Assembly: GCA_013329135.1 (NCBI GenBank)
Contig: DUKU01000080.1
Span: 446-28,226, forward strand
Direction: 5' to 3'
DNA from: Thermoplasmata archaeon
GTDB taxonomy: Archaea > Thermoplasmatota > Thermoplasmata > UBA10834
Length of the DNA stretch: 27,781 bases
Shown here: positions 1 to 27,781 of the stretch, piece by piece
Position numbering within the stretch: the first letter of the stretch is position 1
Layout: every line of letters starts with the position of its first letter
Notes under the pieces: model-generated
Databases searched by the model: none
Seen by the model: only the letters and a program-made list of their open reading frames with translations
What the model was told of the DNA's origin: nothing
Made by a program: the position numbers and the translations under genes

Positions 1-90
1 GGACGGTGCAACATGTCCAGATATGGTCAAGGCAACTCCTGTACGTACACAAGCGTTATTATTCTGTAAGCGATTTTTGGGCTGAACCAG

Positions 91-2016
91 ATGGCCGAGA
101 AGGACGCTAGCCCCAAAGCCGGAAAGAGTGCCGAGGCTGCATTCGTCGACAAACCCTATGCGATGCCAGATTGGCTGCAGAGGTACAAAGAGAAGATCAA
201 GACGCCTTCTCAGGCGGTCTCGACCATCAGGCGAGGGGACAAGGTGTTCATCGGCTCGGGCGCAGCCGAGCCCCAGACGCTCGTCAAGTCCCTGATAGAA
301 TCCGCTGGCAGGCTCGCCGACACGAGGATCATGCACATCATGACCCTGGGTGTGGCGCCGTACACAGAAGAGAAGTTCACCGACCAGTTCAGACACAACG
401 CCTTCTTCATAGGCGCGAACACAAGGAAGGCCGTCGCAGAAGGCAGGGCAGATTACACGCCTGTCTTCCTCTCCGAGATACCGGCTCTGTTCAGAACGGG
501 CCAGGCACCGATTGACGTCGCGCTCATTCAGGTCTCGTTGCCGGACAGACATGGGTTCTGCAGCTATGGTGTATCGACGGACGTGGTCAAGTCGGCGTCA
601 GAGTCCGCTGTCAAGGTGATCGCGGAGATAAACCCGCAGATGCCAAGGGCCCTGGGGGACTGCTTCATCAACATGGACGACATCGATATCGCGGTCCCTG
701 TCAACGAGCCGCTCCTGTGCGCGAAGAGGGACCGTGCGGATGATGTCGCGAGGAGGATCGGCAAGAACATCGCGGACCTCATCGAGGACGGCTCGACGAT
801 GCAGATGGGCATAGGCACGATACCGGACTCCGTCCTTTACAACCTCACGGACAAGAAGGACCTGGGAGTCCACACCGAGATGTTCTCAGACGGGTTGATG
901 GAGCTCGCCCAGAAGGGTATCATCAACAACTCGAAGAAGAGCATACACCAGGGCAAGACGGTCGCCTCGTTCTGCATGGGAAGCAAGGAGTTGTATGAGT
1001 TCGTCGATGACAACCCCGCGATAGAGTTCCATCCGACTGAGTACACCAACGACCCATTCATAGTGGCACAGAACGACAAGATGGTCGCCATCAACTCGGC
1101 CATCGAGGTGGACCTGACGGGACAGGTGTGCGCAGACTCCCTGGGGTCCATGTTCTACTCTGGCATAGGCGGGCAGGTGGATTTCGTCAGGGGTTCGGCG
1201 AGGTCGAAGGGTGGCAAACCCATCATCGCGATGCCCGCGACTGCCAAGGATGACGCCATATCCCGGATATCGGTCAGGTTGCAGGAAGGGGCTGGCGTGG
1301 TCACGACCAGGGGCGATGTGCACTACGTCGTGACGGAGTATGGCGCGGCCTACCTGCACGGCAAGAACATACGCGAGAGGGCCATGGCCCTCATCAACAT
1401 AGCTCATCCCAAGTTCCGGGCGGAGCTCCTCAAGGGTGCCAAGAAGCTCAACTACGTGTATGCCGACCAGAAGCCTACTCCAGAGACCACGGTGTATCCA
1501 GAGGAGTTCGAAACCACGATGGTGGAGAAGGACGGGACGAAGCTCCTGGTCAGGCCGATCGAGCCGACGGACGAGGAGATGCTCAGTGACATGTTCTACG
1601 ACCTGAGCGACCAGACGATCATCAACCGGTTCTTCAGCATGCTCAAGTCGATGCCGCACAGGAGGCTCCAGGAGTTCTGTGTCATCGATTACGAGGACGA
1701 GATGTCGCTCGTGGTCCTGCACGGGAAGCGCCCGAAGCAGAAGATGGTCGGTGTCGGGAGCTACCACATGAACCCGTCGACGAAGAGGGCCGAGATCGCG
1801 TTCCTCGTGGCTGACGACTGGCAGGGCCGTGGGATAGGCACCTACCTGATGAAGGAGCTGGTCAAGATCGCGAGGGCGAAGCGCATACGCGGCCTGACGG
1901 CCGAGGTGCTCAGGGACAACGTCGCCATGATAGCGCTCATGCACAAGGCCGGCGTGACCCCTCGGTCATCTATCGTGAACGGCAGCTACCTGTTCACGAT
2001 GGACCTCCAGGATTGA
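91..2016 (+). CDS. Acetyl-CoA hydrolase/CoA-transferase (4-hydroxybutyrate CoA-transferase-like) fused to a C-terminal GNAT acetyltransferase
   Basis: Family I CoA-transferase motifs (LGVHTEMFSDG with catalytic Glu, SGIGGQVDF, GAGVVTTRGDVHYVVTEYG). C-terminal GNAT motif A (EIAFLVADDWQGRGIGTYLM). Confidence 0.9.
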   Translation: MAEKDASPKAGKSAEAAFVDKPYAMPDWLQRYKEKIKTPSQAVSTIRRGDKVFIGSGAAEPQTLVKSLIESAGRLADTRIMHIMTLGVAPYTEEKFTDQFRHNAFFIGANTRKAVAEGRADYTPVFLSEIPALFRTGQAPIDVALIQVSLPDRHGFCSYGVSTDVVKSASESAVKVIAEINPQMPRALGDCFINMDDIDIAVPVNEPLLCAKRDRADDVARRIGKNIADLIEDGSTMQMGIGTIPDSVLYNLTDKKDLGVHTEMFSDGLMELAQKGIINNSKKSIHQGKTVASFCMGSKELYEFVDDNPAIEFHPTEYTNDPFIVAQNDKMVAINSAIEVDLTGQVCADSLGSMFYSGIGGQVDFVRGSARSKGGKPIIAMPATAKDDAISRISVRLQEGAGVVTTRGDVHYVVTEYGAAYLHGKNIRERAMALINIAHPKFRAELLKGAKKLNYVYADQKPTPETTVYPEEFETTMVEKDGTKLLVRPIEPTDEEMLSDMFYDLSDQTIINRFFSMLKSMPHRRLQEFCVIDYEDEMSLVVLHGKRPKQKMVGVGSYHMNPSTKRAEIAFLVADDWQGRGIGTYLMKELVKIARAKRIRGLTAEVLRDNVAMIALMHKAGVTPRSSIVNGSYLFTMDLQD

Positions 2017-2054
2017 TTATCTAGCCGGAGCAGGATTACATCCCGGGTCTGCAG

Positions 2055-2900
2055 ATGAAGCTCCTTGGCGGCCATGTATCGGTCACGGGCGGCGTCAGGA
2101 ACGCGCCCGAGCGCGCGCGTGCTGTGACATGCGACTGCATGCAGATATTCTCGAAGAACCAGATGCAGTGGGCGTCCAAGCCGCTGGACCTCGAGGACGC
2201 GGAACAGTACAAGGCGAACATGGGAGCGCACGATATCAGCGAGACCGTGATCCACGACTCATACCTGATAAACCTGGGCAGCCCGGACAACGCGTTGCTC
2301 AAGCGGTCCCGGGAGGCCTTCCTTGACGAGGTCGTGCGGGCCAAGCACCTCGGCGTCAGGAACCTGATATTCCACCCGGGCGCGCATATGGGGGCCGGGG
2401 AACAGGCCGGATTGAAGCGGGTCGCGGATTCGCTCAACTGGGTCAGGAAGGAGTTCGGCTCCGGGGATGTCCGTTTCGTCCTCGAGAACACCGCGGGCCA
2501 GGGCACGGTGCTTGGCCACTCCTTCGAGCAGCTCGCGAAGGTGATCGGCATGCTTGATGACCAGAAGAACGTGGGGATATGCTTCGACACGTGCCACGGT
2601 TACGTTGCGGGCTATGATGTCCGGTCGAGCGACGGTTACGAGAAGACCTTCGATTTGCTAGACGAAGTCCTGGGTATCGAGATGGTCAGGGCCATGCATA
2701 TCAACGATTCCAAGGGGAAGCAGGGGTCGCATCTGGACCGGCATGAGCAGATCGGGAAGGGCTTCCTCGGGCTCGAGTGCTTCGGACATTTCATGAACGA
2801 CGACCGTTGGGACGACATCCCGATGGTCCTCGAGACCCCTGAGGGTGAGAAGGGGTACAAGCAGGAGCTGAAGGCGCTCAGGTCGCTTGTCGTCAAGTGA
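2055..2900 (+). CDS. nfo: Endonuclease IV (AP endonuclease 2 family)
   Basis: LLGGHVS, IHDSYLINLGS, FHPG, LENTAGQG, ICFDTCH, HINDSK and DRHEQIG Zn-ligand motifs. Confidence 0.95.
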   Translation: MKLLGGHVSVTGGVRNAPERARAVTCDCMQIFSKNQMQWASKPLDLEDAEQYKANMGAHDISETVIHDSYLINLGSPDNALLKRSREAFLDEVVRAKHLGVRNLIFHPGAHMGAGEQAGLKRVADSLNWVRKEFGSGDVRFVLENTAGQGTVLGHSFEQLAKVIGMLDDQKNVGICFDTCHGYVAGYDVRSSDGYEKTFDLLDEVLGIEMVRAMHINDSKGKQGSHLDRHEQIGKGFLGLECFGHFMNDDRWDDIPMVLETPEGEKGYKQELKALRSLVVK

Positions 2901-4809
2901 GGCCTTTCAGTTCAAGGCCGACCTTCTCCACGACGTCCACGTCACCCGGAGGCATGACGCTCTGCACCTCCTCGATGGGGACCTGCAGCTCATCGGCCAG
3001 GAGCTTCGCGAACGAATCCTTGTCCTTGCCTCCGGGCCTCAGGACCACGAACTTCTTGGACCGGGCCTTGACCGCTGACTCGGGCCCGCACATGACCTTG
3101 CGCGCCCCCTCGTGCTCAACCTCTCCGACGGCCAGCTTGATGCTCAGCTTGTCAGAGTAGTTCCTCTTGCCCCTGATGACGAACGCGCCCTTTGCCAGGA
3201 ATTCCCCGCTCTGGGGCGTCTTGCTCACCTGTTCCGGGAGCACCCAGTACCCGCTCGCGGAGCCTATCTTGGCGTTCCAGGCCTTCGATGTGGCGACCGC
3301 GAACTCGCAAGCCTCGTGAAGTGTTATGTCGGTCACTCCCTCGCGCATCTTGACGACCACGCTCGGCGCGCCGTGCATGTCCGCGTGCGCATACCTGTCC
3401 CCTGCGTCGAGATGCTTCTTCACTAGGGTGTCGTTGCTCTTTGCGTCCTTGCCGCCGACCACGACGACTCCCTCGCTGGAGATGAACCATCTGTACCGCT
3501 CGAACCAGAATCTCTTGGACGGCTTGAGGACCTTCCTCTCCCGCTTCTCGGCCTCCTTGCGCGCCATGCCGTCGACGTCGTCCCGGGTCTCATGGATGAC
3601 CTTCAGCACTCCCTCGAGTTTCCTCCTGGCCTTCTTCGACTCCTCGTAGTACCTCTGGGCGTTCGACTCAACAGTGCCCTTGACATCGAGGATGATGGTC
3701 GAACCTTCAGCGCGGATGGTCAGGAGAGCCCTCCTAGGATCGTATCCGACGAACCCGGGTGTGTCCTCCAGGCTCACGTGCCCTTCCACCTTCTTGCGCG
3801 CGTCCGTGATGGTCTTGTCCGTCTCGGAATACCTGGCGAATAGCGCGTCCCCGGTCGCCTGCGCCTCCCTGGCCTCGTCCTGCAGCTTGATGACCGCGGC
3901 CTCCTGCTGCGTGATCCGCCTCTTGAGCTTGTCGAACTCCTTCGTATCTTCCTTGGGCTTATCCTTCTTGGTCGCTGGTTTGCGGGATATGTACTCCTCG
4001 AGCGCCTCTGAGAATGAGCCGAACTCCTGCGTGTCGAGGCCTTGGTATGCATTCATCCTGATCGGGACCACGTCCTCGGGCGCTCCGCCCCTGCTCACGA
4101 GATACCCCTTGCCAGATGCCGCTGCCTCCGCCATCAATTCTCTGATCGCCTCCAGGAGAGCCTCTGCCTGGGCCTCTCCTACCTCAGCGGCTTTGATGGC
4201 CGGCGCGATCCCTGTCCTCGCGCACAGCTCCTCGCTGTACCTCCCGCCCAGGTTGAGCTTCGTGGCGACCGTCCGCACGAGGTCCGCGTCCGAGGACCGG
4301 AGTATCTCGAGGAGTGCCGGCGCATCGATGACACTGGGGTCAGGCACCGGTGGTGGGAATGAGAACTCTCTCTTCGCCTTGACGTCCCTGTGCTTCCATG
4401 TGTGACTCGTCAGGGGCTGCACGATTGCGCCGTCCTTGACCAGTATGACGTTCCCGTCCCCGAAGAGTTCCAGGACGAGCTCGAAGGTCTCCTCCTTCTC
4501 GAGCGTGAGGACGACTATCCTGTCGAACCCCTGCTGCCTCACGCCCGCTATGCGGGCGTTCGTGACCCTCTTCCTGAGCATCATCGCGAAATCTGAGGGC
4601 TGCTGGGGCATGTCACGTGACTTCTTCGATGTGAAGAGCCACTTGCCGACATGGAAGTGCAGGAACTCCTTGCCCTCCCCCGCCCCTCTGATGGACAGGA
4701 TGAGGTGGTTCCAATGGGGATGGTACACCTTGTCGAGGTGCCAGCCTACCCGCGGCTGGAGCTCCGCGACCACGGCCATCACATCGAAGCTGCTCAACGC
4801 CTCCTTCAT
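2893..4809 (-). CDS. rqc2: Archaeal Rqc2/NEMF (NFACT family) ribosome quality-control protein
   Basis: N-terminal SSFDV..VVAEL, QQGFDRIV, LELFGDGNVIL (NFACT-N), coiled coil, WFERYRWFISSEG, GGKDAKSND, HADMHGAPS, and SKTPQSGEFLAKGAFVIRGKRNY (NFACT-R/C). Confidence 0.92.
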   Translation of the reverse strand: MKEALSSFDVMAVVAELQPRVGWHLDKVYHPHWNHLILSIRGAGEGKEFLHFHVGKWLFTSKKSRDMPQQPSDFAMMLRKRVTNARIAGVRQQGFDRIVVLTLEKEETFELVLELFGDGNVILVKDGAIVQPLTSHTWKHRDVKAKREFSFPPPVPDPSVIDAPALLEILRSSDADLVRTVATKLNLGGRYSEELCARTGIAPAIKAAEVGEAQAEALLEAIRELMAEAAASGKGYLVSRGGAPEDVVPIRMNAYQGLDTQEFGSFSEALEEYISRKPATKKDKPKEDTKEFDKLKRRITQQEAAVIKLQDEAREAQATGDALFARYSETDKTITDARKKVEGHVSLEDTPGFVGYDPRRALLTIRAEGSTIILDVKGTVESNAQRYYEESKKARRKLEGVLKVIHETRDDVDGMARKEAEKRERKVLKPSKRFWFERYRWFISSEGVVVVGGKDAKSNDTLVKKHLDAGDRYAHADMHGAPSVVVKMREGVTDITLHEACEFAVATSKAWNAKIGSASGYWVLPEQVSKTPQSGEFLAKGAFVIRGKRNYSDKLSIKLAVGEVEHEGARKVMCGPESAVKARSKKFVVLRPGGKDKDSFAKLLADELQVPIEEVQSVMPPGDVDVVEKVGLELKGLT

Positions 4810-4896
4810 GATGTCCGACTGATGTCCAGGTACGGTAATAAATGATGCGACGCCCCCTGACCTGGGACTGCTGGCGCGTCGAACCCCTCAACAACC

Positions 4897-4904
4897 TTTT
4901 AATA
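4897..4904 (+). promoter_or_regulatory. TATA box of tRNA-Thr
   Basis: TTTTAATA about 35 nt upstream of tRNA G1, preceded by an A-rich BRE-like ACAACC. Confidence 0.6.
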
Positions 4905-4938
4905 CGCAAGGCAAGATGACTTCCGGCCTAGTCAGAGC

Positions 4939-5013
4939 GCCACTGTGGCTTAGAGGTATAGCGACGCCTTGGTAAGGCGTAGGTCGAGGGTTCGATTCCC
5001 TCCAGTGGCTCCA
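4939..5013 (+). tRNA. tRNA-Thr(GGT), CCA encoded
   Basis: Acceptor GCCACTG/CAGTGGC, anticodon arm ACGCC-TTGGTAA-GGCGT, T arm GAGGG-TTCGATT-CCCTC, discriminator T followed by CCA. Confidence 0.97.
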
Positions 5014-5112
5014 TCCTTCTCGACGCGGGATGAAAGGCGGTTGGGATTTGGGAAGGGGTTTTGCCAGACGCCTGTTCCCGGGGCCATCTTCTCGGGGGCC
5101 CCGCGGCCTCGT

Positions 5113-7425
5113 CTATTCGTCCGGGGGCGGGACCGGCTCTCCGGGGTTGCCATCGCCCTTCTTGCGGTTCAGCATCAGCCACACGACGGCGAGCAGGACG
5201 ATCGCGACCACGAACAGCCCTATGGACATGTACATCAACATGTCCGCGAAGGAATCGGTGTCGTCGACCCGCGCGTTCACATCGTCCAAGTCCTGCTGTG
5301 CCTCCTCTTCCAGGGCGTCTATCATGTCCTGGAGATCCTCGATCTCCTGCAGGAGCGACTCGTTCATGCCGTCCAGCCGTTCCAGCAGGTCCTGCAGTTC
5401 CCCGGGCGTCACGTACGCGGGCGGTTCGTAGGTCACGGTGATGCTCTCGCTCGCGGAGTTGCACAGTCCGTCCTCGGCGACGACCGTGACCGTGTTCTCC
5501 CCTCCGGAGAGGGCTATGACCGCGCTGAACCCGCCTGCGCCGTCCTCCGCAGACACGCCGTTGACCCAGACCTCTGCCGACGGGTCATCGACAGTGCCTG
5601 AGACCGTCAGTGCCGCATCGTCGACCGTCGCCCCGTCCAGAGGCGAGGTGACCGCTATGGCTGGGGCGGTCGTGTCCAGGACGACCGCGAACTCGGTGTA
5701 CGCCTGGTTGCCCACGCCATCCGTAGCCTCCACGACGATGACGTTGTCCCCCTCGGCGAGCGCCACGGTGTCTGAGAACGACCCGTCCGGCATCACGGCC
5801 ACAGAGATCCCGTTGACCGTCAGCTCAGCGTCGGCGTCCGTCCAACCCGCCACCTCGGCGGAGTCTGTCGCCGTCGGGGAGTCGACGTCCTGGACCCAGA
5901 GCCCGCAGTGCGTGTCCGATTCGATCATCTTGACCACTGAGTCGCTGACGCCCGCGTCGTTGACGGATTCGATGGTCACGATGTTCAGCCCTTCCTGCAG
6001 CGCGACGGTGTTCTGCTCAAAGTACCCGTCCACATCTGCGGCGATGTCGTACGAGTCAGACTCGGTCGTGATCGACACGTCCGAGTACGGGTCGGTGTAG
6101 CCCCTCACGATGACCTCGGTCAGGGCCAAGGTCGTGCTGTCGGGTATCGCGACCTCCGTCTCAGGATCCGCGAACTCGGCCCAGAACTCCTCTATGACGG
6201 AGTTGACGGAGAACTCCGCGTACTCGTGGACCCAGTTTCCGGCTATGTCGTGGGCCCATATCTCGAGGTAGTGGTCTCCCTGCGTCAACGGGTATATCCA
6301 CTCTATCGTGACGTTGGCGTCATCGACTGAGGCGTATGGCTGAATGTCCCAAATGCCGTCCAGGACCACGTAGAAGTCCGACGAGTCCCACCCGGAGTAG
6401 AATTCCGTGTGGTCGTTCACATAGAACGACACTTCCAGGTCCGTGGAGGGTATCACCGAGCCGCCCACGGGGTACAGGTCATCTATCGAGGGCTCCCCGA
6501 CGTCGAACACCCTTATCTCGAACGGTATGCTGATGGAGTCGTTAGAGCCCATGAACCCTAGGGTGGCCCATCCCACGAACACGCCGACCCTCTCGGGCAC
6601 GCTGTACGATATGTTGAAGTCATGAACCCCTGTGCCGACAGGCGTCTCCAGGTCCGTGACCTCTATGTACCCTGGCACCCCGGCGAGCACCGACAGGGAG
6701 AAGTACCCAGGCCACCCCGTCACATCGTTCCCCAGCACCTTGACCAGGTATTGTCCGTCGTCTGGCGCTGCCAGCTCGATGGATTCGTAGGACCCTGAGG
6801 CCCCCACGTACCAGTACGGCTCCGTCAGGTCGGCGATGTTGTCCATGTCCTCGTCGTGCCAGAGCCCGAGGTCGATGTCGGGGCATCCCCAATCCTCCTC
6901 CACGGTGACGATCAGGGCGTGGCTGTCCTCGACCCAGACTGGCATGGTGAACACCGCGTCCGCGAGATCCGACACGAAGTCGCCCGTCAAGACGTCCGGA
7001 TAGATCTCCATGTCGCGGTAGTCGAACAGCTCGTAGGGGCCGTCCCCTCCTCCCATGACCTCCACGGTGTCGGTGACGGTGATGTCATACCATCCTCCCT
7101 CGACGACCCCGGTGAGTGGCACGTCCCCGGGCTGCGGGGCGAACAGCCACACGTCGGCCGGAGAGTATCCGCCCAGCCCTATCAAGGCCGTGTACCCGTA
7201 CAGGGTGTCCTGGGCGGTGTGGCCGGCCATCACTGGACAGGAATCCATCTTCTCGAACGGGTCCGTGACAGCGAATCCGCCAATCGATTCATAGTCTGCA
7301 GTCCCGTCGTCCGCCGCCACGGTCTCGGCCTGTGCTGGTGCCGATACCATTACGACGAACGAAGCCATCACCATCAGAGCCATCAGCAGGAAGCTCAGGC
7401 TCGGACGTCTACACTCACTGATCAC
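5113..7425 (-). CDS. Membrane-anchored acidic surface protein: signal peptide, PPC-like module shared with the neighbouring subtilase, ~3 Ig-like (glucodextranase-B-like) repeats, coiled coil, C-terminal TM helix
   Basis: GTG start with AGGAGG SD. Hydrophobic signal ending APAQA. Repeats of type V.G.T/VD...V.VNG......G.F...V.L.EG.N.I.V.A.D..GN. Acidic heptad stretch, TM segment MLMYMSIGLFVVAIVLLAVVWLML, then RKK. Confidence 0.85.
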   Translation of the reverse strand: MISECRRPSLSFLLMALMVMASFVVMVSAPAQAETVAADDGTADYESIGGFAVTDPFEKMDSCPVMAGHTAQDTLYGYTALIGLGGYSPADVWLFAPQPGDVPLTGVVEGGWYDITVTDTVEVMGGGDGPYELFDYRDMEIYPDVLTGDFVSDLADAVFTMPVWVEDSHALIVTVEEDWGCPDIDLGLWHDEDMDNIADLTEPYWYVGASGSYESIELAAPDDGQYLVKVLGNDVTGWPGYFSLSVLAGVPGYIEVTDLETPVGTGVHDFNISYSVPERVGVFVGWATLGFMGSNDSISIPFEIRVFDVGEPSIDDLYPVGGSVIPSTDLEVSFYVNDHTEFYSGWDSSDFYVVLDGIWDIQPYASVDDANVTIEWIYPLTQGDHYLEIWAHDIAGNWVHEYAEFSVNSVIEEFWAEFADPETEVAIPDSTTLALTEVIVRGYTDPYSDVSITTESDSYDIAADVDGYFEQNTVALQEGLNIVTIESVNDAGVSDSVVKMIESDTHCGLWVQDVDSPTATDSAEVAGWTDADAELTVNGISVAVMPDGSFSDTVALAEGDNVIVVEATDGVGNQAYTEFAVVLDTTAPAIAVTSPLDGATVDDAALTVSGTVDDPSAEVWVNGVSAEDGAGGFSAVIALSGGENTVTVVAEDGLCNSASESITVTYEPPAYVTPGELQDLLERLDGMNESLLQEIEDLQDMIDALEEEAQQDLDDVNARVDDTDSFADMLMYMSIGLFVVAIVLLAVVWLMLNRKKGDGNPGEPVPPPDE

Positions 7426-7507
7426 AACATCATCCTCCTAGATCCTCCCTCGGAAAGTGACTTGGGGGAAGCTCTCTCCTGAAGCATGGTGTAACCGAGA
7501 TGTAGCG

Positions 7508-7519
7508 TATTTAACCATT
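7508..7519 (-). promoter_or_regulatory. BRE/TATA of the surface-protein gene
   Basis: The minus strand reads GAAATGGTTAAATA. The 12-mer AATGGTTAAATA also occurs upstream of DUF134 (25068-25079). Confidence 0.6.
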
Positions 7520-7545
7520 TCACAAGCTGAAACAGGTATCTTGAA

Positions 7546-7821
7546 TCACGCTTCTGGACGAGCTAGCTGAACTGGGGCGTTTCTCAACCTGATGGCTTCG
7601 GCCTTTGTGACGAATTCCATAGTGCCAATCTGCCCTTTCAGGTAGTCTTGCATAAGCGCCAGAGCCTCTGAAGGCAACTCCTCAGTCAGCTCCACAGACG
7701 CATTCCCAAGCGCCCCCAAAGGCCCGTAGGAGAGCATCTGGGCCTGCTCTGCGAAGATGTCTTCGAGCACGGGGTTGTCGTACCAGTCCCTCATGTTACC
7801 TCCCTGCGTCGGGTCGGCGAA
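7546..7821 (-). pseudogene. Probable C-terminal fragment of an ABC-transporter solute-binding protein, fused in frame to the rqc2 remnant
   Basis: WYDNPVLEDIFAEQAQMLSYGP...LALMQDYLKGQIGTMEFVTKAEAIR resembles the terminal helices of sugar-binding SBPs. Many A/T-ending codons, unlike the flanking genes. No N-terminus present. Confidence 0.45.
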
Positions 7822-8290
7822 CCCGGTCCTCGCGCACAGCTCCTCGCTGTACTTGCCGCCGATGTTGAGCTTGGTCGCGAGTGTGCGGACGAGGTCGGAG
7901 TCGGATGCCCACAGTATGGCGGACAGCGCGCTGCCGTCCATCGTGGCCGGGTCCGGTACGGGCGGGGGGAATGCGAAATCCCTCTTCGCCTTCACATCCC
8001 TGTGCTTCCAGATGTGGCTCGTGAGCGGCTGCACTATGGTGCCATCCTTCACGAGTATGACAATGCCGTCCGCGAAGAGTTCGAGGACGAGGTCGTGGGT
8101 CTCCGCCCTTCTCGAGCGTGAGCACGACTATCCTGTCGAAGCCCTGCTGCCTCACGCCCGCCAATCGGGCGTTCGTGACCCTCTTCCTGAGCATCATGGC
8201 GAAGTCGGAGGGCTGCTGTGGCATTTCCTGCCCCCTCTTCAAGACGTAGAGCCACCTGCCCACATGGAAATGGAGGAACTCCTTGCCCTC
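7822..8290 (-). pseudogene. rqc2: rqc2 pseudogene fragment (about codons 45-200)
   Basis: About 125/156 identical residues to the intact Rqc2 by hand alignment. One extra base near 8105-8108 (CTCCGCCCTTCTC vs CTCCTCCTTCTC). Start, promoter and C-terminal two-thirds are missing. Confidence 0.93.
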
Positions 8291-8327
8291 TCTACGCAAG
8301 GCAAGATGACTTGCGACCTAGCAGTAT

Positions 8328-8399
8328 GCCACTGTGGCTTAGAGGTATAGCGACGCCTTGGTAAGGCGTAGGTCGAGGGCTCGATTCCCTCCAGTGGCT
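8328..8399 (+). tRNA. Second tRNA-Thr(GGT), probably a pseudo-tRNA
   Basis: Identical to copy 1 over 72 nt except T-loop TTCGATT>CTCGATT (T54C). Followed by CAT, not CCA. The upstream TATA is deleted. Confidence 0.85.
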
Positions 8400-8469
8400 C
8401 ATCTATCCTTCAAGGCGTTAGAAAAGGCAGTTGGGGTTTGAGGAAGGGGTTTTCGATCGCGTCCAGGGC

Positions 8470-11400
8470 TCACTCGACGACCGTTATCCGGACCTCGATC
8501 CTGAACATGTCCGCGGAGCCGAGGAACCCGAAGGTCGCGGCGCCGACATATATTCCCGGCACCGCCGGCACGCTCCACTCGATGACGAACTCGTGCGCGC
8601 CGGAGCCTACGAGGGAATCGAAGCCAGACGCGAGTATGCTCGCGCCCTGTATGCCCTGCATCACGCTGAGGCCGAAGTATCCCGGGTCTCCGGAGACGGT
8701 GTAGCCCAGCACCTTGATCAGGTACTGTCCGTCAGCGATGTCCCTGAGGGTCAGGGTCTCCGAGGACCCTCCCATGCCGACATACCAGTACGGCTCGTCG
8801 AGGGTCGCTACGCCGTCCATGTTCGCGTCGTACCACAGGCCCAGGTCTATGTCCGGGCAGTTCTCGACCTCCCAGACGGAGACGATCAGTATGCTCGCCG
8901 TCGCGACCGATATGGGCATCGTGTACGCCGCGTTCGCCAGGTCCGCCACGAAGTCGGACGAGAGCACGTCCTGGTAGATCGGTATACTGTCCCACTGCGT
9001 CGCGATGGTCGGGTCCACGCCTCCGCCGAGCACATCGACGGTCCCGTCGACCGTGATGTCGTAGTACGCGTCGATCGTGCCTGATGCCGAGTCGCCATCT
9101 GACAAGTCCACGGTCAAGTCGACCGAGGACGGGTTGAGGTCGTTCAGGACGACCCACTTGGTCACGCCATCGAACTGCTCTCTGGCCTCGTCGCCCGCCA
9201 TGAGCGGGCACCTGAGCACTATCGCGAACGGCGCCGGGGCCCCGAGGGCGTTCTCATAAGCGCCCAATGGGGCAGCTATGACCTCTTTCGGCCCACCGGT
9301 GTTGGTCCACGAGGCGAATATGCCCGCTCCCATGTACCTCTCGTCGCTCGACGCTATGCCTGTCTGGTAGAAGCCGGGACCGTACGGCGCCGCGAAGATC
9401 TGCTCGTTTGCAGCATCTGGGTCGACCGCGATAGGCGCCAACACGTGTATGTTGATGTCCGTGGGCAGCTCCTCCCAGTCGACAGATGTCATCAGGTACG
9501 CGTTCTCGTCGGGCATCTCTGAGGGCACCGACCAGTATATGCGCCAGTCGCCGACCTCGAACCTCCACCACTTGTCCGACTCGCCCACTACGTCGTTGTT
9601 GTAGGGCGTGTCGAACAGGGAGTCGCCTCCGAACTCGAACTCGTAGTCCGTCGCAGGCACATTGACCAGGATGGGTATGCTCTGCACGCGCGACTCGTCG
9701 TCGATGTACACCGCGGCTCCGTAGGATCCGACAGGCGCATCCTCAGGCACGGTCACCTTGAGCTCCCAGGACACCTGTCCGCCAGCGGGCACATCGGCCG
9801 AGAGCGAACTCTCCCAGTCCTCAGAGCCCGAGAGCCTTGCCTGGGCCCATGGGAACGGCTGGAGCGTGTAGTAGTCCAGCTGGATACTGATATCGATGCC
9901 CGCGGTCGGGACTATCGCCCTGACCCTCACGATCATGCCGTCGGTGATCCTGTCGAGCGGGTCCTTGATCATTATCTGGTTCGCGTTGCACTGGGACCCG
10001 TCCACGCTGAACCTCAGGAGCTCCCAGTTCGAGCCCTTGACGTTCAGGATGCCGTTGCCGTTGAGGTCGACCCAGTCGTGCACCTCGAGCCAGTATTCGA
10101 AGTCCTGGACATAGTCCATGTTCGGGTCGAGCTGCTCGAGCGGCATGAACATCGTGACCTTCAGCAGGTCTGTGCCTTCCGGTATGTACTCCGTCACGTC
10201 GAGCATGATGTCGCCGGTCGTCTTGGTGACCGATTCGATCACATCGGTTTCCAGTGGGTCTCTGAGGAGCAGCTGGCTCGATATGTCGACAGTGACATCT
10301 TCATCGCCGAGGTTGGTCGTCGTGACCAGCTCCACGTCCGACTCGCCTGGCAGTATGAAGTTCGGTGACATCTCGTAGCTCACGCCGTTCAGGCCTCCCG
10401 GGTACAGGGCAGCCTTCGCGAACAGCTCGCCGTCGACCATCGACACGACGCCATCGGAGCCGCTCATCGCATCAGCGTATGTGCCGGCGTTGAGCCAGCC
10501 AGCGCCCTGCTTGAACGGGTCGTAGTGCATGTCGTCCGCGGCCGCCATCAGGACTGCCTTCGCGTAGTCCTTGTCAGGCGCCCCGCCGAATGTCTCCATA
10601 AATGCCTGGTATCCGAGAGCCGCGCCTCCCGCAGTCGTCGGGGTCGCATGGCTCGTGCCGCTCCCGACCTGTAGGTGGGCAGCGCCGTTGCCTATGGTCC
10701 CCAACTCGTCCGCGATGTTGAGCGGCATCGGCTCGAGCGAGTACATGCCGGACGCGATGATCTCCGCGTTCAGCTTGCCGTTCCTGCCAGGTCCCGAGTT
10801 CGAGAACGGAGCGACATCGCCCCACTTCTGCTCGCCTGGTATGGTCTCGTATCCGAGCCAGTACCTGTACTGCATGGTGGTGCCTGCACCAACATGGACC
10901 GAGGTCGCGTCAACGATGCTGTGCACGGTGCCGTATCCCGGGCCGCCGTTGCCGGTGGACCAGAACCAGAGCGTCGGGCCCTGCATCGATATGGTGGTCA
11001 TGATCATGTCCAGCTCCGTGTAGCCCGCATCGACCGCGGTATCCGACCAGCCGTAGCTGTTCGTCACAAGGGTGGCTTCATCGCCAGTGCCAGGAGTGCC
11101 GTCGGCTCCGAACTGGGCGAACATCCAGGCGTTCACGGTGCTCCCGGTGAAGGGTATGCATATGAGTCTCGCACCGGGCGCCATGCCCCCGAGCTGTCCT
11201 CCCATGGTCAATCCCTGAGCGACTGCCGACGAGGATGTCATCGTTCCGTGGGTGCCTGCGTAAGCCCCCATGAAGGCGACCGCGTCCCCAGCCTCGGCCT
11301 TGAACTCAGCGCCGTAGGTCCAGCCGGATGCGGGATAGACATTGATCCCGTCTGCGATCCAGTACGCCATGCCGCCCGAGTAGTCAGCGAAGCCATCGCC

Positions 11401-12441
11401 CGCGTTCCAGGCGCTGGTGTCCGTGAGGCCCGTGGTGGCGTCGTACAGGTCGAAGTACGATATCTCGTCGCCCATCGTGCAGGGCTTGTCGTTGGTGAAT
11501 GAGAAGTCGCGCAGCACGTCGACATAGACCGTGTCGTACACGCCGGAATCAACAGAGTCCACAACGAGCACTGCGACAGGGCCGCCCCAGAGGGCCGCCA
11601 GAGTCGGGTCAGGGTGGTACCCGATGTGGTACGTCCCGCTCATGCTCATGACTTTGTTGCCTTCTATGTCCATGAGGCCCTTGACCTTGTACTTGACCCC
11701 GTCGAACAGCACATGGGCGCCCTTCTTCGCGGCCACCTCAGTCGTGGTGTCGGCCATCCAGCCGCCGATGTTGCCGTTCTTCCACTGCAGCGCGGCGTAG
11801 TCATCGTATGCTATGGGCCAGCCCATATATGGGCCGGATTCGTGCCTGGCCTGCTGTCCCTGCATGTCAGGGTGGGCCATGTCGAACCCGTCGTCGATGA
11901 CTGCCAGAAGCACGCCTTCGCCGTCATAGCCAGACTCCCATGCGTCCACTGCGCCGTGGACCACATCGATGTCGTAGTCTTCGGGCGCCGGCACGAGTGA
12001 GTCAACCGACACGCTGTCCCTGAGCAGCTCCGCCTTCGACTCGTCGACGCTCGGCTTCTCGAAGGCCAGGATGCTCGTCACGCCATCGGCCGCCGCCAAC
12101 GCGGATATAGTCCCCGCGTCCAAGGCCATGAGGCTGACCGTCGGCATTCCAGCGAACTCCCTGCTCGCTATCTCAGGCAGTCCTCTCGAGGTGAGCACGG
12201 TGTTGGCCGCAGCCCTGTCCTCGGCGATCACATACACATCAAAGGGGCCATCGGACTCCAACATCAGCTCTCTCAATGCGGAGTCGACCCTGGCCCCGTT
12301 ACCGTCCGAGCCCATGCCATCCTGGTCATATGCAGTGCTCTGCGCGGTCGTCGGTGTTGGACCGATGACCGCGAGTGCCGCCACGACCATGATCGACGCG
12401 AAGATGACACTTAGGCTAGCTCTCCTTAACATCGTTTTCAC
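8470..12441 (-). CDS. Large secreted S8 (subtilisin/pyrolysin-like) serine protease with C-terminal beta/PPC-like modules and no membrane anchor
   Basis: Signal peptide and prodomain. Catalytic Asp in LAVIDDGFD, His in AGTHGT, oxyanion region GNGGPG, catalytic Ser in GSGTSHATP, then QGAGWLN. A large insert lies between the D and H motifs. Confidence 0.92.
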   Translation of the reverse strand: MKTMLRRASLSVIFASIMVVAALAVIGPTPTTAQSTAYDQDGMGSDGNGARVDSALRELMLESDGPFDVYVIAEDRAAANTVLTSRGLPEIASREFAGMPTVSLMALDAGTISALAAADGVTSILAFEKPSVDESKAELLRDSVSVDSLVPAPEDYDIDVVHGAVDAWESGYDGEGVLLAVIDDGFDMAHPDMQGQQARHESGPYMGWPIAYDDYAALQWKNGNIGGWMADTTTEVAAKKGAHVLFDGVKYKVKGLMDIEGNKVMSMSGTYHIGYHPDPTLAALWGGPVAVLVVDSVDSGVYDTVYVDVLRDFSFTNDKPCTMGDEISYFDLYDATTGLTDTSAWNAGDGFADYSGGMAYWIADGINVYPASGWTYGAEFKAEAGDAVAFMGAYAGTHGTMTSSSAVAQGLTMGGQLGGMAPGARLICIPFTGSTVNAWMFAQFGADGTPGTGDEATLVTNSYGWSDTAVDAGYTELDMIMTTISMQGPTLWFWSTGNGGPGYGTVHSIVDATSVHVGAGTTMQYRYWLGYETIPGEQKWGDVAPFSNSGPGRNGKLNAEIIASGMYSLEPMPLNIADELGTIGNGAAHLQVGSGTSHATPTTAGGAALGYQAFMETFGGAPDKDYAKAVLMAAADDMHYDPFKQGAGWLNAGTYADAMSGSDGVVSMVDGELFAKAALYPGGLNGVSYEMSPNFILPGESDVELVTTTNLGDEDVTVDISSQLLLRDPLETDVIESVTKTTGDIMLDVTEYIPEGTDLLKVTMFMPLEQLDPNMDYVQDFEYWLEVHDWVDLNGNGILNVKGSNWELLRFSVDGSQCNANQIMIKDPLDRITDGMIVRVRAIVPTAGIDISIQLDYYTLQPFPWAQARLSGSEDWESSLSADVPAGGQVSWELKVTVPEDAPVGSYGAAVYIDDESRVQSIPILVNVPATDYEFEFGGDSLFDTPYNNDVVGESDKWWRFEVGDWRIYWSVPSEMPDENAYLMTSVDWEELPTDINIHVLAPIAVDPDAANEQIFAAPYGPGFYQTGIASSDERYMGAGIFASWTNTGGPKEVIAAPLGAYENALGAPAPFAIVLRCPLMAGDEAREQFDGVTKWVVLNDLNPSSVDLTVDLSDGDSASGTIDAYYDITVDGTVDVLGGGVDPTIATQWDSIPIYQDVLSSDFVADLANAAYTMPISVATASILIVSVWEVENCPDIDLGLWYDANMDGVATLDEPYWYVGMGGSSETLTLRDIADGQYLIKVLGYTVSGDPGYFGLSVMQGIQGASILASGFDSLVGSGAHEFVIEWSVPAVPGIYVGAATFGFLGSADMFRIEVRITVVE

Positions 12442-12772
12442 AGTCTCTCCCCCCTGTGCGATGCCACATCATTGTACAAATATGTGGTAAGCAGGAAAGC
12501 GGACTTTCCGCTATTAAGGTCTGTCGGTCAGTAGTGCAAAAAGTGGTACAAAACACGAGATGATGCGGGGGAGGTCGGGTCCTTCGGGCGAGCTGCCGCA
12601 CCGGTCCCTCTGCAGTTCCCTCGCTGGGCCCCTCCACCGAGAGCGCCTTCTCGTCTTTGAAGAGCTGCAGAATGAGCGGACTCGAATCGCACGGATGCCA
12701 TAGGTCGTCAACTTTCAAGTACCACCTGGTATTACTGAATGAAGGCCGCGACCGTACAAGAGGTGTCGTTAG

Positions 12773-14353
12773 ATGAGCGGGACGAAGGTGGACCCTTGGT
12801 CAGTACACAGAGGGGATCCGAAGAGCAAGCACTCCAAGGTCCGCAAGGTCGGCAAGTGGCTGAACAAGAGGAAGATCGGCCTCGCGCTCGGGCCGCTCAT
12901 CTTCCTCATCCTTGTGCTCATGCCAGTGCCGCAGTCGATGGCGGATGTCGCGGCTGACATAGATGCCCCTGAACGCGCGCCCCAGATCGCCCTCGGCACG
13001 CTCCTGTGGGTGCTCGTGTGGTGGGTCACCGAATGCGTCCCGCTCGGCATCGCTGCCCTGCTTCCTCCTATCATCTTCTCGATGTCCAGGATCGTCACCT
13101 GGAAGACCTCCCTCACCGCGTTCACCGATCCCATAATCTGGATATTCATGGCGGGGTTCGTCCTCGCCGCTGCGTTCAGGAAGTGGGACCTCGACCGGAG
13201 GATAGCCCTCAGGCTCGGACTTCTCTACAAGGGGAGCAACCCCATGATAGCAGCATTCTTCGTCGCCGCGCTCCCCGTCTTCATTCTGACTCTGACAGGC
13301 TCCATCACCGCTTCGACGGCGGTGGTGTTCCCGTTCCTGATTGCCTATCTGTCGATGGCAGGGGTCAAGTCCGGGGGCCGTTACAGCGAGGCGTGCATGC
13401 TGGTCCTCGCACAGGCCGCCACCGCAGGCGCGATGCTCCTGCTCATCAGCACTCCGCCGAACCTCATCGCGAAGAGCACTGCGCTTGAGTATGCGGCTGT
13501 AGACCTCACATTCCTCGACTGGCTCATCGTGGGGACCCCTCACGCGATAATCGGCCTGTTTGTCACCTGGATAGTCGTCTTCAAGGTGCTGAAGCCTGAG
13601 GAGAAGACGGTGGCGGCCGACAAGTCGAAGATGATCGCAGTCGCCAAACAGCTAGGCAGGATGAGCAGGGGCGAGAAGGTCGTCGCAGGCCTTCTCGTAC
13701 TGGCTGTGAGCCTCTGGATATTCCCCTCGATAGTGAAGGTCGCCGCCGGGTATAATCCCAGTCTGCAAGGCCTGTCCAGCGACCTGTCCGTCATCATGCC
13801 CGAGGCGATGCCCGCGGTCCTCGTGATACTGCTGGCGGGTCTCATCAGGGTCAGGGATGAACCCGTCCTGAAATGGGACGAGATTGCAAGAGGCATCGAT
13901 TGGAACGTGGTCTTCCTGTTCGGCGGAGGCATCGCGCTCGGGATCGGGTTGGCGGACAGCGGGTTCGCCACTTGGCTCGCGAACGGGGTGGCTGATGCGA
14001 TGGGAGACAACCCGAGCGCGTGGGGGATATACGCCATCTCGTGCGTACTCGGTTTCGTCCTGACATATGCCGCGTCCAACACCGCCGCTGCCCTGATATC
14101 GTGCCCCATCGCGGCAACGCTCGCGATTGGCGCCGGGTTCACTGGCGCAGAGGTACTGGCGCCGATCGTCGGCGCCGGGCTGGCCTGCTCCATATCGAGT
14201 GCAATACCGTCGACCACGCCTCCGATGGCGATAGTCTACAGCTCGGGCTATGTCAAGATCTGGAGCATGTTCAAGGTCGGGATCATCTCCGACACGCTCA
14301 GGCTGAGCGCTCTCATAGTCCTCGGTCCATTGTTCACGAACTTGTTGGTCTGA
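12773..14353 (+). CDS. SLC13/DASS family Na+:dicarboxylate or sulfate symporter
   Basis: WWVTECVP, IFMAGFVLAAAFRKWDLDRRIAL, ISTPPNLI, WNVVFLFGGGIALG, YAASNTAAA and STTPPMAIVYSSG motifs, with many TM segments. Confidence 0.92.
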   Translation: MSGTKVDPWSVHRGDPKSKHSKVRKVGKWLNKRKIGLALGPLIFLILVLMPVPQSMADVAADIDAPERAPQIALGTLLWVLVWWVTECVPLGIAALLPPIIFSMSRIVTWKTSLTAFTDPIIWIFMAGFVLAAAFRKWDLDRRIALRLGLLYKGSNPMIAAFFVAALPVFILTLTGSITASTAVVFPFLIAYLSMAGVKSGGRYSEACMLVLAQAATAGAMLLLISTPPNLIAKSTALEYAAVDLTFLDWLIVGTPHAIIGLFVTWIVVFKVLKPEEKTVAADKSKMIAVAKQLGRMSRGEKVVAGLLVLAVSLWIFPSIVKVAAGYNPSLQGLSSDLSVIMPEAMPAVLVILLAGLIRVRDEPVLKWDEIARGIDWNVVFLFGGGIALGIGLADSGFATWLANGVADAMGDNPSAWGIYAISCVLGFVLTYAASNTAAALISCPIAATLAIGAGFTGAEVLAPIVGAGLACSISSAIPSTTPPMAIVYSSGYVKIWSMFKVGIISDTLRLSALIVLGPLFTNLLV

Positions 14354-14429
14354 ACAGCGGCTGGCGCGCGTCCCCTTGCGTGTGCGTAAGCGGGCGCGCA
14401 CGCGTGGCGCTAGTTCTCAGTCTACAGTG

Positions 14430-14436
14430 TTATATA
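14430..14436 (+). promoter_or_regulatory. TATA box of ftsZ
   Basis: TTATATA about 38 nt upstream of the ATG. Confidence 0.5.
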
Positions 14437-14473
14437 GTCGTGGACAACACGTAGATACTCAAGGGGATGCACA

Positions 14474-15652
14474 ATGCCGCGAAGTATCATAGAAGGCGCC
14501 TTGGGTTCGAGAGCGCCCGCCGACGATGTTAGCAATGACAAGGGACAGCCGGAGATGTCCGCTGAGGAGTTGGAGATCGAGAAGATCGCCGAAGGCCTCA
14601 ACGTGTGCATCAAGCTCGTCGGGTGCGGAGGCGCTGGGTCCAACACGGTCAACAGGTTCTTCGAGCAGGGAGTCTCCGGCGTGCAGACGCTCGCCATCAA
14701 CACAGACGCGAAGCATCTCCTTTCCGTGAAGGCCAGCAGGAAGATACTGATTGGGAAGACGCTCACGAGGGGATTGGGCGCGGGCGCGAAGCCCGAGATC
14801 GGCGAGCGCGCTGCCATGGAGAACGAGCGCGATCTCGAGGACTTCGTGAAGGGTTCTCAGATCGTTTTCGTGACCGCAGGCATGGGCGGAGGCACGGGCA
14901 CCAGCAGCTCATTCGTCGTGTCCCGCCTTGCCAGGGAGGCGAGGGCGCTCACCGTCGGTGTCGTCACGCTCCCGTTCAAGTCCGAAGGGGAGATGCGGAT
15001 GGAGAACGCCATGGAGGGACTGTCACGCCTCGCGAAGGTGTGCGACACCACGATAGTGATCCCCAACGATACTCTGCTCGAGCTCGTGCCGAACCTGCCG
15101 GTCCAGGCAGCGTTCAAGGTCGCCGACGAGCTCCTTCTCCAGACCATAGGTGGACTCACAGAGATGCTCACCAGGGCCGGCCTGGTCAACGTGGACTATG
15201 CCGACCTCCGCACGATCCTCGACGAGGGCGGTGTATCCCTCATCGGCGTCGGGGAGTCCGAGGGCGCGCCGATGAAGAGGATGGACGAGGCGGTGGACGA
15301 GGCTCTGACATCTCCGTTGCTCGGCAGGATAGACCTCAAGGACGCGAAGGGCGCGCTTGTGAGGGTCGTCGGCGGACCGGACATGACCATAGAAGAGGCC
15401 GCGAAGGCGGCGGAGATCATCTCGAGCAAGCTCAGGCCTGATGGTCGTCTGATCTGGGGCTGCTCCATCGAGAGCGGCATGCAGGGCAAGGTCAAGATAC
15501 TGCTCATCGTGACTGGCGCGAGGTCACAATACGTCCTCCTCCGCGACGGCACGGAACCCGTGATCCAGAGGACTGGCGAGGACTACCGCGGATCGGTCAA
15601 TGTGCCGTCGCATATACACGCCGACGAGGACACGTCTTACTTCGTCAGATGA
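14474..15652 (+). CDS. ftsZ: Cell-division GTPase FtsZ (archaeal FtsZ1-like) with a variant signature loop
   Basis: VGCGGAGSN, AINTD, GLGAGAKPEIG, TAGMGGGTGTS, LPFKSEG, IPND, T7 loop GLVNVDYAD, SPLL, LIWG and IVTG. Confidence 0.93.
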   Translation: MPRSIIEGALGSRAPADDVSNDKGQPEMSAEELEIEKIAEGLNVCIKLVGCGGAGSNTVNRFFEQGVSGVQTLAINTDAKHLLSVKASRKILIGKTLTRGLGAGAKPEIGERAAMENERDLEDFVKGSQIVFVTAGMGGGTGTSSSFVVSRLAREARALTVGVVTLPFKSEGEMRMENAMEGLSRLAKVCDTTIVIPNDTLLELVPNLPVQAAFKVADELLLQTIGGLTEMLTRAGLVNVDYADLRTILDEGGVSLIGVGESEGAPMKRMDEAVDEALTSPLLGRIDLKDAKGALVRVVGGPDMTIEEAAKAAEIISSKLRPDGRLIWGCSIESGMQGKVKILLIVTGARSQYVLLRDGTEPVIQRTGEDYRGSVNVPSHIHADEDTSYFVR

Positions 15653-15654
15653 CC

Positions 15655-17559
15655 TCAGAGGCTCAGGAATAGGTGGGACGCGGCCCCCATGACCATGGCC
15701 AGTGAGATGGAGCCCGCGGTCACGAGCAGTGTGCTCTTCAGCCCGAACTCCTTCAACATGACCGCCCACGCCGCGAGGCAGGGCATGAACACGGCCATGA
15801 CGAGCGCGAAGGTGAACATCTGCTCGGGGGTGAGATGCAGCGCGAGGTTGCTCGTGCCGAACAGAACCATGAGCATCTGGAGCGCCATCTCCTTCCTCAG
15901 GATGCCGAACACCAGCGCGACCACCGTGACGCCGGGGAGGCCGAGGACGACTATCATGAACCCTTCGGAGGGTTCGATCAGTCTCTGAAGGGCTCCCTCC
16001 GCCATGAGCATCTCGAGCACGATGCTGCCCACAAGGAGGAGCGGGAATGCGATTGTCAGAAACTCCTTGATCCTGATGGATGTCTTCCTCAGGGTCTCCG
16101 AGGCCGATGGTGTCCGAAGGTCTGGAATCTCGACGAACAGGCCCGTTGGCTCGAACTTGATGGTCCTGTGCATCACGAACCCCAGGAACACGAGCGTCGC
16201 GCCGAGTATGAGGTATATCGACAGCGCCCAGGTGACGCCCGCGTAGTTGCCCACGGTGCCGATTATGATCGCCGTCTGCGCGGAACATGGCACCGCCATG
16301 GTGATGAGCGTGGCGAGTATGAGCCGTTCCCTCTTCGACCCCATGGCCCTGGTCGCCAGGATCGCGGGGACGTTGCACCCGAATCCAACGACCATGGGGA
16401 TGATCGCCCTTCCGTGCAGCCCGAGCCTATGCATCACGCCATCCAAGAGCGACACGACCCTGACCAGGTATCCCGTGTCCTCAAGCACGGCGAGCATGAG
16501 GTAGAAGACCAGTATGTACGGTATGACGAGCGCGAGCATCGCCTCGACGCTGAGATAGATCCCCTCGGCCACGCCTTTGGCGAGTCCGCTCGACAGACCG
16601 TCTTTGAAGTCCTCGAACGGTCCTCGGAGGGCGTCCGTGTAGGCTCCCACGAGCGCCCCTTCTATCCAACCCCCGACGAAGACGAGCACGAGGAACACAG
16701 CGGCGAGCACCGCGACGAGGATGGGGATGCCCGTCACAGGTCTGAGGGTAAGATCGGAGATCAGTCCCTCCTCCTTCTTCCTTCCAGCGGACTCTCCTAC
16801 GACGTCGGATGCGATCCGCCCAGCCTCGCCGAACCGGTCCCTCTCTATGTGCACGACGATGTCCTCGCCGTGTTGATGCACGAACTGCTCTCGCATGGAC
16901 TCTGATGCCTTGACCGCTTCAGGAGCGGCCCGTTCTACGACCCTCGGATCTCCTGTGAGGAGGCGGAGCGATACCGCCCTGAGTGGCATGGACCAGTCCT
17001 CTTCCTTGAGCATCCCGCTGAGTTCTCGGACCATCTCCTCGATGTGCGAGTCGTATCTGACCTTGAACTTGCTCCTGCCTCTGAGCTGAACGGATGTGAA
17101 CAGGAGCGAGTCGATCCCTTCCCCTTTGGTGGCCACGGTGGGGATGACCGGAATCATCAGTATCCGCTCCAGACGTGTGACATCCACGTCGCGTCCGGTC
17201 TTCCTCATCGCATCGTACATGTTGAGCGCTGCGATGACGTGGTATCCTGATTCGATCAGCTCGAATAGCAGGACTAGATTGCGCTCGAGCCTCGTCGAGT
17301 CGAGCACAGCGATGATCGTGTCTGGCCGCCTCTCAAACAATAGGTTCGTCGCGACCCTCTCATCGTCTGTGTTGCCTGCGAGCGAGTAGGTCCCGGGGAT
17401 GTCGATGACTGTGATCGTGGACCCCATGAACTTGGCCTTCCCCTCGAAGAACTCGACGGTCGTTCCGGGGTAGTTGGAGCTGATGACGCCCACGCCGGTG
17501 AGCTTGCTGAAAACGACGCTCTTCCCCACGTTCGGGTTTCCGGCCAGGGCGATCTCCAT
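15655..17559 (-). CDS. feoB: Ferrous iron transporter FeoB
   Basis: G1 GNPNVGKS, G2 NYPGTTV, G3 DIPGTYS, G4 NMYD. Membrane domain with GFGCNVPA, VPCSAQ and FMPCLA. Confidence 0.96.
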   Translation of the reverse strand: MEIALAGNPNVGKSVVFSKLTGVGVISSNYPGTTVEFFEGKAKFMGSTITVIDIPGTYSLAGNTDDERVATNLLFERRPDTIIAVLDSTRLERNLVLLFELIESGYHVIAALNMYDAMRKTGRDVDVTRLERILMIPVIPTVATKGEGIDSLLFTSVQLRGRSKFKVRYDSHIEEMVRELSGMLKEEDWSMPLRAVSLRLLTGDPRVVERAAPEAVKASESMREQFVHQHGEDIVVHIERDRFGEAGRIASDVVGESAGRKKEEGLISDLTLRPVTGIPILVAVLAAVFLVLVFVGGWIEGALVGAYTDALRGPFEDFKDGLSSGLAKGVAEGIYLSVEAMLALVIPYILVFYLMLAVLEDTGYLVRVVSLLDGVMHRLGLHGRAIIPMVVGFGCNVPAILATRAMGSKRERLILATLITMAVPCSAQTAIIIGTVGNYAGVTWALSIYLILGATLVFLGFVMHRTIKFEPTGLFVEIPDLRTPSASETLRKTSIRIKEFLTIAFPLLLVGSIVLEMLMAEGALQRLIEPSEGFMIVVLGLPGVTVVALVFGILRKEMALQMLMVLFGTSNLALHLTPEQMFTFALVMAVFMPCLAAWAVMLKEFGLKSTLLVTAGSISLAMVMGAASHLFLSL

Positions 17560-17571
17560 GCACTCCCTCCC

Positions 17572-18237
17572 TCAGGCCCTGACCATGTGCAGGACGCCGC
17601 CGATCTCCCTCGCGAGCGCGATCTTCGTCCCTTTGAGGGATACGATGATCGGGCCGCCCATGGGCACCTTCTTCTCGACCTTGACCTCGCTTCCAGGGAC
17701 GAAACCCATCGCCAATATGCGGCAGAGTTCGTCCCTGTCATTGGATGTTAGGTGCGACACCGTTCCCACATCGCCTTCCCCCAGGTCGAGCAGGAGAACC
17801 GTCTCGTTCGTGCACTTCTCGCACGCGATGCCACGGTCACATTTGGGTATGAGCTTCCCGTGCGGACACTCGGATGGGCGGTTCAGCATCCGGCACAGCT
17901 GCCTCTCTGCTTCGTCTGTCAGGACATGCTCCATCTTGCATGCCTGCGCGTGCCTCGCCCTTCCCCTGATGCCACACAGGTCGTTGAGGAAACGTTCCAG
18001 GAGCCGGTGCTTCCTGGTCACCTGCCGTGCGATCTTGAGCCCCTTTGGGGTCAGGTTCGCTCCGTGGTATTTCTCGTGCTTCACGTGTCCCTGTTTGGCG
18101 AGCTTCTGCATCATCTCCGTCGCGGACGCGGGCGCGACGTCCATGGCCTTCGCGATGTCGGATGTCTTGGCGACCCCGCCCTCCTCAGTGAGATTGTATA
18201 TGATCTTGAGGTACTGCTCTGCGATCTCGGTTACCAT
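17572..18237 (-). CDS. DtxR/IdeR-family metal-dependent repressor with a C-terminal FeoA domain
   Basis: EQYLKIIY..., HTH, metal sites RKHRLLERFL and ACKMEH, CPHGKLIP. C-terminal FeoA pattern LAMGFVPGSEVKV...PMGGPIIVSLKGTKIALAR. Confidence 0.92.
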   Translation of the reverse strand: MVTEIAEQYLKIIYNLTEEGGVAKTSDIAKAMDVAPASATEMMQKLAKQGHVKHEKYHGANLTPKGLKIARQVTRKHRLLERFLNDLCGIRGRARHAQACKMEHVLTDEAERQLCRMLNRPSECPHGKLIPKCDRGIACEKCTNETVLLLDLGEGDVGTVSHLTSNDRDELCRILAMGFVPGSEVKVEKKVPMGGPIIVSLKGTKIALAREIGGVLHMVRA

Positions 18238-18247
18238 CAGACATGAG

Positions 18248-18261
18248 TTAGGTTAACCTAA
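18248..18261. promoter_or_regulatory. Putative DtxR-family operator
   Basis: Perfect 14-bp palindrome TTAGGTTAACCTAA between the TATA box (18263-18269) and the start codon of the regulator. Confidence 0.8.
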
Positions 18262-18262
18262 A

Positions 18263-18269
18263 TTATATA
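18263..18269 (-). promoter_or_regulatory. TATA box of the dtxR-feoB unit
   Basis: The minus strand reads ACAAAGTATATAA, about 26-32 nt upstream of the ATG at 18237. Confidence 0.7.
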
Positions 18270-18312
18270 CTTTGTCACCGTCGGGCACGCCCCCTCGGCA
18301 GGGACCGCCCCC

Positions 18313-18492
18313 TTACTTCTCGGAGTCTAGATACTTCTTGAAAGGGTATGTCTTCAGCTTGATGTCCCCGTCGCCCGCAGGGGGATACTCCTCTTCGTAC
18401 TCTTTCCGGGCGATCGACAGCGCCTCCTTCGTCAGCGCGCTCGTCTTGACTCCGTAGTTCTGGACCAACCACGTCTCGAAATCCCACCTCAC
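18313..18492 (-). CDS. Unknown 59-aa protein (absent from the ORF track)
   Basis: GTG start with GAGGTGGTGA SD and host-like GC3 codons. MRWDFETWLVQNYGVKTSALTKEALSIARKEYEEEYPPAGDGDIKLKTYPFKKYLDSEK. Confidence 0.7.
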   Translation of the reverse strand: MRWDFETWLVQNYGVKTSALTKEALSIARKEYEEEYPPAGDGDIKLKTYPFKKYLDSEK

Positions 18493-18548
18493 GGTCTCAC
18501 CACCTCTGGGAAGGCGGACCGGGGGAATAAGTCTGCCCCCGAAAGCCG

Positions 18549-19436
18549 TCAGGCCTGCCCGATCAGGTCCATCATCTTCCTGTGGATCTTGGACATGGCG
18601 TGAGTCGCCGGGCTAGCGACGTTCTTACCGGCAGTCCTACCCTGCGCCATCGTGTTGGCCAACACCTCGTCGTACGGGATGCTCCCCAGCAAGTGTGCCC
18701 CCTCCGCGACGGCATGTTCTTCGATGCGCCTCGTGAGGTCCTGGTTCAGGTCGGCCTTGTTCGTGACTAGTCCGATGGGGAGGTTGAACCCCTTCGCGAG
18801 GTCCATGATCCTCTTCGCATCGCTGAAGCCGGATTCCGTGGGTTCGGTGACTATTATCGCGAGTGAGCACCCTGAGAGGGATGATATCACAGAACACCCA
18901 ATCCCTGGTGGACCGTCCACCAGTATCGTTCCGACTCCCTCCTCCTTCGCGGCCATCCTGGCCCTCTGCTTGACCATCGCGACGAGCTTACCCGAGTTGT
19001 CCTCCCCGGGTTCGAGCAGGGCGTGCACCATCGTGCCGAAGACGGTCTTCGATATGAACCACTCGCCGACCTTCTTGTCGACCATCTTGATCGCCTTGCT
19101 CGGGCATATGCGGCTGCACAGCGCGCACCCTTCACACGACCCCTGCTCTATCGCGACCTTCATGAGGCTGGGGTTGCCGATGCTCTTGATTGCGCCGAAT
19201 CTGCAGACCGGGACGCACTTCCCGCAGTTGGTGCATGCCGAACCGATTATGGTCGCCACCTTCATACCTGCGAAGTCCTCCCGATGCAGTATCTTGGGTT
19301 TCAGTAGCAGGTGCAGGTTCGGAGCGTCGACGTCGCAGTCCGCGGTGACGGCGTTGTTCATGACGGATGCGAGGTATCCGAGCAGAGTGGTCTTGCCCGT
19401 GCCGCCCTTGCCGCTGACTATCACTATCTCCTTCAT
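18549..19436 (-). CDS. MinD-superfamily P-loop ATPase with two inserted 4Fe-4S ferredoxin motifs (COG1149-like), copy B
   Basis: SGKGGTGKTT, DCDVDAPN, CTNCGKCVPVC, CEGCALCSRICP, SGKLV and DGPPGIGC. Confidence 0.92.
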   Translation of the reverse strand: MKEIVIVSGKGGTGKTTLLGYLASVMNNAVTADCDVDAPNLHLLLKPKILHREDFAGMKVATIIGSACTNCGKCVPVCRFGAIKSIGNPSLMKVAIEQGSCEGCALCSRICPSKAIKMVDKKVGEWFISKTVFGTMVHALLEPGEDNSGKLVAMVKQRARMAAKEEGVGTILVDGPPGIGCSVISSLSGCSLAIIVTEPTESGFSDAKRIMDLAKGFNLPIGLVTNKADLNQDLTRRIEEHAVAEGAHLLGSIPYDEVLANTMAQGRTAGKNVASPATHAMSKIHRKMMDLIGQA

Positions 19437-20266
19437 CTCCCCGCCTCCGAGAGCGCCCAGTCCCTGAGCTTCTTGAATGTGGTGTTGAATCTCGCGTCTT
19501 CGGCAATCAGAGCACCTCTGGAGTACGCCTCCGCGATTGACCGGTCTATCGGCAGCTTGCCGACGACTGGTATCTTGTGGGCGTCGCAGAACTGCTGGAT
19601 GTCGGGGCCTGGCAGTCCATGCTTGTTAACGAAGACCGCCGCAGGGACCTTCAGTTTCCTGGTGACTTCCAGGGCGAGCTTGAGGTCGTGCAGCCCGAAA
19701 GGAGTGGGCTCGGTGACGAGGACGCAGGCGTCCGCCCCCTTGATGCTCTCCACCGCTGTGCACGCCGTCCCAGGAGGACAGTCCATGATAGTGATCGGCC
19801 CTTCAGGTATGGTGGCTTTGACCTGCCTTATGAGCGGTGTCGCTGCGGCCTCGCCTACCTTGAGTCTGCCGTACATCAGCTTGAGCACGCCACCTTCGGC
19901 CATTATCACCTCGCCCATGAGGTGGTCCACTTCTGTGATGGCGTCCTCAGGACAGAGCATCGAACATGCGCCGCAACCATGGCACAGCTCCTTGAAGACC
20001 ATCACTTCCTTGGGCAGCACGGCTATCGCGTGGAACTCGCAGACCTTCCTGCAGTTGCCGCACAGGGTGCACTTCGATGCATCCACCTGGGGCACCAGTC
20101 TGAAGACCTTCTCCGCACGCTCCGATTTCGCCTGGGCGAAGATGTAGCAGTTCGGCTCCTCGACATCAAGGTCAACCAGGGTCGCATCCTTGGTGACCGC
20201 GGCCAGGTTCGTCGCGACAAGGGTCTTGCCTGTCCCACCCTTGCCGCTCGCTATCGCTATCTTCGT
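19433..20266 (-). CDS. MinD-superfamily P-loop ATPase with ferredoxin insert (COG1149-like), copy A; the start position is ACG
   Basis: The reading frame extends upstream of the tracked ORF to ACG-AAG-ATA-GCG-ATA-GCG-AGC-GGC-AAG-GGT (xKIAIASGKGGTGKT), then DLDVEEPN, CTLCGNCRKVC, CHGCGACSMLCP, DCPPGTAC and TEPTPFGLHDL. Confidence 0.88.
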   Translation of the reverse strand, partial: TKIAIASGKGGTGKTLVATNLAAVTKDATLVDLDVEEPNCYIFAQAKSERAEKVFRLVPQVDASKCTLCGNCRKVCEFHAIAVLPKEVMVFKELCHGCGACSMLCPEDAITEVDHLMGEVIMAEGGVLKLMYGRLKVGEAAATPLIRQVKATIPEGPITIMDCPPGTACTAVESIKGADACVLVTEPTPFGLHDLKLALEVTRKLKVPAAVFVNKHGLPGPDIQQFCDAHKIPVVGKLPIDRSIAEAYSRGALIAEDARFNTTFKKLRDWALSEAGR

Positions 20267-20290
20267 AAGATCGCCCTCACGCGCTGTGGT

Positions 20291-20650
20291 TCAATGGTGA
20301 TGTTCCTTGCAGGCGACGTCGTGCGATGCCGCAAGCAGCTTCCCGTCGCGCCACATCTGCACCGCGTCCTTGGCCGTCCCCGAGGCGCCCACGAACACCT
20401 GGATGTCGAATGCCTGGAGCATGTCGATCGCCTTGGGCCCGAGCCCAGAGCATATCAGGACCTTCGCGCCGGTCTTCGCGATGTGTTCCGGCGGCTTGCC
20501 CAGTCCTCCCATGTGCTCGCTCCTGTTCGCTACGACCTGGGCCTGGTCGGTGTCCGTGTCAATCACAGTGAACGTCGGCGCGCGGCCGAAGTGTTCACAC
20601 ACGAGGTCGTCGACCCCTCCTTTCTCCATCGTCGGTACGCATATCTTCAT
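20291..20650 (-). CDS. NifB/NifX (MTH1175/ORP-like) family protein 1
   Basis: MKICVPT, CEHFGRAPTF, LICSGLGPKA, GIQVF-like segment, and His tail KEHHH. Start reassigned from 20797. Confidence 0.9.
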   Translation of the reverse strand: MKICVPTMEKGGVDDLVCEHFGRAPTFTVIDTDTDQAQVVANRSEHMGGLGKPPEHIAKTGAKVLICSGLGPKAIDMLQAFDIQVFVGASGTAKDAVQMWRDGKLLAASHDVACKEHHH

Positions 20651-20688
20651 CCTATTATCACTCCTTGATCTCTCGATTCTGACCGTTC

Positions 20689-20826
20689 TCACTCCTTGTC
20701 CTTGAATCGTAGTCTCCAGCCAATCCTGACAATCTTGTCGGAACTGCAGCTGAAGCACTTGTCCGGCTTCTCCGGCAGGGCCATCTCCAGCCCGCACCCG
20801 TTACATCTGAACCTGAGCAGCTTCAA
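20689..20826 (-). CDS. 45-aa Zn-ribbon/rubredoxin-like microprotein (absent from the ORF track)
   Basis: TTG start with GGAGG SD. MKLLRFRCNGCGLEMALPEKPDKCFSCSSDKIVRIGWRLRFKDKE contains two CxxC motifs. Confidence 0.75.
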   Translation of the reverse strand: MKLLRFRCNGCGLEMALPEKPDKCFSCSSDKIVRIGWRLRFKDKE

Positions 20827-21289
20827 GGCCGCGCCTCCGTGTCTGCCCGGTCCTGCACTTCGCGTCCCTTACAGCGTTCCTGAATGCGATGACTGACAGA
20901 CTCGCACAGTGTATGTGATTCTCTGGCAGTCCGCCAAGGGACGTGGTCAGGTCCTCAGGGCTGATGGCCATCGCATCCTCAATCGTTCGTCCGGTCACGA
21001 GCTTCGTGAGCCTGCTCCCGCAGGCGATAGTGGCGCCGCAACCGTCCGTGTAGAACGTGCACTGCGACACCTTCTCTCCGTCAATCTTGACCCACATGTG
21101 CATGGAGTCCATGCAGAGCCCGTCCGCGACCCCTGAGCCGTCCGCGTCGTCCATCGGACCGACATTTGCGGGGTCCCGGAACTCGGAGATCACCTCTTTG
21201 GTGTAGATCTTCGAGTCCTCTGATTCCATGGCCGTCACGATGTTCTCGACGAGTCGGTCGAGCTCCGAGGGGCTATTCTTGTTGCTCAT
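20801..21289 (-). CDS. IscU/NifU-like Fe-S scaffold protein
   Basis: Y..EVISEFRDPANVG, GLCMD (CGD variant), DGCGATIACGS and GGLPENHIHCA. Start reassigned to MSNK. Confidence 0.88.
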   Translation of the reverse strand: MSNKNSPSELDRLVENIVTAMESEDSKIYTKEVISEFRDPANVGPMDDADGSGVADGLCMDSMHMWVKIDGEKVSQCTFYTDGCGATIACGSRLTKLVTGRTIEDAMAISPEDLTTSLGGLPENHIHCASLSVIAFRNAVRDAKCRTGQTRRRGLEAAQVQM

Positions 21290-21297
21290 TGTTCCGT

Positions 21298-21693
21298 CTA
21301 CCTTCCCATCGGACCATGGCCGTGAGGTCCCTGCCCGTGGTGTCCAGGTGAGGTCGCGGTTGCGGTCTCTCTGAGTTCGCCATTCCTGTATGCCTCTATG
21401 GCGGAGCCGACCGTGCCGGTGCACCTGACGAACATCTGGACGCCTCCAGCTGCCAGGACCCTGAACGCGTTGGGCCCTAGATCGCCGGTGACGACGGCGC
21501 CGACGCCGAGGTCGAGGATCTGCTGCGCCGCCTGGATGCCCGCGCCGTTGCCTAGGGCCTGGCCGGCATTCCTCACCACTCTGTGTCCTTTGTTCTCATC
21601 GAATATGATGAAGTAGGAACACCTTCCGAACCTTGGGTCGACCGGTGATTCCAGTGATTCGCCTGTCGAACTGACTGCCACGCGCTTTCCCAT
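21298..21693 (-). CDS. NifB/NifX (MTH1175/ORP-like) family protein 2
   Basis: VAVSSTG...VDPRFGRCSYF, GAGIQAAQ, VVTGDLGPNAF and a Gly/His-rich tail. Alternative start at 21723. Confidence 0.9.
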   Translation of the reverse strand: MGKRVAVSSTGESLESPVDPRFGRCSYFIIFDENKGHRVVRNAGQALGNGAGIQAAQQILDLGVGAVVTGDLGPNAFRVLAAGGVQMFVRCTGTVGSAIEAYRNGELRETATATSPGHHGQGPHGHGPMGR

Positions 21694-21727
21694 GCCTTCC
21701 GTCTCTCTGGATTCTGTAGCCATATGG

Positions 21728-21901
21728 TCAATCACCGCACTGTGTGCCCTTCATCGCCGAGCCGCATTTCGGGCACTTCGTCTTGCTGCACGGCACCCCT
21801 CTGAACGCATGGGGTGCTTCGGTCCCGCACTTGGGACACACGCACTTCTTCGAGCCGAACTCGAGTTCGCTCTCTGTCTGGACAACTTCCTTCTCAGCCA
21901 T
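21728..21901 (-). CDS. 57-aa Cys-rich microprotein (CxCPxCG...CxxxxCPxCG)
   Basis: GAGGAGG SD. MAEKEVVQ...CVCPKCGTEAPHAFRGVPCSKTKCPKCGSAM. Confidence 0.8.
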   Translation of the reverse strand: MAEKEVVQTESELEFGSKKCVCPKCGTEAPHAFRGVPCSKTKCPKCGSAMKGTQCGD

Positions 21902-22097
21902 TTCGGCCTCCTCCTTGTCCTCTCCTGGGAGCCTGCATGCACCCTCTCCCAGCGCCTCTCCTGCCACTGTCGTCCGATGACCTGCGGATGTTCCTGCTGC
22001 CACAGGACGGGCATGCGGTCGGCCGTCCAGTGCCGAACGGCTCATCCCACTTCCGTCCGCACTCGAAGCACTCGAACTTCCTCGTCCCGGGCATCAT
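21894..22097 (-). CDS. 67-aa Zn-ribbon microprotein with Gly/Arg-rich tail
   Basis: FECFECGRKW...CPSCGS, then RRGAGRGC...GQGGGRNG. Abuts mrp and overlaps the next gene. Confidence 0.8.
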   Translation of the reverse strand: MMPGTRKFECFECGRKWDEPFGTGRPTACPSCGSRNIRRSSDDSGRRGAGRGCMQAPRRGQGGGRNG

Positions 22098-22101
22098 CCT
22101 G

Positions 22102-22944
22102 TCAACCGCCTTTGCCCTCGACCGCCTCGATGATCTTCTTCGTGATCTCGTCGAATGCCTTCGCGGCCTTGTCCGACCCCAAGGCGAATGGCTTGCCCGC
22201 GTCCCCGCTATTGGCTATGTCCGGGCTGAGCGGCAGTTGTCCGAGGAGCGGGACCGAGAGATCCTTCGTCGCCTTCGCGACGCCCCCGTCCTGGAACAGC
22301 TGTATCATCTTTCCACAGTGCGGGCACTCGAGCCCGTACATGTTCTCTACGAGGCCTATGGGCTTGAGCCCGACGGCCTTCGCGAAGTTGATCGACTTCC
22401 TGACGCTCAGGAGCGCGACATCCTGTGGCGTCGTCACGATGATGGCGCCATCGGGCGATGGTACGAGCTGGGCGGTGCTGAGTGGTTCATCCCCAGTGCC
22501 TGGCGGGAGATCCACCAATAGGTAGTCCAGCTCTCCCCACTCGACCTCCTCAAGGAACTGCTTGATCGCTCCCATCTTGACCGGTCCTCTCCAGATGACT
22601 GGGGAGTCCCGGTCACTCAACAGGAACGCTATCGACACGACTTTGATCGACGGAGGGACGAAGAACGGCACGATTCTTCCCTTGTCGTCCACGGTCAGCG
22701 GGAGGTTCGGGATGCCGAGAAGCTTCGGAACGCTCGGCCCGTGCATGTCTGCGTCCAGGAGCCCAACCTTCCTCCCCTTCTTGGCCAGGGCCGCGGCGAG
22801 GTTGACAGCCACGGTGGACTTGCCGACCCCGCCCTTGCCGCTCATGATGATGACCTTGTGCTTGACGTTCTTCAGGTTCTCGGCCGCTGTCGATGCGGCC
22901 GGCGCCTTGGAGGGTGTGCTCTGCTTTCCAGTGAATGCACTCAT
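22102..22944 (-). CDS. mrp: Mrp/ApbC/NBP35 Fe-S carrier ATPase
   Basis: SGKGGVGKS, DADMHGPS, IWRGP, DLPPGTGDE, TTPQ, ENM and CPHC. Confidence 0.95.
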   Translation of the reverse strand: MSAFTGKQSTPSKAPAASTAAENLKNVKHKVIIMSGKGGVGKSTVAVNLAAALAKKGRKVGLLDADMHGPSVPKLLGIPNLPLTVDDKGRIVPFFVPPSIKVVSIAFLLSDRDSPVIWRGPVKMGAIKQFLEEVEWGELDYLLVDLPPGTGDEPLSTAQLVPSPDGAIIVTTPQDVALLSVRKSINFAKAVGLKPIGLVENMYGLECPHCGKMIQLFQDGGVAKATKDLSVPLLGQLPLSPDIANSGDAGKPFALGSDKAAKAFDEITKKIIEAVEGKGG

Positions 22945-22966
22945 GTTACGGACACCATCCCTCGGA

Positions 22967-23353
22967 TCAACAGGTGAAGACCCTGTCCACGTCCACGGCC
23001 TCCGCCGCGAAGTCCATGAGGTTGACGAACTCGACGCCGTCTATGAACTGGTTCTTGTCGATACCCCTGGATTCGAGGCACGGGATGCAGACCTGGATCT
23101 TCCCACCGCTCTGGAGAAACGCGTCCATCATCTGCTTCACGGGCGCCATCCCCTCGACGGGTTTGAGCTTCTCAGCGTATCCCTTCTGGGCGAGCTTGAC
23201 GCCGTTCATGGTCAGGAACACCTTGGTCCTGATGCCCAGCGCCGTAGATGCTCCCGCGCACGCGAATGTCATGGTCGCCTTCTCGAGCTCCTCGTCCCCG
23301 TGCGTGCCTATCACGAGGAACGACTTCTTCGAATAATCCGTCTTCTTGGCCAA
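22967..23353 (-). CDS. DsrE/DsrF-like family protein
   Basis: THG..E.EKATMTFACA, FLTMNGV and VCIPCLESRG. Probable TTG start with GAGGT SD. Confidence 0.85.
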   Translation of the reverse strand: MAKKTDYSKKSFLVIGTHGDEELEKATMTFACAGASTALGIRTKVFLTMNGVKLAQKGYAEKLKPVEGMAPVKQMMDAFLQSGGKIQVCIPCLESRGIDKNQFIDGVEFVNLMDFAAEAVDVDRVFTC

Positions 23354-23429
23354 TCTGATACCTCTAGCTACCACTTGGCCTTCCACGTTGAAGTCCGGTA
23401 CGGCGAACAGGTTAGCCGTGCGTGGCTTT

Positions 23430-24023
23430 TCACTCAGGTGGAAGGCCGAACCGGTTCTTCTTGTAGTACCCGCTGTAGATCGCCCCTGCGGGGTTGTGGG
23501 CCAGCACTCTATCCTTCACGATGAACGTCGTCACGGGCGCCTTCGAGTGCTTCGTGAACAGCATGTCGTGGCCTACGCACAGGCCGATCAGGATGTTCAT
23601 CTCGGTCACGCACTCGGCGAGGCACATAGCCTGGCCAATCGGATCGCACACCGCCTCGTCACCGTCGTCCCCGTGCAGTTTGACGACCCCCAGCTCCTTC
23701 TTGTCTATTCCGCAGATCTTGCAGCACACGGAATGCACCTCGAGTCCCTGCTTGGCGAGTATGTCCGCAACGGTCCTGGCCTCCGAGGAGAGGCCGACGC
23801 AGAAGGCGATCCCGAGTCTCTTCATGCCCATCTCCTTCGCGTACAGGATGAGCTCCTCCAGCCTGGTCTTCTTCATGTAGTGCTCAGCCTCGACCTTCCC
23901 TGAGACCCTCATCGATTTGAGCTCGTACCCCTCGTACGCCTTCCTCGCCCTGTCAGCGAGGCCGAAACAGTCCTTGCCCTCATAGCATTCTTTGTCCGCA
24001 CAGTGCGCGCAATCCGTCTTCAT
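23430..24023 (-). CDS. DUF1847-family Cys-rich metal-binding protein
   Basis: CAHC...C, TRLEELI, GIAFCVGL, VCCKICG, CDPIGQA, GLCVGHD and KDRVLAHNP. Confidence 0.88.
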   Translation of the reverse strand: MKTDCAHCADKECYEGKDCFGLADRARKAYEGYELKSMRVSGKVEAEHYMKKTRLEELILYAKEMGMKRLGIAFCVGLSSEARTVADILAKQGLEVHSVCCKICGIDKKELGVVKLHGDDGDEAVCDPIGQAMCLAECVTEMNILIGLCVGHDMLFTKHSKAPVTTFIVKDRVLAHNPAGAIYSGYYKKNRFGLPPE

Positions 24024-24073
24024 CGAGTTCCCCCGTCGCTTCGAAGGTTTTCGTCGCCCCTGATGGCACCGCG

Positions 24074-24709
24074 TCAGCATGTCTCGCCTATATGGCTCGC
24101 CACCAACTTCCTCTGGGCCCTCCTCAACATCACATCGAGGGTGGCCTTCGATATCTCCAGCCTCTTAGCCAGTATGTCGAGCGTGATCTTCCTCGGTATC
24201 TCGAAGTACCCGAGTTCGTAGGCCATCTGAAGCACCTTCTCCTGGGCGAGCGTGAGTTCGGAGACGGTCCTCAGGACAGATATCTTCTCGACCTCGACGG
24301 TGCAACCGAGTTCCTTGACCTTCTCGACGAGGTTCCTGAGGGCGGCCGCGTTCGGGGCGATGACGTTCCACTGCATCATCCCGCCATCACGGTTGGAGGC
24401 AGAGTCCATGAAGCATCCAGAATCTGCCATGAGCCTGCACGCGGCGCATTGCTGCAGCTCGACCGTGCCTATGTGCCTGCCCGGTCCTGCGGCGGTGAGC
24501 TGGACCGTGCAGTTCGGCTCCACCTCGCGTATCCTGTTTACCAGCTCCTCCTGGGACAGGCCCGGGTCTGTGTCTATCTGCAGGAAGCTCTGCCCACCGT
24601 TGCTGTTCTTGGGCACGCATTTGAGTATCTTGACAGATAGGTCGCAACTGCTGGCGAGGCAGCCGATCCAGTTGCCAGGTATCTTGACGAGCAGCGATGC
24701 GGACCTCAC
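24074..24709 (-). CDS. Bacterio-opsin-activator-type (HTH_10) transcriptional regulator
   Basis: C-terminal LTLAQEKVLQMAYELGYFEIPRKITLDILAKRLEISKATLDVMLRRAQRKL. GTG start overlapping the DUF134 stop, with GGTGG SD. Confidence 0.88.
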   Translation of the reverse strand: MRSASLLVKIPGNWIGCLASSCDLSVKILKCVPKNSNGGQSFLQIDTDPGLSQEELVNRIREVEPNCTVQLTAAGPGRHIGTVELQQCAACRLMADSGCFMDSASNRDGGMMQWNVIAPNAAALRNLVEKVKELGCTVEVEKISVLRTVSELTLAQEKVLQMAYELGYFEIPRKITLDILAKRLEISKATLDVMLRRAQRKLVASHIGETC

Positions 24710-25044
24710 TTCGGACCACCCGTCTTGCAGGCCGCCGCACGAGCCGGAGGTTCCGGGGCGTGAGGCGAACCACGTGCTATCCTGAGCGCCATGCCATCGG
24801 TGAGGGCCTCGGCTACCTTGGACCTGGCGCCTGAAAGTATCCGGTTGAAAGTGGGTTGCGAGATGTCCATCTTCTTTGCCGCCTCCGCCTGCGACAGGTC
24901 CTCGACGTCCGAGAGCCTCAAGGCCTCGAGTTCGTCCAGCTCTATCTCTATGCTGGACAGTTCGCTCATGGGGATTCCCTGCGGTTTGAAGACCTTGTAT
25001 TCCGGGTCGAAGCAGACCTTCCGGCACCTCTTCGGTCGGGGCAT
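24706..25044 (-). CDS. DUF134 (UPF0251) predicted DNA-binding protein
   Basis: MPRPKRCRKV, FKPQG, ELEALRLSD, Q.EAA..M.ISQPTF.RIL..AR.KVA.AL..G.AL.I. Confidence 0.92.
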   Translation of the reverse strand: MPRPKRCRKVCFDPEYKVFKPQGIPMSELSSIEIELDELEALRLSDVEDLSQAEAAKKMDISQPTFNRILSGARSKVAEALTDGMALRIARGSPHAPEPPARAAACKTGGPK

Positions 25045-25067
25045 CGTAATGGATTATAATTCATAAC

Positions 25068-25079
25068 TATTTAACCATT
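25068..25079 (-). promoter_or_regulatory. BRE/TATA of the DUF134-led cluster
   Basis: AATGGTTAAATA ends 24 nt before the ATG, consistent with a leaderless transcript. Confidence 0.65.
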
Positions 25080-25295
25080 CGCCCGTGTCCTCGTCCTCGT
25101 GCCGGGATGTCCGAAGGGTTGATGTATTTCGAGTGCTTTTTCTTGATTGGTCGTGTAGACCAGGAGGTTCCCGGTTATGATGTCCGACAGAGTTCTAGCA
25201 GCTGTGCCGGGAACCCCGTAGCGTCGTGTCGGGTTCTCGGGCTGTCGTGAGCTTGTTCTGCGAACGCCACACATCCAGAGAAATGGAATCCGAGA

Positions 25296-26036
25296 ATGCC
25301 AAACAATCCGTATCTAGACGCCAGCGTGCACTGGCGCATCAGGTCCGGGACGCTCGACCTCCACGAGGCGGGCTACCGATCGACAGCAGAAGCAATCCTC
25401 TCGTCGGGCCTCGCCACCGATGTGGTGGGTCTGATCAGCGCGGGCAAGGAGGCAGATGTCTACCTCGCGAGCTACAATGGCTCCCCGATAGCGGTCAAGT
25501 GCTACAGGCTCTACAGGACCTCCCACAAGGGAGGAGGGCCGATAAAGCTCGACTCCATGGGCTGGAAGGCGGCCAAGGAGTACGAGATGACCTTCCAGGC
25601 ATGGAAGGGCGGGGCGAAGGTCCCCGCTCCCGCGCGCAGGGTGGAGAACATGTTCAGCATGCGCTATCTAGGGGACGAGACGGGCCCGGCTCCAAGGCTC
25701 AGCGACGTCAGGCTGGAGGCTCCCGAGAAGTTCCTGAAGGTGGTCATGTCCGGGATCGCTGCATTGGCCAAGGCGGGCGTGGTCCACACAGACCTCAGCC
25801 CGTACAACATACTGGTCCACTCAGGCGACCCGTGGTTCATAGACCTCTCCGAGGCGTTGCGCGTGGACCGCACGGGCGGTGTCCCGTGGGTAACGCTCAC
25901 GCGCGCCGCCGAAGCGTTGAGCAGCGGCATGTCCGCGGTGGAGAAGTACTTCAGGAAGTACGGGGTCGAGGTCGAGTACGAGGAGTTCGTCCGAGGCTTG
26001 GTGGACTCGCTGGACAGGTTCGGAGTCATGAGGTGA
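25296..26036 (+). CDS. RIO-family (RIO1-like) Ser/Thr kinase/ATPase
   Basis: ISAGKEADVY, AVKCYR, VHTDLSPYNILV and WFIDLSEA. Confidence 0.88.
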   Translation: MPNNPYLDASVHWRIRSGTLDLHEAGYRSTAEAILSSGLATDVVGLISAGKEADVYLASYNGSPIAVKCYRLYRTSHKGGGPIKLDSMGWKAAKEYEMTFQAWKGGAKVPAPARRVENMFSMRYLGDETGPAPRLSDVRLEAPEKFLKVVMSGIAALAKAGVVHTDLSPYNILVHSGDPWFIDLSEALRVDRTGGVPWVTLTRAAEALSSGMSAVEKYFRKYGVEVEYEEFVRGLVDSLDRFGVMR

Positions 26037-26168
26037 GAGCCGGTCACGGACTGCGCTGGTGCGAGATGAATAGCGTAAGCCCTGTCGGTCGTCGTCCGCA
26101 ATCGCTGGTCATCCGGGTAATGATTCCTTGGCGGGACGAAGGCGACTACGGCCGGTAGTATTTCCGAG

Positions 26169-27422
26169 TCAAGTGACCGCCTGGTCAGGTCGGCGGAAGG
26201 CCCCGACGGGCACAATGATCTCGAACCTGGCACCCTTGCCGAAGGCGCCGCGCTCCCGAATCGAGATGCCTGTGAGATCCAGTATCTCCCTCGTGATGTA
26301 GAGCCCGTATCCCGTGTTCTTCCCGAACCCTCGCTCGAAGACGATCTCCTTCTCGTTGTCTGGAATGCCCACTCCATCGTCCTCGACCACCAAGACGAGG
26401 CCGTTCTCGGTCTCCGAGTCCGATACGGAGATCGTCGAGACCCTCTCGCCATGCCTGACTGAGTTCTCAATCAGGTTGTAGAAGATTCTCTCGAACATCA
26501 TGTCGGAATAGACTTCGATGTCGCGCAGCCGATTCACGACTGATATGCCCCCCAGGACTGCGGAGGAGACTGCCAGATCGAAGACCCGTCTCACGTTCTG
26601 CCAGTCGGGCTGTGTGCTCCCGATTGACTGGTAGACCTTCGTGAACTCCAGCTGGCTTCTTATCGCGTTGCCCGACTTGATGATCCTGTCGAGGTACATC
26701 TCCGCCTTGTCCCTGCTGCCGGGCTCCCTCATCATCTCGGCGTACCCGAGCACTACGTTCAACTGGTTGAGCGCGTCGTGGCGTGTGAGGCTTCCCATGA
26801 GGTTCAGTTTCTTGTTGGCGAGCCTGAGCGCCTCTTCCGCGCGCCGGCGTTCACGCTCGCTCCGGTCCCTTGTCAGTCTCGCATCCAGGACAGGAGCCAC
26901 GAAGCCGGCTATCGCCTTGACGTATTCCACATCCTCCTCACTGTAGTCGTAGGTCCTGTTGGCGACTGCGAACAACCCTACGACCTCTCCCAAGTGGATG
27001 AGCGGGACGCAGATCGAGCGCCTGATTTGTATGTGTCCACTAGGGACGTCGTGTCCTCCGTTGGAGAACAACGCCCGTTTCTCATTCAGGGAGCGGCCCC
27101 AGATGCCACCCCATGTGTCCCTGGGGAATATGTAGGTCTTGTCGGGTATCTGGCACTGGTCCCAGATGTCCTTTGTCATCGAAGGGGCCACCATGGACCC
27201 GTTCTCGTCGATGTACGCGAAGATGCCGTGCCTGCTCTCGGTAGTTTCGAGGAGGATCTTCAACACCTCGTTGTACATCTCCTCGTCGGGGACGTTGAGG
27301 AAGATGGGCATGATCTTGTTCATTATTCGGAGCAGATGGTTTGGGTTCTTGACAGTGTAGTCAAATCCATCTGCCTCCGTTGCGCAGTCCTTCTCCTGAA
27401 CCACGACCTTGTCTTCTACCAC
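26169..27422 (-). CDS. GAF-domain sensor histidine kinase
   Basis: GAF domain (CVPL...GEVVGLFAVAN...Y.E.D), H-box LTRHDALNQL, N-box NLIENSVRHG, G1 EDDGVGIP and G2 GYGLYI. Confidence 0.9.
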   Translation of the reverse strand: MVEDKVVVQEKDCATEADGFDYTVKNPNHLLRIMNKIMPIFLNVPDEEMYNEVLKILLETTESRHGIFAYIDENGSMVAPSMTKDIWDQCQIPDKTYIFPRDTWGGIWGRSLNEKRALFSNGGHDVPSGHIQIRRSICVPLIHLGEVVGLFAVANRTYDYSEEDVEYVKAIAGFVAPVLDARLTRDRSERERRRAEEALRLANKKLNLMGSLTRHDALNQLNVVLGYAEMMREPGSRDKAEMYLDRIIKSGNAIRSQLEFTKVYQSIGSTQPDWQNVRRVFDLAVSSAVLGGISVVNRLRDIEVYSDMMFERIFYNLIENSVRHGERVSTISVSDSETENGLVLVVEDDGVGIPDNEKEIVFERGFGKNTGYGLYITREILDLTGISIRERGAFGKGARFEIIVPVGAFRRPDQAVT

Positions 27423-27444
27423 GTCAGACTCATTGGTCAGGATT

Positions 27445-27456
27445 GAGTATATACTC
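27445..27456 (-). promoter_or_regulatory. TATA box of the kinase gene (self-complementary)
   Basis: GAGTATATACTC, preceded on the minus strand by GAAA. Confidence 0.55.
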
Positions 27457-27708
27457 TTTCCCCGGACAGCGTCCGTTGTGGTCGGTGTGGCCTCACGGGC
27501 TCAGATCACCTTCAAATAGGGTCTCCCAGAGAGGCTCTCACGGAGTGGACCGCGTCGGAGCGAAGTCCTTTGGTGCGCTCTCATCCAGACAATGGTCTGT
27601 CATGAGTCAACATGGTGTGTGTGCGGACTTGACAGGTGTACGACCCACGACTATTCAAGCAAGCGAGCGCTGCCAACGGTATCTCCGCGGTCGTGGCGAG
27701 AGATGGAG

Positions 27709-27781
27709 TGGGCCCAACCGGATTTGAACCGGTGATCTACGCCGTGTAAGGGCGTTGTCATAACCGCTAGACCATGGGCCC
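27709..27781 (-). tRNA. tRNA-Val(TAC), CCA not encoded
   Basis: Acceptor GGGCCCA/TGGGCCC, anticodon arm ACGCC-CTTACAC-GGCGT, T arm ACCGG-TTCAAAT-CCGGT, discriminator A. G1 is the last base of the window. Confidence 0.95.

Follow-up and report, generated by a model that had tools for sequence, protein, structure and literature searches.

In an uncultured groundwater archaeon of the Thermoplasmata, a 3,389-bp unit sits between two copies of a tRNA-Thr(GGT) gene, and comparison with related genomes shows that DNA of two origins meets there. A piece of a second rqc2 gene (rqc2'), the tRNA leader beside it, and p770, a gene for a surface protein, are of foreign origin, while the full-length rqc2, the 3' flank of the second tRNA copy (flank 2), and the subtilase gene p1323 are resident. 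The points at which the locus switches between foreign and resident are confined to the two tRNA copies. We consider it likely that a circular DNA carrying the locus of a related species recombined into the resident locus by one crossover within the tRNA gene. The window, meaning the whole stretch of DNA that was analyzed (27,781 nucleotides), belongs to a metagenome-assembled genome of 208 contigs (G000), and its features follow one another as resident rqc2 and leader, tRNA, foreign trailer, p770, a remnant of a tyrosine integrase, rqc2', foreign leader, second tRNA (tRNA'), resident flank, and p1323 (Table 1).

Table 1. Features of the rqc2/tRNA-Thr locus, with positions in the window.
Feature	Position	Strand	Basis
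rqc2, full-length, resident, NFACT family, 638 aa	2893..4809	-	Pfam NFACT_N and NFACT-R_1
Resident divergent promoter/leader region, TATA-like TTTTAATA at 4897-4904	4810..4938	.	96.9% identity to G008 over 129 nt
tRNA-Thr(GGT) copy 1, presumed working	4939..5013	+	ARAGORN
Flank 1, 3' flank of the tRNA in its foreign version	5014..5112	.	No match in any relative
p770, imported, derived from a long-type subtilase, lacking an S8 domain	5113..7425	-	Pfam; comparison with the long type of G001
p770 promoter and 5' region, donor chromosomal DNA, TATA-like box near 7508	7426..7521	-	7240-7521 compared with G001:C127
Tyrosine integrase remnant, last ~89 codons	7546..7818	-	Similarity to the G018 integrase and P0042
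rqc2' fragment, Rqc2 residues 45-200, in-frame fusion with the integrase remnant	7817..8290	-	
Foreign tRNA leader (leader 2)	8291..8327	.	32/32 identical to G011 and G007
tRNA-Thr(GGT) copy 2 (tRNA'), probably silent	8328..8400	+	ARAGORN
Flank 2, resident tRNA 3' flank	8401..8469	.	90.3% identity to G008 over 72 nt
p1323, short-type S8 subtilase, resident	8470..12441	-	Pfam Peptidase_S8; synteny

The second rqc2 piece and the second tRNA-Thr, both recognized in the initial annotation, are real. The direct repeats within rqc2 (4205-4677 and 7817-8290) are 81-86% identical, and the homology also takes in 33 nt of the tRNA leader and about 55 nt of the 3' flank. Between these diverged stretches, the tRNA copies (4939-5011 and 8328-8400) match at 72 of 73 bases. 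To judge from the sequence, this near-perfect 73-nt repeat, with homology of 81-87% extending into either flank, is more in keeping with homologous than with site-specific exchange. The first tRNA copy is identical to the tRNA of G008, G001, G011, G003, G013, and G018, and it has an encoded CCA, which both tRNA' and the tRNA of G008 lack. It is a hybrid, in which a resident leader is followed by a donor-type 3' trailer with the encoded CCA. Flank 1, which comes next, is about 80% similar to flank 2 over about 55 nt. On the other side of the insert, leader 2 is 91-94% identical to leader 1 and to the leaders of G008 and G001, and the tRNA' that follows it has no TATA box and carries a T54C change at 8380, with C54 being unique among 39 tRNA-Thr(GGT) genes at related loci. 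The second tRNA copy is therefore probably silent.

The link to a mobile element is the remnant between p770 and rqc2', which sequence comparison shows to be what is left of a tyrosine integrase. It retains the likely catalytic tyrosine (in the motif MRDWYD) and its own stop codon at 7546-7548, and it shares 58% identity with residues 327-406 of a G018 integrase of 415 aa (PF00589, PHROG-1) and, across 89 aa, 74% identity with the C-terminal end of P0042, a 416-aa metagenomic integrase. The catalytic domain upstream of the tyrosine motif is gone, and the insert thus holds no intact tyrosine recombinase. By itself, the stub had no match in PHROGs or Pfam and no confirmed relatives among genome contigs and viral contigs, and a full-length homolog had no sequence relative in the PDB. 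At its truncated end, integrase residue ~327 is joined to Rqc2 residue ~201, with no sequence in common between the two, and host-type homology restarts 25 nt past the integrase stop codon. No other copy of the integrase was found in G000, and the family was not found in the 11 other genomes of the genus. The full-length homologs lie at the edge of element-like regions with their 3' ends facing host genes (for P0042, according to its gene list), namely those for PCMT/TraB, ProRS, or Metallophos proteins. As no homolog examined lies near a tRNA gene and the search of the 11 other genomes found none, the connection of a mobile element to this locus rests on the single remnant.

An integrase remnant enclosed by near-identical tRNA repeats recalls the integrative elements of archaea, which often target tRNA genes (PMC8371274), and the insert might accordingly be a true tRNA-targeting element, with an attP made up of a tRNA-Thr copy and captured flanks, that was integrated by its own integrase and later reduced by deletions. 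We regard this as unlikely. None of five full-length integrase homologs has a tRNA within ~10 kb, and their 3' ends abut protein-coding host genes; the genomic contexts of the family thus give no support to an integrase that targets tRNA. In the insert itself, the 3' end of the integrase adjoins a donor-type subtilase promoter rather than a tRNA. In addition, the repeats reach into diverged orthologous flanks on both sides, a pattern that is not produced by site-specific duplication of an att site. We also reject an SSV-type partition of the integrase gene at an att site, since the junction has no common sequence, the stub is too short, and the full-length homologs are unsplit in chromosomes.

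In terms of the proposed crossover with a circle, p1323 is on the resident side, and p770 on the foreign one. Although the gene after the first tRNA had been taken for one of two subtilase alleles in tandem, Pfam detected no S8 domain in p770, and p1323 is the only subtilase of the pair (PF00082, E=1e-18). p1323 has a signal peptide and no C-terminal anchor. The p770 gene is an intact open reading frame that is predicted to encode an anchored protein of the secreted type, a deleted subtilase that is no longer a protease. It keeps a signal peptide (aa 1-62), with an N-terminus resembling subtilase signal peptides, a beta-rich C-terminal region with Glucodextran_B and Ig-like domains, and a membrane anchor at its C-terminus. 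A clean in-frame deletion (junction 7239/7240) has removed 3,081 nt, corresponding to positions 211-3291 of L066. Compared with the long-type subtilase of G001, p770 has 70% amino acid identity (dN/dS 0.16), and positions 7240-7521 share 73% identity with the 5' end of that gene and the sequence preceding it. The genomes of G000 and G001 are ~95% identical outside p770.

The slot downstream of tRNA-Thr had been predicted to be variable, and comparison of gene order in relatives bears this out: it is empty, holds a short or a long subtilase, or is rearranged. tRNA-Thr(GGT) is present just once at each of the 21 related loci examined. The order tRNA, p1323, and Na/sulfate symporter recurs in G002, G004-G006, and G010, and p1323 is 85% identical at the amino acid level to its counterpart in G002, about the same as the flanking genes, and 64% identical to those of G004-G006 and G010. 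As both its position and its similarity to relatives fit vertical descent, we take p1323 to be resident. The 3' end of p1323 is 91.7% identical to that of G008. Taken together, flank 2 and this 3' end are closer to G008 than rqc2' is (90-92% versus 80.7%; Fisher p=0.0003) and more diverged from it than the resident rqc2 is (91% versus 97%; Fisher p=0.0008), and the resident side may therefore have a recombination history of its own. We did not find the insert in G008, but this genome is 55% complete and its contig stops 228 nt past the tRNA, so that its absence there is to be read as "not found" rather than as proven.

The imported block had been proposed in the initial annotation to consist of rqc2', tRNA', and the subtilase, brought in as a unit from the syntenic locus of a relative and inserted after a resident rqc2, tRNA, and p770. 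The foreign rqc2' does adjoin tRNA' and p1323, the nucleotide identity of p1323 to G002 (83-86%) is near the figure for rqc2' (82.6%), and the close relative G001 has the long type of subtilase to which p770 belongs. We nevertheless find an import of this composition very unlikely. The p1323 gene runs into the resident symporter and the genes downstream of it in the same order as in five congeners, and what lies behind the tRNA in G008 is flank 2 with the 3' end of p1323, both far closer to our sequence than the G008 counterpart of rqc2' is. A resident p770 would hardly be just 70% identical to the G001 protein when the genomes agree so closely elsewhere, and flank 1, which precedes it, is without a match in relatives. 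Finally, the integrase stub connects the p770 promoter to rqc2' and so ties the two together; the foreign partner of rqc2' is p770 with the integrase remnant and not p1323.

Evidence for the origin of rqc2' itself comes from its divergence. The full-length rqc2 has both NFACT domains in a single open frame and shares 97% and 95% identity with its orthologs in G008 and G001; in all relatives examined, it is paired divergently with tRNA-Thr in the same way. In rqc2', a gapless codon alignment shows 30 amino acid differences among 156 residues, with one further codon disrupted by a 1-nt insertion at 8104-8107 that causes a frameshift, and no in-frame stop; the initial count of about 31 differences and one frameshift is thus confirmed. 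As it covers only residues 45-200 and is frameshifted, rqc2' is a pseudogene piece and not a member of the NFACT family. Many of the differences had been noted at third codon positions, and this is the case for 59 of 92 nucleotide differences (15 are at first and 18 at second positions). The two copies have a dN/dS of 0.152 (dN 0.119, dS 0.784; 155 codons), inside the range of orthologs at a similar distance. On its own branch, rqc2' has a dN/dS of 0.20 (95% bootstrap 0.11-0.38), compared to 0.25 (0.14-0.44) for working sister lineages, according to distance-based branch estimates. The divergence accumulated under purifying selection, as had been suggested from the sequence, which shows that the piece was functional elsewhere until recently and was then silenced, and the proposal of a recent inactivation is upheld.

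In phylogenetic analysis, copy 2 falls outside the clade of G000, G008, and G001 (support 94.3/100) and is placed, with moderate support, as sister to the G007/G011/L068 clade (SH-aLRT 80.7, UFBoot 92). A sister pairing of the two copies is rejected (AU p=0.0003); the test does not reject placing copy 2 at the base of the G000/G008/G001 clade (AU p=0.32). The earlier view that copy 2 came from a related lineage therefore holds, with another clade of the genus as its nearest group. We found no donor genome, and the best rqc2' matches, in JGI metagenome contigs, are 78-83% identical, so that a single donor for rqc2' and p770 is an assumption. These results leave very little room for a tandem duplication in place of rqc2, tRNA, and surface gene with subsequent decay of the second copy. 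The tandem layout, the homologous domain shared by p770 and p1323 (46% identity), and the basal placement of copy 2 would be compatible with it, but a doubly truncated fragment should evolve neutrally, and its branch dN/dS, with an upper bound of 0.38, is that of working orthologs; sister copies are rejected, no relative has a second copy, the genes are in a permuted order, and the junction holds an integrase stub.

We find it equally hard to credit an assembly artifact, whether a tandem fusion of two strains or species or the misthreading of a free 3.39-kb circle at the tRNA: the genome is in many contigs and the Logan contigs (k=31) break within both tRNA copies, but four other public assemblies are colinear through both copies at 99.83-99.97% identity, two of them MEGAHIT contigs with k of 127 and 141, which exceed the 73-nt repeat, single contigs bridge the rqc2' junctions, and in three samples the Logan contigs bridge all junctions outside the tRNA with even depth across the insert and its flanks. 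The check on coverage that had been called for across the duplicated block thus speaks against a chimera, as does the same colinear layout in the four other assemblies. As the Logan contigs end in the tRNA copies, the linkage of each leader to its flank rests on the assemblies with longer k.

The permuted gene order is what leads us to propose that a circular molecule entered by a single crossover in the tRNA. The starting locus would have consisted of rqc2, tRNA-Thr(GGT), the short subtilase gene p1323, and the Na/sulfate symporter gene, and a circle of ~3.4-3.6 kb or more would have recombined with it by one crossover in the 75-nt tRNA gene. The DNA on this circle would have been the corresponding locus of a congeneric species: the 5' portion of rqc2, the tRNA together with leader and trailer, and a long-type subtilase gene and its promoter, the gene being either complete or already deleted to p770. 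Next to these would have lain the end of an integrated mobile element, namely its tyrosine integrase gene. A single crossover with such a circle would give exactly the permuted order that is seen. The circular molecule was probably derived from the mobile element. We infer that this element formerly lay ~100 nt upstream of the donor subtilase gene and left with neighboring host DNA, and that it entered the resident genome through tRNA homology and not through its own att site. Integrase codon ~327 and rqc2' codon ~201 may have been joined by a later deletion or by the aberrant excision itself. The junction at 8290/8291 marks a deletion of ~224 nt that cost rqc2' its first 44 codons and eliminated both promoters, the TATA box of the tRNA among them. 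It would have occurred after integration, with the frameshift and T54C following; together, these changes would leave the duplicate rqc2 and tRNA dead.

The locus provides a natural example of uncultured archaea exchanging cell-surface genes between species, with a conserved tRNA gene as the homology anchor and the stub of a mobile element marking the likely vehicle. The hitch-hiking rqc2' piece serves as a built-in clock and tag that points to the source clade. For annotation, one tRNA-Thr(GGT) is probably dead. A 168-aa "gene" in the annotation is a chimera of rqc2 and integrase. A more tentative idea, which we think is rather less probable than its opposite, is that elements of this integrase family ferry whole surface-protein loci between species in a manner resembling specialized transduction, leaving together with adjoining host DNA and re-entering through homology at the conserved tRNA-Thr gene. 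If so, alleles of cell-surface proteases would be stacked and shuffled, and the new pairing here would combine a membrane-anchored scaffold without a protease (p770) with a protease without an anchor (p1323).

The import is of an ordinary kind whose steps are unusually readable, and it reveals no new kind of system. The aberrant excision of phage lambda that captures gal or bio is the model for capture of the specialized-transduction type, and captured homology permits integration of the Campbell type. As in that case, one end of the element here is fused to the host genes next to it, and a single crossover in captured homology yields a tandem, permuted duplication of the host locus. Unlike the lambda case, the host is an archaeon (Thermoplasmatota), the excision is deduced from one junction, and the element is known only from a remnant. 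The pNOB8-type and SSV-type elements of archaea (PMC8371274) also place foreign DNA between tRNA direct repeats, carry a gene for a tyrosine recombinase at their border, as our insert carries a remnant of one, and are likewise trapped by later deletions. Their att repeats are exact and 40-60 bp long, however, while the repeat described here comprises the whole tRNA gene and diverged orthologous flanks on both sides, and the stub faces the promoter of a protein gene and has homologs that are not tRNA-linked. In SSV-type ("suicidal") integrases, the gene is split at an att site matching the target and int(C) keeps the catalytic domain (PMC8371274), whereas our stub lacks nearly all of this domain. 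In Vibrio cholerae, T6SS effector/immunity genes are displaced sequentially, so that displaced alleles are stacked at variable loci (PMC5361080). The anchor in our case is a tRNA gene, the incoming DNA duplicates both the anchor and the gene on its far side, and the organisms and proposed mechanism differ, but the outcome is alike in that a conserved anchor receives a second allele of a variable gene, surface or competition-related, next to the resident allele, leaving two in tandem.

Contig C11, from which the window is taken, belongs to a groundwater MAG of 1.7 Mb in 208 contigs, and the features of the locus are listed in the table.

Features of the tRNA-Thr(GGT) locus, in window positions
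Feature	Positions	Strand
Full-length rqc2 (NFACT) gene	2893-4809	-
tRNA-Thr(GGT), copy 1	4939-5013	+
p770, 770-aa ORF with Glucodextran_B and Ig-like domains, without S8 domain	5113-7425	-
Two overlapping frames with second rqc2 piece	7546-8052 and 7796-8299	-
tRNA-Thr(GGT), second copy	8328-8400	+
p1323, S8 subtilase, 1323 aa	8470-12441	-
Na/sulfate-type symporter gene	12773-14353	+

Positions 4205-4677 and 7817-8290 are repeats with 81-86% identity, and the homology also takes in 33 nt of the tRNA leader, the tRNA itself (72 of 73 bases alike) and some 55 nt beyond it on the 3' side. The second rqc2 piece (rqc2') gives a gapless codon alignment to Rqc2 residues 45-200 with 30 amino acid differences. 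As described in the initial annotation, it carries one frameshift (a 1-nt insertion at 8104-8107) and no stops, and the differences favor third codon positions (59 of 92 nucleotides). Between rqc2' and the second leader, about 224 nt of copy 1 have no counterpart; this lost stretch includes the first 44 codons of rqc2, the intergenic region, and the TTTTAATA box (4897-4904 in copy 1). The second tRNA has a single T-to-C change at 8380 (T-loop position 54), and C was found at this position in none of the 38 other tRNA-Thr(GGT) genes from related loci. Just 3' of the tRNA, ahead of the convergent surface gene's stop codon, both flanks contain a G-rich motif of about 30 nt with a terminal T run (5035-5065 and 8422-8455). 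This motif is conserved, also in the related genomes G001 and G008, and may be a shared terminator.

The arrangement is well supported by other assemblies. Logan contigs (k=31), which end within both tRNA copies, bridge every junction outside the tRNA in three groundwater samples (X1, 5464-8195; X3, 4961-7054, 7033-8195, 8168-8322, and 8350-10500; X9, 4939-5428), and depth is level through the insert and into the adjoining DNA on both sides. The order of the window recurs in four further public assemblies (one from JGI and three from ENA, including MEGAHIT k127 and k141 contigs), which run without gaps through both tRNAs at 99.83-99.97% identity, three of them spanning 10.5 kb and the fourth 6.9 kb. 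A chimera, for which the initial annotation had proposed a coverage check, or a mis-threaded free circle is therefore very unlikely.

To examine the origin of rqc2', we aligned rqc2 genes by codon, first those of 24 genomes in the family and later also those of 43 metagenomic contigs. The dN/dS between the two copies, a comparison suggested in the initial annotation, was 0.152 (dN 0.119, dS 0.784; Nei-Gojobori), matching the 0.12-0.16 of true orthologs at like distance. Branch-specific values derived from distance triplets gave an omega of 0.20 for the branch of copy 2 (bootstrap 0.11-0.38; dN 0.06, dS 0.29) and 0.25 (0.14-0.44) for its working sister lineages. As rqc2' is cut at both ends, selection on it is no longer possible, and its pseudogene phase therefore makes up at most about a fifth of its branch. 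In the maximum-likelihood tree, also suggested at the outset, copy 2 falls outside the clade of the source MAG, its nearest relative G008, and G001 (support 94.3/100), and is sister to a clade of G007, G011, and the related locus L068 (80.7/92). A sister pairing of the two copies was rejected by the AU test (p=0.0003), while a position of copy 2 basal to the clade of the source MAG was not (p=0.32), and support for where it falls in the genus is only moderate. No second rqc2 copy was present in any other genome or contig examined. Purifying selection, foreign origin, and recent inactivation, as originally proposed, are upheld: rqc2' built up its differences while functional in a different lineage and lost its function recently.

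The extent of the imported DNA differs from that first proposed. The resident rqc2 and first leader are 97% identical to G008 at the nucleotide level, the second flank and the 3' end of p1323 are 90-92% identical, and rqc2' is only 80.7% identical to G008 rqc2 (Fisher p=0.0003 for the latter two). The second leader is identical to G011 and G007 at 32 of 32 positions, and the first flank had no match in any relative compared. An encoded CCA ends the first tRNA (5011-5013), whereas the second (8400-8402) and that of G008 continue with CAT instead; CCA is also encoded in G001 and G011. This feature is polymorphic within the genus, and here it marks a donor-type trailer. Together, these patterns indicate that rqc2, the first leader, the second flank, p1323, and the symporter gene are resident, and that the foreign DNA spans 3,389 bp, from one point in the first tRNA gene to the corresponding point in the second, with both switch points inside the tRNA. 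The imported block of rqc2', tRNA, and subtilase envisaged in the initial annotation is thus not upheld, as the p1323 side is resident. The second flank and the 3' end of p1323 differ more from G008 than does rqc2 (p=0.0008), so the resident side may itself have undergone exchange at some time. With the G008 genome 55% complete and its contig reaching 228 nt beyond the tRNA, the lack of an insert in G008 is unproven. No donor genome was found, and a single donor is assumed for rqc2' and p770.

In frame with rqc2', 90 codons at 7549-7818 correspond to the C-terminal end of a tyrosine integrase. This stub shares 58% identity with a G018 integrase (415 aa, residues 327-406; PF00589/PHROG-1). With P0042, a metagenomic integrase of 416 aa that adjoins a resolvase and small unknown genes, identity is 74% over the C-terminal 89 residues. 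It includes the likely catalytic tyrosine, and the rest of the catalytic domain is absent. Public assemblies annotate 7546-8052 as a 168-aa "hypothetical protein", but this ORF is chimeric, joining Rqc2 residues ~124-200 to the integrase C-terminus, and does not merit annotation as a gene. The integrase family has a patchy distribution, with members in 12 of 31 genomes from two further genera of the taxonomic family; it was not found in the 11 other genomes of the same genus, and the source MAG has no further copy. Its homologs lie at the edge of element-like regions with the 3' end against host genes, and no tRNA was found near them. Members in Thermoplasmatota (L053, L055, L131, and P0042) have 415-470 aa and border regions of small unknown genes, with an adjoining serine resolvase in one case and the 3' end against housekeeping genes. 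Donor host-type sequence, the subtilase promoter, starts again 25 nt past the integrase stop codon, so the donor's element probably lay just upstream of its subtilase gene.

The other foreign gene, p770, can be traced to a long subtilase gene like that of G001. Positions 7160-7239 align with positions 3292-3371 of such a gene at locus L066, and 7240-7521 align with its first 62 codons and 97 nt upstream, so that exactly 3,081 nt (1,027 codons) are missing, in frame and with a clean junction. Judged from these alignments, p770 is a deleted long-type subtilase, retaining the signal peptide, promoter region, beta-rich C-terminal part, and C-terminal membrane anchor. Its amino acid identity to the G001 type is 75% (dN/dS 0.16), a divergence far above that of the genomes overall (~95% identity to G001), and it is therefore not the vertical counterpart of the G001 gene. 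While p770 has a signal peptide and anchor without a protease domain, p1323 pairs a signal peptide with an S8 domain and lacks an anchor, and the long-type proteins of G018, G013, and G001 combine anchor and protease in one chain. The import may thus have split the long type into two separate proteins.

The foreign segment reads trailer, p770, integrase end, rqc2', leader, a circular permutation of the normal locus (rqc2, leader, tRNA, trailer, subtilase, element). Incoming linear DNA cannot yield this order, but recombination of the chromosome with a circle bearing the locus would do so directly, by a single crossover within the tRNA. Because the integrase stub sits at the sole non-homologous junction, the circle was most likely an element leaving the donor with neighboring host DNA, a manner of exit known from the gal/bio excision of lambda. 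The junction of integrase and rqc2' may have arisen in the aberrant excision or through a deletion at a later stage, and the crossover could have been homologous or aided by a recombinase. Some archaeal integrases catalyze homology-like recombination (PMC8371274). The duplicate rqc2 and, probably, the second tRNA were then disabled by the ~224-nt deletion, the frameshift, and the T54C change.

The idea that a variable slot follows tRNA-Thr(GGT) held when we compared gene order among relatives. The exchangeable segment starts at the 3' end of the tRNA and stops about 130 nt before the symporter gene, and in relatives it contains no gene (G007, G011, G009), a short p1323-type subtilase (G002, 85% aa identity; G004, G005, G006, and G010, 64%), one long subtilase of 1,843-1,963 aa with a p1323-like part and a p770-like C-terminal extension (G001, G013, G018), or a rearrangement breakpoint. 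In G003 (L036, G003:C34:264000-281900), the genes after the tRNA have counterparts on other contigs of the source MAG (C55, C101), yet the metagenomic contig L065, with an rqc2 near-identical to that of G003, has a p1323-type gene next; in this genus, rearrangements thus also break at the 3' side of the tRNA. On L065 (2-5599), the tRNA and p1323-type subtilase are followed by a gene 66% identical to p770 residues 315-766, so that two paralogous surface genes lie in tandem there without tRNA duplication.

The insert is similar to elements integrated at tRNA genes of archaea and, by analogy, to capture of the specialized-transduction type. Tested for membership, it does not qualify as a tRNA-targeting element, nor does the stub as an SSV-type split integrase. 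The insert is a duplicate of the whole, diverged locus, and the locus is a well-resolved case of a known kind of import.

Follow-up and report, generated by a model that had tools for sequence, protein, structure and literature searches.

The window analyzed here, a stretch of 27,781 nucleotides from a Thermoplasmata archaeon (GCA_013329135.1, DUKU01000080.1:446-28226), holds two adjacent genes on the minus strand, P0001 (5113..7425; 770 aa) and P0002 (8470..12441; 1323 aa), which belong to an anchored (LONG) and a secreted (SHORT) type of S8 protease, respectively. P0002 is composed of a signal peptide, a propeptide, the S8 region, beta-rich middle domains and a C-terminal module (aa 1078-1323; 8473..9210, minus strand), after which the stop codon follows directly. 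P0001 starts with codons 1-62 of a LONG protein, comprising the signal peptide and the first propeptide residues (7240..7425), followed by its own copy of the module (aa 63-308; 6502..7239), Ig-like beta-sandwich repeats (aa 309-666; 5428..6501; Pfam, AF2 and Foldseek), a short acidic helical (coiled-coil) stalk (aa 676-717; 5275..5400; AF2 and sequence) and a C-terminal TM helix (aa 726-754; 5164..5250; AF2 and a hydrophobic stretch), all on the minus strand. Both copies of the module were delimited with BLASTP and AF2. An ORF check recovered the two genes at the coordinates and on the strand proposed in an earlier sequence-only reading, and the domains recognized there (S8 in P0002 by Pfam and the catalytic triad; Ig repeats, coiled coil and TM helix in P0001) were found again. 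The placement of the module, after the signal-peptide region in one protein and immediately before the stop codon in the other, also held, with homology running from the CPVMAG and CPLMAG motifs onward. The signal peptides had been described as similar; the N-termini are indeed alike, but weakly so (14/39 identities, E 6e-4, BLASTP).

Several other features surround the pair. The upstream region of P0001 (7426..7516, minus strand) is homologous to those of intact LONG genes, and a filler of about 305 nt (7517..7821) separates it from what is left of a second rqc2/NFACT gene, a broken 5' piece with codons 45-201 (7822..8290, minus strand). The intact native rqc2/NFACT gene (2893..4809, minus strand; Pfam NFACT_N and NFACT-R_1) bounds the syntenic slot on the right, the slot being the region between a Na/sulfate symporter gene and NFACT. 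ARAGORN located two plus-strand tRNA-Thr(GGU) genes that differ by one mismatch: copy a (4939..5013), adjoining the 3' end of P0001, and copy b (8328..8400), native to the SHORT locus.

The protease nature of P0002 is clear. Peptidase_S8 (PF00082) matches aa 174-648 (10498..11922, minus strand) at E 1.1e-18 and 68 bits, over a cut-off of 21.8, and subtilases in the PDB match at E 3e-8. The catalytic triad appears in D-H-S order as D183 (IDDGF), H398 (HGTM) and S597 (GTSHATP), motifs that are common to SHORT and LONG relatives. Between the catalytic Asp and His lies an insert of 215 aa, reminiscent of that of about 200 aa at this position in TPP II (PDB 3lxu), which is also the top Foldseek match of the post-catalytic region (3lxu 534-1025, E 1.7e-11, with TM-scores of 0.15-0.23 and rmsd of 11-14 A); TPP II, however, is a giant cytosolic oligomer of eukaryotes, whereas the proteins described here are archaeal and secreted or anchored. 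P0002 is orthologous to the SHORT proteins of relatives (79-94% DNA identity), it stops directly after the module like the 20 other SHORT proteins, and it falls within a monophyletic SHORT clade that a single branch with 100/100 support separates from LONG. P0002 is the native, intact SHORT of this lineage, and the proposal that the subtilase arose by local deletion does not stand, since it belongs to an old clade.

The full-length anchored protease that had been postulated as the common source of both genes exists in relatives. Among 60 matches to the module, 37 are LONG proteins of 1790-2216 aa that combine S8, module, Glucodextran_B/Big_13 repeats and coiled coil, and in Thermoplasmata their parts run from signal peptide through S8, module, Ig repeats and coiled coil to TM helix. 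The two genes can accordingly be described as complementary parts of such a protein, though P0002 did not originate by local deletion.

The DNA of P0001 maps onto LONG in two colinear blocks. One of them (window 7516-7244, aligned with L001 4282-4554) corresponds to the LONG upstream region and first ~60 codons, and the second (window 7239-5154) to LONG from about aa 1089 to its end. The N-termini of P0001 and the LONG protein P0053 align residue by residue over positions 1-61. The joint lies in frame between positions 7240 and 7239 and fuses about codon 62 to the CPVMAG motif (...KMDS/CPVMAG), the counterparts in the LONG gene of L004 being ...KLDS-ELAEK and ...ILTR-CPVMAG. Relative to LONG, about 1027 codons are missing; the region equivalent to LONG aa ~63-1088 is absent, and Pfam found no PF00082 in P0001, its matches being three Glucodextran_B domains, Big_13 and Cadherin-like. 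Identity to the LONG proteins P0049, P0050 and P0053 is 70-77% for the module and 63-68% for the segment spanning Ig repeats, coiled coil and TM helix. P0001 is therefore a LONG gene that lost its whole catalytic half by one in-frame deletion, as the two-block colinearity, the N-terminus and the in-frame joint establish, and the earlier view of the 770-aa protein as a deletion derivative was correct.

AF2 models of P0001 show beta domains at 80-666, helices at 678-717 (678-686 and 690-717) and the TM helix at 726-754, which is followed by a short basic, Pro-rich tail, and Foldseek matches the Ig region to strings of Ig, cadherin and adhesin domains. Residues 80-308 are modeled with pLDDT above 90, whereas residues 63-78 are disordered and their counterparts in P0002 reach pLDDT 88-95, which indicates that the deletion cut into a structural unit. 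The reading frame is nevertheless a clean one of 770 codons that retains LONG-like upstream sequence, a GGAGG motif 8 nt ahead of its GTG start, signal peptide and anchor.

The genome is a MAG of 208 contigs, and some related species have SHORT-only loci and others LONG-only loci, so that assembly could in principle have joined two co-occurring strains into a chimera and thereby created both the truncated gene and the second tRNA/NFACT block. Such an assembly artefact is extremely improbable. The P0001 gene recurs in a second locus, L015, as well as in 4 or more further assemblies, five near-identical variants that are 1-2 residues apart are found in at least four assemblies, and the gene order of the window is repeated in L015 and in other assemblies, there on contigs 61.7 kb and 45.3 kb long. 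Furthermore, the deletion joint is spanned, with 0-2 mismatches, by Logan contigs from four runs of four independent studies (X1, X3, X9 and X12), including one run on soil; in X1 and X3, contigs also cross from the filler into the LONG upstream region. The joints lie outside repeats.

The module of about 250 aa that P0001 and P0002 have in common is real (116/254 identities, 46%, E 2e-57, BLASTP). The alignment spans P0001 56-308 and P0002 1071-1323, but the 'PF' match with which it opens is due to chance, residues 1-62 of P0001 coming from the N-terminus of the anchored protease and not from the module. The sequence-only reading had treated the module as something special that links two proteins of otherwise different make-up. 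Homology between SHORT and LONG extends instead along the whole length of SHORT, with ~55% identity over residues 1-1070, and in terms of these alignments the module in P0001 is simply the part that survived the deletion.

Structure comparisons indicate that the module is the ordinary C-terminal accessory domain of the family, with stability or substrate binding as its most likely role. In the AF2 model of P0002 640-1323 (pTM 0.80) the middle domains and module form a compact body, and the module core (aa 1142-1264) is a beta-jelly roll with flanking beta strands. This core superposes on the C-terminal jelly rolls of Tk-SP (3afg, Z 11.9) and KP-43 (1wmd, Z 11.1), and on 9ues (Z 11.7), over 95-97 residues and with an rmsd of 1.9-2.0 A (1.9 A for the Tk-SP/KP-43 comparison), the Z scores and superpositions being those of VIA. 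Sequence identity to these domains is, however, just 13-18%, and in the module extra beta strands flank the jelly roll on both sides. In Tk-SP the domain binds Ca2+ and confers stability (PMC3599501). Similarly, the jelly-roll-like C-terminal extension of the archaeal subtilase halolysin SptA adds stability, binds protein substrates and carries a disulfide, Cys303-Cys338 (PMC3158780); it is much smaller, and the likeness noted here is one of fold type.

We weighed whether P0001 could act as a scaffold that tethers P0002 to the surface by homotypic contact between modules, the loss of the catalytic half having produced a dedicated surface stalk that now holds its anchor-less paralog, or a substrate, at the surface. 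The precedent is Staphylothermus marinus, in which the subtilisin-family protease STABLE is carried by the membrane-anchored coiled-coil surface stalk tetrabrachion (PMC5744192). P0001 and P0002 have complementary architectures and lie side by side in the same orientation, both encode signal peptides, and the ORF and expression signals of P0001 are intact; LONG and SHORT also stand in tandem at five other loci. If true, a stalked protease made in one piece would naturally and recently have split into a two-piece system of the tetrabrachion/STABLE kind, and the split would be visible at the population level. LONG proteins do combine protease and stalk as that system does, but in one polypeptide, and the stalk-only P0001 is a deletion allele and not a dedicated S-layer protein, a comparison that concerns layout alone. 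In addition, tetrabrachion has a 70-nm four-helix stalk, as opposed to the coiled coil of ~40 aa in P0001.

The distribution of the two forms also speaks against tethering. Among the loci fetched, the slot holds SHORT only in seven (L006-L009, L011, L012 and L014), LONG only in four (L004, L010, L013 and probably L003), and LONG then SHORT in five (L001, L002, L005, L016 and L017); the arrangement with SHORT, NFACT fragment and truncated LONG is confined to the window and L015, which represent a single near-clonal groundwater population. Rare co-occurrence in related genomes had been put forward as evidence that would speak against a docking pair, and this is largely what the genomes show: of the 17 in the same family that match the module, only two (G003 and G019) have both forms. 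SHORT occurs without LONG or scaffold in G002, G004, G005, G006, G010, G014 and L014, and LONG without SHORT in G013, G018, G021, G023 and L004. As SHORT stands alone in seven fetched loci, it appears to need no anchored partner, and genome content suggests an autonomous secreted protease, as judged on genomes 65-94% complete that include high-quality SHORT-only and LONG-only examples. A second scaffold-only protein was not found outside this population in a collection of 5.8 billion clusters; one candidate, P0059, was rejected as a LONG protein cut by a contig end. Whenever LONG and SHORT are both present they are adjacent, which is compatible with cooperation as well as with an origin by tandem duplication. 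Given also that the deletion behind the scaffold cuts a structural unit and that the module is a standard jelly-roll accessory domain of subtilases, a two-part tethering system appears unsupported, and we consider both the docking of P0002 and the conversion of P0001 into a dedicated stalk improbable.

The explanation that we regard as probable is that a deletion allele of LONG lies beside an older, native SHORT in a rearranged locus, the module in both genes reflecting residual paralogy rather than a docking pair. Under this explanation, both genes belong to a single Thermoplasmata family of large S8 proteases, of TPP II/pyrolysin-like type, which comprises two old paralog lines. LONG is a stalked, membrane-anchored protease in one polypeptide, in which a signal peptide and propeptide precede S8, the middle beta domains and the jelly-roll module, and Ig repeats, a coiled coil and a C-terminal TM helix follow; SHORT is the same protein ending at the module, without anchor. 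A single in-frame deletion took the propeptide, catalytic domain and middle domains from LONG, and P0001 kept the upstream region with its ribosome-binding motif, the signal peptide and everything from the module to the TM helix.

The relative divergence of the parts suggests how the locus was assembled. SHORT shows a dS of 0.26 to its ortholog in the SHORT-only sister genome L014, flanking genes show 0.32-0.41, the intact native NFACT shows 0.34-0.36 to L004 and L014, and tRNA copy b with its flank is 93.5% identical to L014. The truncated LONG, however, has a dS of 0.75-0.94 to every LONG, and the NFACT fragment 0.67-0.90 to all orthologs (omega 0.13-0.18). This fragment falls outside the clade of the host's own NFACT with 100% bootstrap, and carries one frameshift and a 225-bp 5' deletion, its first 44 codons and promoter being absent. 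The truncated LONG and this fragment are far more diverged than SHORT and the flanking genes, and were apparently imported. A congeneric donor would have supplied them together, and they would likely have entered a locus with SHORT alone through Campbell-type recombination, with the conserved tRNA-Thr gene as its site, an event that would thereby have duplicated the tRNA. The route is a reconstruction, and a tandem duplication followed by several losses is a formally possible alternative. No homolog of the filler was found in the genome or the fetched loci, except in the identical L015.

If made, P0001 would probably be a catalytically dead, membrane-anchored stalk whose head is of jelly-roll/beta-sandwich type and whose N-terminal tail, ~45 aa long, is acidic and disordered. 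A retained or new function is possible from the sequence, and P0001 might act independently of P0002 as an anchored, non-catalytic adhesion, polymer/peptide-binding or envelope protein. Its ORF is intact, while the co-imported NFACT fragment is frameshifted and has lost its 5' end. The dN/dS against intact LONG genes (0.17-0.27) is well below 1, and L004 and L005 have dN branches at least as long as that of P0001 (about 0.09). Since this divergence mostly predates the deletion and variants are 1-2 residues apart, selection after the deletion is beyond measurement. The gene is known from a single population with no independent recurrence, the deletion boundary is off the domain border, and the coiled coil is short (about 40 aa). 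Such a neo-protein is thus unlikely, if somewhat less so than tethering of P0002. The jelly-roll extension of SptA can bind insoluble substrates by itself (PMC3158780), and the layout of P0001 recalls SlaB, the anchor of the outer SlaA lattice in Sulfolobales, which has signal peptide, beta-sandwich, coiled coil and C-terminal TM helix (PMC5744192). P0001 likewise adjoins the gene of an unanchored partner, a likeness of layout without evidence of homology; P0002, however, is an enzyme and not a lattice protein, and the P0001/P0002 pair is not conserved across relatives.

The window has a GC content of about 0.61 and comes from an archaeal MAG of 1.7 Mb that is 84% complete. Two neighboring open reading frames on its minus strand, one for an anchored protein of 770 amino acids (P0001, 5113-7425) and one for a subtilase of 1323 amino acids (P0002, 8470-12441), share a module that BLASTP aligned between residues 56-308 of P0001 and 1071-1323 of P0002 (46% identity, 254 columns, E 2e-57); their N-termini are weakly similar (BLASTP, E 6e-4). 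P0002 belongs to peptidase family S8, with the Pfam Peptidase_S8 domain at residues 174-648 and the catalytic triad D183/H398/S597. In P0001, Pfam recognized three Glucodextran_B stretches, Big_13 and Cadherin-like domains, and the AF2 model displayed a disordered segment (1-78), confident beta domains covering the module (80-308) and the Ig-like region (313-666), helices at 678-717 and a TM helix at 726-754. The sequence-only description of both genes and of the module is thus confirmed, at the positions it gave. The P0001 sequence had no match among PDB chains and only sub-threshold noise in NCBIfam, and a Foldseek search of its whole model against the PDB recovered generic strings of Ig, cadherin and adhesin domains that were uninformative on the module.

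A module search of 5.8 billion protein clusters recovered 60 proteins, all from Thermoplasmata-like MAGs, in three length classes. The anchor-less SHORT class (~1305-1345 aa) carries S8 only, with the module at the C-terminal end; the LONG class (1790-2216 aa) combines S8, the module, Glucodextran_B/Big_13 and coiled-coil-type matches; and the remaining class consists of two short proteins, P0001 and the 814-aa P0059. The full-length anchored protease that the sequence-only reading had postulated is thus present in relatives as the LONG class. P0059 was rejected as a second scaffold-only protein, since its reading frame extends without a stop to the very start of its contig and into sequence that in S8 proteins lies ahead of the module; it is a LONG protein cut by the contig end. 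A second search, with the module of P0001 as query, produced no further scaffold-only proteins.

P0001 belongs to the LONG subfamily as a truncated protein. Its module is 70-77% identical to those of three LONG proteins of relatives (P0049, P0050 and P0053), against 46% for the P0002 module, and its Ig, coiled-coil and TM part is 63-68% identical to the same three proteins. At the DNA level it matches the LONG gene of a related locus (L001) in two blocks, one (7516-7244) comprising the upstream region and the first ~60 codons and the other (7239-5154) the rest of the gene from codon ~1089 onward, and the N-termini of P0001 and LONG align residue by residue. At the joint ...KMDS is followed directly by CPVMAG..., where intact LONG proteins read ...K(L/M)D(S/A)-ELAEK... 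and ...ILTR-CPVMAG...; the in-frame loss of ~1027 codons (~3 kb) took with it the propeptide, the S8 domain and the middle domains. The first 16 common residues (63-78) are disordered in P0001, and their equivalents in P0002 have pLDDT values of 88-95 in a compact body with a pTM of 0.80; the cut thus falls inside a structural unit instead of between domains.

In a maximum-likelihood tree built from the C-terminal ~684 residues of 21 SHORT and 18 LONG proteins, a single branch (100/100 support) lies between the two forms, and SHORT and LONG are ~55% identical across the full SHORT length. Tree and identity indicate that the two forms are old paralogs, with an anchor lost or gained once, long ago, and that P0002 is no local deletion product. 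The proposal that the two genes represent complementary deletions of one anchored protease thus holds for P0001, given its two-block match to LONG, and fails for P0002, which falls in the old SHORT clade. Since SHORT and LONG are old paralogs, the module common to P0001 and P0002 is a remnant of paralogy spared by the deletion.

Structural comparisons with VIA-align matched residues 1142-1264 of P0002 to the C-terminal beta-jelly rolls of Tk-SP (3afg, Z 11.9, rmsd 1.9 A; 9ues, Z 11.7) and KP-43 (1wmd, Z 11.1). The jelly roll of Tk-SP binds two Ca2+ ions and is itself required for hyperstability (PMC3599501). The best Foldseek match of the whole post-catalytic body was TPP II (3lxu, E 1.7e-11, though with a low TM score), which fits the 215 residues inserted between Asp and His of the P0002 triad, and the whole family looks TPP II-like. 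The jelly-roll and TPP II matches mark the module as an accessory domain of the usual kind for the LONG/SHORT protease family. Other families of the class also encode more distant ORFs with the module, 2100-3190 aa long (genomes G037, G038 and G040).

The proteases occupy a slot between a Na/sulfate symporter gene and rqc2/NFACT that is syntenic across the family. Among the fetched loci, the slot holds SHORT alone in L006-L009, L011, L012 and L014, LONG alone in L004, L010, L013 and probably L003, and LONG then SHORT in L001, L002, L005, L016 and L017; the combination of SHORT, an NFACT fragment and a truncated LONG is found in the window and L015 only. A whole-genome search detected the module in 17 of 24 same-family genomes and both forms only in two of these (G003 and G019), with several of the SHORT-only genomes consisting of 3-10 contigs at 65-94% completeness, where a missing gene is no proof of absence. 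This rarity of co-occurrence speaks largely against a steady pairing of the two genes. The pattern is consistent with SHORT and LONG each working without the other, judging from genome content, and the conserved co-occurrence of a stalk-only gene with a protease gene that would be expected of a two-part system was not seen across relatives.

In L003 (2811-3777), an IS element composed of a DDE_Tnp_1 transposase and a 133-aa ORF lies between LONG/tRNA-Thr and NFACT, which adds to the case for the slot as a hotspot. In the nearest LONG-only relative (L004, GCA_041320395.1, 15908-16882), rqc2/NFACT is cut after ~296 codons and followed by the unrelated genes SecE and two FtsZ, a second, independent rearrangement breakpoint in the same gene beside the same slot. 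The many split genes of L014 and L016 (FeoB, AP endonuclease and, in L016, both proteases, among others) resemble frameshift errors left uncorrected in long reads more than they do pseudogenes.

The arrangement in the window is genuine. Five variants of the truncated protein, 1-2 residues apart, were recovered from at least four assemblies, and the gene order of L015, from a groundwater metagenome, is identical. Logan contigs from four runs of four studies, one of which sampled soil, span the deletion joint at 0-2 mismatches, and contigs of two of those runs (X1 and X3) also bridge the joint between a filler segment and the LONG upstream region.

The locus contains a segmental repeat (4205-5062 and 7817-8453, 80-87% DNA identity) that comprises the 5' part of rqc2/NFACT, tRNA-Thr(GGU) and ~50 nt beyond. 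Its two tRNA genes (4939-5013 and 8328-8400) are one mismatch apart. The second copy lacks ~225 nt, corresponding to the first 44 NFACT codons and the shared promoter region, so that its NFACT is a broken 5' fragment of codons 45-201 with one frameshift. For the filler of ~305 nt between this fragment and the LONG upstream region (7517-7821), no homolog was detected either elsewhere in the genome or among 16 related loci; the ORF of the fragment runs on through it to a stop at 7546. Genes flanking the locus have dS values of 0.32-0.41 to the sister genomes L014 (SHORT-only) and L004 (LONG-only). P0002 has a dS of 0.26 to the SHORT of L014 and is therefore native and vertically inherited. Values for P0001 are 0.75-0.94 to every LONG, including that of L004, and those for the NFACT fragment are 0.67-0.90 to all orthologs, including the host's own NFACT. 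Judged by divergence, the locus appears to combine native and foreign parts.

Tandem duplication of the tRNA/NFACT block in place, followed by decay, is disfavored: the DNA tree puts the fragment outside the clade formed by the NFACT genes from the window, L004 and L014 (100% bootstrap), and most of its divergence is synonymous (omega 0.13-0.18). Low omega, high dS and this placement point to a working gene of another lineage that was broken recently. In the simplest model, a circularized donor fragment carrying tRNA-Thr, the 5' part of rqc2, the filler and LONG, whole or already deleted, would have entered a SHORT-only locus by recombination at the tRNA gene, which is nearly invariant, and so have left a second copy of the tRNA.

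Most probably, P0001 is a deletion allele of recent origin and close to neutral, and if expressed would be an anchored, catalytically dead stalk. A retained or gained function, such as binding or tethering, is possible but unsupported. It would accord with an intact ORF of 770 codons that keeps the signal peptide, the anchor, the upstream sequence conserved with LONG genes and, 8 nt before its GTG start, a GGAGG motif, with dN/dS values of 0.17-0.27 against intact LONG genes (codons 1-61, misplaced in the MAFFT codon alignment, were left out of this reading), and with a dN branch (~0.09) similar in a three-taxon split to those of L004 (0.07) and L005 (0.08). However, the allele is carried by one near-clonal population whose variants are too alike to gauge selection since the deletion, and the cut falls within a structural unit. 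The two-part surface protease docked through the module, as envisaged in the sequence-only reading, is likewise unsupported: the predicted module-module complex of P0001 and P0002 scored 0.01 against a mark of 0.32, an output that speaks neither for nor against docking, and the likeness to tetrabrachion/STABLE and to SlaA/SlaB is one of layout only (PMC5744192). The appearance of a split enzyme and scaffold can arise when just one deletion strikes either member of a paralogous pair, and synteny across relatives is a quick way to settle such readings. Should the truncated stalk bind free protease, it would offer a rare glimpse, in nature, of the origin of two-component surface enzyme systems.

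More useful than the two-gene pair are the family and its hypervariable slot: a widespread family of very large S8 proteases of the TPP II/pyrolysin-like type in groundwater and sediment Thermoplasmata, stalk-anchored as LONG and free as SHORT, that share one site beside tRNA-Thr where they are gained, lost and swapped among congeners. A literature search found nothing specific on a stalk-anchored subtilase of Thermoplasmata; the family is relevant to how protein-degrading archaea deploy extracellular peptidases. Elsewhere in the window, positions 91-2016 encode a 641-aa acetyl-CoA hydrolase/transferase with a C-terminally fused GNAT acetyltransferase domain, a fusion kept in relatives.

Follow-up and report, generated by a model that had tools for sequence, protein, structure and literature searches.

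The question raised by this locus was which task is shared by 14 co-directional genes of an anaerobic Thermoplasmata archaeon, located on the minus strand from position 25044 to 18313 of the window (the whole stretch of 27,781 nucleotides that was analysed). No gap between the genes exceeded 76 nt, overlaps measured 4-26 nt, and the arrangement was far beyond chance. The locus was an enlarged form of the known orange protein (ORP) iron-sulfur gene cluster. To our knowledge, the ORP complex occurs in a wide range of anaerobes, and for more than 10 years its function has been without an assignment. Even in Desulfovibrio the product of ORP systems has not been settled (PMC8359166). On balance, we leaned towards the view that the 14 genes form a single operon encoding an ORP-type machine for iron-sulfur handling. 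Its function was most likely the self-regulated assembly and handing on of iron-sulfur clusters. The interpretation given by a previous sequence-only reading was partly supported.

Conservation of the gene block

The family assignments were obtained by Pfam and NCBIfam profile searches of the translated genes, and the matches agreed with the earlier description of 14 co-directional genes of named families. The entire block was found again in seven Thermoplasmata loci (L002-L007 and L009), with 48-94% identity of ATPase 2, and its flanks differed in three of them (L006, L007 and L009). Moreover, we examined 61 loci anchored on the ATPases in other lineages, most of them bacterial. The ATPases were paired side by side in 60 of the 61 loci. 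They were accompanied by NifX-like proteins in 57 loci, Mrp in 27, DUF134 in 22, IscU in 20, DUF1847 in six and DsrE in four, as counted with HMMs that were derived from the loci themselves and under-detected distant members (e.g., DsrE at first). The order of the accessory genes varied, and IscU, DUF1847 and DsrE each recurred beside the ATPase pair across phyla. Thus, judging by these counts, the "extra" genes were recurrent accessories. The sequence-only reading had made its case depend on their conservation with the core, and the synteny survey found them conserved.

Predicted promoter, operator candidate and putative regulators

A scan for AT tracts identified a TATA-like box, TTAAATA (25068-25074, minus strand), as the predicted operon promoter. 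The sense strand from 25300 to 15600 contained only three AT tracts of at least 7 bases, compared with 9.2 +/- 2.9 expected from mononucleotide shuffling; two were at this promoter and the third preceded dtxR. Within the operon, the sense strand had no run of five or more T. Such promoter and terminator signals, as predicted from the DNA, were consistent with co-transcription of the 14 genes. Additionally, contigs in a metatranscriptome library (~90-93% identical) spanned DUF134 to HTH_10 and the NifX2/ATPase 1 junction, but they belonged to a relative, and carried-over DNA may be their source; one of them reached past the predicted start by ~150 nt in the upstream direction.

Downstream of the TATA-like box, at a distance of 4 nt from the DUF134 start, was a 16-bp palindrome (25049-25064; consensus ATGAATTATAATTCAT, with one mismatch here), which we considered an operator candidate. 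Each of the eight Thermoplasmata loci carried it once and in the same position, with the TATA-like box on one side and the DUF134 start on the other; an AT-rich box preceded it likewise in L002-L007 and L009. Elsewhere in 1.5 Mb of fetched loci there was a single extra match, with 2 mismatches, and in the organism's own genome the operator candidate was the sole site when up to 2 mismatches were allowed. In other phyla, related TTATGAAC..GTTCATAA dyads were located upstream of DUF134 genes.

The first gene encoded a DUF134 DNA-binding protein of 112 aa (24706-25044; PF02001, 4.8e-24, 85 bits) whose HTH resembled sigma-70 region 4. DUF134 was the leading gene in all related loci and was likely an autoregulator. 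It would bind the palindrome overlapping the promoter; we propose that its control is therefore limited to its own operon. The next gene (24074-24709), whose start overlapped the DUF134 stop by 4 nt, encoded an HTH_10 regulator of 211 aa (PF04967, 3e-18, 66 bits). Its N-terminal domain carried a Cys motif in which C88, C91 and C99 were invariant and C67 was 90% conserved among 13 orthologs. Through this invariant CxxC-x7-C motif, HTH_10 may assist in regulation as a sensor for a metal or cluster.

Comparison with the Desulfovibrio ORP system

The closest known system was the ORP complex of Desulfovibrio vulgaris Hildenborough and D. alaskensis (Orp3, Orp4, Orp5, Orp8 and Orp9/MrpORP), which is likewise confined to anaerobes. 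An ORP-type locus had been claimed from the sequence, and the paired ferredoxin-bearing MinD ATPases, the ORP/MTH1175-type NifX-like proteins and the Mrp supported it. As in Desulfovibrio, the two MinD-type ATPases were adjacent paralogs, each with a 2x[4Fe-4S] ferredoxin insert. ATPase 1 (19433-20266) and ATPase 2 (18549-19436), both Orp3/Orp4-like with CbiA/ParA and Fer4 matches, overlapped by 4 nt (ATGA). Each contained two Fer4 motifs whose eight cluster Cys were all invariant in the alignment, and the homologs of ATPase 2 at E<=1e-10 numbered more than 7,900. The frame of ATPase 1 was open, with no ATG, GTG or TTG between a TGA (20291-20293) and the Walker A motif. A canonical start was also missing in L002 and L009, and an ATG or TTG was present in L003-L007.

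The Mrp/NBP35 (ApbC-type) Fe-S carrier ATPase of 280 aa (22102-22944; PF10609, Mrp/NUBPL, 1e-93, 314 bits) contained a CPHC motif, and its best NCBIfam match was MrpORP (NF041136), at positions 1-253, the P-loop part. The score of 351 bits was below the 450-bit cut-off because the NifX-like domain, which is fused to Mrp in Desulfovibrio MrpORP, was a separate gene here. MrpORP of Desulfovibrio passes its cluster to Orp3-Orp4-Orp8 in vitro (PMC6345978). The block contained two Nitro_FeMo-Co proteins, with Pfam/NCBIfam scores of 74 and 75 bits. NifX-like protein 1 (21298-21723; PF02579, 1.8e-20) was of the ORP/MTH1175 type and matched PDB entries 1rdu (8e-18), D. gigas ORP 2wfb (6e-17) and MTH1175 1eo1 (3e-15). 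NifX-like protein 2 (20291-20650; PF02579, 5.8e-21) was of the TM1816 type with a CEHFG motif; it matched 1t3v and 1o13 (~4e-15) as well as ORP (5e-12), and the NifX-like part of the MrpORP model also matched it.

There were several differences. Namely, the Desulfovibrio genes form two divergent operons rather than one, and no DUF5320-type protein, a possible equivalent of the small partner Orp5, was matched in the window by Pfam or NCBIfam. Regulation by sigma-54 and OrpR belongs to the deltaproteobacterial version only, whereas here there was an archaeal TATA-type promoter and the regulators DUF134 and HTH_10 were encoded in the block. The targets of OrpR are the orp operons alone (PMC8359166), and similarly the operon itself was the sole detectable predicted target of the regulator here. 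Finally, the locus had an IscU paralog, DsrE, DUF1847 and three zinc-ribbon or four-Cys microproteins in addition to the Desulfovibrio set.

Scaffold, candidate sulfur carriers and microproteins

The IscU-type scaffold paralog of 162 aa (20801-21289; PF01592, NifU_N, 4.6e-26, 92 bits) was a second, divergent copy, since a standard IscS-IscU pair was located on contig C140. It was 40% identical to the standard IscU and differed from it by N- and C-terminal extensions. Similar to ISC/MIS-type assembly (IscS-IscU), it had the IscU fold and conserved the ligand positions (Cys/Asp, Cys, His-Cys). In contrast to a canonical isc operon, there was no cysteine desulfurase in the locus and no Aminotran_5 gene in the window, and DsrE and DUF1847 were the only candidate sulfur partners.

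The start of the Cys-rich DUF1847 protein (197 aa; 23430-24023; PF08901, 8.9e-54, 182 bits) was moved from 24080 to 24023 according to the ortholog alignment. It conserved an N-terminal CxxCxxxxC and invariant C75, C101, C126, C149, H152 and D153. Its structure was predicted confidently (pLDDT 90), and no close fold was found in the PDB (best TM 0.37). In 13 of 16 DUF1847-centred regions of the same phylum, the gene directly adjoined the ATPase pair, usually after IscU, and fusions of DUF1847 to Nitro_FeMo-Co and to rhodanese were found. The DsrE/YchN-family protein (128 aa; 22967-23353; PF02635, 2.6e-15, 57 bits), a putative sulfur carrier, had 3mc3 and YchN 1jx7 as nearest structures. Its predicted start was most likely the TTG at 23353, which corrects the earlier account; orthologs were also called at 128 aa. 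Both proteins were candidate sulfur donors, as judged from the family name, the gene neighbourhood and the fusions.

Four very small genes were also part of the block. The zinc-ribbon microprotein mic1 (67 aa; 21894-22097), with a weak Zn_ribbon_8 match and a Gly/Arg-rich tail, had orthologs in L002 and L005-L007, and in L062, L052, L048 and L046 DUF134 carried this zinc-ribbon module as a C-terminal fusion. The four-Cys microprotein mic2 (57 aa; 21728-21901) carried the pattern CxCPxCG...PC...CPxCG and matched no Pfam or NCBIfam family. Homologs of mic2 were present in 22 of the 61 ATPase-anchored loci, often immediately before the ATPase pair; bacterial forms had a Gly/Arg-rich N-terminus with a weak, below-threshold likeness to the start of DUF5320. 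A zinc ribbon of 45 aa with two CxxC pairs (20689-20826) was kept in all Thermoplasmata loci and absent from all others. The last gene, mic3 (59 aa; 18313-18492), had no Pfam or NCBIfam match and was conserved at the protein level only in the three closest relatives (L002-L004).

The adjoining iron import unit

Next to the block, Pfam identified a unit (15655-18269, minus strand) consisting of a DtxR-FeoA fusion (18237-17572) and FeoB (17559-15655) with its own TATA box and palindrome, namely an AT-rich tract and a TTAGGTTAACCTAA dyad in the 75-nt gap before DtxR-FeoA. Among the relatives, it followed the cluster in L002-L005 only. Fe import did adjoin the cluster, as noted before, but it had its own promoter and operator and was only an occasional neighbour elsewhere (3 of 61 loci).

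Weighing the possible functions

In the favoured reading, iron would be supplied by the separately controlled dtxR-feoB unit, and DsrE with the Cys-rich DUF1847 may supply sulfur or metal. The dedicated IscU paralog would assemble nascent Fe-S clusters, the Mrp ATPase would ferry them onward, and the two ferredoxin-bearing MinD-type ATPases may act as the ATP-driven partner in delivery or reduction. Anionic cluster species could be held by the two NifX-like proteins, along with the small proteins that have Cys motifs or tails rich in Gly/Arg.

Alternatively, the locus might serve iron-sulfur storage or detoxification, which we regarded as unlikely. The NifX-like proteins and Gly/Arg-rich tails would then hold polymeric anionic iron sulfide (thioferrate-like), similar to IssA of Pyrococcus furiosus, and the ATPases together with Mrp would fill or draw on the store under abundant iron and sulfide. 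IssA combines the same NifX-type domain (IPR003731) with a cationic, Gly-rich, thioferrate-binding tail (PMC5524996), and its host shares an anaerobic, sulfide-rich lifestyle. Gly-rich charged tails (Gly/Arg or Gly/His) were present on mic1, NifX1 and the bacterial relatives of mic2, Fe(II) import adjoined the cluster here and in the three loci mentioned, and the organism came from groundwater metagenomes. However, IssA works on its own and has an Arg/aromatic/Gly tail of 70 residues, whereas here short tails were spread over several small proteins; the Gly/His-rich tail of NifX1 had ~24 residues and was neither Arg- nor aromatic-rich. Moreover, this locus included ATPases and a scaffold, and the IscU scaffold and Mrp carrier indicated discrete clusters.

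The sequence-only reading had proposed an assembly line for an unidentified metallo-sulfur cofactor. Maturation of such a special heterometal-sulfur cofactor (e.g., Mo/W-Cu-S, as in the isolated orange protein, or a complex cluster of another kind) for one client enzyme appeared rather improbable to us. NifH-like ATPases participate in cofactor maturation, NifX-family proteins carry complex cofactors, and the locus had many Cys-rich small proteins as well as DUF1847, which lack a known role. The Desulfovibrio ORP binds a Mo-Cu-S cluster non-covalently, as cited in PMC6345978. However, there was no client enzyme within the locus or conserved beside it, and the flanks varied between lineages. 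No molybdate or tungstate transporter was found in the locus, and neither NifD/K/E/N-type genes nor McrA were found in the genome (84% complete). The parts, including the recurring accessories, were those of ordinary Fe-S handling. A role in cell division or positioning, with FtsZ as the partner of the MinD-family ATPases, was highly improbable; such a role had once been proposed for the ORP complex of Desulfovibrio. The ATPases do belong to the MinD family, morphology was altered in Desulfovibrio orpR mutants (PMC8359166), and ftsZ was less than 3 kb from the cluster here, in L002-L005 and in the differently arranged L092. However, ftsZ was on the opposite strand beyond feoB, was absent at L006, L007 and L009, and occurred in none of the 61 loci elsewhere. 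Several FtsZ paralogs per genome are present in the phylum, and it was likely that ftsZ was a neighbour by chance because this 1.7 Mb genome had 7-8 FtsZ/tubulin-family genes. The earlier remark had called its proximity suggestive but possibly due to chance; the link was limited to the nearest clade and one other genome. The remaining operon genes pointed to Fe-S chemistry. One predicted promoter would serve the scaffold and the carrier as well as the candidate sulfur carriers, the cluster holders and the two ATPases, and therefore Fe-S handling was favoured over cell division.

Implications

We tentatively suggest, as an unlikely extension, that full-form ORP-type loci allow strict anaerobes to make or store iron-sulfur material by a self-contained route that needs no cysteine desulfurase. 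Sulfide-derived sulfur would enter via DsrE and DUF1847, the building and transfer of clusters would fall to the dedicated IscU paralog and Mrp, and the ferredoxin-ATPase pair would drive delivery. The NifX-like proteins and Gly/Arg-tailed microproteins would retain anionic iron-sulfide species, under the control of a DUF134 repressor with a cross-phylum operator. If true, this would be an additional Fe-S biogenesis system beside ISC, SUF, NIF and the minimal forms. The archaeal version itself points to concrete, testable roles for three uncharacterised families: DUF134 would be the regulator that binds the operator, DUF1847 would work together with NifX-like and sulfur-transfer proteins, and the third family is that of the previously unnamed four-Cys microprotein mic2.

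Organization of the gene cluster

The enlarged ORP (orange protein)-type cluster comprised 14 minus-strand genes (25044 to 18313); neighbouring genes either overlapped by 4-26 nt or were no more than 76 nt apart. From gene 1 to gene 14, they encoded a DUF134 protein, an HTH_10 protein, DUF1847, DsrE, Mrp/NBP35, a 67-aa zinc-ribbon microprotein with a Gly/Arg-rich tail (mic1), a 57-aa four-Cys microprotein (mic2), NifX-like protein 1 (NifX1), an IscU-type protein, a 45-aa zinc ribbon, NifX-like protein 2 (NifX2), a MinD-type ATPase carrying a double [4Fe-4S] ferredoxin insert (ATPase 1), a second ATPase of the same build (ATPase 2), and a 59-aa ORF assigned to no family (mic3). Every family assignment made in the sequence-only reading was borne out by Pfam and NCBIfam. 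The G+C content of the window was about 60% and the third-position bias was strong. Downstream of the cluster and on the same strand were a DtxR-FeoA fusion gene and feoB, followed by ftsZ on the opposite strand, while a RIO kinase gene was located divergently upstream. The host genome was a 1.71-Mb assembly of 84% completeness, the homologs were labelled Thermoplasmata, and DNA of the locus was present in groundwater metagenomes.

The beginning of the ATPase 1 gene (20243-20293) had no ATG, GTG or TTG codon between the in-frame upstream TGA and the Walker A motif. This region contained an SD-like sequence, GTGAGGGCG, and then the codons CTT ACG AAG ATA. The canonical start was also absent from the 94% identical locus L002 and from the more distant L009; the start was ATG in L003, L004, L006 and L007 and TTG in L005.

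Conservation of the block in Thermoplasmata

We compared seven ATPase 2 homologs from other Thermoplasmata together with their annotated neighbours. Four loci (L002-L005, with ATPase 2 identities of 94, 60, 55 and 53%) retained the entire block as well as dtxR, feoB and ftsZ. The other three (L006, L007 and L009; 50, 48 and 56%) retained the block within wholly different flanks, and therefore the 13 family-bearing genes move as one set. By the same comparison, the iron-uptake and ftsZ neighbours were limited to the nearest clade. Each of the four microproteins was conserved in protein sequence, with mic1 and mic2 found widely, the 45-aa zinc ribbon throughout the Thermoplasmata loci, and mic3 in L002-L004 alone. 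In L006 (3438-5675 and 10936-11935 of that locus), a radical SAM gene and a metallo-beta-lactamase-fold gene were inserted around DUF1847, and a second DUF134 gene followed by two DUF5320 genes was found downstream of the ATPases.

Occurrence of the components in other phyla

A wider survey covered 80 ATPase-anchored loci of species-representative genomes, which were largely bacterial and spanned many phyla; it used HMMs derived from the window and the orthologous genes. Counting was confined to genes co-directional with the anchor and to the 61 loci that were 8 kb or longer and did not belong to the Thermoplasmata clade, and the counts were lower bounds because the locus-derived DsrE HMM initially missed members. 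The ATPase pair was present in 60/61 loci, NifX-like genes in 57, Mrp in 27, DUF134 and mic2-like genes in 22 each, DtxR and FeoB in 3 each, and HTH_10 in none (0/61). The sequence-only reading had treated IscU, DsrE and metal-binding parts as additions to a known core, and its interpretation would have been refuted if the extra genes were not conserved with that core. The survey showed the opposite: IscU, DUF1847 and DsrE recurred with the core outside Thermoplasmata (20, 6 and 4 of the 61 loci, respectively). The first DsrE HMM was too narrow and was rebuilt once Pfam had confirmed weak matches; DsrE-family genes were then found in six bacterial loci when those of all lengths were considered. 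Thus, the idea that DsrE was a Thermoplasmata-only addition was ruled out.

A search centred on DUF1847 detected the family in 17 of the 201 genomes sampled from the phylum. Among 16 regions retrieved around it, 13 had the gene immediately adjacent to the ATPase pair. There, the genes usually ran Mrp, NifX, NifX, ATPase, ATPase, IscU, DUF1847, and were preceded by HTH_10 or DUF134. Such variation in gene order spoke for a functional link and against inherited synteny. Domain fusions pointed in the same direction, since large protein clusters joined DUF1847 to Nitro_FeMo-Co and to rhodanese domains, and in four loci the mic1 zinc ribbon formed a C-terminal part of DUF134. Taken with the conservation of the block, the varied order and the fusions ruled out chance adjacency of unrelated operons.

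DUF134 proteins with a C-terminal zinc ribbon and a Gly/Arg tail were seen in Methanosarcinales and several bacterial loci (e.g., L062:3114-3758 and L052:4352-4825); in the window, mic1 encodes this module on its own. Methanosarcina also possessed DUF1847 and NifX-like genes. The mic2 family was large and unnamed, consisting of 60-100-aa proteins of anaerobes (L076:435-686, L056:8805-9029 and about 40 other loci) with a Gly/Arg-rich N-terminus followed by CxCPxCG..PH..PC..CPxCG. Its genes often immediately preceded the ATPase pair, and its protein clusters carried only the database labels "hypothetical protein" or "ferredoxin family".

The iron-import and ftsZ neighbours, which had been noted as possibly meaningful from the sequence alone, fared differently from the block. 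Iron import adjoined the cluster in the window and in L002-L005, but it was missing from the differing flanks of L006, L007 and L009, and elsewhere FeoB was rare, as counted above. Proximity of ftsZ to the cluster was seen in the nearest clade and in one genome with another arrangement and a true FtsZ (L092), but in none of the 61 loci elsewhere. We treated this proximity as inherited synteny or chance. In the L092 locus (G009:C66, 9887-14330), from another family of the phylum, the cluster ended with ATPase, ATPase, DUF1847 and metallo-beta-lactamase, and then came the ftsZ gene and an HflX-type GTPase gene. The host genome itself encoded at least 7-8 FtsZ/tubulin-family genes (C89, C11, C142, C95, C195, C129 and C5), at least 7 of them with FtsZ_C among the matches listed, which was a high number for a 1.7-Mb archaeal genome.

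Promoter, regulators and expression

The sense strand from 25300 to 15600 contained only three AT tracts of at least 7 bases, compared with 9.2 +/- 2.9 in shuffled sequences, and all three were at two sites, 5' of DUF134 and 5' of dtxR. No T run of at least 5 was present on this strand within the same interval. Upstream of DUF134, a TTAAATA box was followed after 3 nt by a 16-bp palindrome and, after 4 nt more, by the ATG. The palindrome (consensus ATGAATTATAATTCAT, with one mismatch in the window) was at the same position in 7/7 other Thermoplasmata loci. It was the sole site in its own genome at up to 2 mismatches, and 1.5 Mb of loci gave one additional match, with 2 mismatches. In other phyla, the regions upstream of DUF134 had related dyads consisting of TTATGAAC, 4-6 bases and GTTCATAA. 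On the simplest reading, DUF134 would control its own expression by binding across the transcription start site.

The HTH_10 orthologs shared an invariant CxxC-x7-C motif and a fourth, nearly invariant Cys, a pattern that would fit a metal- or cluster-sensing co-regulator. The model of the sensor domain (pLDDT 83) gave no informative fold, the best sensible match being Ta1207 with a TM-score of 0.45. The dtxR-feoB unit had its own TATA-like box and then a perfect dyad, TTAGGTTAACCTAA (18246-18269), and this layout of TATA, palindrome and short leader matched that of the DUF134 promoter.

None of the RNA runs contained this strain, and the locus itself was found in DNA runs only. One sediment metatranscriptome had contigs from a relative, about 90-93% identical, that spanned DUF134 to HTH_10, the NifX2-ATPase 1 junction, dtxR and feoB. 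These contigs weakly suggested expression in that relative; as proof of co-transcription, such fragments were too weak and were set aside. A 987-nt contig (run X21, about 93% identical) corresponded to 24210-25196, with one end within HTH_10 and the other about 150 nt 5' of the DUF134 start. It extended beyond the predicted promoter, reflecting either carried-over DNA or, in the relative, a longer transcript.

Possible function of the cluster

The ORP cluster has been described in Desulfovibrio (PMC6345978, PMC8359166), where MrpORP can donate its cluster in vitro to Orp3-Orp4-Orp8 (PMC6345978). The Mrp protein of the archaeal locus best matched the P-loop half of MrpORP, NifX1 was of the orange-protein/MTH1175 type (2wfb, 6e-17), and NifX2 was of the TM1816 type. 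The cluster IscU was a second copy, the standard Aminotran_5 and NifU_N pair being on contig C140; it was 40% identical to the standard IscU, kept the ligand residues and was extended at both ends. The nearest structures to DsrE were Sulfolobus 3mc3 and YchN of E. coli. In DUF1847, the N-terminal C5, C8 and C13 were nearly invariant and C75, C101, C126, C149, H152 and D153 were invariant. Its model was confident, and the best PDB matches were only generic Rossmann-like subdomains (Asp racemase, Dph2 and NifEN; TM-score at most 0.37); a profile search against PDB sequences gave no match.

Together, these parts fit an ATP-driven line that would build iron-sulfur clusters and pass them on. The main rival is that the cluster proteins store iron sulfide: mic1, NifX1 and the bacterial relatives of mic2 had Gly/Arg-rich or Gly/His-rich tails, which resemble the thioferrate-binding tail of IssA (PMC5524996). 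The production of a special heterometal cofactor, close to what the sequence-only reading had favoured, is less likely and was ranked below assembly and transfer of iron-sulfur clusters, as no NifDK-type gene was found in the 84%-complete genome; SufBD and McrA genes were not found there either. Our literature search retrieved no paper mentioning DUF1847 or COG1149, and DUF5320 appeared only in two off-topic papers. Compared with the known ORP system, the locus represents a more elaborate version.
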